In this document: in pieces, positions 1 through 64,000 of the stretch
Position numbering within the stretch: the first letter of the stretch is position 1
How the letters are laid out: the number at the start of each line of letters is the position of its first letter
Program-made: the position numbers and the translations under genes
Notes under the pieces: generated by a model
What the model was told of the DNA's origin: nothing
Databases searched by the model: none
What the model saw: only the letters and a program-made list of their open reading frames with translations
Assembly: GCA_024278985.1 (NCBI GenBank)
Contig: JAJRSC010000005.1
Span: 1 to 64,000, forward strand
Source: an archaeon
GTDB taxonomy: Archaea > AGJL01 > Methanococci > Methanococcales > Methanocaldococcaceae
Length of the DNA: 64,000 nucleotides
Direction of reading: 5' to 3'

Positions 1-1110
<1,110 letters not shown>

Positions 1111-1162
1111 TGTCCGGGCACTGAAGGGATGTAGGGGTTTATGCACGGCCCACCATTTATTT

Positions 1163-1282
1163 CGGCACGGCGGCCATAGCGGGAGGGCCACACCCGAACC
1201 CATTCCGAACTCGGAAGTTAAGCCTCCCAGCGATGCCCCGAGTACTGCCGTTTGGCGGGAAAGGGGCGACGCCGCCGGCCAC
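1163..1282 (+). rRNA. rrf: 5S rRNA
   Basis: GGCGGCCATAGCG...CCCGAACCCATTCCGAACTCGGAAGTTAAGC...GCCGCC; about 120 nt, followed by a T-run. Confidence 0.96.
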
Positions 1283-1330
1283 TTTTTATTTTAGAATATT
1301 ACATTTATTATTTTTATTTTATCAATTAAT

Positions 1331-1593
1331 TTGGTGAGGGAGCTGGTGGCTATCCCTCCATTTTTGGAGGGAGGAAGTTCCGCCCACCCCATTTTAGGGG
1401 CAGATACCCCGAGAGGGGTTGGGAGAGGCAACAGAAACGACACGGCCCTGGAAGGATGTCGATGATAAAAAAAATTGAGAATTTCCAGGGAGCCGGTGAA
1501 ACGGGCCTCTCCCCTGCCCAGGGGTGCAAGGCGTTAAGCCGCTTAGCCGAATGCCACCGAAATTACAGAAGGCGGGCTATAGCTCCCACACCA
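1331..1593 (+). ncRNA. rnpB: RNase P RNA (archaeal, compact type M-like)
   Basis: Conserved GAGGAAGTTCCGCCCAC and ACAGAAGGCGGGCTATA elements; terminal P1 pairing TTGGTGAGGGAGCT / AGCTCCCACACCAA; GC island in AT-rich DNA. Confidence 0.93.
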
Positions 1594-1603
1594 AAAATAA
1601 AAT

Positions 1604-2980
1604 TTAATTAACTTTATTTTTTGGAATCCATTTTCTATGTAAATATATTGCATTAGTTGGACAGATATTATAACATGCTCCACAAAATTCACATTTTTTT
1701 ATATCAATATTTCCCATACTAATACAATTTTGAGGACAAACAAAATCACATAAGCCACATTTTATACAAATATCTTCATCAGTTCTTATAAAACTTCTAT
1801 TTTTATCAACAACTTTTTTATATCCTGTAGTATTTGGAATTACATCTCTTGGACAATGAATAGAACATGATTCACAAGCAATACAATTATCTGTAAATAA
1901 AATAGCTTTTTCATATCTATCAATAATTATTGCATCTTTTGGACAAACATTAGAACAAGTTCCACACAAAATACAATTTTCATCAACTATTTTTTTCAAT
2001 TTTATATTCACTATCTCTATAGCATTTTTAGGACAATTATTTATACAAATCTCACAAAGAGAGCAACCTCCAATAACATTATCATTTTTAAGATATCTTA
2101 CATCATTTGGGCAGGCTTTTACACATTCTAAACATTTTTTACATAAATCATAACTAAAAAATAATTTTCCATCTTCAAAGATTAGAGCATTATATTCACA
2201 ATATTCAGCACATAATCCACAATTTATACAGTATGTTATTGGTTTTAGAGTTTTATTTTTAAGACTTTTAACAATTTTAAAATTATCTACTTTTAGGGCA
2301 TTGTTAGGACATATTTTAATACATTCAAAACATAAAACACATTTCTCATTATCAACTCTTCCATTATAAATAGCATCTTTTGGGCATCTTTCACCACATA
2401 AGTTACATAATGTACAACTTTCTATAGTTGTGGGTATTATTGTTTCTCTTGGACATAAGTAAGAACATCTTAAACATCCAATACAATTATCTTTATTTAT
2501 TTTTATTGATTTTCTAACAATTTTTTCAGCAATTTTAATATCCTTTTTTTCACCAATTTTTAAATTAAATGACTTTTCTAAAGCTTTTAAATATCTTTCA
2601 GTTAAAGCATCTCTTTTTAAATTTATTATCTCATAAGAACTTACTTTAGCATTTTTTGGACATTTTGTAATACAGAGAGAACACATTGAACATATTACAA
2701 GGGGAAATTTTCTTTTATTTATTTCAACCATTTCAATAATATTTATTGGACAAACCTCTTTACATAATCCACAACCATTACATCTTCTTCTATCTACATA
2801 ATACCCTCCAAAACTATTTTTTTTTATAGCTTTATTTGGACAAATTTTATAACATTCTCCACAAGTTAAACATGAAAATGCCTTATTATTTATTATCTTT
2901 ATAGCTTTTGTAGGGCATGATTTTAAACATTCATGATTACACTCTTCTGGATTACATCTATCTAAAATTGTTATAATCAT
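1604..2980 (-). CDS. ehbK: Polyferredoxin, energy-converting hydrogenase B subunit K
   Basis: Many CxxCxxCxxxCP motifs; distal gene of an Mrp-like hydrogenase membrane cluster. Confidence 0.85.
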
Positions 2981-3216
2981 TAATTATCCCTCTTTAATTT
3001 ATTTCCAACAAAAATTCCCAAAATAGAAAATAAAAATTCAAAAGATAATGGAAATGGATAATATGGAAAAGCACCTAAAAATTTAGCGATGATTAAGGAT
3101 ATTATTATATACCCAAAAAAGTGGTTTAACTTAATTCTATATCTATATCCTATCAATACTCCAATAAGAAATGCCAAAATTGAAGGATAAAAATAATCTA
3201 CTATCATATATCTCAC
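2980..3216 (-). CDS. ehbJ: Ehb small membrane subunit J
   Basis: 78 aa hydrophobic with GAFPYYPFP motif; operon position. Confidence 0.7.
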
Positions 3217-3992
3217 TTTAATATTTCATCAGATTTTTCAATTCTTTCAATAATTACCTTTTCACAGGATAAGAGATATATAGCAGTTGATAAACTTGCC
3301 AGCACTTTTAAACCAACAGCAATATTTAAATATGGAATAATCCCAGCAGCAATAGGTCCAGGGAATATATCTAATCCAAAGATTGTTTTAAAATTAAATA
3401 AATAATATCCTCCAATAATCATTCCTAAAAAACCAATTATTATATAAGCCAAAGCCCCCAAGGTTTCAAGTTTCTCTAAAAATGGATGGTCAAACCATAG
3501 GGGACTATTAGAACCAAAGGCTATAATAGAAAGTATAAAACTTGCAGCTATTAAAGCACCTCCTTGAAAACCTCCTCCTGGAGTTATATGTCCTCCTAAT
3601 ATAGTAACTATTCCTAAACCAACTAAAAATATACTCAATGGAAGAGACAAATATTTTATAGCTAATGTAAATTCTCCCCATCTTTGGAGGGTTATATATT
3701 CCCCAACTTCTGGAGCTTTAAAAAGTTCTTTTAAAAAGCTATTATCATATAATGACTTTCCAAATATTATCCAAGAAATCATAACTGCAACTATTAAAAC
3801 CAAACATTCTCCAAGTGTATCATATCCTCTCCAATCAAACAATATAGCTGTAACATAGTTAGGAACTATATAATTTTTTAAATAGATTATATTAACTCCT
3901 GGATTTACTTTTATTTGCATTAAATAATAAATTATATTTGCTCCAAAAATTAAAAAGGATAATGTTATTGCTAAATCTCTTTTTGGGTTCAT
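3213..3992 (-). CDS. ehbI: Ehb membrane subunit, EhbH-like/MnhB (EhbI) domains
   Basis: NYVTAILFDWRGYDTLGE and GHITPGGGFQGG (MnhB) motifs. Confidence 0.8.
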   Translation of the reverse strand: MNPKRDLAITLSFLIFGANIIYYLMQIKVNPGVNIIYLKNYIVPNYVTAILFDWRGYDTLGECLVLIVAVMISWIIFGKSLYDNSFLKELFKAPEVGEYITLQRWGEFTLAIKYLSLPLSIFLVGLGIVTILGGHITPGGGFQGGALIAASFILSIIAFGSNSPLWFDHPFLEKLETLGALAYIIIGFLGMIIGGYYLFNFKTIFGLDIFPGPIAAGIIPYLNIAVGLKVLASLSTAIYLLSCEKVIIERIEKSDEILK

Positions 3993-3996
3993 GTTC

Positions 3997-4251
3997 TCAC
4001 TTTAGTAGCATCATTATAAAGGCAAGTACTCCAAAAAATATAGATATCCAAAACAATTGACAATTAATAGCATTGGAATTTTCTTTTTTGAAGTTCATAA
4101 CAATAGATTTAAATGATAATGCCAACCCTAATGCAAATAATCCAAAGAATGTCATTAAACTTACACCATACATTTTTCCTAAGGAAATTGCTCCAAATAT
4201 AAAAGATAAATATAATAACATATCTCCAGTTCTTTTTTCAAATTCTTTCAA
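3997..4251 (-). CDS. Ehb small membrane subunit (G-like)
   Basis: 84 aa with about 3 TM segments; overlaps stop of upstream antiporter subunit. Confidence 0.65.
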   Translation of the reverse strand: MKEFEKRTGDMLLYLSFIFGAISLGKMYGVSLMTFFGLFALGLALSFKSIVMNFKKENSNAINCQLFWISIFFGVLAFIMMLLK

Positions 4252-5657
4252 ATTTTCACCAGAGTAAATAATTTATTTAATATAATATTTGAAAATATTC
4301 CCAAAATTAATGACAATAAAGACAATATAACAAGTGAATAGTATGCTACCTTAGGATATCTTATATCATTATAATCTTCTTTATTAGGAGCTAAAAAAAT
4401 TAAATAAAATGCTTTCATAAGATAAACAAAGGACCCAACACTTATTAAAATCATTAATCCTGCAATTTCAGGAAATTGTGGCATAATCTCTCTTATTAGA
4501 AGGAGCTTACTTACATAACCACCAAATGGTGGAACTCCAACAGCTGAAAAAATAAGAAGTAGAGTAAAGAAAGCTGTAAATGGAATATATTTTATTAATC
4601 CACCTAAATTAAGTAATTTAGGACCTCTAATATTACTAACTATATAAGCACTTAGGAATAATCCAGATTTAAAGACAACACTGTTTATAGCATGAAATAT
4701 TCCTGCTAATATTGCCAATGGAGAAGATAAAGCAATTCCAATTCCTACAAAACCTAAATGACTTATTGAAGAATATGCCAATAATCTTTTATAATCATCC
4801 TCTAAAATTGCTAATACTGTCCCAAATACCATAGATATGACTGAAAGAGCTATTAATATTCCCTTTAAAGATGAGAAAAATGACAGTCCTGAGAAAATTT
4901 TAATTATTATTATAGATAATGCTACAAAAATAAACTTAGAATATGTTTGTAAAACAGCAGAAATAAATCCTTTTGCTCTGGAATATAAATCTACCTTAAT
5001 ATTATGAAAGGGAGGTATTCCTGAACTATAAGCCAAGCCAATGATTAATAATATTGAACCTACATATGCTAAAGGACTATCTAATATATAATATTTAATA
5101 TCAGAGATATTTAATGAGCCAGTTATTGCAATAATAATAGTAATTCCTAAGAGCATTAATGAACCTGCAACTACCCCAATTAAAAGATATCTTAATCCAG
5201 CTTTATAACTTTCCTCTGTTCCAGAAAGAAAAACTAAACCTGCCTGAACCATTGAAACAATTTCAAAAAATACATACAAATTAAACAAATCATCAGATAA
5301 TATAATAGCAGATATTCCAGCATATCCCATTAGTGTTAAGACAACAAACATATTGTTTTTAAATTTTTCACCCATACCAGTTATTAAAGAAATAGAAACA
5401 ATAAAAGATAAAATTAATAATAAAACCTGTTTTCCAACATTATAAAAATAGGCTATTCCTGTTGTATAACCATTAATGACACCATGCCCACCAAAGTAAT
5501 AATATCCAAAACTACCAATAAAAGGAAGAAATATTAAGATAAGAGATAAAATATATGTTAAGTACTTAACTAACTTTTCATTTTCATGTAGTAAATTTAA
5601 AATTAATGCCATTGTGATAGGAAATAATACAATTACAGGCAATAAATTCATAGCCAT
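4248..5657 (-). CDS. ehbF: Ehb antiporter-like subunit F (MrpD/NuoN family)
   Basis: DLFNLYVFFEI, KRLLAYSSISHLG and GVPPFGGYVSK motifs; multi-TM. Confidence 0.88.
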   Translation of the reverse strand: MAMNLLPVIVLFPITMALILNLLHENEKLVKYLTYILSLILIFLPFIGSFGYYYFGGHGVINGYTTGIAYFYNVGKQVLLLILSFIVSISLITGMGEKFKNNMFVVLTLMGYAGISAIILSDDLFNLYVFFEIVSMVQAGLVFLSGTEESYKAGLRYLLIGVVAGSLMLLGITIIIAITGSLNISDIKYYILDSPLAYVGSILLIIGLAYSSGIPPFHNIKVDLYSRAKGFISAVLQTYSKFIFVALSIIIIKIFSGLSFFSSLKGILIALSVISMVFGTVLAILEDDYKRLLAYSSISHLGFVGIGIALSSPLAILAGIFHAINSVVFKSGLFLSAYIVSNIRGPKLLNLGGLIKYIPFTAFFTLLLIFSAVGVPPFGGYVSKLLLIREIMPQFPEIAGLMILISVGSFVYLMKAFYLIFLAPNKEDYNDIRYPKVAYYSLVILSLLSLILGIFSNIILNKLFTLVKI

Positions 5658-5661
5658 ATTC

Positions 5662-6018
5662 TCAATCCTCTTTTAATATAACTGAACATTTTAATGTTTT
5701 ATATTTTTTATATAGAATTATAGAAACTCCAAGCATTATTGCAAGCATTGAAGCCTCTATAACAATGTTTGTTAAAACCAATGCTTGAGTTAATGGATAT
5801 GCAGAATATTGAGCAAAATTTACCATATTTGGCAATTTTATAGGAATATATTTATTATAACATATAGATATTAAAGTTAGATTTACTCCACTTCCTAATA
5901 TTTCAAGGGCTATAATTTTTTTAATAATGTTATCAACAAAGAAAACTCCATAAAGTCCAATAACTATTAATATCCCTGCAGTTAAAAATGAAGCTGTTTG
6001 AAAGTCCATAACTATCAT
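5662..6018 (-). CDS. ehbE: Ehb subunit E (MnhC family)
   Basis: NIIKKIIALEI and PLTQALVLTNIVI MnhC motifs. Confidence 0.85.
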   Translation of the reverse strand: MIVMDFQTASFLTAGILIVIGLYGVFFVDNIIKKIIALEILGSGVNLTLISICYNKYIPIKLPNMVNFAQYSAYPLTQALVLTNIVIEASMLAIMLGVSIILYKKYKTLKCSVILKED

Positions 6019-6177
6019 CTATCATTATTAATAATGATAAATTCTAAGAAAAAATATATAAAAGTTTTTTATAATCTAAAAATTTATAAATTTAATAGAA
6101 TAATTTCAATTAATAAAATTAGAATATATGGGATAGATATAAATAATATTTAAATATAAGATATTCAATAGATAGAT

Positions 6178-6591
6178 ATGTTAAATCTTGGAGAGATATT
6201 TATAATTCTTGGATTTATTATTATTTTATTAGAGTCAATATTTCCTGGGCTATATTTTCCTGCCTTAGGAATTGCTTTAGTGATTTATGGAATATTCTTA
6301 ATTATTTTTCCAAATTTAGCATTTTTTACTGCTATTATAGCAGGAGTATTAACAATCATTATTTTAAATAGATTAGTTTATTCTTCTAAAGATAAATACT
6401 TAGTGGGAGCAGAGAGGTTAATTGGCAAAGTTGGAAAAGCAATAGATGATTTTAAGGAAGGATATGGAAAAATAAAGATAGGAAATGAAATTTGGCATGC
6501 TACTTCTGAGGACAAAGAAATAAAAAAAGGAGATAAGGTTAAAGTTATTGGATTTGAAGGAGTTCATTTAATTGTTAAAAAGGTGGATTAA
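6178..6591 (+). CDS. NfeD family membrane protein
   Basis: TM N-terminus plus OB-like LIGKVG...GEIWHA-type C-terminus; upstream of SPFH gene. Confidence 0.88.
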
Positions 6592-6593
6592 TT

Positions 6594-7400
6594 ATGATAA
6601 TATGGCTTATTCTTGGTATTATTGTATTATTTATTTTAATTAAGGCAATAGTTATTGTTAAGCAATATGAAGGAGGACTTATATTTAGATTAGGTAAAGT
6701 TGTAGGAAAACTTAGGCCAGGAGTAAATATTATTATTCCTTTTTTAGATGTTCCTGTAAAAGTTGATTTAAGGACAAGAGTTACAGACATTCCCCCTCAA
6801 GAAATGATTACTAAAGATAATGCTGTTGTTAAAGTTGATGCAGTTATCTACTATAGAGTTATAGATGTAGAAAAGGCATTATTAGAAGTTGAAAATTATG
6901 AATATGCAATAATTAACTTAGCCCAAACTACTTTAAGGGCAATTATTGGAAGTATGGAGTTGGATGAAGTTTTAAACAAAAGGGAGTATATTAACTCTAA
7001 ACTTTTGGAAATTTTAGATAAAGAAACAGATATTTGGGGTGTAAGAGTAGAAAAAGTAGAGGTTAAAGAAATAGACCCTCCAGAAGATATAAAAAATGCC
7101 ATGGCTCAACAAATGAAAGCAGAAAGATTAAAAAGAGCTGCTATATTAGAAGCTGAAGGAGAAAAACAAAGTAGAATATTAAAAGCTGAGGGAATTGCTG
7201 AAAGTTTAAGAATTGAAGCAGAAGGTAGAGCGAAGGCTATAAAAATTGTTGCTGAAGCAGCAAGAGAATACTTTAAGGATGAGGCACAACTATACAAAGC
7301 TTTAGAAGTTGCCAATGAAGTTCTTAAAAATAACTCCAAGTTTGTAGTTTCAGAGAATATTTTAGAGTTTGCCAATAATATAATTAAAAAGAAATCATAA
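6594..7400 (+). CDS. SPFH/band 7 (stomatin-like) protein
   Basis: [16 protein letters not shown] and [10 protein letters not shown] motifs. Confidence 0.93.
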
Positions 7401-8000
7401 ATATTTTAGTATCTCCCTTAAATCTCTCTTTTCTATACATATATCAGCTTCTTTTTTTAAAATTGGCTTTGCACAGAAGGCAATTCTTAAACCTGCTTTT
7501 TTAAACATACCTATATCATTTGCTCCATCTCCAACAACAATAATATCCTTTTTATCAATTTTTAAAATATCTTTTAGTTTATCTATAATCTCTCCCTTAT
7601 CAATAACTATCTCTCTAACATCTTCCAACTTACCATTATTAAAAATTAGTTGATTGGCAAAGATATAATCAATTCCTAAATCTTTAAATTTTTTAATTGC
7701 AATATCAAACCCACCACTAACAACCGCTATTTTATAACCTCTTTTTTTTAGTTCTTCTATTGTTTCTCTTGCTCCTTCTGTTAGTTCTAATCTTTTTATG
7801 GCATTCTCTATTTTTTCCTTTTCTAAGCCCTTTAATATTTTTATTCTCTCTTTTAAAGATTCTTTATAATCTAATTTCCCTTCCATAGCCAATTTTGTTA
7901 TTTTTTTAATTTCTTTTTCTTTTTTGGCCTCTTTAGCAATCTCATCAATAGTTTCATTTTTTATTAAGGTACTATCAAAATCAATAACTACCAACTTCAT
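7395..8000 (-). CDS. serB: Phosphoserine phosphatase
   Basis: HAD motifs DFDSTL, VSGGF, GDGAND. Confidence 0.93.
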
Positions 8001-8009
8001 TTACTCTCC

Positions 8010-8774
8010 CTAAAATATTGCACTTTCTTTAATTTTATCTAATACTTTAGGTAGTTTTCTATATTTAATATCCTTTAAACTCTCTAAATAATCAACTACT
8101 ATATTAATATAATTACTAAGTTCAACATTTTTATCTAAGTAAGAGATTATTTTTCTCTCATAAGCTTGTTCCAACACCAACATTTTTGGAATAATTACTA
8201 AACATTTTAAATTTAAAATTTTTTCAATATCTTTAATAACAGTCTCAGGAATATTTTCAGCTTTGTTAATTATAAATCCTACAGGCTCAGCCTCTAAATA
8301 ATTTTTACCTATAACTATGGTATTTATAGCCCCTTGTAAGCTTGGGGAGAAAGCAGTATAATCCAATATTGGAATAAAATAATCTGACAAGCCAAGAGAA
8401 AGATATGTCTCTACTCCTGAAGATGTTGATGGAGCATCAATAATAATATAGTCATAATTTAAGTTATTTAATTTATCTAAAACATCTAAATCTAAACCCA
8501 TATAATTAGATAGATTATCACCAATAGTAAGTAAATCAACATTGGGAATATATGTTTTTGTTATAGCTTCTGAAATTGGTTTATTTTCATTATATACCTT
8601 TAAAAGAGTATTTTTAGGAGTAACATTTAAAAGGTATGTTAAAGATTTTGAGCCTGCATCAGCATCTATTAATAAAACTTTTTTATTTCTTTCTGATAAT
8701 GCAGCAGCTACATTTGACGTTATTAAAGTTTTTCCAGTTCCACCTTTTGCTATGGCAAATGTTAATATTTTCAT
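8010..8774 (-). CDS. MinD/ParA family ATPase
   Basis: Deviant Walker A KGGTGKT, IDAD, IIIDAP. Confidence 0.88.
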   Translation of the reverse strand: MKILTFAIAKGGTGKTLITSNVAAALSERNKKVLLIDADAGSKSLTYLLNVTPKNTLLKVYNENKPISEAITKTYIPNVDLLTIGDNLSNYMGLDLDVLDKLNNLNYDYIIIDAPSTSSGVETYLSLGLSDYFIPILDYTAFSPSLQGAINTIVIGKNYLEAEPVGFIINKAENIPETVIKDIEKILNLKCLVIIPKMLVLEQAYERKIISYLDKNVELSNYINIVVDYLESLKDIKYRKLPKVLDKIKESAIF

Positions 8775-9103
8775 TGTTCTCCCCTCTCTTTATCTCCTAA
8801 CATACCAAAAATAATTTTAGGAAATTTAGTTTCTTCCCATCTTTTTTCCCACTGTAAAATATTTTCAATTATCTCTATAGCCTCAACTCCCTTTTTTGTC
8901 AAATAGTATTTTCCATTTTTCTTTTTAATAAGTTCCTCTTTTTCAAGTTCATATAATCTTTCTGATAAAGTTCTTGTACTAAGTGTTAAACCTTTTGCAA
9001 TTATTAATGAATTTCTTATATTACTAAAAGAGTTAATATTATCCCTTATACAAAATAAAATTTCTATACATCCCTTTTTACCAATAATTTGTAAAAATCC
9101 CAT
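8771..9103 (-). CDS. Winged-helix transcriptional regulator (HxlR-like)
   Basis: TLSERLYELEKEELI...YYLTKKG wHTH pattern. Confidence 0.8.
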   Translation of the reverse strand: MGFLQIIGKKGCIEILFCIRDNINSFSNIRNSLIIAKGLTLSTRTLSERLYELEKEELIKKKNGKYYLTKKGVEAIEIIENILQWEKRWEETKFPKIIFGMLGDKERGEQ

Positions 9104-9193
9104 ATAATATCACATTTTTATTTTAGTAAATTAAAATTATCTATTTAATATATAAATTTTATTTTTATAATTAATTTATTTTATATTTTCATT

Positions 9194-9913
9194 TTAAAAA
9201 TTTAAAATTATTAAAAAAACTAAAGAAAGAACTGCTCTACATATTTCATTAGTAGCTCCTAAGATATCCCCATTAACACCTCCAAATAAGTTTCTTGATA
9301 TTTTTGACATATAAAAGCCAATAAATATAGATAACAATATTCCCAAAGAGGAATAATATCCAAAAATTAATAATGGCAATGTAAAAATTAATCCTATTGT
9401 AAGATTTTTCTCATTACAATATTTTACAATATACTTACCACTACCCTCTTTTAAATGATTTCCAAAAGTTGCACAACTTAGAACTCCTAATCTACATAAA
9501 ACCTCTATAACTAACAACATAAAAATATTTTTAGCTAATAAATAGCCATATGAAATAGCAGATATTAAAGTTATAAAAAAACCAAAAGCAAAGGCTCCAA
9601 CACCAATATATTTATCTTTTAAAGCTTCTATTTTATTATTAAAAGACATCCAGCCATCTCCAAAATCTAAAAGTCCATCAAAGTGCTGAAAACTATTAAA
9701 GTACTCTAAGATAAATAAAATAATTACTCCAACTAATATATCTGGAAGCTTTAAAAACAAAAATAATTTTCCAAAAAATAAAGAAAGAAATCCATAAATA
9801 TAACCAATAACAATAATAAAATGAAAATTTTTTCCAATTTCTTTTAAATCAAAATTATCAACATGAATATAAAACCTTGTAAAAAAGGAAATAAACAACT
9901 TTAAAATTCTCAT
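9194..9913 (-). CDS. cobS: Adenosylcobinamide-GDP ribazoletransferase
   Basis: HFDGLLDFGDG and GGVNGDILGATNE motifs. Confidence 0.93.
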   Translation of the reverse strand: MRILKLFISFFTRFYIHVDNFDLKEIGKNFHFIIVIGYIYGFLSLFFGKLFLFLKLPDILVGVIILFILEYFNSFQHFDGLLDFGDGWMSFNNKIEALKDKYIGVGAFAFGFFITLISAISYGYLLAKNIFMLLVIEVLCRLGVLSCATFGNHLKEGSGKYIVKYCNEKNLTIGLIFTLPLLIFGYYSSLGILLSIFIGFYMSKISRNLFGGVNGDILGATNEICRAVLSLVFLIILNF

Positions 9914-10602
9914 TTATTCCCTCCCAATTTTTTAATAATATCAATAAGTTCATATATATTTTTTATTTGGTAATCACTAACATCATCCTTCATATTTTTA
10001 TATTTTCCTTTTAATATTCTAACTGTAATCATCCCAAGTTCTTTAGCAGGTTGAATATCTTTATCTACTCTATCTCCAACATAAATAGTTTCTTCTGGAT
10101 TTAAGTTTAATCTATCTAATCCATATTTAAAAAACTCTAAATGTGGTTTTCCCAATCCAAACTCTTCAGATGTTATAACATCATCAAAAAATGGATGAAT
10201 TCCTAGTCTAATCAATTTTTCCCATTGCTTAATTGCCAATCCATCAGTTAATACCCCTAACTTTAAACCAAAATTTTTAAGTTCTAATAATGTTTTTATT
10301 GTATATGGATAAGGCCTTAATAAGGCTACTTTAACATTATGATATGTTATTATCCCTGTAGCTATAATTTTTGGTTCATATCTTCCTAAAATTGCCTTAA
10401 CTAAGTCATCAAAATGTTTCCCATAATTAGAACCCTTATCTTTAATAATTCTATTTAATATTTCCATAGCCTTATCAAAATTAATATTTAAACCAGCATC
10501 AATCATAGATTTAACTGCTTCTCTTCTGGCAATATTAACAAATTCTGAGGAGTTATATAAAGTATCATCTAAATCAAAAATAACTCCTTTAATCTTCTTC
10601 AT
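9910..10602 (-). CDS. HAD-superfamily hydrolase
   Basis: FDLDDTL, LTDG, GKPH, VGDRVDKD. Confidence 0.9.
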   Translation of the reverse strand: MKKIKGVIFDLDDTLYNSSEFVNIARREAVKSMIDAGLNINFDKAMEILNRIIKDKGSNYGKHFDDLVKAILGRYEPKIIATGIITYHNVKVALLRPYPYTIKTLLELKNFGLKLGVLTDGLAIKQWEKLIRLGIHPFFDDVITSEEFGLGKPHLEFFKYGLDRLNLNPEETIYVGDRVDKDIQPAKELGMITVRILKGKYKNMKDDVSDYQIKNIYELIDIIKKLGGNK

Positions 10603-10880
10603 TTTTTTAGCACCTTATTTTTAACCATATTAAACAATCCTACAAAATCATCATCTTCATCAACAGTTACAATAATTAGCCCTAATTTTTTATGTTCTTC
10701 TATCCAACTTTCATCATAGACAGGAACTTCTATTTTAACTGGTTCATCAAGAGGATTTCCAACAATAACATTTCTATAAGGAAAGGGTTTAATATCCTCA
10801 TCTTTGTATGGAAAAACAGTTTCCCTAATATAACCTCCTAAAGCTAGAACCATTTTTGGAAGTATAACCATCTTTGGCAT
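10599..10880 (-). CDS. ehbP: Energy-converting hydrogenase B subunit P
   Basis: LGGYIRET...FPYRNVIVGNP motif. Confidence 0.8.
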   Translation of the reverse strand: MPKMVILPKMVLALGGYIRETVFPYKDEDIKPFPYRNVIVGNPLDEPVKIEVPVYDESWIEEHKKLGLIIVTVDEDDDFVGLFNMVKNKVLKK

Positions 10881-10934
10881 ATTTTTTCACATTTATTTTA
10901 TATTAAAAAATAATAAAAAAATAAATAATTAAGA

Positions 10935-12095
10935 TTATTCTACATCATCCCTATTTTCTCTTTTTTGACTACCTTCTTTTAATTTTTCTGATTCTTCCAA
11001 GGGAATAAATCTATCTTCTAATGCTTTTAAAACTTTTGGAACTGTTGTATATTCCATCATTCCAGATGGTAATCTATGTGGTTGGAATGGTCCCATTCTT
11101 CTTATTATATCAGCCATTTCGAAAGCTTTTTCTCTAGCCTTATCAAATCCTTTATCTTCAAATAAATCATTTGGTCCTATTAGCATACCATTACTTAACT
11201 GGAATCCTAAAGCCATAATTCTTGGAGGTCCATCAAATCTTGTTGGGATAGCATCATCTTCTCCAACTGGCATTAATGGCCCCCAATGGCTTCCTCTCAT
11301 CCATCCAGGAACAAAATGAGGATTAGCAAATGGCTCTAAAACTTCTCCTACTGCTGGAAATCCACTTTGAGCTCTAACTATTGCTACAGGGTCATCTTTA
11401 CCAACATATTCTCCTGCAATATAATTAAGTTTTTCAGTACTTACAACAGCAGCAATTTCATTATCTTTTCTTCTGAAAATTCTTTTTATTGCATATCTTT
11501 CATAATCTCCTATTAAAGCTAATAACATATACATTTCTTCAGGAGTTTCTAAGAAAACCTTTTTATGTCCTATAATATCATGGACCTCAAATTTAAATCC
11601 AGATATCATTGATGGGTCAAAAACTAAACCTGCTGTATTAAACGGGTCTGCAAACATCTTAAACAATGGATAATTAAATGCTGTTGGGTCAGTTTTATCA
11701 CAACAGAAAATAACAATTGGCTCACTTTTCCTTTCAATAAATTCCATTTCTGCACATCCTGGACCTAAACCTCTAACATTTCCTGAAAAACTATCTGCTA
11801 ATAAATCCTGTCCAGCACCATAAAGTTTTAATTCTTTGGCTATTTTTGTGGCCTCTTCAAAGGCCTTCCAAGCTAAACCATGAACTTTTTCATTGTCACA
11901 TCCTAATTTATGAGTCATAATTAAATCAATATCATCTCCACATCTTGTAACATAATAATCAATTAATATCTCATCTACTGCCTCCTCTAAAACTGCTTCA
12001 CATGCTTCCAATAACTCCTCTGGGGCTAATGTATGCCCACATAATCCTCCAACATCTGCCTTTATAACTGATACAGTTATCTTTTCATTCTCCAT
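10935..12095 (-). CDS. fbp: Fructose-1,6-bisphosphate aldolase/phosphatase
   Basis: KADVGG, YGAGQDLL, YVGKDDPV, GWMRGSH. Confidence 0.96.
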   Translation of the reverse strand: MENEKITVSVIKADVGGLCGHTLAPEELLEACEAVLEEAVDEILIDYYVTRCGDDIDLIMTHKLGCDNEKVHGLAWKAFEEATKIAKELKLYGAGQDLLADSFSGNVRGLGPGCAEMEFIERKSEPIVIFCCDKTDPTAFNYPLFKMFADPFNTAGLVFDPSMISGFKFEVHDIIGHKKVFLETPEEMYMLLALIGDYERYAIKRIFRRKDNEIAAVVSTEKLNYIAGEYVGKDDPVAIVRAQSGFPAVGEVLEPFANPHFVPGWMRGSHWGPLMPVGEDDAIPTRFDGPPRIMALGFQLSNGMLIGPNDLFEDKGFDKAREKAFEMADIIRRMGPFQPHRLPSGMMEYTTVPKVLKALEDRFIPLEESEKLKEGSQKRENRDDVE

Positions 12096-12206
12096 TTCAA
12101 CCCCTCACAATATTCTTTATTATATATTCTATTCAAATACTTTCATTATAAAACTTTATTTATTATTTCTTATTTATTATTTATTGTACTCTTAAATATT
12201 AGTTAG

Positions 12207-12830
12207 TTGATAATTATGTTCCTCTTTGTAAATTCTGATGAGCAATATATATTAAATAAATTTAAGGAACTGATAGATTTGGGAGTAGTGGAGCTCAATT
12301 TATTAAAAGAGTTTATGAAAAATAGAAAAAATACTAAAATAGTTAATAACATTATAATATTAGAAGAAAAAGGTGATTTAATAACTAAAGATATAAAGAT
12401 ACGCTTAGAAAAAGCATTTCTTCCAAATATTAGAGGAAATTTATCTAAAGCTGTTGAACTTTTAGATGAGACCTTGGATAATATAAAACATGCCTCACTA
12501 CTATTAGAGTTAGCTAATAAATTATATTTTGAGGAAAGAATTAATGAGATTCTTAATATAACTGAAGAGATGTATTATTATTTAAAACAAATTATTGATA
12601 TATTTGTTGAAGGTGGAGATATAAATAATCCTATAAGAGAAATTAAAAAAAGAGAAAAAGATATTGATATAATTTATTTCAATAAAATATATAAAAATAT
12701 TATAAACATTGAAGTTAAAACTTTTTGGGAAGGTAAAATAATAAGTGATTTTATTGGAAATATTGTAAAAATAAGTGATTTAATTGAAGATATTGCTGAT
12801 GAATTACAAATAATATATTTAAATGTGTGA
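12207..12830 (+). CDS. DUF47/PhoU-like phosphate transport regulator
   Basis: EEKGD...REKDID...ISDLIEDIAD helical repeats; upstream of PiT gene. Confidence 0.8.
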   Translation: MIIMFLFVNSDEQYILNKFKELIDLGVVELNLLKEFMKNRKNTKIVNNIIILEEKGDLITKDIKIRLEKAFLPNIRGNLSKAVELLDETLDNIKHASLLLELANKLYFEERINEILNITEEMYYYLKQIIDIFVEGGDINNPIREIKKREKDIDIIYFNKIYKNIINIEVKTFWEGKIISDFIGNIVKISDLIEDIADELQIIYLNV

Positions 12831-13704
12831 TAACATAGAGATTCTTTTAGCATATATTCTTCTTTTTATATTAGGAATTAACAACTCTGCCAATGACATT
12901 GGATTAGCATATGGATGTAAATTTAGCTATAAAAGGTTAGTATTATTATTCTCATTTTTTGTTATTTTAGGAACATTTTTTGCTTATAAAGTAGGAAAAA
13001 CTGTAAATTCTATTTCCACATATCCATTTTTATCTTTAACCATAACAACTCTTATATTAGTTGTTTCTAATTATTTAAGAGTTCCAATATCTATTCATAC
13101 ATTAATAATATCATCACTTGCTGGGTTAGGATTTGAAAAAGTTAATTATAGTATAATTTTTAATATTATACTAAGTTGGATATTATCTCCTTTATTAGCT
13201 TTAATAATGGCCTATATATTATATATTATATATGAAAATCTTTCTCTACCCTTACTAAAAAAGATAAATTTTATTAAAATTATGCTACTCCTATCTTCAG
13301 GATTAATAGCCTTTAATCTTGGAAGTAACGACCTACCTACAATTTTAGGATTATATACTACTTCTCTAACATTGTATTTAATAGGTGGATTGTGTATTAG
13401 TCTTGGAGCATTATTTGGAAAAAATATATCAGAAACATTAACTAAGATAACAAATTTATCAACTTCGACAGCATTTATTGCACAATTTTCAGGAGGTGTT
13501 TCGGTTTTATTATTCACTTATTTAGGACTACCTGTTTCAACAACTTATGCAATTGTTGGAGGAATTGTTGGAGTTGGATTAACTAAAGGTATTAAGACAA
13601 TAAAGTTTAAGATTTTAAAAAAAGTTATTTTATGGTGGATATTTGCCCCAATTTTTGCATTCTTATTAGGAGTAATTTTTTCATTGATAATAAAGAATTA
13701 TTAG
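12823..13704 (+). CDS. Inorganic phosphate transporter (PiT family)
   Basis: GINNSAND, GSND, PVSTTYAIVGGIVGVG. Confidence 0.9.
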   Translation: MCDNIEILLAYILLFILGINNSANDIGLAYGCKFSYKRLVLLFSFFVILGTFFAYKVGKTVNSISTYPFLSLTITTLILVVSNYLRVPISIHTLIISSLAGLGFEKVNYSIIFNIILSWILSPLLALIMAYILYIIYENLSLPLLKKINFIKIMLLLSSGLIAFNLGSNDLPTILGLYTTSLTLYLIGGLCISLGALFGKNISETLTKITNLSTSTAFIAQFSGGVSVLLFTYLGLPVSTTYAIVGGIVGVGLTKGIKTIKFKILKKVILWWIFAPIFAFLLGVIFSLIIKNY

Positions 13705-13820
13705 ATTTAATAATTGGGGTGGTTATTAAATTCATAAAAATAAAATTTAGAAATATTTTTAAAGAATTTATTTTTAATATTTTTCTAATTCTTTTATTTA
13801 AAACATAATAGGGAAAGAGT

Positions 13821-14792
13821 ATGCTAAAACATATAGTCAATTAGATAAAAAACTTTGAAGGAGTTATACGAAAAAGGGCTATAAAAGATATTATAAAAAA
13901 TTTGGAAATTTTATATGATGATTATGAATTTGATATTATTGTTGATTATGGAGATGATGCAGCAGCTATTGGTATAGATAATGAAACTGCTATATTATTA
14001 GCAGCAGATGGTATTTGGGGTAAATTATTAGAAAAAGATCCTTGGTGGGCAGGATATTGCTCTGTTTTAGTTAATTGTATGGATATTGCGGCAATGGGGG
14101 GGAAACCAATAGGAATGACAAATATCTTAACTATAAAAGATAAAAATGTCTGTATGGAAGTTTTAAGAGGAGTAAAAGATGGTATAAAAAAGTTTAGTAT
14201 TCCTATGGTAGGAGGACATACACACCCTGACGGAGCATGTAATGTTTTAGATGTTGCAATAACAGGAATAGCTAAAAGAGATAAACTACTAAGAAGTGAC
14301 ACTGCAAGGGTAGGGGATAAGATTGTGTTTGCCTATGATTTAGATGGTAGAATTTATAAATCATTTCCATTAAATTGGGACACTACTACAATGAAACCAA
14401 GGAAGTTAATTAAAGCACAGTTGGAGGCCATGGTCTATATTGCTGAAAATAGATTAGCAAACTCCTGTAAGGATATAAGTAATCCAGGAGCTATTGGAAC
14501 CTTAGGAATGCTATTAGAGGCATCAAATAAGGGGGGAATAGTAAATATTTACAAGATTCCTAAGCCAGAAGATATAGATTTAGTACATTGGTTAAAGGTA
14601 TATCCAGGTAGTGGTTTTGTTTTAACAACAACTGAGGAAAATTTTAAAGAGTTAAAAAAGGTTTTTGAAGATGTTAATATAACAGCTGAAATTTGTGGAG
14701 AAGTAAAAAAAGAAAGAAAATTATATATTACTGATGGAAATGAAAAAGAGTTAGTGTTTGATTTTGAGAAAGAATATATATGTGGTTGTTAA
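13821..14792 (+). CDS. Methanogenesis marker protein 2 (AIR synthase-like); in-frame TAG at codon 8
   Basis: GDDAAA, VNCMDIAAMGG, GGHTHPD, KDISNPG. Frame opens at ATG 13821 (MLKHIVN*IKNFEGVIRK) with TAG at 13842-13844; the ORF track starts at TTG 13902. Confidence 0.85.
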
Positions 14793-15517
14793 TCTAAAAA
14801 GTTAAATCTTCTTTTAATTCCATTATACAAATCAATTATATTACCATTTAAAAATGCACTCATTGTATATACAACTCCAGGTGGAAGAATCTCAATTTTA
14901 TCTCCATTTTTTATAAAATAAAGATTATCAAAACTTAACAGGGCTCCAAATATTACACAAGAAAGTTTTTTTATATCTTCTAACTCTTTAACTGGAATAA
15001 CAACAACAGGGTCATCAGTTTCATCTCCAACATAACCAAGTCCTTCAATTTCTTTTTTATTAACTGAAGAAGTAGCATTATATCCAAGTTTTTTAGATAT
15101 AGTTTCAACATATAGGGCCATGTCATTAACTAAACTTTCCCCTCCATATGTATCAAAAGCAACAATAATAGCATCCCCATATTTAGATATTGCCTTAGTA
15201 TAGGTATAAGAAATTCCTTCTTTAGCATCATCCTTATTTTTTGAGACTCCCTTTAAGTCATCAAAATTTTTAGCATATTTATATAAAATATCATAAACCA
15301 ATTTATTATGCTTTTCTAAAAGAGTTTCATGGATTAAGGAAGTGATGACAATATCATCTCCTGTAATATTAGAGACTCTACTTAAAATATTATATTTTTT
15401 AAGCTCTTTTAATGAGTTATCTATTTTTTTTACTATTTCTTTATCTGCTTCAACATCATTATCAAATATATCCACTCCCATACTGACAATATACATAATT
15501 TTCACAAAATTATTCAT
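14789..15517 (-). CDS. Hypothetical protein
   Basis: 242-aa ORF with protein-like composition (AFDTYGGE, GYVGDETDDPV); function not recognised. Confidence 0.75.
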   Translation of the reverse strand: MNNFVKIMYIVSMGVDIFDNDVEADKEIVKKIDNSLKELKKYNILSRVSNITGDDIVITSLIHETLLEKHNKLVYDILYKYAKNFDDLKGVSKNKDDAKEGISYTYTKAISKYGDAIIVAFDTYGGESLVNDMALYVETISKKLGYNATSSVNKKEIEGLGYVGDETDDPVVVIPVKELEDIKKLSCVIFGALLSFDNLYFIKNGDKIEILPPGVVYTMSAFLNGNIIDLYNGIKRRFNFLD

Positions 15518-15580
15518 TATATTAACTTACTATAATAACCTAATTTATATAAAAGAGTTATTATTAAAAAAAATAAAATT

Positions 15581-16867
15581 TTATAAAAGATGTGGAGGTA
15601 CTAAATCTTTAGATATTAAATCTGCATAAGTTTCTTTTTCTCTTATTATAAAGGTTCCTTTTTTAGAGGTTAAAATCATTCTTGGCCTTCCTCTTGCATT
15701 GTAGTTGTTTGCCATACTTATACCATAAGCCCCAACATCAAAGATAACTAAAATGTCTCCAACTTCTACCTCATCAAGCTCTCTATCCCTTCCAAAAATA
15801 TCACTACTTTCACATAATCCTCCTGCTATACTAACAACCTCTTTTTTATCTTTAACTTTAGCATTTATTATATGATGACATGCATCATACATAGCAGGTC
15901 TAAGCATATCATTCATCCCAGCATCAACCATAACCCACTTACATGATGTTTCTTTAATATGATGAACCTTAGTTATTAAATATCCAGCTGTTCCTACAAT
16001 GCTCCTACCTGGCTCTAATATAAGGTTAGGAATCTCTACCTTATCTTCAAATTCATATATTGTATTAATTATGGCATTTGCATAGTCATCAACAGTTGGA
16101 ATTTTTTTATCCTTTTCATATGGTATTCCTAAACCACCACCTAAGTTTAAATCTCTAACTTCAATATTTTCCTCTTTTAATTTTACTATAAATTCCATCA
16201 TTTTTTTAGTTTCTTCAATAAATGGAGATATATCAGTTATCTGAGAACCAATATGGCAATGTAATCCTACAAAATTAACATTTTCTAAGTCATTGGCAAG
16301 TTTTATAGCTTTGATTGCCAAATCTGTTGGTAGTCCAAATTTACTCTTTTTTAAGCCAGTTGATATTTTAGGGTGAGTTTTTGGGTCAATATCTGGATTT
16401 ACTCTAAAAGCCACATTGGCAACTTTTCCTAATTTTTTAGCAATATCATTAATCATTAACAACTCAGAAATAGAATCTACATTAAAAGCTCTAATTTCAC
16501 TCTCAACACCCATTATAATCTCTTCCAATGTTTTACAGTTACCATTAAATACAATCTTATCCCTATCAACATTTGATAACTTAGCAATATACAACTCTCC
16601 ACCACTAACTACATCAGCTCCTGCTCCAAGTTTAGATAATAATTTTGTTATAGCTAAGTTAGAATTTGCCTTATAGGCATAGGCTAAAATGAACTCTTTT
16701 TTATAATTTTTAAAAGCATTAAAATATTTTTCACAGTTTATTTTAATTTGTTCCTCTGAAATAATATAAAGAGGTGTTCCATACTTCTCTGCAAGGTCTA
16801 TAACATCATAACCATCTATTTTAACTCTACCATTATCAACTGTTAAAGTATCATTTCCTAAAAACAT
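15581..16867 (-). CDS. lysA: Diaminopimelate decarboxylase
   Basis: YAYKAN, HCHIGSQ, EPGR, CESSD; ATG after GGTGA RBS. Confidence 0.96.
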   Translation of the reverse strand: MFLGNDTLTVDNGRVKIDGYDVIDLAEKYGTPLYIISEEQIKINCEKYFNAFKNYKKEFILAYAYKANSNLAITKLLSKLGAGADVVSGGELYIAKLSNVDRDKIVFNGNCKTLEEIIMGVESEIRAFNVDSISELLMINDIAKKLGKVANVAFRVNPDIDPKTHPKISTGLKKSKFGLPTDLAIKAIKLANDLENVNFVGLHCHIGSQITDISPFIEETKKMMEFIVKLKEENIEVRDLNLGGGLGIPYEKDKKIPTVDDYANAIINTIYEFEDKVEIPNLILEPGRSIVGTAGYLITKVHHIKETSCKWVMVDAGMNDMLRPAMYDACHHIINAKVKDKKEVVSIAGGLCESSDIFGRDRELDEVEVGDILVIFDVGAYGISMANNYNARGRPRMILTSKKGTFIIREKETYADLISKDLVPPHLL

Positions 16868-16996
16868 TTTTTTCACCACTTTAAAATTTTAGAAGTATTA
16901 AAATGAAATAAGTGAGATATTTTTATATATCTTTTCTATTTTTTAAGTATTTAACCTAACTACATTAAAATTATATTATATAACCAAGGTGAGAAT

Positions 16997-18271
16997 ATGG
17001 GAATGACTATTGTTGAGAAAATATTAGCTAAAGCATCTGGAAAAAAAGAGGTTTCTCCTGGAGATATAGTTATGGCTAAAATAGATAGAGCTATGGTTCA
17101 TGATATCACTGGACCATTAACTGTTAAAGTTTTAGAGGAGTATGGAATTAATAAAGTTTGGGATAATGAGAAAATAGTTATTTTATTTGACCATCAAGTT
17201 CCTGCTGATAGTATAACAGCAGCTAATAATCATATATTAATGAGAAATTTCGTTAAGAAGCATAATATAAAATATTTCTATGATATTAGAGAGGGTGTAT
17301 GTCATCAAGTTCTTCCAGAAAAGGGACATATTGCCCCAGGTGAGGTTATTGTTGGAGCTGATTCACACACATGCACACATGGAGCTTTAGGTGCATTTTC
17401 TACAGGAATTGGTTCAACTGATATGGCATATGTATTTACTACTGGAGAACTTTGGTTTAAAGTTCCAGAAACTTTATATTTCAATATTACAGGAGAGCTT
17501 AAACCATATGTTACATCAAAAGATGTTATTTTATCAATAATTGGAGAAGTTGGTGTAGATGGGGCTACATATAAAGCTTGTCAATTTGGTGGAGAAACAG
17601 TAAAAAATATGAGCATTTCCTCAAGAATGACAATGACAAATATGGCAATAGAAATGGGAGGTAAGACAGGAATTATTGAACCTGATGAAAAAACAATACA
17701 GTATGTAAAAGATGCTATGAAAAAGCATAACACTGAGAGAAAATTTGAAGTTATAAAAGGAGATGAAGATGCAGAATTTGAAGAAGTTTATGAAATAGAA
17801 GCAGATAAGATAGAGCCAGTTTTTGCATGTCCTCACAATGTAGATAATGTTAAGCAATGTAGGGAAGTTGCAGGAAAACCAATAGACCAGGTATTTATAG
17901 GAAGTTGTACAAATGGAAGATTTGAGGACTTAAAAATGGCTATTGAAGTTATAGAAAAAGCTGGTGGAATAGCAGATAATGTTAGAGTTATAGTAACTCC
18001 TGCTTCAAGAGAAGAATATCTAAAAGCATTAAAAGCTGGAATTATTGAGAAATTTTTAAAATATGGATGTGTTGTAACAAATCCATCATGTTCTGCCTGT
18101 ATGGGGTCTTTATATGGAGTATTAGGAGATGGAGAAGTTTGTGTTTCTACATCTAACAGAAACTTTAAAGGAAGACAAGGTTCTTTAAATGCAGAGATTT
18201 ATTTAGCATCTCCTATAACTGCAGCAGCATGTGCTGTTAAAGGAGAACTTACAGACCCAAGAGATTTATAA
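16997..18271 (+). CDS. leuC: 3-isopropylmalate/citramalate dehydratase large subunit
   Basis: [30 protein letters not shown]; LeuC versus HacA paralogue not certain. Confidence 0.85.
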
Positions 18272-18328
18272 ACCCCTTTTTATAATATTAATAAAAAATA
18301 AAATATTAAAAATCTTCAAGGTGAGAGT

Positions 18329-19318
18329 TTGAAAATCTTTTATGACAACGATGTAACTTATGATGCTGTTAAAGATAAGGTTATAGCAGTTATTGGATAT
18401 GGTAGTCAAGGAAGAGCTCAGTCATTAAATATGAAAGACAGTGGGCTTAATGTTATTGTTGGATTAAGACCAGAAGGAGCATCATGGAAAAAAGCATTAA
18501 ATGATGGACACAAAGTTTTAACTATTGAAGAGGCAGCAAAAGAGGCAGATATTATACACCTCTTAATCCCTGATGAGGTCCAGCCAACTGTTTATAAAAA
18601 AAAGATAGAGCCATATTTAACTGAAGGTAAAACTTTAAGCTTTTCCCATGGTTATAATATTCACTATGGTTTAATTGTTCCTCCTGAAAATGTAAATGTT
18701 ACAATGGTTGCTCCAAAATCTCCTGGAGCTATGGTTAGAAAGACATATTTAGATGGTTTTGGAGTACCTGGATTAGTAGCAGTTGAACAAGATTATACTG
18801 GAAATGCTTTAGATATAGCATTAGGAATGGCAAAAGGAATAGGTTTAACAAGAGTAGGAGTTATAAAAACCATATTTAAAGAAGAAACAGAGACAGATTT
18901 ATTTGGAGAGCAAGTAGTATTATGTGGAGGAGTAACAGAACTTATTAAGGCTGCATTTGAGACATTAGTTGAAGCAGGATATAGCCCAGAGATGGCATAT
19001 TTCGAGACATGTCATGAGTTAAAGTTAATTGTTGATTTAATTTATCAAAAAGGATTACAAGGGATGTGGGAAAACGTATCTAATACTGCCGAATATGGTG
19101 GCTTAACAAGAAGACAGAGAGTTATAAATGAAGAGTCAAGAAAAGCAATGAAAGAGATATTAAAAGAAATCCAAGATGGAAGATTTGCAACAGAATGGAG
19201 ATTAGAAAATATTGCTGGAAAACCACATTTAAATGCTTTGAGAAGATTAGAAAAAGAACATTTAATTGAAAAAGTTGGTAAAAAATTAAGAAAGATGTGT
19301 GGATTAGAAAAAATGTAA
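18329..19318 (+). CDS. ilvC: Ketol-acid reductoisomerase
   Basis: [22 protein letters not shown]. Confidence 0.97.
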
Positions 19319-19425
19319 AAAATAAGTAAAAAATAATTTTATAATCCCTAAATATTAATATTTTTTAAAAAATAAATTAAAAAAATAAAAACAAAAAGAG
19401 TAATTAAAAAATCAATTTATTTACT

Positions 19426-19545
19426 TTATGATAGTATAACTGATACAATTGTTAAGATAATCATAAATGCCAATATATACCCAAGTATTTTAGCTATTGT
19501 ACTTCTATATGCTCTTAAAATATCTTTCTTTATATTGGCCTTCAT
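19426..19545 (-). CDS. Small single-TM protein, 39 aa (not in ORF track)
   Basis: MKANIKKDILRAYRSTIAKILGYILAFMIILTIVSVILS*; GTGAT RBS-like sequence upstream; fills an intergenic gap. Confidence 0.6.
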   Translation of the reverse strand: MKANIKKDILRAYRSTIAKILGYILAFMIILTIVSVILS

Positions 19546-19644
19546 AAAGTATCACTACTAATTTTTTTATTGATTATTATTTTAAAAAACTAATATTTAT
19601 AGATATTTGTTCATGAAAAATCATGATGATAAATAATGACAAAT

Positions 19645-20328
19645 TTACTTAAAAGCACTCATTAATGTCCAGGCTTCTTTTCCAGTTATAAAAGCCCTAT
19701 TTACTAATCTTTTAAAAATAATCTTACATAATCTTTTTTTATGTTCTGGAAGATTTTTTTTATCTATAAATTCATTAAATTTTTTTATTAGTAGTTCTTT
19801 ATCTTCTTTTGATGCTTCCCTTATATTTATATCTTCAAATTTGTTATTTATTTTTTTACAATACAATTCATAAAGCACAACAGCAACAGCATGGGATAAG
19901 TTCATTATTGGATATTTTTTAGATGTTGGAATAGATAAAAGAAGGTCACATTTTTCAACTTCCTCATTTCTTAAACCATCATCTTCTCTTCCAAAAACTA
20001 TCCCTATATTTCCATTAATAGAGTATATTTTATCTGCTAACTCTTTTGGTGTTATTGGAACTCTTTTTAAATTTCTATCTCCACCTCTTGCTCCTGAAGT
20101 AGCAATAATAAAATCTAAATCTTCAATTGCTTCATCAAAATTGTTATAAAATTTTGCAGATTCTAATATATCTCTTGCATGCATTGCCATCATTTTTGCT
20201 TCATCATTTATTATTTCTCTACTCCCTACAATTCTTAAATCATAAAAATCAAAATTTTTCATAACCCTACATATACTCCCTACATTCCCAGAGTATTTTG
20301 GTTCAACTAAAATAATAGATATGTTCAT
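19645..20328 (-). CDS. trmJ: TrmJ/LasT family SPOUT RNA methyltransferase
   Basis: GNVGSICRVMKNF, FGREDDGL, MNLSHAVAV. Confidence 0.88.
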   Translation of the reverse strand: MNISIILVEPKYSGNVGSICRVMKNFDFYDLRIVGSREIINDEAKMMAMHARDILESAKFYNNFDEAIEDLDFIIATSGARGGDRNLKRVPITPKELADKIYSINGNIGIVFGREDDGLRNEEVEKCDLLLSIPTSKKYPIMNLSHAVAVVLYELYCKKINNKFEDINIREASKEDKELLIKKFNEFIDKKNLPEHKKRLCKIIFKRLVNRAFITGKEAWTLMSAFK

Positions 20329-20903
20329 CTTATCATCCCATAAATTACATATGCAACTCCAACAATAAATGCCAAATGAGGAATATTAAAAATAGCTAAA
20401 ACTATTGCCAATAAAAAAATTACAATACCTAATTTATTTTTAAATTTAGGATATCTTATATCACTAATCATAAGGAATCCTAATATAAAGGCAAATATTA
20501 TAGATAACTTTCCAAAGAGTTGTATAGAAGAAACTAAAATTAAGGCACCTGCTGGAATAGGTAGACCAATAAATTCATTTGATTTAATTATATTAAATCT
20601 TGCCAATCTTAAAATACCACATAGTAAGAAAAAGAGACCTGCAAATATTGAGATTAAAGAAGAGTTATATAAAAAATATGCAGGAACTAAACCAAAACTT
20701 ATAGCATCTGCCAAACTATCTAAATTAGCTCCAAACTCACTAACAGTATTTGTTTTCCTGGCAACATACCCATCTAAAGAATCAAAAATAATTGATAAAT
20801 AAATAAGATTGGGAATATATAAAATAAGTCCTAAAAAACTAAAAATAACACTTAATAAAGTAATATAGTCAGATATTGTTATTAATTTTCTGATACTTAG
20901 CAT
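20325..20903 (-). CDS. pssA: Archaetidylserine (CDP-alcohol) synthase
   Basis: DSLDGYVAR...GANLDSLADAISFG; LRLARFN. Confidence 0.9.
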   Translation of the reverse strand: MLSIRKLITISDYITLLSVIFSFLGLILYIPNLIYLSIIFDSLDGYVARKTNTVSEFGANLDSLADAISFGLVPAYFLYNSSLISIFAGLFFLLCGILRLARFNIIKSNEFIGLPIPAGALILVSSIQLFGKLSIIFAFILGFLMISDIRYPKFKNKLGIVIFLLAIVLAIFNIPHLAFIVGVAYVIYGMIR

Positions 20904-20930
20904 AAAATTCCCTACATAATTTAAAGATTA

Positions 20931-21449
20931 TTATTTTTTATTTTTTAGAACTTCTAAGATTTTCTCTAATATTATTTTATAAACTTCATCTCTATTACTT
21001 AATGTTAAATAATAAACTTTACCATAATCTTTAAACTCAGAGACATAGTTTCTATGTAGGGTGTAGATTTGTGGTTTATCAAGTTTTAATAAATCATATA
21101 TTTTTTCTCTAAATTTTTCACTTTTAAATTCCATTTCTCCAAGTTCATCAACTATTATTACATCCTTATCTTTAGCTCTTTCTAAGCAATTTAGTCCAAA
21201 AGTTTCAAGATTTTCAATAAACACCTTATATTTACCAACTTTTATCTTTCCTTCTCCAACATATGCTAATAATTTCTCTTCTCCAGTCTCCAAATCAACC
21301 ATTTTAAATCCAACTCTTTTATTATCTTTTCTAATTTCTTTTGTTATAAATCCTCCCACACTATAGCCCATTTCTTTAAGTTTATTTGCCAATTTTTCAA
21401 CTAATGTTGTTTTTCCAATTCCTGGGTCACTGGATATAAAGATTTTCAT
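20931..21449 (-). CDS. Nucleoside triphosphatase (THEP1 family)
   Basis: PGIGKTT, GGFITKEIR, VDELGEME. Confidence 0.9.
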   Translation of the reverse strand: MKIFISSDPGIGKTTLVEKLANKLKEMGYSVGGFITKEIRKDNKRVGFKMVDLETGEEKLLAYVGEGKIKVGKYKVFIENLETFGLNCLERAKDKDVIIVDELGEMEFKSEKFREKIYDLLKLDKPQIYTLHRNYVSEFKDYGKVYYLTLSNRDEVYKIILEKILEVLKNKK

Positions 21450-22741
21450 TTTATCAACTCTTCAAATTTAATCATTGCATTAATAACTTTATAATCCTCA
21501 AATGGTTTAGCCATTATTTGTAAGCCTACTGGAATTCCATTTATTTCTCCAGCTTTAACTGTCCCTGCAGGAAGACCACATAAATTGGCAATAACAGTTA
21601 AAACATCATAACTATACATTTCTATAGGAGTTAATTTTTCTCCAAGTTTATGAGGTAGTTTTGGAACAGTTGGAGCTAAAATAACATCAATATCCTTTAA
21701 TATTCTACTCATTTCTTTTCTCATTAAATTCCTTGCTTTTAATGCCTTTTTATAATATTTTCCACTATACTCTTTTTGACTAATTAAGGAACCTATAGTT
21801 ATTCTTCTTAAAACCTCTTCTCCACATACCTCTTCTATCCTATATCCATACCTTCTACCATCATATCTTCTTGTTGCTGAGAAAAATTCAACATAGTTAA
21901 TTAAGTAGTATGTTGGTAGTGCTAAATCTACATAAGGATAGTTAAGATATTCTATTTCACAGCCAATATCTTTAAAAATTTCAATACTTTTTTCTATTAT
22001 TTCTCTTATTTTTTTATCTGCTACATTTAAAAACTCTTCAACAACTCCAATTTTAAATTTCATATCTTTCTTTTCTATATCAGGAATATTAACTGTTGTT
22101 GTATCTTTTTAATCTTCTCCTTTAATAATATTCATAATATTTAAGATATCTTCTGAGTTTTTTGTTAAAGGTCCAATTTGGTCCAAACTCATAGCTAAAT
22201 CTGCTAATCCATATCTACTAACTACTCCATAACTTGGTTTAAATCCAACAACTCCACAATGAGATGCTGGATTTCTTATACTCCCTCCAGTATCTGAACC
22301 TAATGAAAAGTCACATAAATCTGCTGCAACTGCTGCAGCACTACCACTTGAAGAACCTCCTGGGATTCTATCCTTAGCAACCGGATTTTTTGTTGGACCA
22401 AAATAAGAAGTCTCCCCACTACTTCCACAAGCAAATTCATCCATATTTGTTATTCCAATTATCAAAGCTCCAGCTTCTTTTAGTTTTTCAACAACTGTCG
22501 CATTGTAAGGAGCAATATAATTTTCTAAAGTTTTAGAAGCACAAGATATTACAAAACCTTCAACATTGATATTTGCTTTTATAGCTACTATCTTCCCATA
22601 TAATGGTTTTTTCTTTGCTTTTTCATCTTTTTCTAACTTTTTAGCTTCATTTATAATATTTTTATTAATTTCTAAAAAAGCATTCAAATCTTTATTTTTT
22701 TCAATTTTGTCTAAATATTCCTCAACTTTTTCAACTATCAT
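21446..22741 (-). pseudogene. gatA: Glu-tRNA(Gln)/Asp-tRNA(Asn) amidotransferase subunit A, interrupted as sequenced by one in-frame TAA
   Basis: Amidase signature GGSSSGS, GSDTGGSIR. The two track ORFs are in frame, joined by GED*KDTTTVNIPDIEKKD with TAA at 22109-22111. Confidence 0.9.
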
Positions 22742-22751
22742 AATATCTCCC

Positions 22752-23744
22752 TCAGCAAACTCTTGGTATTGGGTCACCAATTGGTGGGTCTATAATTCTT
22801 TTTCCTATTCCTGTATCTAATAAAACACCCTTATGTTCTTTTGTAGCATATCCAATAATTTCTGCATTTTTTCCATATTTATGTTCTCTCAATATTTCTA
22901 AAACATCATTTGCATCTTTTTTATCAACAGCTATAATCACCTTTCCCTCATTTGCAATAATTAATGGATCTAAGCCAAGAATATCACATATTCCTTTAAC
23001 TTCCTCACTAATTGGTATTTTATCTTCATAAATTGTTATTCCAATTCCACTTTTCTCAGATAATTCATTTAAAGCATTTGCTAAACCTCCCCTTGTTGGG
23101 TCCTTCATTGCATGAACATTATAGTCTAAAATTGGTTCAATCATTTTATTTAATGGAGCTACATCAGATTTTATATTTATATCAAACTCAAAACCTTCCC
23201 TTTCTAATAATATTGCTAATCCATGCTCTGCAATGTTTCCAGATATGATAATAGCATCTCCCTCTTTAATATTACTGTCCTTACATAATTTTTTAACTAT
23301 TCCAACTCCAGAGGTGTTAATTATAATATCATCAACTCCATCACTAACCTTAGTATCTCCAGTTATAATTGGAACATCTGCCTCTAGAGATGTGTCATTT
23401 ATTGACTTCATAATTTTTTCTAAAACACTTGAGTCAAATCCTTCAGGAATTATAAATGAGAGAGTCAATGCTAATGGTTTAGCTCCAACAACAGACAAAT
23501 CATTAACTGTTCCTGAAATAGATAACCTCCCAATATCCCCTCCTCTAAAAAATATTGGTTTTACAGTATAACTATCTGTTGTAATGGCTATTTCATTGTT
23601 AAGTATATTTATTGTTGATGAATCATCTAAATCATCCAAACCTAAAGTTCCGGCTCTTTTTAATGTTAAATTATTTAAAATAATATCTTTTATTAATTCC
23701 TGCATTACACTGCCTCCAGCTCCATGAAGTTTTGTAATCTTCAA
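22752..23744 (-). CDS. hypE: Hydrogenase maturation protein HypE
   Basis: HGAGG, TGDTKV, DPTRGG, C-terminal PRVC. Confidence 0.96.
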   Translation of the reverse strand: MKITKLHGAGGSVMQELIKDIILNNLTLKRAGTLGLDDLDDSSTINILNNEIAITTDSYTVKPIFFRGGDIGRLSISGTVNDLSVVGAKPLALTLSFIIPEGFDSSVLEKIMKSINDTSLEADVPIITGDTKVSDGVDDIIINTSGVGIVKKLCKDSNIKEGDAIIISGNIAEHGLAILLEREGFEFDINIKSDVAPLNKMIEPILDYNVHAMKDPTRGGLANALNELSEKSGIGITIYEDKIPISEEVKGICDILGLDPLIIANEGKVIIAVDKKDANDVLEILREHKYGKNAEIIGYATKEHKGVLLDTGIGKRIIDPPIGDPIPRVC

Positions 23745-24652
23745 TATACCACCTTACAGTCAAATATTTTAACATTCTCATTAATTAATCTATTTATTAA
23801 CTCTTTTTCTCTACTTTCATCAACTAAAATTAAAACACACCCTCCTCCCCCAGCACCAGTTAATTTAGCACCATAACCATATATATTTCCAATTTCAACA
23901 ATCTTATCAATTTTTGGTGTAGATATGTTAAGTTTTTTTAATAGTAAATGATTTCTATACATTAAATTACCTAAGATTCTTTTATCATCAATATTATAAA
24001 ATTCATCAATAAGTGCATCAATTTCTTTAAAAATAATATCCTTATCCTTACATTTAGCCACGTCTTTTATTATTTCAGATGTTCCTTTTTTTCTGTTCTC
24101 TACAAATACCACCAAAAATTTACAACTTTTTAACAAATCATTGTTTATTTTTTTCATTTTGTTTTTTTTTATTTCTAAGGTTCCCTTATAGGTTATAGTT
24201 GCTGTATCTGTTCTACTTGCTTTTCCTTGGACTTCCTTTTCCACTTGATAACCAAGTTCAGCAATCTCATCATCAGTTAATGAGTATCCAAAAAAATTAG
24301 ATATTCCTCTAATTAAGGAGAGGGTAATAGATGCAGAACTACCTAATCCACAACTAACAGGAATTTGTGAAGATATTTCTGTAAAAATTCCATTATTTAT
24401 ATCTAAATACTCATAAACCTTTTTTATAGCCATAAGGGAATATTTAAAATCTCCAAATTTTAGAGGATTTATTGTTTTAAGTTCCTCTAAGTTAATAGTT
24501 AATGATTTATTTAGATTATGTAAGTATAGTGTTATGTCATTACTCTCTTTAATGTTGACATAAGAGTAAAGGTTTATGGCCATGGATATAGCTCTATATC
24601 CATAAACAACTGCATGCTCTCCAAAAAGTATTGCTTTAGCTGGACTTTTCAT
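23741..24652 (-). CDS. mvk: Mevalonate kinase
   Basis: PAKAILFGEHAVVYG, GLGSSAS, KLTGAGGGG. Confidence 0.95.
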   Translation of the reverse strand: MKSPAKAILFGEHAVVYGYRAISMAINLYSYVNIKESNDITLYLHNLNKSLTINLEELKTINPLKFGDFKYSLMAIKKVYEYLDINNGIFTEISSQIPVSCGLGSSASITLSLIRGISNFFGYSLTDDEIAELGYQVEKEVQGKASRTDTATITYKGTLEIKKNKMKKINNDLLKSCKFLVVFVENRKKGTSEIIKDVAKCKDKDIIFKEIDALIDEFYNIDDKRILGNLMYRNHLLLKKLNISTPKIDKIVEIGNIYGYGAKLTGAGGGGCVLILVDESREKELINRLINENVKIFDCKVVY

Positions 24653-26075
24653 AATTTATCATCTTTTTTAAATTTTCAATTCTTCTTACAGAAATCTCAT
24701 TATATATTTCTTTAAGAATACTTTTCTCAAAGTCCATATTTTCAGATAATTTAATTATATATGTATATTTTGCATCAATATTTTTATTTGTTAATATAAT
24801 TAAATTAAGATTGTCTATTAAAAGAGAAAAAACTTTTCTTATAGGTATTGAGGAAATAACATTTAAAAACCCTTCTAAATTAAAATCTATGTCTATTGAT
24901 TCATTGACAATTATAAGAAAATTTTCAAATCCAATTTCTTTAATATTTTCTAATATACTAATTATTTTTTTATTTTCAAGATTTTCAAAATCTGTTAAAT
25001 CTAATAGAACTAACATATTTTTTGGATTGTTTGTTAGCACTTTATAAAATATTTTATCTTCATAAATTCCCAAGAATTTTATAACTAAACTATATTCAAG
25101 ATATTTATCTAAAACCTCCTTACTGTAAAACTTTGTTGAATACCATAGTGGTCTGGTTGTATTAAAAAATAAATTATTATTTACTTTCTTTTTAAGGCTT
25201 ATAATATTTCTTTTTTCTTCTAAGTGATTATATAGAGAATCCAAACTAATTTTATCTCCAAAATTTAAAGATAAAAGATATTTTATTAAGTATCCTTCTT
25301 CAAATGTCTCTAATTTGAAAATTTCACATAGATATTTTAATTCTTTATATTCTTCATATTCTTTATATGAGTGAATTCCTAACTCCTTAGCTATATAATA
25401 ATCCTTAGCACATTCAAATCCTAAAAAAAGGGCATCGTTATAATCATAGGCATTAGTGAATCCTCTTTTTAGAGCATCAATATATTCATCATAATTACCA
25501 AAACCATTTTTAATTGCCTCTAAAAAAGTATTAAAATCTTTAAAATTGTTCTTAATACAAAATTTATATACATCACAATCATTATTAATAATGGTACTTT
25601 CTCTATAACCTTTAAATAAATAATGAAGTATATATAGGCCATCAAAAGGTTCTAAAATTTTCTCCTCTACTAATTTTCTATAACTTCCTATAAAACCCAA
25701 TTTTTTAGCTTTAAAGTATTCTTTAACATCTGAAAAGCCTGAATTTTTAAATTTTTTATATTCCTCTAAATCATTAAAATATTTTTTAAAAATATAATAT
25801 TCTTCTGCATCAAAGCCTAAATTCTTAGCTTCTATATAGTCATATAATGTTTTAAAACCATTAGCATCAATATAAAAAATTTTCCCATCTTTTAATGTAA
25901 AAAAGATATCCATAAATTTATCTTTATATTTAAACACTTTATTATTTGGTAGTATTGATAAAAATGTTTCTATATTGTTAATCTTAAACATTTCATATTC
26001 ATCAAAGTTAGGAACCTCAATATTTTCCAATTTTAAAGATTTTATTTTTAATACTACATTCTTAATATTTACCAT
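24636..26075 (-). CDS. Hypothetical protein with about 14-aa tandem GF repeats
   Basis: Repeated GFxxxxEYxxAxxLGF-like units; possible degenerate PIN/NYN C-terminus. Confidence 0.75.
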   Translation of the reverse strand: MVNIKNVVLKIKSLKLENIEVPNFDEYEMFKINNIETFLSILPNNKVFKYKDKFMDIFFTLKDGKIFYIDANGFKTLYDYIEAKNLGFDAEEYYIFKKYFNDLEEYKKFKNSGFSDVKEYFKAKKLGFIGSYRKLVEEKILEPFDGLYILHYLFKGYRESTIINNDCDVYKFCIKNNFKDFNTFLEAIKNGFGNYDEYIDALKRGFTNAYDYNDALFLGFECAKDYYIAKELGIHSYKEYEEYKELKYLCEIFKLETFEEGYLIKYLLSLNFGDKISLDSLYNHLEEKRNIISLKKKVNNNLFFNTTRPLWYSTKFYSKEVLDKYLEYSLVIKFLGIYEDKIFYKVLTNNPKNMLVLLDLTDFENLENKKIISILENIKEIGFENFLIIVNESIDIDFNLEGFLNVISSIPIRKVFSLLIDNLNLIILTNKNIDAKYTYIIKLSENMDFEKSILKEIYNEISVRRIENLKKMINYEKSS

Positions 26076-26227
26076 ATCAATTACCTTAAAAAATCAAAAA
26101 TTATTATAAAAATTTTAAAAAATAAAATAAATACTTTTCTTTTTAATAAGTCTAAAATTTCAATTCTTAAAAAGTTTATTAACAGCTATTTTAGTTATAA
26201 AAATATTTAAATAAAGGCTTTATAATG

Positions 26228-28087
26228 CTATTGTTCTTTTATTAGTTCTTTTAATTCATCTAAAAAGTTCTTATAACCAACTCTCTTCATAACATGGGCT
26301 AATCTCTCTCTTTGTGGTTTTTGAGAATATTTATTATATAAGTAAATAACTCCATCAATTATTTTTATTAATTCATCCAAATCTTTAACTTTTGTATTTA
26401 CTCCTATAATACTTCCTCTTCCTGATTTTCCTCCAATATACACCATATAACCATTTTCTTTTATTATTCTTGCTTCATTTGGACAGTTATCTATACACTT
26501 ACCACAGCCAACACATAAATTGTAATTTGTGTATGATACTGAACCTCTAATATATATACACTCTGGCTTACACACTTCAAAGCATCTTCCACATCCATTA
26601 CACTTATCTTCTAAAACTGTTGGATATCTTACTCCTACAATTCCAATATCATGAATATCTGGCCTTACACATCCAGAAGGACATCCACTAATTGCAATTT
26701 TAAGTTTATTAGGTGTTGGTTTTTCTTTAAATTTTTCATTTAATATTTTAGCCAACTCTGTTGTATCTATATTTCCATTTGTACAGTTATTTGCTCCAGG
26801 ACATGCTAATACACTTCTAACTAATGGCCCCTCTGAACCAGTAGATAATCCTACAGACTTAAGTTCATTTATAATATCTTCAATATCATAACCATTTGCC
26901 TTATGAAGTTCAAAACTGTCTCTATTTGTTAATTCTATTTTTAGATTATATTTTTTTGCTATCTTTAAAACATTTTCTATATCTTCATATGTATAAAATC
27001 CTGATGGTTTTGCTCTTAATCTTATAAAGAATGTTCCATCAGGTCTTTTTTTAACTCCTGGATAATCAGCTGCCCAATAAAATGATATTGGAAGATTATT
27101 GTTTTTTCTTCTTTCAACTTCTTTTTTAAATCTTTTAAGTTTTTTCTCTTCTAATTTTTTAATTTTTTCAATATTAACTCCTTCATATAATTCAATTGCC
27201 TTTTTTATTTCTTCTCCTTTTTTAGTTCTTATAATAACTGTTGAATAACCATCAGGTGAACCAACAGACCCAACAGAAACATCTGCAAGTTCAGCAGTAA
27301 AATCTCTACAAATTAAACAACCTTTACAAACTTCAAACTCCTCTATTTTAAATTCTTCAACTCTATCCTCTAAATAAACTAAAAATTTACCTCTCTTAAT
27401 ATCAAATTTTTTGACATCTTTAATATTAATTCCTCTATCTTCTAAAACTTTTTTTAAGCTTTCATATTCAAATTTCTCCATACAAAATAATCCAATTAAA
27501 TACTCTATTTTTGGCAATTTTACTGGTTTTCCATCTTTTCCAAGTTCATAATCATGTTTATTAAGATATGCAAAATATTTCAACTTTCTTAAACCATTAA
27601 TTTGGCAAGGTAATCCAACAACTGCAACCTTTTTTAATCCTAATTTACCAGCCTCTTTTAAAGCTTCAAGAGTTGAAACTGTATATTTTGATTTAGTTCC
27701 TTTTATTATATCCTCAGATGTTTGAACTATCATAGAAACAGGTTTCCAATATTCATTTTTTCCTACAACTATAGCCCCATCTATTTTATTATTCTCAATT
27801 AAATACTTTAAAAAAGAACTTACAACTCCACCATCTTGCCCTTCAATATCACCCTTTCCATAATAATATTCTTCCTTAAAGTTTTCTCTAATTTTTATTT
27901 GATATTTTCCAGAAGAAACTCTTGGACATGTCTCAAAACACATTCCATGCCCTTTTCTTAAACATTCTTCTTTTAAGTATGGTCTATCTTTAAAATCTAC
28001 AATGTTATTGGGACATACAATAGCACATACTGAACATTTAGCACACATATCTGTATTAACTATCTTACTCTCTAAAAGCCATTCCAT
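26228..28087 (-). CDS. fsr: Coenzyme F420-dependent sulfite reductase
   Basis: N-terminal FrhB-like domain (GQDGGVV, VGLPCQ) fused to siroheme domain (ACPGANNC, SGCPSGC) with ferredoxin insert. Confidence 0.93.
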   Translation of the reverse strand: MEWLLESKIVNTDMCAKCSVCAIVCPNNIVDFKDRPYLKEECLRKGHGMCFETCPRVSSGKYQIKIRENFKEEYYYGKGDIEGQDGGVVSSFLKYLIENNKIDGAIVVGKNEYWKPVSMIVQTSEDIIKGTKSKYTVSTLEALKEAGKLGLKKVAVVGLPCQINGLRKLKYFAYLNKHDYELGKDGKPVKLPKIEYLIGLFCMEKFEYESLKKVLEDRGINIKDVKKFDIKRGKFLVYLEDRVEEFKIEEFEVCKGCLICRDFTAELADVSVGSVGSPDGYSTVIIRTKKGEEIKKAIELYEGVNIEKIKKLEEKKLKRFKKEVERRKNNNLPISFYWAADYPGVKKRPDGTFFIRLRAKPSGFYTYEDIENVLKIAKKYNLKIELTNRDSFELHKANGYDIEDIINELKSVGLSTGSEGPLVRSVLACPGANNCTNGNIDTTELAKILNEKFKEKPTPNKLKIAISGCPSGCVRPDIHDIGIVGVRYPTVLEDKCNGCGRCFEVCKPECIYIRGSVSYTNYNLCVGCGKCIDNCPNEARIIKENGYMVYIGGKSGRGSIIGVNTKVKDLDELIKIIDGVIYLYNKYSQKPQRERLAHVMKRVGYKNFLDELKELIKEQ

Positions 28088-28137
28088 AACAATTCACCTA
28101 AAAAAATATTATTAATAATAGGAATGTATTTTTTCTA

Positions 28138-28245
28138 TTATTTTATACATTATCTATTATATAGCTTATATTTTATAAATTTATATTTTTGTTATTTTAT
28201 ACATTATCTATTATATAGCTTATATTTTATAAATTTATATTTTTG
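28138..28245. repeat. Perfect 54-bp tandem duplication
   Basis: TTATTTTATACATTATCTATTATATAGCTTATATTTTATAAATTTATATTTTTG at 28138-28191 and 28192-28245. Confidence 0.93.
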
Positions 28246-29420
28246 TTTATCCATTTATCTAATGTTATTTTTTCTTTATAATAATTTGTTTTAATTGGAT
28301 AGAAAGATATCTCTCCATACTTTCCTCCACCACCTGGAAGAATATATATTTTACCTTCTCTAAACAATTTTATAGCTTCTCCAACTCTTTCATGAATTTC
28401 TTTTAATTCTTTAATATCTGCATTTATTAAGACATCTATTTCATTTCCATATTTGTTAATAAATGTCTCCCATATCCTTTGAACAGATTTTGTAAATATT
28501 CCCTTACCAATAGTTAAACTAATAATCTCAGCTAATGGAATTATTTTAATATATTTAGCCCTAAAATTTGGATGTTCTATTTTTCCATCACTCAACTCTA
28601 AAACTCTATCATAAACTCCTTTTTTTATTCTTCCTCCACATTCAGGACATTTAAAATTAAATTTTTTAGCATCCTCTAACTTAAATTTTATATAACATTT
28701 AGAACAGGCAGTTAAATGATATTTTCCAAGTTTTGGGTCTAATCCATAATTTGCTATAACTTTTTTATTTTTTATTGCCCTTTTTATTTCTTCAAAGTTA
28801 TCCTCCAGTCCTCCAATATTATCAACTATTAACTGATTAAATTCTCTTCCCAACCTATGGGGATGATAAGAGTGTGCATCAGAATTACTTAAAAATACAA
28901 ACTCTCTAAGTTCTTTAATCATATCTGCCATATCAGAATCTGCTGATAATCCTAACTCAATAAAATCTGGTTTTTTTTCATAACATTGATAAATTGAGTC
29001 AAAACTCTTATATATTGAAGTCCAAGGAACAAATGCATGAGCTGGCCCTATTAAAGAATCTGCTTCTCTAACAATCTCTAAAATTTCTCTTCCAGATAGG
29101 TATATTTTTGGCCTTCCTTCTTTGTCTATATCTTTAGAATATTTTTTAAACCTCTCTCTTAACTCTTCAGCTTTTTCTATATTTGGAACAATAATAAGAT
29201 GATGTACCCTATCTTTATCTTCTACTTCAGTAGTTAAAATTATATTTTTATCTTTAAATTCTTTTATTTCCTTTAAATATTCTGGATTTAAACAGTCTCC
29301 CGTTCCAACAATATCAAGACCTTTAATTTTACTGTATTTTATAATATTTCTTAAATTCATATCTTTAGATGTTCCTCCAGAATACTTAGAGTGTATATGT
29401 AAATCTACATTAACTATCAT
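28227..29420 (-). CDS. PHP-domain/Zn-finger protein, endonuclease Q-like (TIGR00375)
   Basis: DLHIHSKYS, NSDAHS, GKYHLTACSKC...CPECGG, PGGGGKYG. Confidence 0.85.
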   Translation of the reverse strand: MIVNVDLHIHSKYSGGTSKDMNLRNIIKYSKIKGLDIVGTGDCLNPEYLKEIKEFKDKNIILTTEVEDKDRVHHLIIVPNIEKAEELRERFKKYSKDIDKEGRPKIYLSGREILEIVREADSLIGPAHAFVPWTSIYKSFDSIYQCYEKKPDFIELGLSADSDMADMIKELREFVFLSNSDAHSYHPHRLGREFNQLIVDNIGGLEDNFEEIKRAIKNKKVIANYGLDPKLGKYHLTACSKCYIKFKLEDAKKFNFKCPECGGRIKKGVYDRVLELSDGKIEHPNFRAKYIKIIPLAEIISLTIGKGIFTKSVQRIWETFINKYGNEIDVLINADIKELKEIHERVGEAIKLFREGKIYILPGGGGKYGEISFYPIKTNYYKEKITLDKWINKNINL

Positions 29421-29421
29421 T

Positions 29422-30279
29422 TTAGTATCTCCCCATCTTTTTAGCTAACTCCAATAATCTTTTAATTCTTTCTTCTGTTGGAGGATGTGTTGAGAATAAT
29501 TTAGCAATAAAGTCTGACCTAAATGGATTTACTATAAATAAATGTGCTGTTGCTGGATTTCCTCTTTCAAGTGGATATAACTCAACTCCCTTTTCTAACT
29601 TTGCCAATGCATTGGCTAACCATAATGGATGGGTTAATTTTGCCCCAGTTTCATCTGCTAAAAACTCTCTCTGTCTTGATATAGCAAACTGTATTAATGT
29701 TGCTGCTATAGGGGCTAAGATAATTAATAAAAGTGTCCCAATAAACTCTAATGGATTACCATCCTCTTCTTCACTTCTAAACATCCAACCAAACCACATA
29801 AACCATTCTGCTATATAGGTTATTGCTCCTGCCAAAGTTGCAACAATTGTGGATATAAGAATATCTCTATTTATGATATGACCTATTTCATGTCCAATAA
29901 CTCCCTCCAATTCTTCAGGAGATAACAACTCTAAAATTCCCTCTGTTACTGCTACTACTGCATTCTCTGGATTTCTACCAGTAGCAAAGGCATTTGGTGT
30001 AGCTATAGGAACTAAGGCAACCTTAGGTTTTGGAATTCCTGCCTTTCTTGCAACTCTTTCAACTATAGAATGAAGCCATGGAAGTTCATCCCTTTCTAAT
30101 ATTTTTGCATTGTAAGAAGCTAAAACTAATTTGTCAGAAAAAAAGTATGCTATTATGTTTGGGATAAGGGCTATTATTATAGCAAAAAATGGAGGAATAT
30201 GTAATAACCAACAAATTGCATATATCAATCCAGTTAATAATGCCAATAATAGATAAGTTTTTAATGTTTCCCATAACAT
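29422..30279 (-). CDS. htpX: Zinc metalloprotease HtpX
   Basis: PNAFATG, HEIGH, SRQREFLAD, STHPP. Confidence 0.95.
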   Translation of the reverse strand: MLWETLKTYLLLALLTGLIYAICWLLHIPPFFAIIIALIPNIIAYFFSDKLVLASYNAKILERDELPWLHSIVERVARKAGIPKPKVALVPIATPNAFATGRNPENAVVAVTEGILELLSPEELEGVIGHEIGHIINRDILISTIVATLAGAITYIAEWFMWFGWMFRSEEEDGNPLEFIGTLLLIILAPIAATLIQFAISRQREFLADETGAKLTHPLWLANALAKLEKGVELYPLERGNPATAHLFIVNPFRSDFIAKLFSTHPPTEERIKRLLELAKKMGRY

Positions 30280-30286
30280 ATATTTT

Positions 30287-31567
30287 TCACCTTCTTAATA
30301 GTTCTCTTAATACTGATGTAGCATAACATCCCTTTTTAAGGGAAAATCTTAATATGTAACTATTACTATCTATTGAATAATCTAAATTATATATTTTTTG
30401 TATCATTTCTCTCCTATCTCCCTGAAAGTATCCAAACTTATCAATTTTGAATTTTTCCTTACTTAAGTTTTCTTCTTCATAAACTTCTCTCTCAATTTCT
30501 CCCTGAATTCCTGATGCAAATCTAACCTTATACCCAAATAAAGGTGCTGATGGAAAATTATCGATTAATATATCCCCCTCTAATTTATTAAATCCATATT
30601 CATATCTTCTATTAACTATTTCATTAAATAAATAGGATTGATAAGCATTGACAAACATACACCTTAAATATGGTGGTAATGCTAAAAATGCCTCTTTATA
30701 ACTGTTAGTTTTTAAGTAAATTTTAATCATCTTTCTTTCATAAATAAAAACTCTTGGGTATTTTCTATATGCCTCTTTAAAATCTTCTTCATCTACCAAC
30801 TTTCTTGCAAGTTTTGATTTTTCATCATCATTAGGTAGAGGAGTTCCACAGTATAGATAAAAAGCATTTTCCCAATCTCTCTCCAAAATAAGTTTTCCAA
30901 CAATATGAGTTATTGGTCTTTTTTCTCCAAATCTCTGAATTCCATAGTAGTTTAAAAAAATCTTATATTCTTTTTTAATTTTTTTTAAAAGAGATTTATC
31001 TAAAACTTCTGGCTCCCTAACTCTTATAGTAAATCTATTACCCCATAAATGTCCAAGTTTAATTTTTTTATTAGTTTTTTGAAAGTCTCTTAAAACAATA
31101 TTCTTTATTTTTACATTTTTTAATTTGTTAAGATTAACATTAAAACATCCAACTCTTTGAGTGGTTATAGCAACTTTATCCTTATTCCCAGCAAATCCAA
31201 AATGTTTTCTTGAAACTCCTACTCTCTTAGCAATTTCAACTATTGCATCTAATGTTGTCCAGTTCTTTTTTTCGAGTGTAAAATGAATAAAATTTCCTTT
31301 CCAGTTATCAACATCTTTAAATTTAATAGATTTTCCTACTTCTAAAATAATCCCTTCAGGAGTTATTTCTTCAACAATAAAATCCTCAGGATATTTTTTT
31401 ATAATACCCCCAGTATAGAAGTTTGTTAGATATCTATTTAAATTTAAAGGCATTTTTTTAAAATACTCTTTAATAACTTTATCCCTAAATTTTAATCTAA
31501 ACCTTTTACTTTTTTCCTTTAAATTTTTTATAGTTTCTTCTTTTCTTTTTATAATATGAAATTTCAT
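30287..31567 (-). CDS. truD: tRNA pseudouridine(13) synthase
   Basis: EDFIVEE, AGNKDKVAITTQ, NYYGIQRFG. Confidence 0.94.
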   Translation of the reverse strand: MKFHIIKRKEETIKNLKEKSKRFRLKFRDKVIKEYFKKMPLNLNRYLTNFYTGGIIKKYPEDFIVEEITPEGIILEVGKSIKFKDVDNWKGNFIHFTLEKKNWTTLDAIVEIAKRVGVSRKHFGFAGNKDKVAITTQRVGCFNVNLNKLKNVKIKNIVLRDFQKTNKKIKLGHLWGNRFTIRVREPEVLDKSLLKKIKKEYKIFLNYYGIQRFGEKRPITHIVGKLILERDWENAFYLYCGTPLPNDDEKSKLARKLVDEEDFKEAYRKYPRVFIYERKMIKIYLKTNSYKEAFLALPPYLRCMFVNAYQSYLFNEIVNRRYEYGFNKLEGDILIDNFPSAPLFGYKVRFASGIQGEIEREVYEEENLSKEKFKIDKFGYFQGDRREMIQKIYNLDYSIDSNSYILRFSLKKGCYATSVLRELLRR

Positions 31568-31617
31568 AACTAATCCCTATTAACAGTAAATAAAAATTAT
31601 TGAGGTGAATACCTTAT

Positions 31618-31752
31618 ATGATAAATATAAACATAGATAACTTAAATAAATATATAAAAAAAGTCATATGTCCAAAATGTAAATATTCTTTTAAAACAGT
31701 TGGAAAAAGAGTTATATGTCCAAAATGTAAGACTATAATAACAATTCAATAG
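31618..31752 (+). CDS. Small zinc-ribbon protein, 44 aa (not in ORF track)
   Basis: MININIDNLNKYIKKVICPKCKYSFKTVGKRVICPKCKTIITIQ*; two CPKC motifs; GAGGTGA RBS upstream. Confidence 0.75.
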   Translation: MININIDNLNKYIKKVICPKCKYSFKTVGKRVICPKCKTIITIQ

Positions 31753-32440
31753 CTATATAAACTGCCTGTATTATTGTTTCATAAAATATGGTTTTATTTT
31801 TATATAAGCTTCTTGTTCCTGTTAGTTGATTCTCTACATATAATCCAAAAGGTCTTAAATTTAAAGTTATCTTATTTTTTTCTCCAGAAACAATTATTTC
31901 ATTAATATCTTCCTCATAACTCCATTTTTTTATAATATTATTTTCTTTCATCTTATTTAATATTCTAAAAATCTCCTTTTTTATTTTTTCTAAATCTTTC
32001 TTAGACATATATAAAGCATCATCCAATTCAAATTTTAACTGAATATATAATCCAACGACAAACTCAACCATTGAGTATATTAACTCCTCTTCAATATTAC
32101 AAACTACCCTATCGTTGAGTATGGGAATATCAAAATAGCTAACTTTCTTATCTTTATATTCCTCTAAATCATATATGTTAATATTTTTTTCTTTTATTAT
32201 TAAATAATCAAAAACTTCAATCCATATTTTTGAAGTTGCTTTAAATACAATAAGCCAAATATCAGATACAATAGCAGCAGTTGTAGACTCAGATTTATAT
32301 ATAATTTTTATGTTATACTCTTTAGATAATTCCTTTAATTTTTTATAGATTATATTATTAAAATTAAGATTTTTTATTTTATTAATTATATCCTTATCAT
32401 ACTCCGAAATTTCTATAGGATAATTTTTTAGGCTATACAT
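31733..32440 (-). CDS. Hypothetical protein
   Basis: 235-aa ORF; no motif recognised. Confidence 0.7.
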   Translation of the reverse strand: MYSLKNYPIEISEYDKDIINKIKNLNFNNIIYKKLKELSKEYNIKIIYKSESTTAAIVSDIWLIVFKATSKIWIEVFDYLIIKEKNINIYDLEEYKDKKVSYFDIPILNDRVVCNIEEELIYSMVEFVVGLYIQLKFELDDALYMSKKDLEKIKKEIFRILNKMKENNIIKKWSYEEDINEIIVSGEKNKITLNLRPFGLYVENQLTGTRSLYKNKTIFYETIIQAVYIAIELLL

Positions 32441-32502
32441 ATCTTCATCACATATAATATATTATTAAAAATTTTTAAAAGATAAAAGATAAAAAATTAT
32501 AT

Positions 32503-33591
32503 TTATTTCTCAATTATTGTTTCTTTAATAGCCATTCCAAAGTGTCTTGCGTATTCTTCTGGTTTTATTAAAACTTTATCTCCTGGTTTTAAATCAACAA
32601 CTGATACTGGTTCTCCATTTTCATTTACTAATCTTATAGTTTCAGCATTTTGTAATATTGTTCTAATTATGTCTCCTTTATACTCAGCTTCAATTAAAAT
32701 TAATGGTCTTCTCTCTATTTTAACTCTCCCTACTATTGCCTCTCTTGCATTCCCCTCTTTATCAACAATTAAAACCTTATCTCCTGCTTTTAATTCACTT
32801 AAATATTTTGTTTTATTGCCAGGGACTAATATATATGCATGAACAGGGCCAGCATTAACTCTGAATGGTCTTGTTTCAACATAAGGATTTTCAACAGTTT
32901 CAGAATGTACTAAGAATAATCCCCTTGAATATGAGCCAATTAACATTCCTTCTCCTATTTTCATTAATGAGCATGTATCAATACAAACTCTGTCCCCACT
33001 ACCAATAGGTTCAACTTTTGTTATTGTTGCAACATCCAAATTAATTTTTTCTTTATTAATATCCTCTATAATCTTAGATAATTCCTTTATATCTTCTAAA
33101 TCTTTTGGTTGTAAAAGAACACCATCAGTCCCTTTCTCTAAAATTTCATATGATGTTTTTGCATCTTCAAGATTATTTACACTTGCTATAATTTTAACAT
33201 CCCTGTTAAATAAATCAGCTATTAAATTTTCTAAAGGTATTATTTTCCAATCTTTACCTTCAATTATTATATAATCTATAAATCCAAATCTTGCAACTTC
33301 TGAAGCAAATTCTTCATCCTCTTTACTCTCAATTGGAATATATATAGCTGTCTCTTTTCCTTTTTCCTTAGCTTCTTTCAAAAACTCAATATTATCATTC
33401 TTAGAAATTAAAACAATATCTGCATCCAAACTATGTGAAGCAACTTTAATATTTCCTAACTCTTTTATCTTCTTAATATCCTCTGGTTTAGCAACAACAA
33501 CAGGGATTGAACTCTCTAAAGCCATCTTTACTTTCTCTTTTCTTTCTTCCCAATTATCTCCATCTGCTAATACCCAACCAAATTTTACCAT
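32503..33591 (-). CDS. 3-dehydroquinate synthase II
   Basis: GDRVCIDTC, RPFRVNAGPVHAY, LQNAETIRL, ARHFG. Confidence 0.93.
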   Translation of the reverse strand: MVKFGWVLADGDNWEERKEKVKMALESSIPVVVAKPEDIKKIKELGNIKVASHSLDADIVLISKNDNIEFLKEAKEKGKETAIYIPIESKEDEEFASEVARFGFIDYIIIEGKDWKIIPLENLIADLFNRDVKIIASVNNLEDAKTSYEILEKGTDGVLLQPKDLEDIKELSKIIEDINKEKINLDVATITKVEPIGSGDRVCIDTCSLMKIGEGMLIGSYSRGLFLVHSETVENPYVETRPFRVNAGPVHAYILVPGNKTKYLSELKAGDKVLIVDKEGNAREAIVGRVKIERRPLILIEAEYKGDIIRTILQNAETIRLVNENGEPVSVVDLKPGDKVLIKPEEYARHFGMAIKETIIEK

Positions 33592-33601
33592 AACTATCAA
33601 C

Positions 33602-34114
33602 CTATAATAAATTGTTATGTTTTTTTATTATATCTTTTTCCTTCTTATTTAATATTTTCATTAGTTTAGAAATTATCAAATCCAAATATATTAAAACAGT
33701 CTGTTCAAAACAGGTCCCCATAGGAAGATATTCATTTTTATCAACATCAATAATTATTGAAATACCTCCTAAATCTTTTATTTTACTTTGTGGGGTAGTT
33801 ATTACTATAATATTATTATTAATCAACTTAGCTTTTTTAATTATACTTGTTATTGTTTCACATTTTCCAGTTCTTGATATAATAATTAGGATATCATCCT
33901 TCTCATATGCAGGAGCTTCTGATAAAAAGAAAACTCTAAAATCTAAATGCATTAGCCTCATGGCAAAACATCTTCCAACATATCCACTTCTACCAATTCC
34001 AAATATAAATATTCTGTTAGCTTTTAATATACTATCTATAAAAATAGATGTTTCTTTACTATTTAAGAGATTTTTAAGATTTTTAATATTTTTAAGAACA
34101 ATGTCTAACTCCAA
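33602..34114 (-). CDS. phi: 6-phospho-3-hexuloisomerase (SIS domain)
   Basis: GIGRSG, FAMRLMHL, PMGTCFEQ, C-terminal HNNL. Confidence 0.88.
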   Translation of the reverse strand: MELDIVLKNIKNLKNLLNSKETSIFIDSILKANRIFIFGIGRSGYVGRCFAMRLMHLDFRVFFLSEAPAYEKDDILIIISRTGKCETITSIIKKAKLINNNIIVITTPQSKIKDLGGISIIIDVDKNEYLPMGTCFEQTVLIYLDLIISKLMKILNKKEKDIIKKHNNLL

Positions 34115-34174
34115 AATATAACACCTTTTTAATTAATATAAATTAATAAATATAAAGTCATAAAAAAAATAAAA

Positions 34175-34287
34175 TGGTGGGGGTGCTGGGATTTGAACCC
34201 AGGTCCGGGGATTTCTCCTGCCGGGTGGTCCAGCGCCCTATAGGCAACTGGAGTCCCCGATGATAGACCAGGCTACACCACACCCCC
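34175..34287 (-). tRNA. tRNA-Trp(CCA) with 35-nt intron at 37/38 (34213-34247)
   Basis: Minus strand GGGGGTG...GGGGA-CTCCAG-[intron]-A-TCCCC...GGTTCAAATCC...CACCCCCACCA; bulge-helix-bulge with CTCC/GGAG central helix. Confidence 0.95.
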
Positions 34288-34360
34288 AATAAACTAATAA
34301 AATGATTAAATTAAAAAAGGGATATATAAATCTTTCCTTAATTAATTTTTTTAAAAATTT

Positions 34361-34810
34361 TTATTCTTTATCTACAACTTTTATAATAAACTTTAATTCT
34401 TTTCCAGCTAATTCATGATTAAAGTCTAAAATAACCTTATCGTCAGTTACTTTAATTATTTTTGCAGGAATACCATTTGCAAGAATATGCATTCCTTCCA
34501 TTGGTTCAAAATCAGCATCATTAAACATTTCTTTAGGAATTTCTTGAATTAAAGCTTCATCTCTTTCTCCATAACCTTTTTCTGGAGGAATAATTACAGT
34601 TTTTTCTTCACCTACTTCCATTCCAATAACTGCCTCTTCAAAACCTTCAATTAGATTACCTTCTCCAACAACAAACTCAACGGGTTTATATTCTCTATCT
34701 TCACTATATATATTATATTTTTTAGCAACTTCTTCTATAGAAGTATCTAAAACTTCTCCATCTACTTCTAATATATAATCTACCTTAACTTTATCTCCTT
34801 TATTTATCAA
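34361..34810 (-). CDS. FKBP-type peptidyl-prolyl isomerase (SlyD-like)
   Basis: [25 protein letters not shown]. Confidence 0.93.
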
Positions 34811-34975
34811 ATTTTCAACTCCTTACTATTTTAATATTTGTGTCTCTTGTCTATTGTATAAATAGTTTTCTAATAATTAAATAATTATATATTCATATAA
34901 ATTTTGAGAAAATTATTTATATAACATATTATGACATATATATATAGTTTTCGTAAAAGATATATAGGGGATTTT

Positions 34976-35179
34976 TTGAGAATAAAAATTCTCCATAAGA
35001 CTCCTAAAGGATTTTTAATAGGAAGAGGTAATGTAAGGGTAGGGTTAGATGTTTATTTTAAACATAAAAAAATTGGGAAAATTGTGGATATTTTTGGTCC
35101 TGTAAATTATCCATATGTAAAAATAAAACCATATAAAAATATAATTCCTGATTTTGTATATCTCAAAAATAAAAAGTGA
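34976..35179 (+). CDS. gar1: H/ACA RNP component Gar1
   Basis: [15 protein letters not shown] motif directly upstream of tfb; TTG start inferred. Confidence 0.85.
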
Positions 35180-36138
35180 TGTTTATGGAATCTCTCCAAC
35201 TTAAAAAAGAAGAAAAAAAAGAAAATAATGAGGAAGAAATTGTTTGTCCTATTTGTGGAAGTAAAGAAATTATTAAAGATTATGAAAGGGCTGAAATTGT
35301 TTGTAAAGTATGTGGATGTGTTATTAAAGAAAATCTTTTTGATGAAGGGCCTGAATGGAGAGCATTTGACCATGAACAAAAAATAAAGAGATGTAGAGTT
35401 GGAGCTCCTATAACCTACACTATTCATGATAAGGGTCTCTCTACATCTATTGCATGGAAAAATAAAGATAGTTATGGTAAAGAAATATCAGCAAATAAAA
35501 AAGCTCAATTATATAGATTAAGAAAATGGCAAAGAAGATTAAGAGTTAATGATGCTTCAGAAAGAAACTTAGCCTTTGCTCTATCCCAGTTAGAAAGATT
35601 GGCATCTAAATTAAATCTTCCAAAACATGTTCATGAACATGCTGCAAGAATTTACAGAAATGCTGTTGAAAAAGGATTAATTAGAGGTAGAAGTATTGAG
35701 GGAGTAGTTACTGCTGCAATATATGCTGCTTGTAGAATGTGTAAAGTTCCAAGAACTTTAGATGAAATAGCAGAAGTTTCAAGAGTTGATAGAAAAGAAA
35801 TTGGTAGAACTTACAGATTTTTAGCAAGAGAGTTAGGTTTAAAATTAACTCCTACAAGTCCTATTGACTATGTTCCAAGATTTGCCTCTGAACTTGGACT
35901 ACCTGGAGAGGTTGAAAGTAAAGCCATACAAATATTAAAAAAAGCAGCTGAAAAAGGTTTAACAAGTGGTAGAGGACCTACAGGTGTAGCAGCAGCTGCA
36001 ATATATATTGCAAGTGTCTTATTAGGTTGTAGAAAAACCCAAAGAGAAGTTGCTGAAGTTGCAGGAGTTACTGAAGTAACAATTAGAAATAGATATAAAG
36101 AACTAACTGAACATTTAGATATTGATGTTACTTTATAA
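35176..36138 (+). CDS. tfb: Transcription initiation factor IIB
   Basis: Zn ribbon CPICG...CKVCG, GPEWRAF, cyclin repeats; no intein. Confidence 0.97.
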
Positions 36139-36146
36139 GTGGGAAT

Positions 36147-38228
36147 ATGGGTATTCTTGATAAACTTGGAGGAGGAAAAAAACCACCTAAAAAGAAATTA
36201 GATATATTTAAAAAAAATATTGATATTATTGAAAAAGATATTCTAAAAGAAGAGACCTTTAATGAGTATATTTTGGATAAATATAATGTAAAGGTTGATG
36301 AAATAGAATTTGAGATTATTATTAAAAGATTAAATGGAGATACATTTTATTATATCCCAGAAATTGAGTATATAAATGAAGCATTATCCCATCTTTCAAA
36401 AGAAAACCTAAACTTATTAAAAATACAAATTGGAGAATTGGGATTAATAGAATATCAACAAATAAAAAATTATACTATTGATTTTTTATCAAGATATAAC
36501 CTAAAAGTTCCTTATCCTGAATCTTTGGCAAAGTTTATTTATCTTACATCTGGAAGATTAGGATTATTAGAGATTCCTTTAAATGATGATTTACTTGAGG
36601 AAGTCATGGTTAATGGTTATGATGTGCCTGCCTTTGTTTTCCACAGAAAGTTTCAGATGTGTGAAACAAATATAGTCTTAGATAGAAATGAAGTTAATAG
36701 AATTATTGAAAGCATATCTAACTTAGTAAATAGGCCAATTGACTCAAGAGTTCCAATGTTAGATGCGTTTTTACCTGATGGTAGTAGAGTTAATGCAACT
36801 CTACCAGATATAACATTAAATGGGGCTACATTAACTATAAGAAAATTTTCTAAAACCCCATTAACTGCTGTAGATTTACTTAAGTATGGAACTTTTAATC
36901 TCGATGTTGCAGCATTCTTATGGCAAGCTGTTGAGGGTTATTTTGGAGCTAAACCAGCAAATACATTAATAGCTGGAGGTACTGGTTCAGGAAAGACAAC
37001 TCTTTTAAATATATTATCAATGTTTGCCATGTACAATGAGAGGATTATAACCATTGAAGATACTCCAGAACTTCAAATTCCACATAAACATGTTATAAAA
37101 ATGGTTACTCGTCCGGCAAGGCCTGGAATGCCTGAATATGAAATTACTATGAACGATTTAATTAAAAACGCTCTAAGGATGAGACCAGATAGAATATTTG
37201 TCGGGGAGGTTAGAGGAGAGGAGGCGTATTCATTACTTGTCGCTATGAATACAGGACATGATGGGGCATTAACAAAAAATGAAAATATCTACTTATCAAA
37301 TGGAGAAACCATCCATATTAATAAATTTGATAGATTTTTTAAGGGAGAAAATTCAATTAAAGAAAATAATGGATTTGAGTGGGTAAATATAGCTGACAAA
37401 GAAATATTTATTAAAAGCTTTAATAAATCAACATTAAAAATGGAAGATAAGTTAATATCAAGAATTTGGAGAAAAAGATATTCTGGAGAAATGATTAGAA
37501 TAACAACAAAAACAGGAAGAAAAATAACATTAACTAAAGACCATCCTGTATATATATTAAAAAATAATATTATATTTGAAATAAATGCTGAATTTGTTAA
37601 AATAAATGATAGAATAGCTCTACCAGAGAGTCATGATAACTATAATACTCCAAATATATTCTGGGATAAAGTTGTCAATGTTGAAGCAATATATTACAAT
37701 GGCTATATTTATGATTTAACTGTTGAAGATAACCATACATATATAGCTGGAAGTTCTGGAGGATTTATGGTCTCAAATTGTTCAGGAACTTTACATGCTA
37801 ATAGTGCTGATGAAGCAATATTAAGATTAAAAAGTCCTCCTATGAATGTTCCAGAAATTATGATATCAGCTTTAGATTTTATTATAAATATTCAGAGAAT
37901 TAGGAGAGGTGGAAAAACATTAAGAAGAATTTTAGGAATTGTCGAAATAGTAAAAGGAGATAAAGGAGAGGTTGCTAAAACTACATTATATGAATATAAT
38001 GGACTTAAAGATACATTAGAAAGACGTGGAGTTTGTATTTGGGAAGAAGAGGTTTGTGATATTGCTGGAATTAAAAGAGAAGACTTATTAATGGATATAG
38101 AAAGAAGAAAAAGAGTATTAAAATATTTATTTGAAAAGAACATAAATAAGTTAGAAGATGTAGGGCATTATATAAAAGAATACCAAATAGATCCTGATGG
38201 TTTATTAACTAAACTTAAAGGAGCTTAA
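36147..38228 (+). CDS. Type IV pilus/secretion ATPase (KlbA/TadA/CpaF family), intein-containing
   Basis: GGTGSGKTT, IEDTPEL, LRMRPDRIFVGEVRG, MNTGHDG|intein|CSGTLHA. Confidence 0.93.
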   Translation: MGILDKLGGGKKPPKKKLDIFKKNIDIIEKDILKEETFNEYILDKYNVKVDEIEFEIIIKRLNGDTFYYIPEIEYINEALSHLSKENLNLLKIQIGELGLIEYQQIKNYTIDFLSRYNLKVPYPESLAKFIYLTSGRLGLLEIPLNDDLLEEVMVNGYDVPAFVFHRKFQMCETNIVLDRNEVNRIIESISNLVNRPIDSRVPMLDAFLPDGSRVNATLPDITLNGATLTIRKFSKTPLTAVDLLKYGTFNLDVAAFLWQAVEGYFGAKPANTLIAGGTGSGKTTLLNILSMFAMYNERIITIEDTPELQIPHKHVIKMVTRPARPGMPEYEITMNDLIKNALRMRPDRIFVGEVRGEEAYSLLVAMNTGHDGALTKNENIYLSNGETIHINKFDRFFKGENSIKENNGFEWVNIADKEIFIKSFNKSTLKMEDKLISRIWRKRYSGEMIRITTKTGRKITLTKDHPVYILKNNIIFEINAEFVKINDRIALPESHDNYNTPNIFWDKVVNVEAIYYNGYIYDLTVEDNHTYIAGSSGGFMVSNCSGTLHANSADEAILRLKSPPMNVPEIMISALDFIINIQRIRRGGKTLRRILGIVEIVKGDKGEVAKTTLYEYNGLKDTLERRGVCIWEEEVCDIAGIKREDLLMDIERRKRVLKYLFEKNINKLEDVGHYIKEYQIDPDGLLTKLKGA
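37266..37778 (+). mobile_element. Mini-intein, 171 aa, Ala at position 1 (KlbA-type, class 2)
   Basis: Starts ALTKNE after GHDG; block B TKDHPVY; block F IYDLTVEDNHTYIA; ends VSN before Cys+1; no endonuclease domain. Confidence 0.92.
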
Positions 38229-38229
38229 T

Positions 38230-39240
38230 ATGAACATAAAAAAGATTATTTTAAAGATAAAACTAATATTATATAAATTTGGAATAATTTATTTAGACCC
38301 TAAAACACTAAAAGAAATTAAAGAATATCTAAAAGAAGATAATAAAAAAACAGAAGCTGAAACTTTTAGAATTACTACAGAATATATAAGTGTTCAAGAA
38401 TTAGATAAGGAAATTGAAGAGATACTATTTTCTAATGAAATTGTAGATAAACCAATTAAAACACTAATTGAAGAACTAAAAAAACGTAAAATTTTTGATA
38501 AAAGACTATTAATCTATATTGGTTATGAAGATGAAATAAAATATTTTAAAGTTGTTATTTTTTATAGCTTAATAGCATTTTTCTTAGTGTTTTTTTTTAA
38601 TGCCTTAGGTAATAATATTATAGGAGGAATATTTGAGGGAATTTTTGCTGGAGTAATAACAATAATATTGGCTATTTTTTATCCAAGGTTAAAACTTATA
38701 ATATTTAAAGGGGAAATTAAATTACAGATACTTTTTACTACAATATTTATAATATCTATCCTTAGAGCTGGAGCTTCAATTATGGAAGCTTTTGGAAGAA
38801 TTGCTTCTTCTAAAGAGTTTGGTATTCTACACTATGAATTTAAAGAAATATTAAAAGATATTAATTTTGGATATACAATAGTTGAAGCATTAAATAGAGC
38901 AAAGAAAAGAACAGAGTTTCCATTATTAAAAATATTTTATGACCAATTAATTATTGGATATAATAAGGGAAATCTTGATTTATTATTAGAAAAATTTTAT
39001 GAGGAGATTGTAAGGGAATCCTTAGCAAAATTAGATTCTTCAAAATTTATGATTCAAAATTTAGGAAATCTTGCATTTGGTACTGGAATCATATTACCAT
39101 TTAGTGGTATGATAATTTCCACAATGATGGCAAATCAAGGGGTTGCAGGAGTTATATCAACACTTAATTTATTACTAACAAAAATAGGCCCTATGCTAAC
39201 TCTAATATTTAGTATTTTAGTTAAAATAAAGATTGAGTGA
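38230..39240 (+). CDS. Type II secretion/TadC-like membrane platform protein
   Basis: LRAGASIMEAF...EFKEILKDINFG GspF-like pattern with TM helices. Confidence 0.82.
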   Translation: MNIKKIILKIKLILYKFGIIYLDPKTLKEIKEYLKEDNKKTEAETFRITTEYISVQELDKEIEEILFSNEIVDKPIKTLIEELKKRKIFDKRLLIYIGYEDEIKYFKVVIFYSLIAFFLVFFFNALGNNIIGGIFEGIFAGVITIILAIFYPRLKLIIFKGEIKLQILFTTIFIISILRAGASIMEAFGRIASSKEFGILHYEFKEILKDINFGYTIVEALNRAKKRTEFPLLKIFYDQLIIGYNKGNLDLLLEKFYEEIVRESLAKLDSSKFMIQNLGNLAFGTGIILPFSGMIISTMMANQGVAGVISTLNLLLTKIGPMLTLIFSILVKIKIE

Positions 39241-40153
39241 TAAATTTATGGATATTAAAGAATTATTTGGAATGTTATACAATTTTTTAATATATAGAAA
39301 TATTATATACCTAAAAAAATCAGGTAAAAATATTAATGAATATATGTATTTGGTTATTGTAATAGTAATTATATTATTTAGTGTATTTTTAGGACTATAT
39401 TTTTCATTAAGTATAAGGGGAATTGTGTTTTTAATTTTTATATATCTTGGAGCTGCATTTTCACTACCTAAAATATGGTATGAGAATTTAATAGAAAAAA
39501 TAGAAAAAAACATTCCTAAAGCATTATATATTATGATTATTACATTAGAATCTGGAAGGTCTATAAATGAAGCATTGGAGGAAGTTGTAAAAAGTAATAT
39601 AAAAGGTGTCAGTCCAATATTTAATAAAGTTCTTTTATTAATGGAAAAACAAAAGTTAAGATTTGAAGAAGCCATAACCTTGGTCTCAAGCTTTTATGAC
39701 TCTCTAATATTAAGAATGCTAACAAGGATAATTATAGAAAATAAAAAGTATGGTGGAGATTTAGCAAATTCTTTAAGAATTTTAGCTAAAACTCTTGAAA
39801 ACTTTAGTTTATATAAAAGACAGTTGTTAAGTGTAACTGCCTCTGGAATTGCTACTGGGATAGTTATTTTATGTTTAGTAGTTCCTGCAATTGGTGGATT
39901 ACTTGGAGGATATATCTCAGCTATTTCTGTATATATGTCAGAAATTGGAAAAGGAACCTTACAAAATCCTAAGTTATTCTCTGTTGGTTTGGAAATAGTT
40001 GAATTCGGAACTGCAATAATTGGAAGCTTAATGGCTATTGCCATTTTTGGAATTAAATTAGAAAGAATGTTTTTAGTTGCTGCAATAACTATGACTGTTG
40101 GGATGATTGCATATTACGGATTATATAAAGCAGCTGGATTTATCTTTACATAA
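39233..40153 (+). CDS. Type II secretion/TadB-C-like membrane platform protein
   Basis: IEKNIPKAL...LESGRSINEAL...GGDLANSL; GTG start. Confidence 0.85.
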   Translation: MSDKFMDIKELFGMLYNFLIYRNIIYLKKSGKNINEYMYLVIVIVIILFSVFLGLYFSLSIRGIVFLIFIYLGAAFSLPKIWYENLIEKIEKNIPKALYIMIITLESGRSINEALEEVVKSNIKGVSPIFNKVLLLMEKQKLRFEEAITLVSSFYDSLILRMLTRIIIENKKYGGDLANSLRILAKTLENFSLYKRQLLSVTASGIATGIVILCLVVPAIGGLLGGYISAISVYMSEIGKGTLQNPKLFSVGLEIVEFGTAIIGSLMAIAIFGIKLERMFLVAAITMTVGMIAYYGLYKAAGFIFT

Positions 40154-40645
40154 ACTATTTATTTCATCATTTAATTTTAATATCCTCAAAATTGTTTCTC
40201 TTGTTGCTCCTCTATTTTTAAATTTTTCTATTACTTTATCAATTTCAACTCTTTTATTACCAAAAATTAAATTATCTGCATGAGCAACTATTTTTTCCTC
40301 TAATGTTATAGGAATATAATCCTTATAGGGTAATCCAAAATTTAAAGCCTCCTTCTTAGTTAATCCTGCTCCTATATGTCTCTCTGCTATTAAAACAATC
40401 TCCTTAGGAAATCCATATTCTTCTAAAATTATTCCTCCTATGATACCATGCTCTATAGTATGGGTTTTACTCCTTCCAATATCATGTAATAAAGCTCCAA
40501 CTTTAACAAGTTTAGTATCTACATCATAACCATTATTTTTTATTATTAATGATAACTCATAGGCATATTCAGAAACTGCTAAACAGTGTTTTACAACTTC
40601 TTCATCACATAATTCTTTTAATAGTTTTAGAGCCCTAAAAAACAT
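40121..40645 (-). CDS. HDIG-domain metal-dependent phosphohydrolase
   Basis: HCLAV, LLHDIGR, ERHIGAG, AHADNL. Confidence 0.9.
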   Translation of the reverse strand: MFFRALKLLKELCDEEVVKHCLAVSEYAYELSLIIKNNGYDVDTKLVKVGALLHDIGRSKTHTIEHGIIGGIILEEYGFPKEIVLIAERHIGAGLTKKEALNFGLPYKDYIPITLEEKIVAHADNLIFGNKRVEIDKVIEKFKNRGATRETILRILKLNDEINSLCKDKSSCFI

Positions 40646-40649
40646 AATC

Positions 40650-41204
40650 TCATTGATTTAAGAATTTGTTTTTTTTTAATTCTTCTTCTAAAAATTTTAT
40701 ATATTCCTCTAACTCTTTGATTATTGAAGAGTTATCAAACTCCTTTAACATAGCCCCACAGCTTGGACAAATAAAGTTATAATCCATAGCCTCATCAAAT
40801 GTAAATCTTATATTACATTTATCACAATAGAAAAATATGTTATTTTTTTCAAATTCTAATTTTTCTTTTAGAGATTTTAAAAGTTCATTTATTTTTTTTC
40901 TTGCTGTGTAAGGTAATTTTTCTAATGTTGGTTTCCATGTGTAGTAAAACCAATTTCTATCTTCTTCTTTCCATTTTTTATAATCAACTAATCTTGCCTC
41001 ATACAACTTATATAATAATTTCCTCAGAGTATTTAATTTTATATTCAACTCTTTGGCAAGTTCATCCTCAGTAGTTTCTCCTTTTCTAAGCATAACTTCA
41101 ATTAACTCATATCCTTTTTCATCTCCTTCAAATATATTATATAAAACCTCCTGAATTAATGGGTCTGAAAGCATTTCATATATTTTTTCTTTATTTAACT
41201 TCAT
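40650..41204 (-). CDS. tfe: Transcription factor E
   Basis: wHTH RKLLYKLY...WFYYTW plus CDKC...CPSCG Zn ribbon. Confidence 0.94.
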   Translation of the reverse strand: MKLNKEKIYEMLSDPLIQEVLYNIFEGDEKGYELIEVMLRKGETTEDELAKELNIKLNTLRKLLYKLYEARLVDYKKWKEEDRNWFYYTWKPTLEKLPYTARKKINELLKSLKEKLEFEKNNIFFYCDKCNIRFTFDEAMDYNFICPSCGAMLKEFDNSSIIKELEEYIKFLEEELKKNKFLNQ

Positions 41205-42241
41205 ATTATCTCCATTTTTATTTTTTCTTTTAGAAGTTTATGTTTATTTTCTGTAATTATTGTTGTAATTGGATTATTTTTTCTTATTATTGCTCCATTT
41301 TTTGGTAAATCATAAAAATATTTCATTCTTGGGACATAATATTTTCCACTACTTTTTGCAAAGATTACCCTCTTTATAATTCTTTTTTTAGGTTTAACAG
41401 GATGATTTTTTAAGATTGACAAGGCAATATTTTGATTAGAACATATTTCAATTGAGTCATAAGTTCCTAAAATTCTTGGATTTATATCTATAATATATGG
41501 ATTATTATCCTTAATTAAGAAATCAAAACCATTCATTCCTCTTAAATCAAATATGTTTATTAAATCTTCAAATATTTTAATAAATTCCTTTTTGAGAGAA
41601 TAAGGGACAATATTCCCAGCATAGATTCCATTAAATAATATTTGTTTATTAAATGTTATAAAACTATTGTTAATAAAGTTAATACTAAAACTGCCTCCTG
41701 GAATATACTCCTGAGCTAATATTGGAAAAGAAATATTTTTTTTTAAAGTATTTAGCTCATCATTTAAAGATATCTTAATAACACCCTTACCATTTAATGG
41801 CTTTAAAACAATCTTTTTATGCTCATCTAAGAATTTTATAAGTTGTTTAAAACTATTTATTTTTTTATATGTGGGAACAAAATAACCAAGATTATAGAGT
41901 TTTTTATAAATATATAATTTATTACTAAGGTTATATATAGTTTTTGGAGAATTTCCAACTATATTCCAATTAACTTTTTTATAGTAATTTTCAAAAACTC
42001 CTGAAGTTATAAATACATAATCAACATCATCAGCTAATTCATCAGCTTTATTAATTAAATCCTTCTCATTAAAATTTTCCCAAAAATTACCATGATTATC
42101 TTTATTAATAAAATAATATTTTTCATCAGCTTTTAAATCCTCTGGACAGTAATAGGAAACTGATATAACATAATATCCTAATTCCTTTAATGAATTTACT
42201 ACTGCTCTTGTATTTATTCCAACTACTAAAACTTTCTTCAT
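41201..42241 (-). CDS. ATP-grasp family protein
   Basis: LKPLNG, QEYIPG, GFDF, DINPR. Confidence 0.85.
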   Translation of the reverse strand: MKKVLVVGINTRAVVNSLKELGYYVISVSYYCPEDLKADEKYYFINKDNHGNFWENFNEKDLINKADELADDVDYVFITSGVFENYYKKVNWNIVGNSPKTIYNLSNKLYIYKKLYNLGYFVPTYKKINSFKQLIKFLDEHKKIVLKPLNGKGVIKISLNDELNTLKKNISFPILAQEYIPGGSFSINFINNSFITFNKQILFNGIYAGNIVPYSLKKEFIKIFEDLINIFDLRGMNGFDFLIKDNNPYIIDINPRILGTYDSIEICSNQNIALSILKNHPVKPKKRIIKRVIFAKSSGKYYVPRMKYFYDLPKNGAIIRKNNPITTIITENKHKLLKEKIKMEII

Positions 42242-43170
42242 AATAGTTCCTTTCTAAGTTCTCCTAAGGTAGTATTTATTTCAGCAAAAGCATTATGCCT
42301 ATGAATACTCTCAAAATTTATCTGTTTTATATGAACTTTTGTTTCATCTGGTAGATGGTTGAATTTTTTAACAATTCTGTTTGCCATTTCCCTAACACAA
42401 TCCTCTACAAATTTAGGGTTAGTATGGCTTTTTTTAACAACATATGCCTCATCTACTCTCTTCAATATTCCATAAATTTCTGCACTCATTGAATTTTTTA
42501 TTATATTAATAATATCTAAAATCTCAACATAATAATCTTCTGGAATTTCAAGAATTATTTTTCCAATTCCTCTTTGGTTGTGGGTTGCAAAAATAACACT
42601 ATCCAATATTTTTAAAATATCCTCATCACTAAATCCTTTATTTTTTAAATTTTCAATACATATTTCTTTTATTAAGTTCTGAGCACATGGGCATGCAGTT
42701 ATTCCAACAACTTCTGCTCCTACTATTTTAGTAATCTTTAAATTATCATTTTCTTTAATTCCTTTAGCCCCTCCAATTATTTTATGAACTTCTTGAGAGA
42801 TTTTTTTTGAGATTGGACTCTTTTCTTCTAACATAAAATCACTAATCATTAACACCTCAGCCCTATTTGCATATTCATGTTTCTTAAACAATCTTTTAAC
42901 AATTTCCTCACATATTGTTTCCATTTCATAACTCTCCATTTTTAATGCTTCATCAATTATTTCCTCTATAACTTCTGGATGCCTTGACATATGTATTCCT
43001 TTTTGGGAACTTGGTAAATTAACAGAAACATCAAAGGTTGGAAGTAATATTATAGGTCTTTTTCCATTTCTTTTTATTCTAACAAGTTTTTTTAAATTAG
43101 ATATACCAACCTTTGTTAAGGATATTTTTATATCTGGTTCTATATTTTGTATATCACATTTCCAATTCAT
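42238..43170 (-). CDS. mptA: GTP cyclohydrolase MptA (FolE2 family)
   Basis: KGIHMSR, TACPCA, THNQR, NPKFVEDCVR, ESIHRH. Confidence 0.94.
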   Translation of the reverse strand: MNWKCDIQNIEPDIKISLTKVGISNLKKLVRIKRNGKRPIILLPTFDVSVNLPSSQKGIHMSRHPEVIEEIIDEALKMESYEMETICEEIVKRLFKKHEYANRAEVLMISDFMLEEKSPISKKISQEVHKIIGGAKGIKENDNLKITKIVGAEVVGITACPCAQNLIKEICIENLKNKGFSDEDILKILDSVIFATHNQRGIGKIILEIPEDYYVEILDIINIIKNSMSAEIYGILKRVDEAYVVKKSHTNPKFVEDCVREMANRIVKKFNHLPDETKVHIKQINFESIHRHNAFAEINTTLGELRKELL

Positions 43171-44383
43171 TTTTATCCCCTAATAAAACATCAATTAACT
43201 CTCTTGATAGTCTATAATAAACATTGTTTCCTTTTCTTTCTTTATAAATATATCCCATTTCATAAATATCTGAAAGATGTGTTCCAATAGTTCCAGGAGA
43301 TTTTTTTAAATATTCTGAAAGTTGTGTTACTGTTGTACTACCTCCAAGTTTTGCCATAGCCTTAACAATTTCAGATTGAGCAGGAGTTAAATGGTTTAAA
43401 ATCTGATGTCCAATACTTATTCCCAAAGAATGTATTGCTTCACTAACAATTTTCTCATCTATTTTATTTAAGTTCTTTTTTATAGCTATTGATATAGATT
43501 CTGAACATGTCATTATTATTTTTCTTGGTATCCCATCACATAATTCAACAATTTTATCAATTGCCTCTCTAGTAAATGGTTCAAATTCTTCAGCCCCTTC
43601 TATATGAGCATCTTCTAATCTTCTCCTAATTAAGTCATATGATTCTTCTGTTGAAAGAGGAGGCATATTTATAATCTTTGGAATTCTATCCTTTATAGGT
43701 GGAGATATTTTAGTTAGGTCTTCCATCAATGTTGGAGAACCTGCTAAGAATGTTAATATTCCTTCTTCATATAAAAAAGAATGGAAAAATTGTAAGAGTG
43801 ATAAACAACTTTTCTTAGCAAATTGGTCAGCTTCATCTATTAAGATTATACATAATTTATTCCTATCTTTAACTTCATTAATTAAAAATTCTAAATCCCT
43901 CTCTATTCTCTCTCTTGGATAATGTATAGGAACTTTATCTCCATAGTTGTTTAATTTTTTGTACATATCAATTATTTTAGAGGAATACTCCAAATAATCA
44001 GATTTTATTGTTCCATTTATTGTAAATAAATTTTCTGTTAAAATATTGTATAGTAATTGGATTAAAAACTGTCTTGGAGTTATTTGTGATGCTGTAAGTT
44101 CTACGACCCAATGACCTTGTTTTTTTGTAGCATAGTATATAATATTAAGCATTGAACTTTTACCAATTCCTTTAGTTCCTACAATTGCTGCATTGGCAAC
44201 ACTACCATGCATTGCTGACCCTAAAATTTCTCCAATTTCTCTTAACTCACTAACCCTTCCAACAAAAAATTTTGTGTTTCCTCTAATAGGCTTTTCTGAA
44301 AATGGATTATACTTTAATTTAAGTTTATGCATAGTGTTTGTTATCGACCTTGCCGATTCTTGTATAAATTCAATTGGGTCCAT
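43154..44383 (-). CDS. AAA+ ATPase with C-terminal wHTH, distant Orc1/Cdc6-like
   Basis: FVGR, Walker A GTKGIGKS, Walker B LIDEAD, DGIPR lid, C-terminal wHTH. Confidence 0.85.
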   Translation of the reverse strand: MDPIEFIQESARSITNTMHKLKLKYNPFSEKPIRGNTKFFVGRVSELREIGEILGSAMHGSVANAAIVGTKGIGKSSMLNIIYYATKKQGHWVVELTASQITPRQFLIQLLYNILTENLFTINGTIKSDYLEYSSKIIDMYKKLNNYGDKVPIHYPRERIERDLEFLINEVKDRNKLCIILIDEADQFAKKSCLSLLQFFHSFLYEEGILTFLAGSPTLMEDLTKISPPIKDRIPKIINMPPLSTEESYDLIRRRLEDAHIEGAEEFEPFTREAIDKIVELCDGIPRKIIMTCSESISIAIKKNLNKIDEKIVSEAIHSLGISIGHQILNHLTPAQSEIVKAMAKLGGSTTVTQLSEYLKKSPGTIGTHLSDIYEMGYIYKERKGNNVYYRLSRELIDVLLGDKNELEM

Positions 44384-45004
44384 AAACTCACCACTAAATT
44401 ACTATCGTAATTAGAATATATGCACTTCGAAAATTAGAAACTTTCTATTTTAGAATTTCGTCAATTAACTAAATTTAAATCTATAAAATAATTTTTTATT
44501 TCTTTTAAAAACGTGAATATAATTTTATTACATTAAAAATATTGTGAATATAATTTTATTTTTTTGTATTTTATATTAATAATCCCTCAGAAATAAACTT
44601 TAATAATTTTACAATAAATATATAAACTATTCTTATGAAATAAAGTTTTTTTTAATTCTTCTCATGAGAATAAAAAATACATAAGTAAATATAAATTATC
44701 ATGAATCTAACATTTTTATAATATATAAACTATGAATCAAATTTTATTATAGTTATAACAAGTATAAAATATCTGAGATAAAAATAAAATAAAAAAAGAA
44801 ATCATTTTATATTAGAAATTATGTTGAGTTTTATCAAATCTATAAAAAATTGAAAATTATTTTCAATATTAACATAGTAATAAAAATCCATAAATTTATG
44901 ATAGTAAATTATAATATGAATCTAAAGGTATTTATATGATAAAAAGAAAAAATAATTGAGCAACTGTAAAGATAAAATATAAAATTTTATTAAAAAAATA
45001 AAAA
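44384..45004. other. AT-rich intergenic region with direct repeats (divergent promoters / candidate origin region)
   Basis: GTGAATATAATTTTATT x2 (44513, 44544); AATATATAAACTAT x2 (44617, 44720); palindrome TTCTCATGAGAA at 44659-44670. Confidence 0.55.
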
Positions 45005-45016
45005 TTGGTGATTAAT

Positions 45017-45544
45017 ATGGAAAGATTGCCATATGAGGTCGTATCAACTATATTCAGAAAAGCCATTTTACACTATTTAGTAATAACCGGACAAGTATTT
45101 CCTACAAAATTATCCAAAGATTTGGGTATATCAAAAGGACTCTCATCAGGGTTTTTAAGACTATGTAACGCTTTAGGTGTAGTAAAAAGAGAAAGAAACA
45201 AACATAAAGTTTTATATTCACTAACGGGTAAAGGAGTGGCAGTTTTAAAAAGATTAGCGCCCGAAATATTTGATTTAAGTTTTAGTGAGGTTTTCGAAAC
45301 ACTTTCGAAAAGTAAGTTTTCTACTAAACATTACCCATTAGCCAAGTTAGGATTTAGAATAGAGTATGAAGAAGATAACTTCAAGGGAGTGACTTTTTAC
45401 TTTTATGACTATGATAACAACCTTTTAGGAACGGTATATAGGAATTCTCAGAATATTTGGTGGTGTAGTATATGTAAAAAAGAGGCATGTAAGCATATCG
45501 ATTACGCCAAAAAGCTATATAATAAATTGAAAAATATAAATTAA
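45017..45544 (+). CDS. wHTH DNA-binding protein with C-terminal SWIM-like Zn finger
   Basis: PTKLSKDLGISKGLSS...YSLTGKG wHTH; CSICKKEACKH; ATG after GGTGA. Confidence 0.82.
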   Translation: MERLPYEVVSTIFRKAILHYLVITGQVFPTKLSKDLGISKGLSSGFLRLCNALGVVKRERNKHKVLYSLTGKGVAVLKRLAPEIFDLSFSEVFETLSKSKFSTKHYPLAKLGFRIEYEEDNFKGVTFYFYDYDNNLLGTVYRNSQNIWWCSICKKEACKHIDYAKKLYNKLKNIN

Positions 45545-45547
45545 TAA

Positions 45548-45924
45548 TTTTCGAGTTTTCGAGTTGCATGTATGTATATGCCACGGTTGTGTATATAGAA
45601 AATTTTTAGAAAAAAATTATCACAAAAATTTTAGGCAGTAGTATGCTCTTTTTTAGTTTAGATAATACAGTATTTTAGAGATTTTATAAAAATGTCAACA
45701 AATATTTTTTTGTTTTTGTGAAAAATAATAATTTGACATTATTATATTTTATAATTTTTATTTTATTTTATTTTTTTAATTTAACAAATAAATTTTTTAT
45801 AAAATTCTTTTATTGTACAAAAACAAAAATTAATAAAAAATTTTTGTTGTGATAATTTTGGTTTATGTGTTTTGTATATCTTTCCCTTAACCATATACAT
45901 ACATGCAATTCGAAAACTCGAAAA
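45548..45924. repeat. Nested inverted repeats flanking AT-rich core (candidate origin element)
   Basis: 33-bp arms at 45548-45580 and 45892-45924 (1 mismatch); 13-bp arms at 45613-45625 and 45847-45859; both pairs centred on 45736. Confidence 0.88.
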
Positions 45925-46027
45925 CCTTATTTAAAAAGTGATTATATTTATGTATCAACAATACACAAGTGTTTTTAAATTTCAAAAAAATAGTAATAAA
46001 ACATTTACCTTAAAATAGAAATATTTC

Positions 46028-47065
46028 CTATATATCACTCGAAAACTCGAAAATACAGCAGTCTAACAGAAATAGTGATATAAAAGAATTGTATTTATTT
46101 TTTTTGTATTTCCTCAATAATTCTATAAACTTAGGAGTATTTTTTTTCTTTAATTTAAACCTAATCTTACCTCTAACTTTGTATTTTGCTAAAATACCCA
46201 TATTACATAAATCATTTAAGTATTTATATAGTGTTATATATTTAAAATCTACTTTGTTATAAATATCTTCAATTTTAAAACTTTTTAGTTTAATAACTAT
46301 TTCAACAAGCTTTTTATATTTTCTATCAACTATGTAGGGAAGTATTTTAAGCCATGGAATTTTTAATTCTCTAATTGTTTTTAACTACCTTTTACAGTGT
46401 TTTAATATTATTTCAATTACTTCTAAATTACCATTTGTTATATTATAAAGATGTTCTGCTACTTTTCTACTAATACAATAGCCAAGTTTTTTAGCAAAGT
46501 ATCTAATAACTCCAATAATATTTATTATTCCTTCAGGAAAATGTTTTAAAACTTCTTTATGGCACTCTATAGGATACCTTAGAACAACACTTATATTATT
46601 TTTTCTTAGTTCTTTAACAAATCTTATAAAACTCTTTTTATAGTTCCATTTTCTAATGTCATGAATATCCAAAACAATAATTGGATTTATTGATTTTAAT
46701 ATAGCTAATAACTTACCTCTAACTTTATAAAAATCCCAATTTTTGATATTGATAAAAAACTCCTTTATAGCCTTAAACCATGCCTTTTTAGCTCTATAAT
46801 GTTTTTTAAAATATTTTTTTTCTACAATATAATTAAATAAATTTTCAAACCATCCAGAATTTTTATTAACTAAATAATATTTATCTTTTAATAAAAATGC
46901 TAATCTTAAAATTATCTTTTTAATGTTTGGAGTTCCCAATACTCTAAATATTGGAAATTTGTTAAAATAAAATTCACCACCCTCCTCTAAAATATTCTCT
47001 CTATGAGTTGGAAATAAATATAATCCATTAAAAAATTCTTCAGGTATATCTTTAATTATCATCAT
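46028..47065 (-). pseudogene. Degenerate AAA+-like/wHTH protein, interrupted as sequenced by one in-frame TAG
   Basis: Track ORF ends KHCKR* at 46385-46387, but the frame stays open for 118 more codons encoding a wHTH-like domain (YITLYKYLNDLCNMGIL...GKIRFKL). Confidence 0.7.
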
Positions 47066-47735
47066 CTTTAATCCTTTTAATTATTGCTATAGAGAGATAG
47101 TCAGAAAATTCATCAAAATTTATATTGTCTATGTTCCCAATAGCTATTTTTTCATCTTCAAATGTAGCCCTTTTAACTAATCCAACAATTATATTTTTAT
47201 TATTGATTTTTTTTAATACATCTTTTAAGTTTTTTGTTTTCATTACTATTATAGTATCAAAATCATTAATATACTTTTCAATATCTTTACCATGTGGTAA
47301 AATACATAATTTTTCATTACCCTCTACTAATGGCATATTTAATGCTTTAGCAGCTGAAAATATGGATGAGATTCCATTTATTATTTCAACTTTAACCCCT
47401 TTTTTTGCTAAAATTTTCCAAATATATGAGAAAGTACTATATAAAGTAGGGTCTCCAAGAGTTAGAACAGCAACATCTTTATTTTCTTTTAAAATTTTTT
47501 CAGCTGCTTTTTCCCTATAATATTTTAATTTTTCTTTATATTTAATCATAGGAAATAGAAGTGTTTCAACTTCTTTATCTTTAATATAATCCTTAACAAT
47601 TTCATAGGCAACTGATGGTTTTCCTTCTTTTGATATTGGAACAAATATTTTATCAACTTTTTTTAATATATTTAAAGATTTTAGGGTTATTAATTCTTTA
47701 TCTCCTGGTCCTACTCCAATACCATAAACAATCAT
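47052..47735 (-). CDS. cbiL: Cobalt-precorrin-2 C20-methyltransferase
   Basis: GIGVGPGD, LGDPTLYST, GISS. Confidence 0.92.
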   Translation of the reverse strand: MIVYGIGVGPGDKELITLKSLNILKKVDKIFVPISKEGKPSVAYEIVKDYIKDKEVETLLFPMIKYKEKLKYYREKAAEKILKENKDVAVLTLGDPTLYSTFSYIWKILAKKGVKVEIINGISSIFSAAKALNMPLVEGNEKLCILPHGKDIEKYINDFDTIIVMKTKNLKDVLKKINNKNIIVGLVKRATFEDEKIAIGNIDNINFDEFSDYLSIAIIKRIKDDDN

Positions 47736-47745
47736 TTTAATCCCT

Positions 47746-47928
47746 TTATTCTTTTACAGTTATAGCAAATTTCCCTTTAAAATCTATATTTATTTTTTTG
47801 GCAATTTCTGATTTTTTAGGGTCAATAATAATTAATAAACCTGTCCAGTTTTCACTTGTTGGAGAACCACATATAGGACATTCATCTTCTTCAGTAAGAT
47901 ATTTACATTTTAAACATGCCTTTAACAT
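47746..47928 (-). CDS. spt4: Transcription elongation factor Spt4 (RpoE2)
   Basis: ACLKC...CPICG...SENWTG...SEIAK. Confidence 0.93.
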   Translation of the reverse strand: MLKACLKCKYLTEEDECPICGSPTSENWTGLLIIIDPKKSEIAKKINIDFKGKFAITVKE

Positions 47929-47929
47929 A

Positions 47930-48502
47930 TTATTTCACCATCATATTCTTCTCTTTCTTCTTTTTCTCTTCTTCAATCCATTCAATTTTTCCTAAATATG
48001 GCTGTCTCATGGTTAAAGCTATTTTACTACCTCTCTTTCTTTCTGGTCTTAAACTTACTGCAACAATTCTTGCTCTAACTATGTCTCCAATTTCTATAAC
48101 CTTCCCACTCTCTTTTCCTATTATTGCCTCTCTTTTTGGGTCATAAACCACATAATCATCCATTATTTGAGAAACATGGACTAAACCATCTAATGGTCCT
48201 AACCTTACAAAAGCTCCAAATTCAACAACATCAACAACCTCTCCCTCAACAACTTCATATAACTCTGGTTTATAAACTAAGACTTCAAATTCTACAGGAT
48301 GATAAGCTGACCCATCTCCATGAACAACTAATCCAGTCCCTACTTTATTAACATCAACAATTGATAAAACAAACCCAATATCTTTGTCTAATCTACTCTC
48401 ATATTTATCTATTAAAATCTTTTTTATAGTTTCTTTTAAATCATTCCCAAATTCATCTGGAGGAACTTTAACAATATCTAAAACCTTCAATATTTTATAC
48501 AC
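47930..48502 (-). CDS. rpoE: RNA polymerase subunit Rpo7 (E')
   Basis: S1 domain [19 protein letters not shown]; [10 protein letters not shown]. Confidence 0.96.
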
Positions 48503-48593
48503 TATCCCACCCTAAATTTTTGAAATATAAAAAAATAAAAAATAAGATTGAGATGAATAAAAAAATCTAATAAAAAATTGTTAAAATAAAAAA

Positions 48594-48672
48594 TGGTAGC
48601 GGGGGGAGGATTTGAACCTCCGATCTCCGGGTTATGAGCCCGGCGGGATGGACCTGGCTACCCCACCCCGCT
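48594..48672 (-). tRNA. Initiator tRNA-Met(CAT)
   Basis: AGCGGGG...CCGGG-CTCATAA-CCCGG...CCCCGCTACCA; A1:U72 pair and three G:C pairs in the anticodon stem. Confidence 0.95.
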
Positions 48673-48756
48673 ACATAAATCCAAAAAAGAGCAATATATT
48701 TTTAATAAGAAAATAATATATAAAATTTTTGTTGTTGTGCTATTTTCCTTCACAAC

Positions 48757-50367
48757 TTATAACATGTATCTTTTTCTTTTTTCAACATCATCCATTAATG
48801 ATAGGATTAATTTCCAATTTTTAAATTCTTTTTTATATCCCTCTAAGAACTTTTCCCAAATATTATTATATGTTGAGTAATGTGTTGATTGTATTGCCTT
48901 TTTAAAAACTATTAAATCAACAGCTTTATCTTCATCTAAGTTAGAATATTTTGATAATCCAAAGTCAATTATATATAAATCATTATCAGCATAAATAAAG
49001 TTAGATGTAGTTAAATCATTATGAATAATGTTATTTTTATGTAATTTCCCAACAATTTCTCCAACTTTAATAGCCAAATCTATATTGTTATCAATAATAT
49101 CCTTTAATTTTGACCCCTTTATATAGGATAACGTTATTTTTTTATTTTTTAAATCTACATCAAACACATAGGGGGCTTTAATGTTAAAATCTTTAATATA
49201 TGATAAAAATTTAGCTTCTTTATTTGTTCTCTCTTTTCTAATTCTTTCATCTAATTCTAAATTCCTATAATTTTTTTTCATTCTTTCTTTAATAACAACA
49301 TCATAATCTAAATATTTAGATTTTTTTATACTTGCTTCAGCTCCTTTTCCTATAAGGTCTTTAGGGAGTTTTCTTTTCCTTCCTTTAACTTCTTTAATCC
49401 AACTAACCTCTACCATATCAGTCCTATAGTAGGGAATAATTTTAGTATCTTCAATGTTCATCCTTTTTCCACTTTTATACTCTAAAATACCAAGCCATGC
49501 AATCATTGCTCCATTATCTCCACAGACATCTTTAGGTGGAATATAAAAATCTGCTCCTTGTTCTTTACTCATTTCCTTTAACATTTCTTGTAATCTTTTA
49601 TTTACTGCAACACCTCCAACTAATAAAACTTCTCCTTTTTCTGTATGTGCTAATGCCCTCTCAGTTATTTCTGTTAGCATAGCAAAAGCATACTCCTGTA
49701 AAGAGAAGCAAACATCTTCTTTACTTTCTCCACCATCATATGCCCTCATACATGCAGTTAATAAACCTGAAAAGGCAACATCCATTCCTTTAACAGTGTA
49801 AGGAAGATTTAATAATTTTTTTCCTTTCTTTGCAAGTTCTTCAATATATGGCCCTCCTGGATGAGGTAGAGATAGATATCTTGCAAGTTGGTCTAAACAA
49901 TTTCCAACAGCAATATCTAATGTTTCCCCAAAAACTCTATATTTTTTAGCAATATATGCAATAACTTGAGTATTTCCACCACTTACATAAAGAGTTAAAG
50001 GGTCTTCAGCTTTAGTTGTTAATTTTCCTATTTCAATATGGGCAATACAGTGATTTACTCCAATTATTGGAACTCCTAAACTTAATGCTAATGCTCTTGC
50101 AGCAGTAGCTGTAACTCTTAAACTTGGTCCTAATCCAGGACCCTGAGAAAAAGCAACTAAGTCGATATCTTTTTTATCAACGACATTAAAAGCTTCTTTT
50201 ATTAATTTTGGAAATGTTTCTGCATGATGGTCTGCAGCTTCTCTTGGATTTATTCCCTGTTTAGGAGGGGTGTAAATAACTGACTTATTAAAAAGAATCT
50301 CTCCATCATCTGTAACTATACCAACTCCTGTTTTTTCAGCAGTACCTTCAAGTCCTATACATATCAT
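48757..50367 (-). CDS. kae1: Bifunctional Kae1/Bud32 t6A synthase-kinase fusion
   Basis: [24 protein letters not shown], then kinase [19 protein letters not shown]. Confidence 0.95.
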
Positions 50368-50460
50368 AATTTTCCCTAATGATGTAGTTTTAAAGTAAAA
50401 TATATTATATACCAAATACCTTAATTTAATTTTTGATAAAACTATCTAAAGGTTTTTGAA

Positions 50461-51363
50461 ATGCTTGAAATAGAAATAAAAAATATTAAGTTTAAAAATC
50501 CAGTATTTTTGGCAAGTGGAATAATGGGCTCTACTGGAAAAAGTTTGATTAGAATAGCTAAAAATGGAGCAGGGGCAGTTACTACTAAATCAATAGGTTA
50601 TTATCCAAACAAAGGACATAAAAATCCAACTATTGTGGAGCTTGGAGATAGTATATTAAATGCTATTGGCTTATCAAATCCTGGAATAGAGGAGTATGAA
50701 GAAGAACTTAAAAAAGCAAAACCTATTTTAGAAAAGATGAATACTAAAATAATTGGTTCTATATATGGAAAAGATGAAGAGGAATTTATAAAAGTTGCTA
50801 AAGTTATGGAAAAATATGTTGATATTATTGAACTAAATATATCCTGTCCTCATGCTAAGGGATATGGTGCAACAATAGGACAAAATCCTGAATTAACATA
50901 TAATGTATGTAGAGCAGTTAAAAAATCTGTTTCAGTTCCAGTTTTTGCTAAATTAACACCAAATGTTACAGATATTATTGAAATTGCAGAATCAGCATAC
51001 AATGCTAAAATTGATGGATTTGTGGCTATAAATACAGTTAGAGGTATGAAAATAGATATTAAAGCTAAAAAACCAATTTTATATAATAAATTTGGAGGTT
51101 TAAGTGGTAGAGCAATAAAACCTATTGGGGTTAAAATTGTTTATGATTTATATGAAAACTTTAATCTTCCTATTATTGGAGTTGGAGGAATTTTTAATGG
51201 AGAGGATGCAATTGAGTATTTTTTAGCAGGAGCTTCAGCTGTACAAGTTGGAACTGCTGTAATGAAAGATTATAACATATTCAAAAAAATATGTGAAGAG
51301 ATAAAAAAATATCTAATTGAAGAAGATTTAAAATTAAAGGAAATAATTGGAATGGCTCATTAA
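50461..51363 (+). CDS. pyrD: Dihydroorotate dehydrogenase
   Basis: ELNISCPH, AKLTPN, GGLSG, AVQVGTA. Confidence 0.95.
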   Translation: MLEIEIKNIKFKNPVFLASGIMGSTGKSLIRIAKNGAGAVTTKSIGYYPNKGHKNPTIVELGDSILNAIGLSNPGIEEYEEELKKAKPILEKMNTKIIGSIYGKDEEEFIKVAKVMEKYVDIIELNISCPHAKGYGATIGQNPELTYNVCRAVKKSVSVPVFAKLTPNVTDIIEIAESAYNAKIDGFVAINTVRGMKIDIKAKKPILYNKFGGLSGRAIKPIGVKIVYDLYENFNLPIIGVGGIFNGEDAIEYFLAGASAVQVGTAVMKDYNIFKKICEEIKKYLIEEDLKLKEIIGMAH

Positions 51364-51923
51364 TCTTTATTATACTCATCTAAGCAATCTTCACAGAGAT
51401 ATCTACCATTATAATATCTTAAAATTCCATAGTTTCCACAAGATTCACATATTCCTTCTATAACCTCTTCTTTTTCTGATTCTATATTTGATGATGAATA
51501 TTTAGAATACTCTAAAATGATATCTATTATTCTTGGAGCAATTCTAACAATATCACTTTGAGTTACTATTCCTATTACACTTCCATCTTTTACTACTGGA
51601 AGACGTTTTATATTGTATTTTGCCATTAGTTCAGCAGCTTCTTTTATAGGTTTATTATATTCAATAGTTATTACTTTTTTTCTCATTACTTCCTCAACTT
51701 TTACATCTTTAGGCTTTAAATTTTTTGCAACTACTTTTTTAATAATATCTCTCTCAGTAATTATACCAATTGGTTTATTGTTTTCATCAACAACAATAAC
51801 TGCCCCTATATTTTTATCTTTTAATATATTTGCAACTTCATATATAGTAGTGTCTTTATTTACACTATTTACTGGAAAACTCATTATTTCTGAGACTGGA
51901 ATATTTAAAGTTTCTTCAATCAT
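51360..51923 (-). CDS. CBS-pair protein with C-terminal Zn ribbon
   Basis: Two CBS domains plus CESCG...LCEDC. Confidence 0.9.
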   Translation of the reverse strand: MIEETLNIPVSEIMSFPVNSVNKDTTIYEVANILKDKNIGAVIVVDENNKPIGIITERDIIKKVVAKNLKPKDVKVEEVMRKKVITIEYNKPIKEAAELMAKYNIKRLPVVKDGSVIGIVTQSDIVRIAPRIIDIILEYSKYSSSNIESEKEEVIEGICESCGNYGILRYYNGRYLCEDCLDEYNKD

Positions 51924-52279
51924 AACATCTCACCTAAATAACCTCTAAACTAATTAACTTAAGTTAATTTTTATTTATATTTTATTTTATCCTAATAAAT
52001 TTATATATGTTAATATTCTGCTAATATATTATTATGTATATTAAAATATATATTACTTTGTTAGTAATAATAAAGAAAATAAAGAAACAACTAACAGTAT
52101 GATTATGGATAAACTATTCTTTATTAATTCTTAACTACACTTTTTGACAACTTCATAAAATGATATCCCATTTTTGTGGCTTAAATATTCGATACAATTA
52201 AATAGCATCCCTATTTGTTTTAAAAATTCGATATTATAATAAATAATTTCCCTTAACGTCTAAAATCGATTTATCTCGT

Positions 52280-53365
52280 TTATGTTTTTCCTCTACTTCT
52301 ATATTTATAAAATATTCTACACGTTCCTTCTTCTGAGACCATACAACTACCAACTGGATTTAATGGATTACAAACTTTTCCAAATAACTTACAGTCAGTT
52401 GGAAGTTTTTCTCCTCTTAAAATTTTATCGCATATACAACCTTTAGGGATTTTTTCTTTAATTTCTGGGATATATTCATGTTCATAAATATCAAATCTTT
52501 TATATTCCTCTTTTAAGCCAAAACCACCATTTTTAATAACTGGAAATCCTCTCCATCTACATGAAATACTTTCAAAAACCTCATTTATTATTTTTTGAGC
52601 TAAAACATTTCCTTCAGGTTTTACAGCTCTTATATATTCATTCTCAACTTTTGCCTCTCCATTAATTACTTGCTTTAATATCATAATTATAGCCATTAAT
52701 ACATCAATTGGCTCAAATCCAGCAACAACCATTGGAGCTTTGTATTTTTCACATAACTTATAATATGGTTTTAAGCCAGTTATTGTTGAAACATGTCCAG
52801 GGCAGATAAAAGCGTCTAAATAAACACCCTCACTCAGTAAAAACTCCATAACTGGAGGTGTTTGTCTATGACAATTTAAAATAAAAAAGTTGTCAATATC
52901 TTTATTTTTTAAATTTATAAGTTCTGCTCCAGTTGTTGGAGCAGTTGTCTCAAATCCAATAGCTACAAAAATAAATTTTTTATCTCTCTCTTTTTTAGCC
53001 ATCTTTACAGCATCACTTATACTATAAACAATTCTGACATCACAACCCTCAGATTGCTTTTCCATTAATGATTTTTCACTTCCTGGCACTCTATATATAT
53101 CTCCAAGGGTTGTTATAACATATCCATTATCTGCTAAATATATGGCTGTATCAATCTCTTTTTGTGTTGTTACACATACAGGACACCCAGGGCCTGGAAC
53201 AACAGTTATATTTTTGGGTAATATTTCTCTAATACCATATTTACAAATTGTATGTTCATGACTACCACATACATGCATAATTTTTAATTTATCAACTTTA
53301 TTAGAAAGTTCATTTATTTTGTCAATTGCCTTTTTTATGAGAGTTTTGTCATTTAAATTAATCAT
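52280..53365 (-). CDS. hypD: Hydrogenase maturation protein HypD
   Basis: CGSHEH, GPGCPVC, GFETT, PGHVS, CMVSEEGTC. Confidence 0.96.
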   Translation of the reverse strand: MINLNDKTLIKKAIDKINELSNKVDKLKIMHVCGSHEHTICKYGIREILPKNITVVPGPGCPVCVTTQKEIDTAIYLADNGYVITTLGDIYRVPGSEKSLMEKQSEGCDVRIVYSISDAVKMAKKERDKKFIFVAIGFETTAPTTGAELINLKNKDIDNFFILNCHRQTPPVMEFLLSEGVYLDAFICPGHVSTITGLKPYYKLCEKYKAPMVVAGFEPIDVLMAIIMILKQVINGEAKVENEYIRAVKPEGNVLAQKIINEVFESISCRWRGFPVIKNGGFGLKEEYKRFDIYEHEYIPEIKEKIPKGCICDKILRGEKLPTDCKLFGKVCNPLNPVGSCMVSEEGTCRIFYKYRSRGKT

Positions 53366-54095
53366 CGTTTCCCTCTAATTTTCTTAGATTTTTAATAACC
53401 TCTAAAATTCCCTCAATAGTGTATTTCTTAGGAATCAGTGGTTTAAAGCCAAAATCTTTAATAACTTTGGCAGTTATTGGACCAATAGCAACAATATAAT
53501 TATTCTTTATAATATTGGTAAAATCCTCATCAACATATTTAAAAAAGTTTTTTGCAGTTAATCCACTTGTAAAAGTTAAAATAAATCTTTTATCTTTTAA
53601 TTCTTCTTTTAATTTGTTAATTTTTTCCTTTAAATTTTCTGGCTCAACAGATTTATATACAAACACCAAATCAGCATTTAAGTTATTTTTTAAAATATCC
53701 CTTGTTGATGGTGTTGTAGGAATTAAAAATTTTTCATTACTTTTAGCAACTTTTTTAATCTCCTCTAAGAGAGAGTCAGCAGTGTATTCTTTTGGAATTA
53801 TATCTGGTTCTCTACCAAAATATTTTTTAAAAGTTTTTGCTGTTTTTTCTCCAATAACTGCAATTTTTTTATTTTTTATTATTTCTTTTTGATTCTTATT
53901 TATTATGTTATATAATCCAATAACTCCACTTGGTGATGTAAAAACTACCCAATCATAGTTATTTAAACTAACTTCTACATTTTTGTTATAAATAAGTTTT
54001 AAAGTTGGAAATATTACTGGCTCAAAGTTCTCTTTTTTTAATAACTCTGCAAATGTTTTAGCTCTCTCTATAGGTCTTGTTATAATAACTTTCAT
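53358..54095 (-). CDS. hemD: Uroporphyrinogen-III synthase
   Basis: ITRP, FTSPSGV, IGEKTA, AIGPITA. Confidence 0.93.
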   Translation of the reverse strand: MKVIITRPIERAKTFAELLKKENFEPVIFPTLKLIYNKNVEVSLNNYDWVVFTSPSGVIGLYNIINKNQKEIIKNKKIAVIGEKTAKTFKKYFGREPDIIPKEYTADSLLEEIKKVAKSNEKFLIPTTPSTRDILKNNLNADLVFVYKSVEPENLKEKINKLKEELKDKRFILTFTSGLTAKNFFKYVDEDFTNIIKNNYIVAIGPITAKVIKDFGFKPLIPKKYTIEGILEVIKNLRKLEGNDD

Positions 54096-54765
54096 AATAT
54101 ATCCCATTATTAATTAAATCTAATTTTATTCCATTGAATTCTTGATAAATATAAATCTTATTTCCCATATCAATTACTTTGCAATTAACTGCATTTGTTT
54201 TTTGTTTTAAATAGTTTTCAAGTTTTTCAGTGTCTATTTTTATATTGTTTAATTTTTTAGATACATAAACAAGATATGTTTTATTTGAATTTAAATCATA
54301 GTATATGCCAATTACATAATATTTTTTATATATAAGAATGTCTTTATAATTTGATGGAACTGTGTTAATTAAATTATTTATCTCAGCTTTACCTAAATCT
54401 AATTTATTTGGATTTTTTATAATAACTCCATTATAGTATTTAAAACCATTAATTGGAAAATACTTAAACAAAAATCCAAGTGGCATTTTAATGCCAATAC
54501 TTCCATGAGTTCCTATATAAATACCATTAATAGAAATTAGAATTTCCTTATACATCCCTGAAATATTTTGATTTTTGTCTTTAATTATCATAAGTGTCTT
54601 ATGGTCTATATAGGTAAATTCCTTAAATGGAGAATTTTCAACAACCTCCTTAACATTCTTTGCACCTCCCATATGGGTATATAGATAAATCCCAAAAATA
54701 GGAATTGGAAGAATATTTATTATTAAAAATATTAATAGCATTATCTTAATTTTTTTATAACTCAT
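54058..54765 (-). CDS. Membrane-anchored hypothetical protein
   Basis: N-terminal basic plus hydrophobic anchor; no family recognised. Confidence 0.7.
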   Translation of the reverse strand: MSYKKIKIMLLIFLIINILPIPIFGIYLYTHMGGAKNVKEVVENSPFKEFTYIDHKTLMIIKDKNQNISGMYKEILISINGIYIGTHGSIGIKMPLGFLFKYFPINGFKYYNGVIIKNPNKLDLGKAEINNLINTVPSNYKDILIYKKYYVIGIYYDLNSNKTYLVYVSKKLNNIKIDTEKLENYLKQKTNAVNCKVIDMGNKIYIYQEFNGIKLDLINNGIYYESYYNKTYRES

Positions 54766-54971
54766 CTTCTCACATGATACTTAGATATTAAATTTATTGT
54801 TATAATAATTATAAAAAGAATTTTATTAGGAGGAAATATTTTCTTAATTTTTTTTCTTAATATAAAAGTAACCAAAAATAATATAAAGTAAAAAACTAAG
54901 TAATAATTTATTATATATTGGTAATATTTATTCATTAAGTTTAATAGTGCTATATTAATTAATGTGAAATT

Positions 54972-55802
54972 ATGAGTAAGTTATTTGATTAAACTATAAA
55001 ACACATAATAGAGTTTTTAAATGAAAGTATTTTTTATGAAAAATATACAAGAGTTCAGGGACTTTTGCAAAATATAGAAAGTAGAATTAAAATTATTTCT
55101 TTAGTAATATTACTTATAGGAGCTGTTATGTCAAAAAACATTATTACTCTTATTATTTTTAATATCATTGCTTTGTTACTTGCATATTTATCAAATATTC
55201 CAATTAAATACTATTTAAAAAGAGTGTATATTTTTATCCCTATTTTTGCAGGAATTATTTCTATTCCAGTTATATTTAATTTTGTAACTCCTGGCCATGA
55301 TATCCTTGTTATTCTTAACAATCCACATATATCAATAACTTATGAAGGAGTTATTTATGCCATAACATTTACTTTAAGAGTTGCTACATGTGTATCATAT
55401 GCAATTTTAATTCCTATGACTACACAATGGAATAAAGTAACCTATGCTATTGGTAAATTAGGAGTTCCTGACATTGTCATTACAATAACAAACCTTGCTT
55501 ATAGATATATATTTTTACTTTTAAATTTTGTTTTAGATATGATGTCTTCAAGAAAATCAAGGTCTATTCGTAAGTTAGGAATGTTAGAAAGTTGGATTTT
55601 AGGAGGAAAGGCAATTGGAGCTCTATTTATAAAAACTTATGAAATGGGTGAAGATACATACTATGCAATGTTATCAAGAGGTTATACTGGAGAAATAAAA
55701 TATATCTATAATGAAAAAATCACAATAAAAGATATTTTATTCCTTATCTTTTCAATAATATTAGTTGTTTTATTGTTATTATTTGATAGAGGGATACTAT
55801 GA
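54972..55802 (+). CDS. cbiQ: Ni/Co ECF transporter T component (CbiQ/NikQ); in-frame TAA at codon 7
   Basis: AYRYIF, SRKSR, AMLSRGY. Frame opens at ATG 54972 (MSKLFD*TIKHII) with TAA at 54990-54992; the track starts at TTG 55065. Confidence 0.88.
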
Positions 55803-56632
55803 AAGAAGTGTATAAGTTAATAGATGTCTCATACAAATACCCTAATGGAGTTGTAGCATTAGAAAATGTAAATTTAACTATATATAAAAATGAAATTGTA
55901 ACTATTTTAGGTCCTAATGGTGCAGGAAAGACAACACTTCTAAAAATTTTAGATGGTCTTATATTTCCAAGCAAAGGAGAGGTTTATTTTGAAGGTAAAT
56001 TATTAACTGAGAAGTTATTAACAGATAAAAAATTAATGGCAGATTTTAGAAAAAAGGTTGGATTTGTTTTTCAAAACCCTGATGTTATGTTATTTAATCC
56101 AACTGTTTGGGATGAAGTTGCTTATTCTCCACTACATCTTTATTCTAAAGAAAAGGCACTTGAAGTTACTGATAAAGTATTAAAAGATATGAAAATTTAC
56201 CATCTAAAAGATAGACATCCATATAATTTAAGTGGAGGAGAAAAAAAGAAGGTTTCAATAGCATGTATATTGTCTATTGAACCTGAAGTTATTTTAATGG
56301 ATGAACCTACAGCATCCTTAGACCCTAAAAGTAGAAATGAAGTTATTAACCTTATAAAATCATTTAAAGAAAAAGGAAAAACAGTTATTTTAATAACTCA
56401 TGATGTAAATATTGCTTCTTTAGCTGATAGATGTTATGTATTAAATAAAAAAATAATATTTGAAGGAACTCCAAAAGAATTATTTTCATTAGATTTAGAT
56501 GAGTTAAATCTAGATGTGCCTGATGTATCAAAACTATTTATTAAATTAAAAAATATGGGATATAACATAAATGAAATTCCATTAACAGTTGATGAAGCTG
56601 TTAATTTACTAACTAAAAAATTTAAAATTTAG
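55799..56632 (+). CDS. cbiO: Ni/Co ECF transporter ATPase
   Basis: GPNGAGKTT, FQNPD, LSGGEKK, MDEPT. Confidence 0.92.
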   Translation: MKEVYKLIDVSYKYPNGVVALENVNLTIYKNEIVTILGPNGAGKTTLLKILDGLIFPSKGEVYFEGKLLTEKLLTDKKLMADFRKKVGFVFQNPDVMLFNPTVWDEVAYSPLHLYSKEKALEVTDKVLKDMKIYHLKDRHPYNLSGGEKKKVSIACILSIEPEVILMDEPTASLDPKSRNEVINLIKSFKEKGKTVILITHDVNIASLADRCYVLNKKIIFEGTPKELFSLDLDELNLDVPDVSKLFIKLKNMGYNINEIPLTVDEAVNLLTKKFKI

Positions 56633-56695
56633 AAATAAAAATTTAAATATATTATTTAAAAAATAAAATTAAAAAAATAAAAAAATATAATATTA

Positions 56696-57037
56696 TTACA
56701 TAGGTTTTGGATTAACTATTTTAACAAGTATGTAATAAGCTCCAACACATAATGCAACTCCAACTATTGCAGATATAATATAACCAATTGATGCATGAAG
56801 AGGGTCATCCCATCCAGGGATATCATAGTCTGGAAGAGGTGCATAACTCCAAATATCAGCTAAATGTAGCATTCCACTAACTTTTTGTGCTCCTACTTCT
56901 TTAGCAAGTTCTGAAGGGTCCCATTCTCCCCATGCATCTCCATAGTTCCAAACAAGAAGTATCCCTAAAGGACATAAAATTATCATAGCAACAATTAAAT
57001 AAACAAATTTTTTAACTAAAGGGTCCTGCCAGTTCAT
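56696..57037 (-). CDS. PDGLE-domain (NikN-like) membrane protein
   Basis: AWGEW and APLPDY motifs, two TM helices; coupled to cbiM. Confidence 0.85.
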   Translation of the reverse strand: MNWQDPLVKKFVYLIVAMIILCPLGILLVWNYGDAWGEWDPSELAKEVGAQKVSGMLHLADIWSYAPLPDYDIPGWDDPLHASIGYIISAIVGVALCVGAYYILVKIVNPKPM

Positions 57038-57708
57038 GCAGTCACCCCACTAACATGTTGTTGTTTATCTTCTGATCCAAATAAGTCTGGTCTTACTTTT
57101 TTTACATACCAAACGACTACAGCAGTAACAACAGCTGCTGCAGGACCTGCAGTTACTAAATGAGCAAACGCCATTGCAGGTACTGAAACGGTAAATGGAT
57201 ATGGACAGTAACCTGGTTCTATAAATGGTTGTAATCCAAATTCAAATCCTGCACATATAGCCGCTGTAACGATACCAACATAAGCCCCAATACCACTTGC
57301 AATAATATCTCCAACATATTTTCTTAAAAACTTATAAACATAATAACCAACAAATGGTAAAACAACTCCCATATTGAAACAGTTAGCTCCAATACAGGTA
57401 ATTCCTCCATCTCCAAAGAATATTGCTTGTATAACTAAAACAATAGATATGGCAATAGTTGCAATCCATGGATTGTCCATTAATATTGCTATTAAAGTTC
57501 CACCAACCATATGTGCAGTAGTTCCATCTGGAACTGGAAGGTTAAACATCATAACTAAGAAAGCAAATGCTGTTAAAACTCCAAGTAATGGTAATTTTCT
57601 TGGATCTAATTTTTTGAGTTCTAATATACTTTTATACCATATTGGTATCATTATTAAATAGAAAAAAGCACAGGTTATAGGCCCAAGATAGCCATCTGGT
57701 ATGTGCAT
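57034..57708 (-). CDS. cbiM: Ni/Co ECF substrate component CbiM/NikM
   Basis: N-terminal MHIPDG metal-binding motif; GDGG...GAN. Confidence 0.94.
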   Translation of the reverse strand: MHIPDGYLGPITCAFFYLIMIPIWYKSILELKKLDPRKLPLLGVLTAFAFLVMMFNLPVPDGTTAHMVGGTLIAILMDNPWIATIAISIVLVIQAIFFGDGGITCIGANCFNMGVVLPFVGYYVYKFLRKYVGDIIASGIGAYVGIVTAAICAGFEFGLQPFIEPGYCPYPFTVSVPAMAFAHLVTAGPAAAVVTAVVVWYVKKVRPDLFGSEDKQQHVSGVTA

Positions 57709-57899
57709 TTTTTCACCTCATATAATAATTATATATTATTACTAAATAAATTATTTGTATTACTATATAAGTTTTTTTATAATTATAGTATTAACATATT
57801 TTATCTTAAGATTTAAATTTATCTTTATATGTGTTCATAATATATTTAATTAATATATATAAAAATAATAAATCTTAGGAATTTATAGCTTTTAATAAA

Positions 57900-58298
57900 T
57901 AAAAATTAGTTCTATTAAATACTTAGATAATATTTATCACGCTAAAAACTTTTTATTTTTAGTTTAGAGGATTTTAATCGGTTATTTTTCGATTTTAAGG
58001 ATTTTTATCAATTTTCTAAGGGTCGCGTATTTTAATTATTTTAAATATTTGGATGTAGTGAATTATCGAGATTTTTAAAAGATTTTAGACAATTATTTTA
58101 AAATTAAAATTTTCCCAATAAACAAAACTTATTTTCAAAATTAAAAAGTTTTTAGATTAAAAAATTAGAAAAGAAAGATAAATTAAAAACTTCAGGAGTT
58201 TATAAATAAAAGCTATTGCCTACCCCTTGACAAATTACATAATAGAAAAAGTTATATATTAGAAGAGATATTATACTAAATACGTAAAATTGCCTCTT
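57900..58298 (+). promoter_or_regulatory. CRISPR leader
   Basis: Non-coding AT-rich region abutting the first repeat; BRE/TATA-like GAAAAAGTTATATA about 40 bp upstream of repeat 1; left boundary approximate. Confidence 0.75.
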
Positions 58299-59395
58299 GT
58301 TAAAATCAGACCGTTACGGTATGGAAACCTGATTACTTTAATTTTTTTAACTTCTTTTTTGTCTTGTTAAAATCAGACCGTTACGGTATGGAAACTTATT
58401 GATGAATTTGAATATTTTGATTGATGTATTGAGTTAAAATCAGACCGTTACGGTATGGAAACTATCTCTTTATTCTCATGCCTCTATCCCTCCATATTTG
58501 TTAAAATCAGACCGTTACGGTATGGAAACTTTAAATTTAAGAAAAACCCTGAATTATGGAAAAAAAGTTAAAATCAGACCGTTACGGTATGGAAACAAAT
58601 CAATTAATATATTTTTCTCACCATCAATTTCAGTTAAAATCAGACTGTTACGGTATGGAAACGACAATTAATCCTGAAGCCCCAGTAACAGTAATACTGT
58701 TAAAATCAGACCGTTACGGTATGGAAACCAATAAAAGATAAGAAAATATCAAAGCCATATTATTAGTTAAAATCAGACCGTTACGGTATGGAAACGCAAC
58801 TGCTATTAATATCCCTGCTCCAAGCAATATTGTTAAAATCAGACCGTTACGGTATGGAAACATCAAAATATTCAAATTCACCAATAATAAAAATCAAAAG
58901 TTAAAATCAGACCGTTACGGTATGGAAACTTAACAAGTTTTTTAGTTTTTGATATTAAATTATCTGTTAAAATCAGACCGTTACGGTATGGAAACAATAT
59001 TTTTTTTAGATATATAATATATGATGGGGTAGTTAAAATCAGACCGTTACGGTATGGAAACATCAAAATATTCAAATTCACCAATAATAAAAATCAAAAG
59101 TTAAAATCAGACCGTTACGGTATGGAAACATTACATTATCATAATGAGAATATAAAAGAGGTGAGGTTAAAATCAGACCGTTACGGTATGGAAACCAGTT
59201 TTTTGTATGTTCTTCATATTGTCTTTCTTTTAGTTAAAATCAGACCGTTACGGTATGGAAACATAAAATTACAGCATTACAACTCTTGCTGTAATAAAGG
59301 TTAAAATCAGACCGTTACGGTATGGAAACTTTTTTATTGTTGAGGTTAGCATATCCTCATTTGGCGTTAAAATCAGACCGTTACGGTATGGAAAC
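58299..59395 (+). CRISPR. CRISPR array, 17 repeats / 16 spacers (36-38 bp)
   Basis: 30-bp repeat GTTAAAATCAGACCGTTACGGTATGGAAAC; repeat 6 has one C>T; 3' ATGGAAAC handle and leader give + orientation. Confidence 0.99.
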
Positions 59396-59487
59396 AATAA
59401 AAAAGCACTACCTACGTGGAATTAAATTTTTAAAATCTGAAAGTGTCTAAAAAAATATTATAATTATAAAAAAAGATTATTTTAAAT

Positions 59488-60231
59488 TTATCTAAAAACA
59501 TCCTCTTCTTTTTTTCTTATTAAGTCTTTACCACTTCCATTACCAAATGGAACATTTACACCTCTAATTATAACTACTGGAATTCCCTCATTTGCCTCTC
59601 CCATAACAGCGTTTGCCATACTTGCAAGTTCATCAGCAATAGCTACTTCAGTACTTTTTAATTCTCTTCCAAATAAATCCTTTTCTCCCTTTCTATCCCA
59701 TAATGCCAATATTCCACTAACTCCAAGAGCTATTCCAACTGCTCCCTTTCTGAATGGTCTTCCAACACTATCAGATATTATAACTCCTATTTTTTTCCCT
59801 GTTAATTCCTCTAATCTTTTTCTTAATTTTTCAGCAGATAAATCAGGATTTTTTGGAAGTGTTTTTATACCTAAAACATTACTTTCATCTACTCCACTGT
59901 TTGCCATAACATAGCCATGTTTTGTTTCAGTAATTATAAAGTTTTTTCCTATTTTAACAATTTCCCTTGCCTCATCTAATATAACCTGAACTACTTTTTC
60001 ATCTTTATTTGTTATCTTAGCTAACTCTTTAGCTTTTTTAGATGGGATTATTTTATTTTTATCAACAATACAGCCCTCAAGTTTTGCTATTAATGTTTCA
60101 GCAACTACAACAATATCATAATCTTGAAGAGGAAATTTAGATATAATCTCAGCTAAATCTACCTTCTCATTACCTTTAAATATTGGGAGTTCTAAACCAA
60201 AAATTTCAACTTTCTTTTTTATCTTTATCAT
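59488..60231 (-). CDS. cofE: Coenzyme F420-0:L-glutamate ligase
   Basis: ANSGVDESN, SDSVGRPFRKG, ADELAS. Confidence 0.95.
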   Translation of the reverse strand: MIKIKKKVEIFGLELPIFKGNEKVDLAEIISKFPLQDYDIVVVAETLIAKLEGCIVDKNKIIPSKKAKELAKITNKDEKVVQVILDEAREIVKIGKNFIITETKHGYVMANSGVDESNVLGIKTLPKNPDLSAEKLRKRLEELTGKKIGVIISDSVGRPFRKGAVGIALGVSGILALWDRKGEKDLFGRELKSTEVAIADELASMANAVMGEANEGIPVVIIRGVNVPFGNGSGKDLIRKKEEDVFR

Positions 60232-60243
60232 AATATAATTCCT

Positions 60244-60870
<627 letters not shown>

Positions 60871-60899
60871 TTAATAAATTATTTTAAAAAATATATAAT

Positions 60900-61784
60900 T
60901 TGGGATATAATATGTATATTATAGCTATATGTGCCTTTATATTATCTGTTTTATTTACCTACTATATTATAAAAAGAAGTAAAAAATTTGGATATGACTT
61001 ACATAAGAGAGAAAAGATAAAAGTCCCTGAAATGGGAGGATTGGCAATATTGTTATCATTGTTTTTAACTATTCCATTTATAAATATTAAATTTATTTAT
61101 TCTATCTTATTATCTGGATTTATTGGAATTATGGATGATTTATTTTCTTTATCACCAAAGGAAAAATTTTTATTCTTGTTTATATCTGGATTTTTCACTG
61201 GGTTATTGTTTAACAACATTTATTTAGCTATAATTTTAGGAGTTGGATTTATGATATTTTCTAATTTAACCAACATGTTAGCAGGATTCAATGGGTTGGA
61301 GATAGGTTTAGGAGTTTTAGTAGGAATATTTATGTCAATTTTATTTTACTTAGATAATAATATGGTAGGTTTTTATTCAGCCTTAACTTTTTCATTGTCC
61401 TATCTTGGATTTCTTATATTTAATAAGTATCCAGCAAAAATTTTTCCTGGAGATTGTGGGACTCTACCAATAGGAGCATTTTTAAGTTTTTTAGCTATAT
61501 TTTATAAAGAATATTTATTCTTAATTTTAATGATTCCCTACTTTTTAGATGCTACATTAAAATTTTTATCTGCTGGAGTAATGAGTAGAGATAAGCATAA
61601 ACCAACAGTTATAGGAGAAGACGGTAAATTATATTACACCTCTGGATATTTATCATTACCAAGATTAATACTAAAGTTTAAACCATTAAAGGAGTATATG
61701 TTAGTTTTATACATATGGATTTTTGAAATTGTTTGTGGATTATTAGCTATATTTATAAAGGTGAATTTATGGATTATTCAATAA
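60900..61784 (+). CDS. MraY/GT4-family UDP-GlcNAc:dolichol-P GlcNAc-1-P transferase (AglH-like)
   Basis: PEMGG, MDD, NMLAGFNGLE, FPGDCGT. Confidence 0.88.
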   Translation: MGYNMYIIAICAFILSVLFTYYIIKRSKKFGYDLHKREKIKVPEMGGLAILLSLFLTIPFINIKFIYSILLSGFIGIMDDLFSLSPKEKFLFLFISGFFTGLLFNNIYLAIILGVGFMIFSNLTNMLAGFNGLEIGLGVLVGIFMSILFYLDNNMVGFYSALTFSLSYLGFLIFNKYPAKIFPGDCGTLPIGAFLSFLAIFYKEYLFLILMIPYFLDATLKFLSAGVMSRDKHKPTVIGEDGKLYYTSGYLSLPRLILKFKPLKEYMLVLYIWIFEIVCGLLAIFIKVNLWIIQ

Positions 61785-62008
61785 TAAAACCAAAAGTTAA
61801 AAAAGAGGTTATAAAAATAGATATTGGTTCTTTAAAAACTAAAAGAAAATTTGCATTTCTCTTAGAAGAGGGAGATATTATATTAGAAAACAGAGAATAT
61901 TATGCAAATGATGATGTAGAGGTTGTTATTAGTTATTCATTAACAGAAAGCAAAAGACCAAAAGAAGAGATAACAATATATAAAATTGAAAAAATTGAGA
62001 GGTTTTAA
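61769..62008 (+). CDS. Hypothetical protein
   Basis: ATG after AGGTGA RBS; 79 aa. Confidence 0.7.
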   Translation: MDYSIIKPKVKKEVIKIDIGSLKTKRKFAFLLEEGDIILENREYYANDDVEVVISYSLTESKRPKEEITIYKIEKIERF

Positions 62009-62011
62009 ATT

Positions 62012-62287
62012 ATGGATTCTGAAGGAAAATGTTGCTTAATACACTCTATTGGAGGAATTATATTTGGATACTTTGCTAACTATATTTATACTTTAGGATT
62101 AGGTATATTTAGTGGGATAGTAACCTTAATATATTTATTTATTGGAGCAGTTATTTTTGGGCATATAACTGCCAAGATTTTAGGAGAAAAAAGTTTAGGA
62201 CAAAAACAATGGTTAGCTTCTGGAGTATTTCCCTTTTATTTAGTTTCTATAATTGTATGGATTTTAAAATATAATGGTGTCATCTAA
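62012..62287 (+). CDS. Small membrane protein, archaeal EMC6-like
   Basis: 3 TM segments ending GVFPFYLVSIIVWILKYN; family assignment from recall. Confidence 0.6.
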   Translation: MDSEGKCCLIHSIGGIIFGYFANYIYTLGLGIFSGIVTLIYLFIGAVIFGHITAKILGEKSLGQKQWLASGVFPFYLVSIIVWILKYNGVI

Positions 62288-62342
62288 TCTATATATAAAA
62301 TTTAATAATATTTAATTAATAAAAAATTCTTTTGGTGATAAC

Positions 62343-63335
62343 ATGCATAAGATATGTGTTATTGAGGGTGATGGAATAGGTAAAGAAGTTATTCCTGCAA
62401 CAATTAAAGTTTTAGAGGCAACAGGAATACCTTTTGAATTTGTTTATGCTGAGGCAGGAGATGAGGTATATAAAAGAACAGGAAAAGCTCTTCCAGAGGA
62501 AACTATAGAAACAGCTTTAGAGTGTGATGCTGTTTTATTTGGGGCTGCTGGGGAAACAGCTGCAGATGTTATTGTTAAATTAAGACATATTTTAGATACC
62601 TATGCAAATGTTAGACCAGTAAAGGCATATAAAGGAGTTCCTTGTTTAAGGGATGATATAGATTATATTATAGTAAGAGAAAATACAGAAGGGTTATATA
62701 AGGGAATAGAAGCAGAAATTGATGAAGGAATAACAACAGCTACAAGAGTTATAACTGAAAAAGCATATGAAAGAATATTTAAATTTGCCTTTGAATTGGC
62801 AAGAGAAAGAAAAAAAGAAGGGAAAGAAGGAAAAGTTACCTGTGCTCATAAGGCAAATGTCTTAAAAATAACTGATGGATTATTTAAAAGAGTATTTTAT
62901 AAAGTAGCAGAAAATTATAATGACATTAAGGCAGAGGATGTATATATTGATGCTATGAATATGTATATAATAACTAAACCTCAAACTTTTGATATTGTTG
63001 TTACATCCAATTTATTTGGAGATATTCTATCTGATGGAGCTGCTGGGACTGTTGGAGGGTTAGGATTGGCTCCTTCTGCAAATATTGGAGATGAACATGG
63101 ATTATTTGAACCAGTTCATGGTTCTGCACCTGACATAGCAGGAAAAGGTATTGCAAATCCAACAGCAACAATTTTATCTGCTGTTTTAATGTTAAAATAT
63201 CTTGGAGAGGTTGAAACTGCTAAAAGAATAGAGAAGGCCTTAGAAGAGGTTTTATCTTTAGGATTAACAACTCCTGATTTAGGAGGAAATTTAAAAACTA
63301 TGGAAATGGCTGAAGAAATTATAAAAAGGTTATAA
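62343..63335 (+). CDS. leuB: 3-isopropylmalate/3-methylmalate dehydrogenase
   Basis: GDGIGKE, VRENTEG, HKANV, NLFGDILSD, EPVHGSAPD; paralogue (AksF) not excluded. Confidence 0.85.
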   Translation: MHKICVIEGDGIGKEVIPATIKVLEATGIPFEFVYAEAGDEVYKRTGKALPEETIETALECDAVLFGAAGETAADVIVKLRHILDTYANVRPVKAYKGVPCLRDDIDYIIVRENTEGLYKGIEAEIDEGITTATRVITEKAYERIFKFAFELARERKKEGKEGKVTCAHKANVLKITDGLFKRVFYKVAENYNDIKAEDVYIDAMNMYIITKPQTFDIVVTSNLFGDILSDGAAGTVGGLGLAPSANIGDEHGLFEPVHGSAPDIAGKGIANPTATILSAVLMLKYLGEVETAKRIEKALEEVLSLGLTTPDLGGNLKTMEMAEEIIKRL

Positions 63336-64000
63336 TTCTTTAAGAATATAAACTCTATCTCCTTCTCTAACTTTTTCATCTATTTTTATTCCAACCTTCT
63401 CCCCTTTTCTTGCAACATCTACAAATTTATGATTAATTTGCATTTCCTTTATTTTCTTTTCAATACATCCAGTTGTCTTTCCTATTATTAATATTGTATC
63501 TCCAACTCTAATATCTTTATATAACTCAACTTCAGCAACTCCAACCTTTTTATAGTAATTAACAACTCTACCAACTTCAACCTTTCTATATTTAGAAGCA
63601 TTTCCTTCAATATTATATTGAAAATCATGTTCTTTATCTTTATCTCTAAAATAAAATCCAGTATCATATTCCCTATTGTATATTTTAGACAACTCTTTTT
63701 TAAAGTATGGTAGTTTTTCAAAATAGTCTCCATTATAATAACTATCTATAGCCTCTCTATAAATTTTAACAACTCTCATAACATAGTCAGCATTTTTAGC
63801 CCTTCCCTCTATTTTAAATGAATCAAAGACATCAATAATTTGGGGGATATGTTCAATCATACATAAATCTTTTAGAGAGAGTAAATATTTACCTTCACAA
63901 ATTAATTCATAAGTTCCATCAAAATGTTCATTTATTAGTTTCCATTTTCTTCTACATGGTTGTAAGCATTCTCCACAGTTTGCATGTTTATTAAATAGAT
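63330..64000 (-). CDS. U32 family peptidase-like protein (5' end outside window)
   Basis: Frame open to window edge: ANCGECLQPCRR, KDLCMI, FKIEGR. Confidence 0.9.
   Translation of the reverse strand, partial: LFNKHANCGECLQPCRRKWKLINEHFDGTYELICEGKYLLSLKDLCMIEHIPQIIDVFDSFKIEGRAKNADYVMRVVKIYREAIDSYYNGDYFEKLPYFKKELSKIYNREYDTGFYFRDKDKEHDFQYNIEGNASKYRKVEVGRVVNYYKKVGVAEVELYKDIRVGDTILIIGKTTGCIEKKIKEMQINHKFVDVARKGEKVGIKIDEKVREGDRVYILKEL

Follow-up and report, generated by a model that had tools for sequence, protein, structure and literature searches.

The question raised by this locus is whether three winged-helix (wHTH) genes and the two gaps between them, lying in a 64-kb stretch of DNA (the window, 64,000 nucleotides), are where a Methanocaldococcus-like archaeon starts to replicate its chromosome. 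Our analysis indicates that the locus is probably a replication origin, in which a composite cis region extends over both gaps and is accompanied by Mc-pRIP, the lineage's stand-in for Orc1/Cdc6. The initial annotation had described an intact AAA+/wHTH gene (minus), a wHTH gene (plus) and a third gene (minus), and this layout was confirmed:

43154-44383, minus strand: Mc-pRIP (MJ0774-family) putative replication initiator gene (intact ORF, Pfam)
45017-45544, plus strand: wHTH protein gene with a C-terminal WWCxxCx4CxH (Cys3His) module (alignment A3, homologues, weak Pfam matches)
46028-47065, minus strand: third gene, a predicted Orc1/Cdc6- or STAND-like pseudo-ATPase with AAA+-like core, lid and C-terminal wHTH (fold model)

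Mc-pRIP has an intact AAA+ domain (Walker A GTKGIGKSS, Walker B ILIDEADQF) and an ArsR-type wHTH at its C-terminus, and it scores above the cut-off with Pfam HTH_5 (46.1 bits), ATPase_2 (39.3), AAA_16 (32.9) and AAA_22 (30.6), as well as with AAA. At its stop the gene shares 17 nt with the start of mptA, and it retains 68-92% identity in 15 Methanococcales homologue clusters. With the curated TIGR02928 orc1/cdc6 model it scores only 38.6 bits, below the cut-off of 181.3. In the accessible text of the literature, the MJ0774/Mc-pRIP family is proposed as the Methanococcales initiator and oriC marker (PMC3531139, PMC4009838, preprint 10.64898/2026.08.15.744077), and in this lineage, described as lacking Orc1/Cdc6, no Cdc6-like gene other than Mc-pRIP is reported. 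The initial annotation had pointed to a Cdc6-like gene with adjacent AT-rich DNA as the computationally proposed M. jannaschii origin, and the gene seen here belongs to the family so proposed in print. Family membership, synteny with mptA and these printed oriC proposals all support the origin reading.

The neighbours are TFE, MptA, CbiL, Spt4, RpoE' and Kae1-Bud32, in agreement with the core-gene setting (tfe, mptA, rpoE) first proposed. The three genes and both motif classes described below are syntenic in Methanocaldococcus and Methanothermococcus, and the three genes with the TCGAAAAY box are syntenic in six of the seven other loci with upstream flank, so that the conservation across Methanococcales suggested as a check was found in two genera. 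In M. indicus the initiator gene is relocated and has no boxes nearby, which weakens the origin reading. A family scan of 11 proteins (10 ORFs of the window, plus P0033, the third gene's homologue in M. jannaschii) matched no integrase or transposase family, as the initial annotation had claimed, and no ParA/SegA-type ATPase family. No close plasmid relative was found for the three proteins or for the DNA.

The first gap is where the locus meets the published predictions:

44384-45016, no strand: IGR1, gap between the divergent Mc-pRIP and wHTH-Cys3His genes (14.5% GC; stability, alignment A5)
44505-44522, 44536-44553, 44693-44710, 44724-44741 and 44908-44925, minus strand: five same-strand 'Methanococcaceae ORB' copies (0-2 mismatches, window scan)
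44583-44672, no strand: conserved block in the middle of IGR1, with an ORB pair on either side (CCTCAGAAATAAACTTTAAT ... ATGAAATAAAGTT ... TTCTTCTCATGAGAAT; alignment A5 columns about 306-395)

IGR1 measures 621 bp (44384-45004); with the start of the next gene placed at ATG 45017, as in its homologues, it grows to 633 bp. It is the longest AT tract in the window and the least stable of its size, with 0.02% of same-size windows equally unstable; at the 300-bp scale, a CRISPR leader is less stable. Islands conserved across two genera are seen in alignment A5. The gap contains five same-strand copies of a repeat class, RTGAATMWAA, that the initial annotation missed, and the 'Methanococcaceae ORB' given in Table 1 of PMC4164010 is TT[TA][GT]ATTCA[TC][GA]AT[AT]T[AT]T[AT]. 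Because of its five ORB copies, the gap beside Mc-pRIP matches the published in-silico Mc-pRIP-adjacent origin motif (DoriC/Ori-Finder), and by sequence IGR1 corresponds to that oriC type. The stretch examined is the predicted Methanococcales origin region earlier computed in silico for these methanogens. The phased copies form two pairs (31 bp within a pair, 188 bp between pairs) and one single copy, found some 90 bp upstream of where the wHTH-Cys3His gene starts. With up to 2 mismatches allowed, the 2.9-kb module of the other six loci holds 5, 5, 5, 4, 5 and 3 copies on a single strand. Those within IGR1 share the layout of the window, but locus L009 has one of its three outside this gap (offset 1475). 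Elsewhere in the window there are 12 matches at the same threshold. This fivefold motif with its shared layout supports the origin reading, whereas the common direction of all copies, unlike the inverted ORBs of canonical origins, weakens it. The published 'common' ORB gave no match at up to 3 mismatches, as expected from the claim that canonical ORBs are absent; this, together with the score of Mc-pRIP below the curated Orc1/Cdc6 cut-off, also counts against an origin. Overlapping the central block is direct repeat D3 (44572-44601 / 44619-44648), and the block had no Rfam match at gathering score.

A second motif class extends beyond IGR1. The initial annotation had proposed a lineage-specific box based on TCGAAAA; such a box is present in the module, but the first gap carries the different motif already published as ORB. 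The window holds 11 copies of TCGAAAA where 4.2 would be expected, a count that none of 100 shuffles attains, and 9 of these 11 fall within 44427-46053 (binomial P=2e-13, or 2e-7 with tandem copies as one site). The stated scarcity of CG around this recurrent motif also holds, with a CpG observed/expected ratio of 0.13 in the window outside rRNA vs 1.17 in 44384-46060, where 10 of 22 CpG sit in TCGA. The exact double box TCGAAAAYTCGAAAA is found three times, at 45548(-), 45910(+) and 46039(+). The TCGAAAA copies of the module, and the three boxes of this class outside the second gap, are as follows:

44427, 45291, 45305, 45548, 45556, 45910, 45918, 46039 and 46047: TCGAAAA copies in the module
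44416-44441, plus strand: box A, TCGAAAAY-class (TCGAAAATTAGAAA, 1 mismatch) with a ATATATGCAC flank like box D (repeat family D5)
45288-45311, no strand: box B, TTTTCGAAACACTTTCGAAAAG, within the coding part of the wHTH-Cys3His gene at residues F-E-T-L-S-K (TCGAAAA at 45291(-) and 45305(+))
46039-46053, plus strand: box E, exact TCGAAAACTCGAAAA; on the opposite strand it codes for the third gene's final residues, F-E-F-S (motif scan)

Box A, which is 84% identical to 45899-45923 within repeat family D5, is found 33-58 bp upstream of the ATG of Mc-pRIP, in the likely promoter zone of that gene, where it may have a promoter role. Its class is found upstream of Mc-pRIP in nine of ten sequences (the window and L002-L009, some with more than 2 mismatches) and is absent in L001. 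Box B places the rare Ser codon TCG (5 of the 750 Ser codons counted in long ORFs of the window) at an invariant Ser in six of seven loci; the window has AGT at this Ser and TCG at the Ser six codons on. The rare Phe codon TTC (61 of 738) is retained in all seven. Box E is present in six of seven loci (lost in L005) and is read in different frames, as TTC GAR TTT TCG A in Methanocaldococcus vs TTT CGR xTT TTC GG in Methanothermococcus. Because rare codons are kept at box B and box E is conserved across reading frames, the in-gene copies seem to be maintained as such; the sequences argue that the boxes in the Mc-pRIP upstream zone, the wHTH-Cys3His gene and the last codons of the third gene are held by selection on DNA. 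Selection of this kind at boxes B and E supports the origin reading.

The second gap, IGR2 (45545-46027, 483 bp), separates the 3′ ends of two convergent genes and therefore needs no promoter. The initial annotation had given it about 480 bp and symmetric inverted repeats, and we find 33-nt arms, 97% complementary, with 311 nt between them:

45548-45580, minus strand: box C, left arm (double TCGAAAAC and CATACATACATGCAA flank; inverted repeat I1)
45581-45891, no strand: AT-rich core between the arms (311 bp, 16.4% GC; inner 215 bp 12.6%)
45593-45628 / 45844-45879, no strand: nested inverted repeat I5 in the core (cores ATTATCACAAAAA 45616-45628 and TTGTGATAAT 45847-45856)
45892-45924, plus strand: box D, right arm (inverted repeat, motif scan)

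The wHTH-Cys3His gene stops 3 bp before box C begins. Measured start to start, boxes C and D are 361 bp apart in the window and 356-364 bp apart in seven of seven loci from two genera. Counts of invariant columns show that the arms are conserved and the spacer is not (14 of 33 columns at box C and 21 of 35 at box D vs 45 of 311 between the arms in seven sequences), and nested repeat I5 is conserved in alignment A4. The core is a candidate unwinding zone. By GC content it ranks among the lowest 1.8% of 311-bp windows, and its inner part is in the top 1.9% for instability; the core as a whole is only in the top 4.8%, so its instability is not unique, and this and the CRISPR leader weaken any argument from AT-richness. 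The origin reading is supported by the enriched and clustered TCGAAAA with its 33-nt inverted repeat, by the constant spacing of conserved arms around an unconserved spacer, by the position of IGR2 between two 3′ ends, and by AT-richness and low stability.

The third gene is a single 345-codon frame with one in-frame TAG (46385-46387, codon 227), which amends its earlier description. At its start the frame shares 14 nt with the end of cbiL. Homologues are 343-355 aa long and intact at 351-355 aa in six of six other loci, and identity is 50-60% after the TAG vs 56-71% before it. The protein had been called a degenerate AAA+/wHTH protein, and it models as an AAA+-like/lid/wHTH fold (pLDDT 82.7, pTM 0.77) with degenerate Walker motifs: the P-loop is ATPNLKKT, Walker B is hhhh[D/E/N]x, and the Walker glycines and Walker B acid pair are lost. 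Its PDB fold matches are CED-4, Cdc6, human and yeast ORC subunits and archaeal Orc1/Cdc6 (E 3e-4 to 1e-2, TM 0.13-0.27). Only 9 matches were found among 1.84 billion representatives, and a profile comparison with Mc-pRIP linked the wHTH parts alone (14% probability). This Orc/Cdc6-like predicted fold, with the lack of mobile-element genes or plasmid relatives, supports the origin reading.

The wHTH-Cys3His gene, between the two gaps, encodes 175 aa from ATG 45017 (179 aa as the listed ORF from TTG 45005). It had been annotated as a plus-strand wHTH/Zn-finger gene; the wHTH and strand hold, and the 'Zn finger' corresponds to an invariant CxxCx4CxH, with all WWCxxCx4CxH columns invariant in alignment A3. 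A SWIM zinc finger was rejected as the identity of the module (Pfam SWIM matched 0 of 11 members). One near-length word-indexed search gave 8 homologue clusters, every named one from Methanocaldococcus, and tblastn added L008 and L009, two Methanothermococcus loci that carry the gene. The protein has weak wHTH matches and no Pfam family, and its model (pLDDT 57.9) matches only MarR/ArsR-type wHTH folds, none at E<=1e-3.

An oriC adjacent to Mc-pRIP was reportedly described for the Methanococcales by Zhang & Zhang in 2004. The accessible portions of later sources (DoriC 5.0, PMC3531139; Gao 2014, PMC4009838; Ori-Finder 2, PMC4164010; Ori-Finder-Arch, preprint 10.64898/2026.08.15.744077) describe this type, to which our locus is alike in its initiator family, its long adjoining AT-rich gap and its five Methanococcaceae ORB motifs. 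Unlike that type as described there, it also has a TCGAAAAY double box, an inverted pair in the next gap, boxes within coding sequences and two neighbour genes; these additions go unmentioned in the same portions of the Mc-pRIP-oriC literature, although the supplementary motif table of the preprint may list the box. In the searchable papers we could not find described the second motif class, the predicted pseudo-ATPase or the small, predicted DNA-binding wHTH protein. MJ0773 and MJ0772, which we take to be the M. jannaschii names of the two neighbour genes, gave no literature.

Canonical Orc1/Cdc6-ORB origins, such as Sulfolobus oriC2 with its Orc1-1/Orc1-3 heterodimer on DNA (PDB 2qby), likewise have an AAA+/lid/wHTH initiator encoded beside the origin, inverted sites flanking an AT-rich core, a site in the initiator's upstream zone and a second protein of the same, here predicted, fold (2qby_A matches the third protein at E=4.9e-3). 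They differ in that the ArsR-type wHTH of Mc-pRIP does not match the Cdc6 C-terminal domain, Mc-pRIP does not reach the curated model, the box here has no TCCA-GAAAC core or G-string, and the second protein here has no Walker glycines or Walker B acid pair. Eukaryotic ORC/Cdc6 also combines active and inactive AAA+ subunits, as the intact and degenerate three-domain ATPases are encoded together here, and the best-scoring folds for the third protein model include yeast Cdc6 and several ORC chains from human and yeast (E 7.9e-4 to 4e-3); however, TM-scores are only 0.13-0.27 and sequence similarity is absent beyond the wHTH. Accessible text also describes WhiP at Sulfolobus oriC3, an initiator that has a winged helix but does not belong to the Orc1/Cdc6 family; it sets a precedent in which a small protein of this kind, with a non-ORB repeat of its own, acts at an archaeal origin. 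The likeness is one of description and not of homology; wHTH-Cys3His has one wHTH, a Cys3His module and no Pfam family.

One observation against an origin is the lack of a compositional turn. RY, MK, GC and AT disparity curves have no extreme, and gene orientation no flip, at 44-46 kb within the window, so that the GC-skew check proposed earlier gave a flat curve. In addition, the parts of the literature available list the M. jannaschii origin as in silico only (2017 review table), and another paper states that the sole experimental study led to the suggestion of multiple origins for Methanocaldococcus.

The missing skew signal would suit a purely transcriptional module, in which three wHTH regulators, one of them AAA+, control each other and neighbouring operons while replication starts elsewhere. 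Databases name Mc-pRIP an ArsR-family regulator, its wHTH matches ArsR HTH_5, box A and the fifth ORB copy lie upstream of genes, and in some species a box is within the ATP-grasp gene. We consider this improbable: a gap between two 3′ ends needs no operator, yet its length, inverted arms and spacing are kept in seven of seven loci, the identity of Mc-pRIP across the order is unusual for a local regulator, and accessible print reports no other Cdc6-like gene in the lineage. There is little more than a slim chance that the TCGAAAAY boxes are a centromere-like array for chromosome segregation or organisation bound by a wHTH protein. Their scatter over about 1.7 kb (up to 5 kb in some species), genes included, would fit, as would a profile-search match between the wHTH of Mc-pRIP and AspA, an archaeal segregation protein; that match is below threshold (E=0.086), no ParA/SegA-type ATPase family was matched by the 11 scanned proteins, and an inverted pair around an AT core is origin geometry. 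Least probable of all is a domesticated or relic mobile-element replicon that supplied a non-orthologous initiator, now dispensable because polyploid cells would start replication by recombination: replacement of Orc1/Cdc6 by a non-orthologous protein is stated in the available print, the initiator gene, iteron-like direct repeats and small wHTH genes may resemble a plasmid replicon, among viral proteins the top fold match to the third protein is a 'plasmid replication protein' from a haloarchaeal phage (E=1.2e-4, TM 0.34), and the third-gene TAG and relocated M. indicus gene hint at relaxed constraint, but the three proteins and the DNA have no close plasmid relative, no integrase or transposase is nearby, core-gene synteny spans two genera, Mc-pRIP is very strongly conserved and the third gene is as conserved past the TAG as before it.

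If the locus is an origin, the wHTH and AAA+ parts of Mc-pRIP would bind polar sites, and the protein would oligomerise with ATP and load MCM head-to-head into the core that the inverted arms enclose, like Orc1/Cdc6 at an ORB(-)/DUE/ORB(+) origin, the pattern that the Fig. 1 legend of preprint 10.64898/2026.08.15.744077, in its accessible part, gives for M. jannaschii. Mc-pRIP may also regulate itself via the box in its own upstream zone. The Orc-like-fold pseudo-ATPase and wHTH-Cys3His protein would bind at the other class of sites and there help origin firing or gate it. The TCGAAAAY arms are a tentative candidate for the initiator's loading sites; a slightly less probable one is that the published IGR1 repeats serve as loading sites and the TCGAAAAY boxes belong to an accessory protein, and a share of the odds as large as that of the first candidate falls to neither. 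Through this locus, a known, still unvalidated in-silico origin type gains new testable detail.

The locus is most likely a chromosomal origin region with a composite cis-acting part. It is a real and strongly conserved feature, a new species' copy of an origin type that is known but unvalidated, and it consists of three genes and two gaps:

43154-44383, minus strand: gene 1, an intact ORF for a putative initiator of the Mc-pRIP/MJ0774 family
Between genes 1 and 2, 621-633 bp: the first gap (IGR1)
45005/45017-45544, plus strand: gene 2, for a wHTH-Cys3His protein
Between genes 2 and 3, 483 bp: the second gap (IGR2)
46028 to its end at 47065, minus strand: gene 3, for a predicted pseudo-ATPase

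The window has a GC content of ~27% outside its rRNA end, where the 3′ part of the 23S rRNA, the 5S rRNA (1166-1280) and the RNase P RNA (1334-1591) lie contiguously on the plus strand (1-1591), and its proteins are closest to those of Methanocaldococcus. The neighbours of the locus are core genes, encoding an HD-domain protein, TFE, an ATP-grasp protein, MptA, CbiL, Spt4, RpoE′ and Kae1-Bud32. The initial annotation had described this setting as free of integrases and transposases, which was borne out by the lack of any such family match among 11 proteins scanned (10 window ORFs and P0033, the M. jannaschii homologue standing in for gene 3). Plasmid searches returned only bacterial AAA ATPases at 20-24% identity for the three proteins and one 8% AT-rich match for the locus DNA, and Rfam gave only two chance-level matches over both gaps (E=0.39 and 0.55). 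Gene 1 overlaps the mptA start by 17 nt (43154-43170), and gene 3 overlaps the cbiL stop by 14 nt (47052-47065). Both genes, each linked to replication, look co-transcribed with housekeeping genes.

Methanococcales have been reported as one of two archaeal orders without a recognisable Orc1/Cdc6, and in the accessible literature their origin, predicted in silico since 2004, has not been validated by experiment. In the available parts of DoriC 5.0 (PMC3531139) and Gao 2014 (PMC4009838), MJ0774 and its relatives go by the name Mc-pRIP, with a single oriC predicted beside the gene in each Methanococcales genome. Excerpts of Raymann et al. 2014 present Mc-pRIP as a possible non-orthologous replacement of Orc1/Cdc6, and in those of a 2017 review the only basis given for the M. 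jannaschii origin is in silico. In the accessible literature on maripaludis and marker frequency, no origin mapping in Methanococcales was found. The available text of the Ori-Finder-Arch preprint (10.64898/2026.08.15.744077) uses the AAA+ families PF13401 and PF13191 as criteria for Mc-pRIP and adds a lid domain to it, and a figure legend there gives the M. jannaschii origin as ORB(-)/DUE/ORB(+). Gene 1 has both AAA+ matches, with AAA_22 (PF13401) at 30.6 bits against a cut-off of 27 and AAA_16 (PF13191) at 32.9 against 32.6. Its Walker A and Walker B motifs are intact in 16/16 aligned sequences, and a C-terminal ArsR-type wHTH (HTH_5, PF01022) spans residues 334-381 (46.1 bits, cut-off 22). 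Full-length identity is 87-92% to Methanocaldococcus orthologues and 68-77% to other genera, and the 15 homologue clusters (68-92% identical) have named members from Methanocaldococcus, Methanotorris, Methanothermococcus and Methanococcus. A bona fide Orc1/Cdc6 was considered for gene 1 and rejected, as it scores 38.6 bits against the 181.3 of the curated model TIGR02928, and neither a Cdc6-specific lid nor a Cdc6 C-terminal winged-helix family is among its 21 Pfam families at E<=1. The ORC-CDC6-like family PF24389 likewise stays below its cut-off (20.5 against 27). A PDB sequence search with Mc-pRIP yielded wHTH matches only, with neither 7jgr_G (a Drosophila Cdc6 chain, E=0.096) nor AspA (0.086) significant.

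IGR1 carries five same-strand copies of the repeat RTGAATMWAA, out of 13 in the window, at positions that are kept across both genera compared. This repeat is the reverse complement of the 'Methanococcaceae ORB', TT[TA][GT]ATTCA[TC][GA]AT[AT]T[AT]T[AT], listed in Table 1 of Ori-Finder 2 (PMC4164010, available in part). The published ORB occurs five times in 633 bp of IGR1, with 0, 1, 1, 2 and 2 mismatches, and the remaining 61 kb of the window hold 12 matches at up to 2 mismatches. IGR1 therefore matches the published in-silico origin type. At the same threshold, the 2.9-kb module of the other six loci holds 5, 5, 5, 4, 5 and 3 copies on one strand in the same IGR1 layout, with one of the three copies at L009, a Methanothermococcus locus, outside IGR1. 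The view that canonical ORB or mini-ORB elements (TCCA-GAAAC, G-string) are missing held, with 0 matches to the published 'common' ORB in 64 kb at <=3 mismatches. In addition to its phased direct repeats, IGR1 contains two presumed divergent promoters, and no other stretch of equal length in the window is less stable (0.02% of windows). At the 300-bp scale the minimum of stability falls elsewhere, in an AT-rich stretch (57720-58020) just upstream of a CRISPR array (58299-59395) that has at least 16 repeats of the DR13 type.

A second class of sites is built on TCGAAAA, whose recurrence had been noted at the outset. The window contains 11 copies where 4.2 are expected, a number reached in 0/100 shuffles, and 9/11 fall within 44427-46053 (P ~2e-13, or 2e-7 with tandem copies counted once). 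The surrounding DNA is indeed poor in CG: the observed/expected CpG ratio is 0.13 over 1601-64000 (147 CpG in 62 kb) against 1.17 over 44384-46060, where 10/22 CpG lie in TCGA. The unit of this class is the TCGAAAAY double box TCGAAAAYTCGAAAA, which is exact at 45548(-), 45910(+) and 46039(+) and is accompanied by a CATACATGCAA flank in the inverted-repeat arms. The copy at 44427(+) has 2 mismatches to the 15-mer and 1 to the 14-mer, the latter being the query for the box search across loci. The two middle copies, boxes C and D, are part of the symmetric inverted repeat that the initial annotation had placed in IGR2, and this proved to be a 33-nt pair (45548-45580 / 45892-45924), 97% complementary, with 311 nt between its arms. 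Thus IGR2 presents inverted sites around an AT-rich element, as canonical oriCs do, with the 311 bp at 16.4% GC. By GC its core ranks in the lowest 1.8% of windows, but by instability it reaches no more than the top 4.8%. The start-to-start distance between boxes C and D is 356-364 bp in 7/7 sequences, and in the alignment of these seven the invariant columns number 14/33 and 21/35 in the arms and 45/311 in the spacer. A nested inverted repeat in the core, ATTATCACAAA / TTTGTGATAAT, is also kept in the alignment. IGR2 is flanked by two 3′ ends, so its conserved length and geometry cannot be put down to a promoter.

Conservation of the genes and motifs, which the initial annotation had proposed as a test, is seen not only in this box spacing but also in the gene order. 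One genome scan gave nine loci (L001-L009), through which Methanocaldococcus and Methanothermococcus DNA was compared, L006 and L007 being without upstream flank. The upstream module is present in 6/7 loci whose flank reaches that far. The order cbiL, gene 3, gap, gene 2, gap, gene 1, mptA, ATP-grasp, tfe is found in L002, L003, L004 and L005, and the two Methanothermococcus loci (L008 and L009) keep the stretch from gene 3 to mptA. Matches to cbiL are absent from L008 and L009, and those to ATP-grasp and tfe from L009. MptA follows Mc-pRIP in 8/9 loci, the exception being M. indicus (L001), where the gene 1 homologue is 92% identical and sits in another context with no TCGA within 2.3 kb upstream. 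Genes 2 and 3 have homologues encoded on the same 1.41-Mb M. indicus chromosome. The lack of both TCGA boxes and usual neighbours indicates a recent relocation of gene 1 in the closest named relative of the window, and shows that the initiator gene need not adjoin the boxes. M. indicus gene 1 (L001 6867-9215) lies 24 bp after a hydrogenase-large-subunit-like ORF, its usual neighbours being absent, and the ORFs beside it resemble CO dehydrogenase/acetyl-CoA synthase subunits by eye. Separately, a TCGAAAATTCGAAA-type box occurs within the ATP-grasp gene at five Methanocaldococcus loci, as an F-E-F-E-N-S-K insertion that is absent from the window and from Methanothermococcus:

L002, 10456-10477: box in the ATP-grasp gene
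L003, 10531-10544: box in the ATP-grasp gene
L004, 10651-10672: box in the ATP-grasp gene
L005, 10543-10564: box in the ATP-grasp gene
L006, 2698-2711: box in the ATP-grasp gene

Boxes of the TCGAAAAY class also reach into the genes of the module. Box B, within gene 2, places the rare codon TCG (5/750 Ser codons in the long ORFs of the window) at an invariant Ser in 6/7 loci; the exception is the window, with AGT at this Ser and TCG at a Ser six codons on. The rare codon TTC (61/738 Phe codons) is kept at box B in 7/7 loci. Box E supplies the final codons of gene 3 in 6/7 loci, being lost in L005, and its reading frame differs between Methanocaldococcus and Methanothermococcus. On these codon patterns, selection at the in-gene boxes acts on the DNA, and not on the protein alone.

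The two accessory proteins are lineage-restricted. The 175-aa product of gene 2 matches wHTH families weakly and carries WWCxxCx4CxH as an invariant C-terminal motif, and its model is poor (pLDDT 57.9), with generic wHTH regulators as fold matches. The Atlas gives a PadR-like lead (0.92) from a stored homologue of a locus protein. The SWIM zinc-finger signature is CxCxnCxH, and the Pfam SWIM family matches 0/11 members of the gene 2 family at E<=10. Of the 'Zn finger' first assigned to gene 2, the invariant cysteines and histidine stand and SWIM does not; the protein is accordingly labelled Cys3His only. Inside gene 2, at 45212-45221, the opposite strand holds an extra copy of the published ORB core (GTGAATATAA), over the conserved residues L-Y-S-L.

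Gene 3 had been called a degenerate AAA+/wHTH gene, which applies to its Walker motifs and would fit its modelled architecture; the window gene itself is one 345-codon frame with a single in-frame TAG (46385-46387). It is intact (351-355 aa) in 6/6 other loci, and its database homologues are mostly 343-353 aa. Identity to five homologues is 50-60% after the TAG and 56-71% before it; as the downstream part is thus as conserved as the upstream part, the stop is recent, read through or an error. The TAG falls at the linker that joins the AAA+-like/lid part to the wHTH, a 126-aa database protein begins at the same linker, and a database homologue from M. villosus is also short (244 aa). Gene 3 may have been split repeatedly at this linker, or the short forms may be assembly errors. 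The family model, with the M. jannaschii homologue as first sequence (pLDDT 82.7, pTM 0.77), confidently predicts an alpha/beta core of the P-loop type, followed by a helical lid and by a wHTH at the C-terminus. Among its best 15 PDB fold matches, chains of CED-4, Cdc6 and Orc predominate and MalT and RFC also occur, at E only 3e-4 to 6e-3. The matches as a whole include yeast Cdc6, ORC subunit chains from human and yeast, and archaeal Orc1/Cdc6 (1w5t, 2qby, 1fnn, 2v1u), at E only 3e-4 to ~1e-2, with TM only 0.13-0.27 throughout. An AAA+ ATPase with Walker A GxxxxGK[ST] and Walker B hhhhDE was rejected for gene 3: across 14 sequences the P-loop position reads ATPNLKKT, with K-K-T (nearly) invariant and the glycines absent, and in Walker B a non-acidic residue comes after hhhh[D/E/N], the acid pair being gone. 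Paralogy with Mc-pRIP is not supported by sequence either, as in a profile comparison the wHTH parts alone align (14% probability, E=0.002). A PDB sequence search with the gene 3 protein found nothing, and the family is tiny, with 9 matches among 1.84 billion representatives.

Orc1/Cdc6-type initiators load two MCM rings in head-to-head orientation, and for this they use polar sites that face each other at a set spacing across an AT-rich core. IGR2 resembles such canonical origins in its inverted polar sites around an AT-rich core. Counted against the origin reading is that the published ORB copies at the locus are all in one orientation. A skew check for an origin signal also gave no support, the disparity curves having no turning point and showing neither an extreme nor a strand flip at the locus within 64 kb. 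For the proposed origin, we infer that the IGR2 arms are initiator sites, at which Mc-pRIP would act. Mc-pRIP would also act at the box upstream of its own gene, leading to autoregulation, and the pseudo-ATPase and the wHTH-Cys3His protein would use the other site class. This assignment, with Mc-pRIP putatively bound to the TCGAAAAY arms and the accessory proteins to the other class, has modest odds, and the reverse assignment of proteins to site classes is nearly as likely. A three-protein, two-code origin, in which the TCGAAAAY arms in the promoter-free convergent gap would be the real helicase-loading sites, Mc-pRIP and the Orc-fold pseudo-ATPase would form a minimal ORC-like active/inactive pair there, the published 'ORB' repeats would belong to the wHTH-Cys3His protein, which would gate firing, and the boxes would be important enough to sit in coding sequence of all three genes' neighbourhood, is unlikely.

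Set against the known origin type, our analysis of this composite origin region adds a second conserved site class, an inverted geometry in a promoter-free gap and DNA-level selection within genes, together with two lineage-restricted partner proteins, one of them a predicted Orc-fold pseudo-ATPase. The TCGAAAAY box, IGR2 and the accessory genes were not found described in the accessible portions of the literature. The resulting parts list comprises two different classes of conserved site, an inverted arrangement of fixed spacing in a promoter-free gap and two lineage-restricted putative DNA-binding proteins. The two accessory genes are presumably MJ0773 and MJ0772 in M. jannaschii, names absent from a literature search that also covered MJ0774. 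This parts list makes the Methanococcales origin approachable by experiment in the genetically tractable relative M. maripaludis. Eukaryotic ORC is a mixture of active and inactive subunits, and if the pseudo-ATPase partners the initiator, the locus would offer an archaeal parallel to this mix.

Follow-up and report, generated by a model that had tools for sequence, protein, structure and literature searches.

A conserved inverted-box module near the Mc-pRIP gene as a candidate core of the replication-origin region in Methanocaldococcus

A 377-bp element in the chromosome of a Methanocaldococcus archaeon is, on balance, best read as the core of a chromosomal replication-origin region, a candidate module with an ORB-like box, an unwinding element and a second ORB-like box. 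Its two long outer boxes face opposite ways around an AT-rich core, recur as a single pair at the same place in related genomes of two genera, are confined to this locus within the available sequence, and lie among genes for initiator-like proteins. We infer that a protein binds these boxes, that the core is unwound and that an origin fires here. In its available text, one review calls the start of replication in Methanococcales "an intriguing unknown" (PMC3984812), and another lists the M. jannaschii origin as predicted only (PMC5333045); both state, in their accessible portions, that none has been validated for the order. Our literature search returned no experimental paper on a Methanococcales origin. 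To our knowledge, Methanococcales have no recognisable Orc1/Cdc6.

The window, meaning the whole 64,000-nucleotide stretch analysed, is Methanocaldococcus chromosome of ~27% GC and carries archaeal 23S, 5S and RNase P RNA. The features discussed below are listed here by position, with invariant alignment columns counted among five Methanocaldococcus genomes.

43154–44383, minus strand: Mc-pRIP gene (MJ0774-type), encoding an AAA+ ATPase with an ArsR-type winged helix, the putative initiator of Methanococcales according to the available parts of PMC3531139 and PMC4009838
44427–44440, plus strand: short box P, TCGAAAATTAGAAA preceded by ATATATGCAC, 44–57 nt upstream of the Mc-pRIP start codon
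44505–44925, minus strand: IGR1 motif cluster, five direct copies of the "Methanococcaceae ORB" motif as it stands in Table 1 of PMC4164010
45017–45544, plus strand: wHTH gene, 175 aa, winged helix-turn-helix with a C-terminal C-x2-C-x4-C-x-H motif, found only in Methanococcales
45548–45580, minus strand: outer box L, the left arm (nhmmer 45547–45586, E 2.8e-11; 28/33 columns invariant)
45581–45612, no strand: left spacer, 32 nt, kept in length and not in sequence (5/32 columns invariant)
45613–45625, plus strand: inner box L, AAAATTATCACAA (8/13 columns invariant)
45626–45846, no strand: AT-rich core, candidate unwinding element, constrained in length (73/228 alignment columns invariant)
45847–45859, minus strand: inner box R, reverse-complementary to inner box L at every position (6/13 columns invariant)
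45860–45891, no strand: right spacer, 32 nt (4/32 columns invariant)
45892–45924, plus strand: outer box R1, the right arm (nhmmer 45885–45924, E 2.4e-10; 28/33 columns invariant)
46028–47065, minus strand: ORC-like gene, from an orphan Methanococcales family (351–355 aa in relatives), with a predicted AAA+-like fold, lid and winged helix
46038–46053, plus strand: short box R2, two heptads preceded by TATATATCA (E 0.002 with the box profile)

The nested inverted repeats described in a first-pass annotation of this DNA were recovered at the positions it gave, including the arms, the 32-nt spacers, the inner 13-mers and the third copy at 46038–46053. The 33-nt outer arms are complementary at 32/33 positions (97%) and stand 311 nt apart, while the left and right 32-nt spacers are complementary to each other at only 13/32 positions. 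Read on the minus strand, the consensus of outer box L is CATATACATACATGCAACTCGAAAAYTCGAAAA, with its two TCGAAAA heptads facing away from the core. The third copy, R2, reads CTCGAAAACTCGAAAA and lies 129 nt beyond R1 in the window. The element sits between convergent genes, at their 3′ ends and not at promoters, as had been described; the stop codon of the wHTH gene falls 3 nt before box L. On the right, the gene boundary was corrected: the ORC-like gene ends at 46028, not at 46385, being a 345-codon frame with one in-frame TAG at 46385–46387. The spacer holding the element (hereafter IGR2) therefore covers 45545–46027, and the third copy falls within the final codons of the gene (IFEFS).

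The longest inverted repeat with at most one mismatch in 45000–46500 is 33 nt, against a mean of 14.6 and a maximum of 20 in 200 dinucleotide-preserving shuffles. The repeated 16-mer, with up to two mismatches, occurs three times in the 64 kb, all of them here (0.01 expected; 0/100 shuffles reached three). Taken by itself, the inner 13-mer falls short of significance (2 matches vs 0.97 expected; 26/100 shuffles reached two) and carries weight because of its symmetric placement and its conservation in relatives. The core is indeed AT-rich, with 87% AT in 45626–45846 vs 72% in the window and 95% in 45738–45838, an AT content that is ordinary for spacers of this genome. Nor is its duplex stability unique: its least stable 100-bp stretch takes only rank 9 among the separated low-stability windows of the 64 kb. 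Because eight other spacers are equally or more unstable, AT-richness and duplex stability do not discriminate as marks of an origin.

To follow the element in relatives, nine related loci (L001–L009) were fetched. Two of them, L006 and L007, stop short of the spacer and L001 is not syntenic, which leaves six informative loci (L002–L005, L008 and L009) from Methanocaldococcus and Methanothermococcus, or seven sources with the window included. The gene order kept in the six loci is ORC-like gene, spacer, wHTH gene, spacer, Mc-pRIP, MptA, ATP-grasp and TFE, with the exception that L009 gave no ATP-grasp or TFE match. The inverted box pair was found in 6/6 informative loci, in both genera, and the element is kept at the orthologous place. 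Invariance in the five Methanocaldococcus genomes reaches 85% in the arms vs 12–32% in the interior, with 162/372 columns invariant in the adjacent coding sequence. The box-to-box distance in the seven sources is 361, 362, 362, 362, 364, 356 and 358 nt, around a core of only some 50% identity. A box profile trained on the seven spacer-spanning sources found one inverted pair, and no more than one, in each of them. No other full-length box was detected in the window and the nine loci (220,331 bases), where the next best match was R2.

The shorter boxes are also conserved. R2 follows R1 by 129–175 nt in 6/7 genomes and is absent in L005. A P-type box lies 47–106 nt from the Mc-pRIP start in the window and in L002–L009 and, in the direction of the gene, directly upstream of a TATA-like run. 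An ATYRCAA half-site occupies element position 73–74 in all five Methanocaldococcus genomes; the two Methanothermococcus loci have AATTATTY-type motifs near the inner-box positions, less regularly placed. At inner box R of L003 and L005, the TTGYRAT half-site is followed 8 nt on by a second one (ATYRCAA), so that the two form a palindrome-like pair. In Methanocaldococcus indicus, the Mc-pRIP gene lies elsewhere and no boxes were found within 21 kb.

The genes around the element were then compared with known initiators. The Mc-pRIP start is 1.16 kb from the element, with one gene in between. The protein shares 92% identity with one from Methanocaldococcus indicus, has Walker A and B motifs (GTKGIGKSS and ILIDEAD) and scores above the cut-offs of Pfam AAA, AAA_16, AAA_22, ATPase_2 and HTH_5, the last matching its ArsR-type C-terminus. 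Its matches to ORC-CDC6-like and TIGR02928 models are sub-threshold, and it stays below the curated Orc1/Cdc6 cut-offs (TIGR02928, 38.6 vs 181.3 bits; NF001625, 20.7 vs 501; PF24389, 20.5 vs 27); likewise, its profile recovered no Orc1/Cdc6 by sequence at E ≤ 0.01 among solved structures. From its sequence, Mc-pRIP appears only remotely Orc1/Cdc6-like, and its part as initiator is a putative one, proposed in silico.

The model of the ORC-like protein (pLDDT 74.1, pTM 0.63) was built on a six-sequence alignment. It gave 14 PDB matches at E ≤ 0.001, and 12/14 of the chains belong to ORC, Cdc6/Orc1 or OCCM entries, 1fnn and 2v1u among them, with low TM-scores (0.16–0.28). By this modelled fold, the product is predicted to match ORC/Cdc6 chains best. 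The gene has a degenerate Walker A, and the family shows weak Hda_lid matches in 2/2 sequences tested. Compared with PDB sequences, the family had no significant match (best E 2.9); in a profile comparison with Mc-pRIP the winged helix alone aligned (probability 9%), and PADLOC and PHROGs returned winged-helix-level matches or none. Only seven representatives of the family were found among 1.84 billion proteins. Its M. jannaschii member we take, from gene order, to be MJ0772; a literature search found no paper mentioning MJ0772/MJ0773, the ORC-like protein or the box strings. The Mc-pRIP gene 1.16 kb off and an abutting gene with a predicted ORC/Cdc6-like fold make up a context that strengthens the origin reading of the first-pass annotation.

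The wHTH protein matched no Pfam family at E ≤ 0.01 and, in the two orthologues scanned (L002 and L008), no SWIM domain up to E 5. Its structure model is poor (pLDDT 53.6), and a PDB fold search with it is meaningless (0 matches at E ≤ 0.001). The Atlas provided leads only, to a PadR-named archaeal cluster (0.93) and to SWIM (0.76), and profile searches gave weak matches to ArsR-type repressors (E 0.003–0.04) and to the partition protein AspA (E 0.6–0.7, not significant).

The available text of a preprint words the archaeal oriC pattern as ORB(-)/DUE/ORB(+), as in Sulfolobus oriC1 and Pyrococcus oriC (bioRxiv 10.64898/2026.08.15.744077). The element shares with it long inverted repeats around an AT-rich region (33-nt arms, 311 nt apart, core 84–87% AT), additional short copies, including one at the promoter of the putative initiator gene, AAA+/winged-helix initiator-like genes as neighbours and a position conserved in relatives. 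It differs from it by a further, inner box set at a constant distance of 32 nt, by its place at the 3′ ends of convergent genes and by a putative initiator that is only remotely Orc1/Cdc6-like. Unlike a canonical ORB, its box is a direct pair of TCGAAAA heptads and not a dyad. The canonical ORB consensus had 0 matches in the window with up to three mismatches, in keeping with the non-ORB sequence claimed at first, and the Methanobacteriaceae 13-mer mini-ORB had 6 matches vs 15.9 expected, none at the locus. Judged by these motif comparisons, the box sequence is particular to the lineage, being neither the canonical ORB nor the published Methanococcaceae ORB motif. The WhiP-type oriC3 of Sulfolobus, given as IR(+)/motif/IR(-) with a winged-helix initiator in the accessible part of the same preprint (bioRxiv 10.64898/2026.08.15.744077), is similar in having additional motifs between its inverted repeats and genes for winged-helix proteins next to it. 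However, the WhiP repeat consists of TAC triplets, the sequences differ, and no WhiP homologue was identified here.

Nucleotide skew at third codon positions, compared left and right of 45.7 kb, differed in the expected direction but not significantly (p = 0.23–0.65), 64 kb being too short for this measure; the raw cumulative skew of the 64-kb window had no inflection at the element.

The initial proposal, that an unwinding element is flanked in origin fashion by bipartite protein-binding sites, gains support from the conserved arms, the fixed spacing and the gene context. Of the two outcomes named at first as refuting it, neither was seen: within the loci and the 220 kb searched, the element is not multi-copy with target-site duplications, and no informative locus lacks it. 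Initiator-type proteins encoded next door would bind the outer boxes, each of about 33–40 bp, in opposite orientation, Mc-pRIP and possibly the ORC/Cdc6-fold protein being the candidates. The heptad pair of each box points outward from the core, and the CATACATAC part and a purine-rich tail point towards it. The inner 13-mers, at their fixed 32-nt offset, might be the target of another domain or another protein. The AT-rich core could be opened and MCM loaded between the boxes, with the strictly kept distance of 356–364 nt from box to box setting the geometry. The short box at the Mc-pRIP promoter might let the same reader regulate initiator synthesis.

A bolder form of this scheme is put forward tentatively, as a possibility that is doubtful as a whole. 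The palindromic module in the second spacer, and not the IGR1 cluster, would be the true oriC of Methanococcales, where lineage-specific initiators would have replaced the Orc1/Cdc6-ORB system. These would be Mc-pRIP, the ORC/Cdc6-fold protein with its degenerate ATP site and possibly the wHTH protein with its zinc motif. They would read a new bipartite box, made of the heptad pair plus CATACATAC and an inner 13-mer at +32 nt, and the ~360 bp between boxes would set the geometry of helicase loading.

The same boxes could instead form a protein-binding array with no part in an origin, that is, operator, chromosome-organisation or centromere-like segregation sites for the flanking lineage-specific winged-helix proteins. 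We consider this unlikely. Two winged-helix genes restricted to Methanococcales do lie on either side, one with the weak ArsR-type matches and the non-significant AspA match given above, a short box stands at a promoter, and the palindrome-like half-site pair at the inner box of L003 and L005 is of the kind that dimeric winged-helix regulators prefer. Yet the main sites are found where two convergent genes end and not at promoters, it is hard to see what an operator would gain from a distance kept at 356–364 nt around an AT-rich core, and two of the neighbours encode AAA+/ORC-like proteins.

Rather unlikely, too, is that replication starts in IGR1 and that the palindromic element is an accessory site (initiator-titrating, regulatory or fork-related). 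IGR1 (44384–45004), which separates Mc-pRIP from the wHTH gene, directly adjoins the putative initiator gene and is 85.5% AT. Its motif (RTGAATMWA in plus-strand reading) occurs at 44513, 44544, 44701, 44732 and 44916 with rigid spacing, the intervals of 30–31, 156–157, 30–31 and 182–184 nt being kept in the window, L002–L004, L008 and L009; L005 retains four of the five copies at the same mutual spacing. In L002, a close relative of M. jannaschii, IGR1 measures 675 bp and IGR2 521 bp. Zhang and Zhang in 2004 reportedly placed oriC1 in a 687-bp spacer beside MJ0774, to which the L002 IGR1 is the nearer in length. The Methanococcaceae motif of Ori-Finder 2, TT[TA][GT]ATTCA[TC][GA]AT[AT]T[AT]T[AT] in the available text of PMC4164010, has 17 matches in the window, of which 5/17 fall in 44505–44925, all on one strand, and 0/17 in 45545–46060.

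Against a start in IGR1, the five copies are all direct, with no inverted pair around an unwinding region, and the longest and best-conserved repeats of the locus are the IGR2 arms. The published motif was itself derived by motif discovery in regions that had been predicted, and not from binding data, as far as the accessible text of PMC4164010 goes. The Mc-pRIP family has been used to predict Methanococcales origins (DoriC 5.0, PMC3531139; Gao 2014, PMC4009838; available parts of both). With an origin predicted next to Mc-pRIP, the element shares the neighbourhood and the putative initiator family, but it lies in the next spacer, 45545–46027, has a different and longer inverted box and lacks the published motif.

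It is improbable that the arms are kept for pairing with each other, as a DNA cruciform or the stem of a long transcript, and not for the reading of their sequence by a protein. Standard pairs make up 90.9% of 231 cells, 8/33 pairs have changed on both sides, and 0/500 shuffles and none of the slid controls attained the covariation score of 0.215; with seven related sequences, however, covariation can reflect relatedness or the concerted evolution of two sites for one protein. Folded as single-stranded DNA, the element is also far more stable than its shuffles, at z −11 in the window, and the tendency to form a hairpin extends to distant relatives (L009, z −4.3; L008, z −4.2). Yet the lineage variants of the heptad (a T variant in L002 and L004, a CC variant in L008) are partly common to the copies of the same orientation, R1, R2 and P, which are unable to pair with one another, and in L009 arm-to-arm identity is down to 22/35 while both heptads stay. 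The loop, of more than 300 nt and 84–87% AT, has no Rfam match and is unlike the structured RNAs of this genome.

A structured RNA was considered separately and is unlikely because the core has ~13% GC vs 54% in the rRNA stretch of this hyperthermophile-type genome, and because no Rfam match comes near threshold. Indeed, no known RNA family reached its gathering score at the element, and 44300–46200 held three chance-level matches (E 0.33–0.58).

That the element is a relic of a MITE or another mobile element with terminal inverted repeats, the alternative first raised, is scarcely credible: it resembles one in its 33-nt terminal inverted repeats (32/33 matching), its short, non-coding, AT-rich interior and its 377 bp overall, but there is no target-site duplication (as first noted, and confirmed from the flanks ATAAATTAATAA and CCTTATTTAAAA), nor did the 220 kb searched contain another full copy. 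None of the 63 ORFs scanned belongs to a transposase or integrase family, plasmid and phage collections gave no real match, and a single syntenic pair holds the same place in 6/6 informative loci of two genera with arms much better conserved than the interior.

For the origin reading favoured here, Methanococcus maripaludis has genetic tools, so testing of the candidate origin is feasible. The comparison of the two spacers suggests that the motif used by origin-prediction software may mark a neighbouring element and not the recognition boxes. For Methanococcales, the locus offers a concrete, conserved candidate in which a pair of boxes, a candidate unwinding region of fixed length, a short box at the promoter of the putative initiator and three candidate binders stand side by side.

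The spacer between the wHTH gene and the convergent right-hand gene holds a nested inverted repeat. Its arms, its inner 13-mers with their 32-nt offset, and a third copy, all listed in the first-pass annotation, were recovered when the sequence was re-examined:

45017-45544, + strand: wHTH gene, 175-aa product, stop codon three bases before the left arm
45548-45580 and 45892-45924: outer arms (boxes L and R1), 33 nt each, 32/33 matching, 311 nt apart
45613-45625: inner 13-mer AAAATTATCACAA, repeated as an exact reverse complement (45847-45859), both copies 32 nt inward of their arms
46038-46053: third repeat copy (R2), CTCGAAAACTCGAAAA

The outer repeat far exceeds what chance would give: when a single mismatch is allowed, no inverted repeat in 45000-46500 is longer than its 33 nt, and 200 dinucleotide-preserving shuffles gave a mean of 14.6 and a maximum of 20. 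With up to two mismatches allowed, the 16-mer is found three times in the 64 kb (0.01 expected), each time at the element. The inner 13-mer by itself is without significance, two matches being reached in 26 of 100 shuffles, and the left and right 32-nt spacers agree at only 13/32 positions. In the consensus box, CATATACATACATGCAACTCGAAAAYTCGAAA, the two heptads are directed away from the core. The core (45626-45846) had been described as very AT-rich and is indeed 87% AT, but this level is typical of the genome's spacers, and for low duplex stability its weakest 100 bp come only ninth in the window.

The right-hand gene extends beyond the ORF listed as 46385-47065, which covers just its front part; in relatives this gene is a single frame of 351-355 codons. 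In the window it is a 345-codon frame (46028-47065, - strand) with a single in-frame TAG at 46385-46387, where relatives have Glu; a genuine nonsense mutation, a gene split in two or a misassembly might explain it. TAG is an ordinary stop in 8/62 window genes, M. infernus has a full-length homologue (346 aa), and separate C-terminal fragments of the family (121 and 126 aa) are present in protein collections. As the gene really ends at 46028, the true spacer is 45545-46027, R2 lies within the last codons (peptide IFEFS), and the flanking genes stay convergent, as first described.

On the other side of the wHTH gene lie two further features:

43154-44383, - strand: Mc-pRIP gene, AAA+ ATPase with a C-terminal ArsR-type winged helix
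44513, 44544, 44701, 44732 and 44916: five direct RTGAATMWA boxes in spacer 44384-45004

Mc-pRIP scored below cut-off against the orc1/cdc6 models (TIGR02928, 38.6 bits vs 181.3; PF24389, 20.5 vs 27). Its named relatives all belong to the Methanococcales, the closest being from Methanocaldococcus indicus (92% identity). MptA, an ATP-grasp protein and TFE-alpha are encoded downstream, which is the MJ0775-MJ0777 order of M. jannaschii. In the accounts of DoriC 5.0 and Gao 2014, Mc-pRIP, typified by MJ0774, is the putative Methanococcales replication initiator and is used to predict origins in this order (PMC3531139, PMC4009838).

The window, ~27% GC outside rRNA, also contains a CRISPR array, an archaeal RNase P RNA, a 5S rRNA and the terminal part of an archaeal 23S rRNA. 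The RNA genes lie together in 1-1591: first the rRNA sequences (the 3′ part of 23S, and 5S), then, immediately after them, RNase P RNA (1334-1591). The CRISPR array (58299-59395) has 16 repeats matching Rfam CRISPR-DR13, and a wider gap at 58596-58699 suggests one diverged, uncalled repeat. An intein splicing domain (residues 417-534) lies within a type II/IV secretion-type ATPase gene (36147-38228), and an in-frame TAA at 22109-22111 divides an amidase (GatA-like) gene (21446-22780) into two ORFs, which match one half each of Pfam Amidase.

A genome scan based on 16 aligned Mc-pRIP proteins yielded nine loci. Six reach the spacer, L002-L005 from Methanocaldococcus and L008 and L009 from Methanothermococcus (Mc-pRIP identity 71-72%); L006 and L007 stop just upstream of Mc-pRIP, and M. 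indicus (L001) has this gene elsewhere. Gene order is kept in the six, and all six carry the same inverted pair, so the element is not absent from the orthologous locus, the outcome that had been named as counting against an origin-like site.

Invariant columns in the alignment of five Methanocaldococcus genomes
Left arm: 28/33
Right arm: 28/33
Left spacer: 5/32
Right spacer: 4/32
Inner boxes: 8/13 and 6/13
Core: 73/228
Neighbouring coding sequence: 162/372

By these counts the arms are the region's best-conserved DNA. The box-to-box distance is nearly constant in seven genomes (361, 362, 362, 362, 364, 356 and 358 nt), whereas the stretch from R1 to R2 varies from 129 to 175 nt, which indicates that core length is held while core sequence drifts. 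Just inside the right inner box, a block at 45806-45840 is conserved in both genera and aligned in all six relatives, which read TATTGTG.AAAAAA.TATAATAATATAAT there, the window having the most divergent sequence; the block could be promoter-like or a first-melting site.

We lean, by a little, towards reading the element as the recognition-box/unwinding-region/recognition-box core of this Methanocaldococcus' chromosomal origin region, which would follow the general plan of archaeal origins in a form specific to the lineage. This reading is weakened by the absence of a significant skew switch within 64 kb, by a core whose AT content is ordinary for the genome, by an Mc-pRIP that is only remotely Orc1/Cdc6-like, by the stop codon in the ORC-like right-hand gene, and by M. 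indicus, whose Mc-pRIP has moved away from any such boxes. In M. indicus SL43 (L001, 8867-11215), the gene before Mc-pRIP, ending 24 nt upstream of it, is an unrelated one of 369 aa; the usual Mc-pRIP neighbours are absent, and 21 kb contain zero TTTTCGAR motifs. The chromosome still encodes homologues of both flanking proteins, and the putative initiator gene is separated from the box-bearing locus.

Among named matches, both flanking families are confined to the Methanococcales (36 right-hand and 19 wHTH proteins), and the right-hand family profile found only seven representatives in 1.84 billion proteins. The wHTH protein has a winged helix-turn-helix, with weak ArsR-type matches in support, and an invariant C-terminal C-x2-C-x4-C-x-H motif; its structure model was poor. 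The right-hand family has ATPxLKKT at the Walker A position and IIVFDVHD at the Walker B position. Its AlphaFold model (six-sequence alignment; pLDDT 74.1, pTM 0.63) gave 14 PDB matches at E <= 0.001, of which 12 are chains of ORC, archaeal Cdc6/Orc1 or OCCM entries, including 5uj7, 7jpq, 1fnn and 2v1u; CED-4 and PAB2304, a Pyrococcus ATPase, make up the rest. TM-scores were low (0.16-0.28), as is frequent where domain orientations differ, so the modelled protein is likely of the ORC/Cdc6-like fold class, the match being loose. That the flanking winged-helix proteins instead bind the element as an array with no role in replication seems unlikely to us.

It is rather unlikely, too, that the adjacent spacer is where the actual origin lies, which would leave the element as an accessory site. 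The Methanococcaceae ORB motif of Ori-Finder 2, TT[TA][GT]ATTCA[TC][GA]AT[AT]T[AT]T[AT] (Table 1 of PMC4164010), was derived by motif discovery on DoriC regions, according to the same paper. It has 17 matches in the window, five of them in the Mc-pRIP/wHTH spacer, all on the same strand, and none in the element; prediction and finding thus concern separate spacers, which are neighbours and are both highly ordered. The five matches are the RTGAATMWA boxes, and these keep a rigid spacing across two genera (30-31, 156-157, 30-31 and 182-184 nt). Between the pairs, a well-conserved block of ~90 bp (about 44580-44670) contains the palindrome TTCTCATGAGAA. A figure legend in the 2026 Ori-Finder-Arch preprint fits the M. 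jannaschii oriC to an ORB(-)/DUE/ORB(+) pattern, and reviews give Methanococcales origins as lacking experimental validation (the table in PMC5333045; a passage of PMC3984812). Neither the box strings nor any mention of MJ0772 or MJ0773 was found in the searchable literature.

A structure-forming palindrome is improbable, though the arms co-vary, with 8/33 pairs changed on both sides (a score reached by 0/500 shuffles), and single-strand folds fall well below shuffles even in distant relatives. This fits selection for a hairpin and, equally well, two sites tracking one co-evolving reader. Four points lead us, tentatively, to favour arm conservation by protein reading over pairing: same-orientation copies partly share lineage variants, arm identity drops to 22/35 in L009 with the heptads retained, the inner boxes keep a fixed spacing from the arms, and the low GC (13%, against 54% in the genome's rRNA stretch) makes a structured RNA implausible.

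A mobile relic is extremely improbable. A box profile built from 14 arms had, beyond these, zero full-length matches in the 220,331 bases of the window and nine loci; at this scope the single copy by which the first-pass annotation set origin against MITE is what is seen, with one inverted pair per locus that spans the spacer and no further full-length copy. No target-site duplication was found at the flanks, in line with the earlier impression, no transposase or integrase family among 63 ORFs, and no match in a phage collection; a plasmid collection gave only one, AT-rich and at chance level. On these results, with copies counted over the window and the nine loci, the MITE was rejected.

The profile's next best match is R2 (E 0.002), a heptad pair preceded by TATATA, present in 6/7 genomes, L005 having lost it. 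In five relatives, L002 (12456-12477), L003, L004, L005 and L006, the ATP-grasp gene contains a perfect TTCGAAAATTCGAAA double heptad, ~2.5 kb away from where Mc-pRIP starts; the window has no such double heptad. Both the window (44427-44440) and L002-L009 have a fourth copy, P, upstream of the start codon of Mc-pRIP; read along the gene, P is immediately followed by a TATA-like run. If the element is the origin core, its own box at the initiator-gene promoter would be the arrangement expected for autoregulation of the putative initiator.
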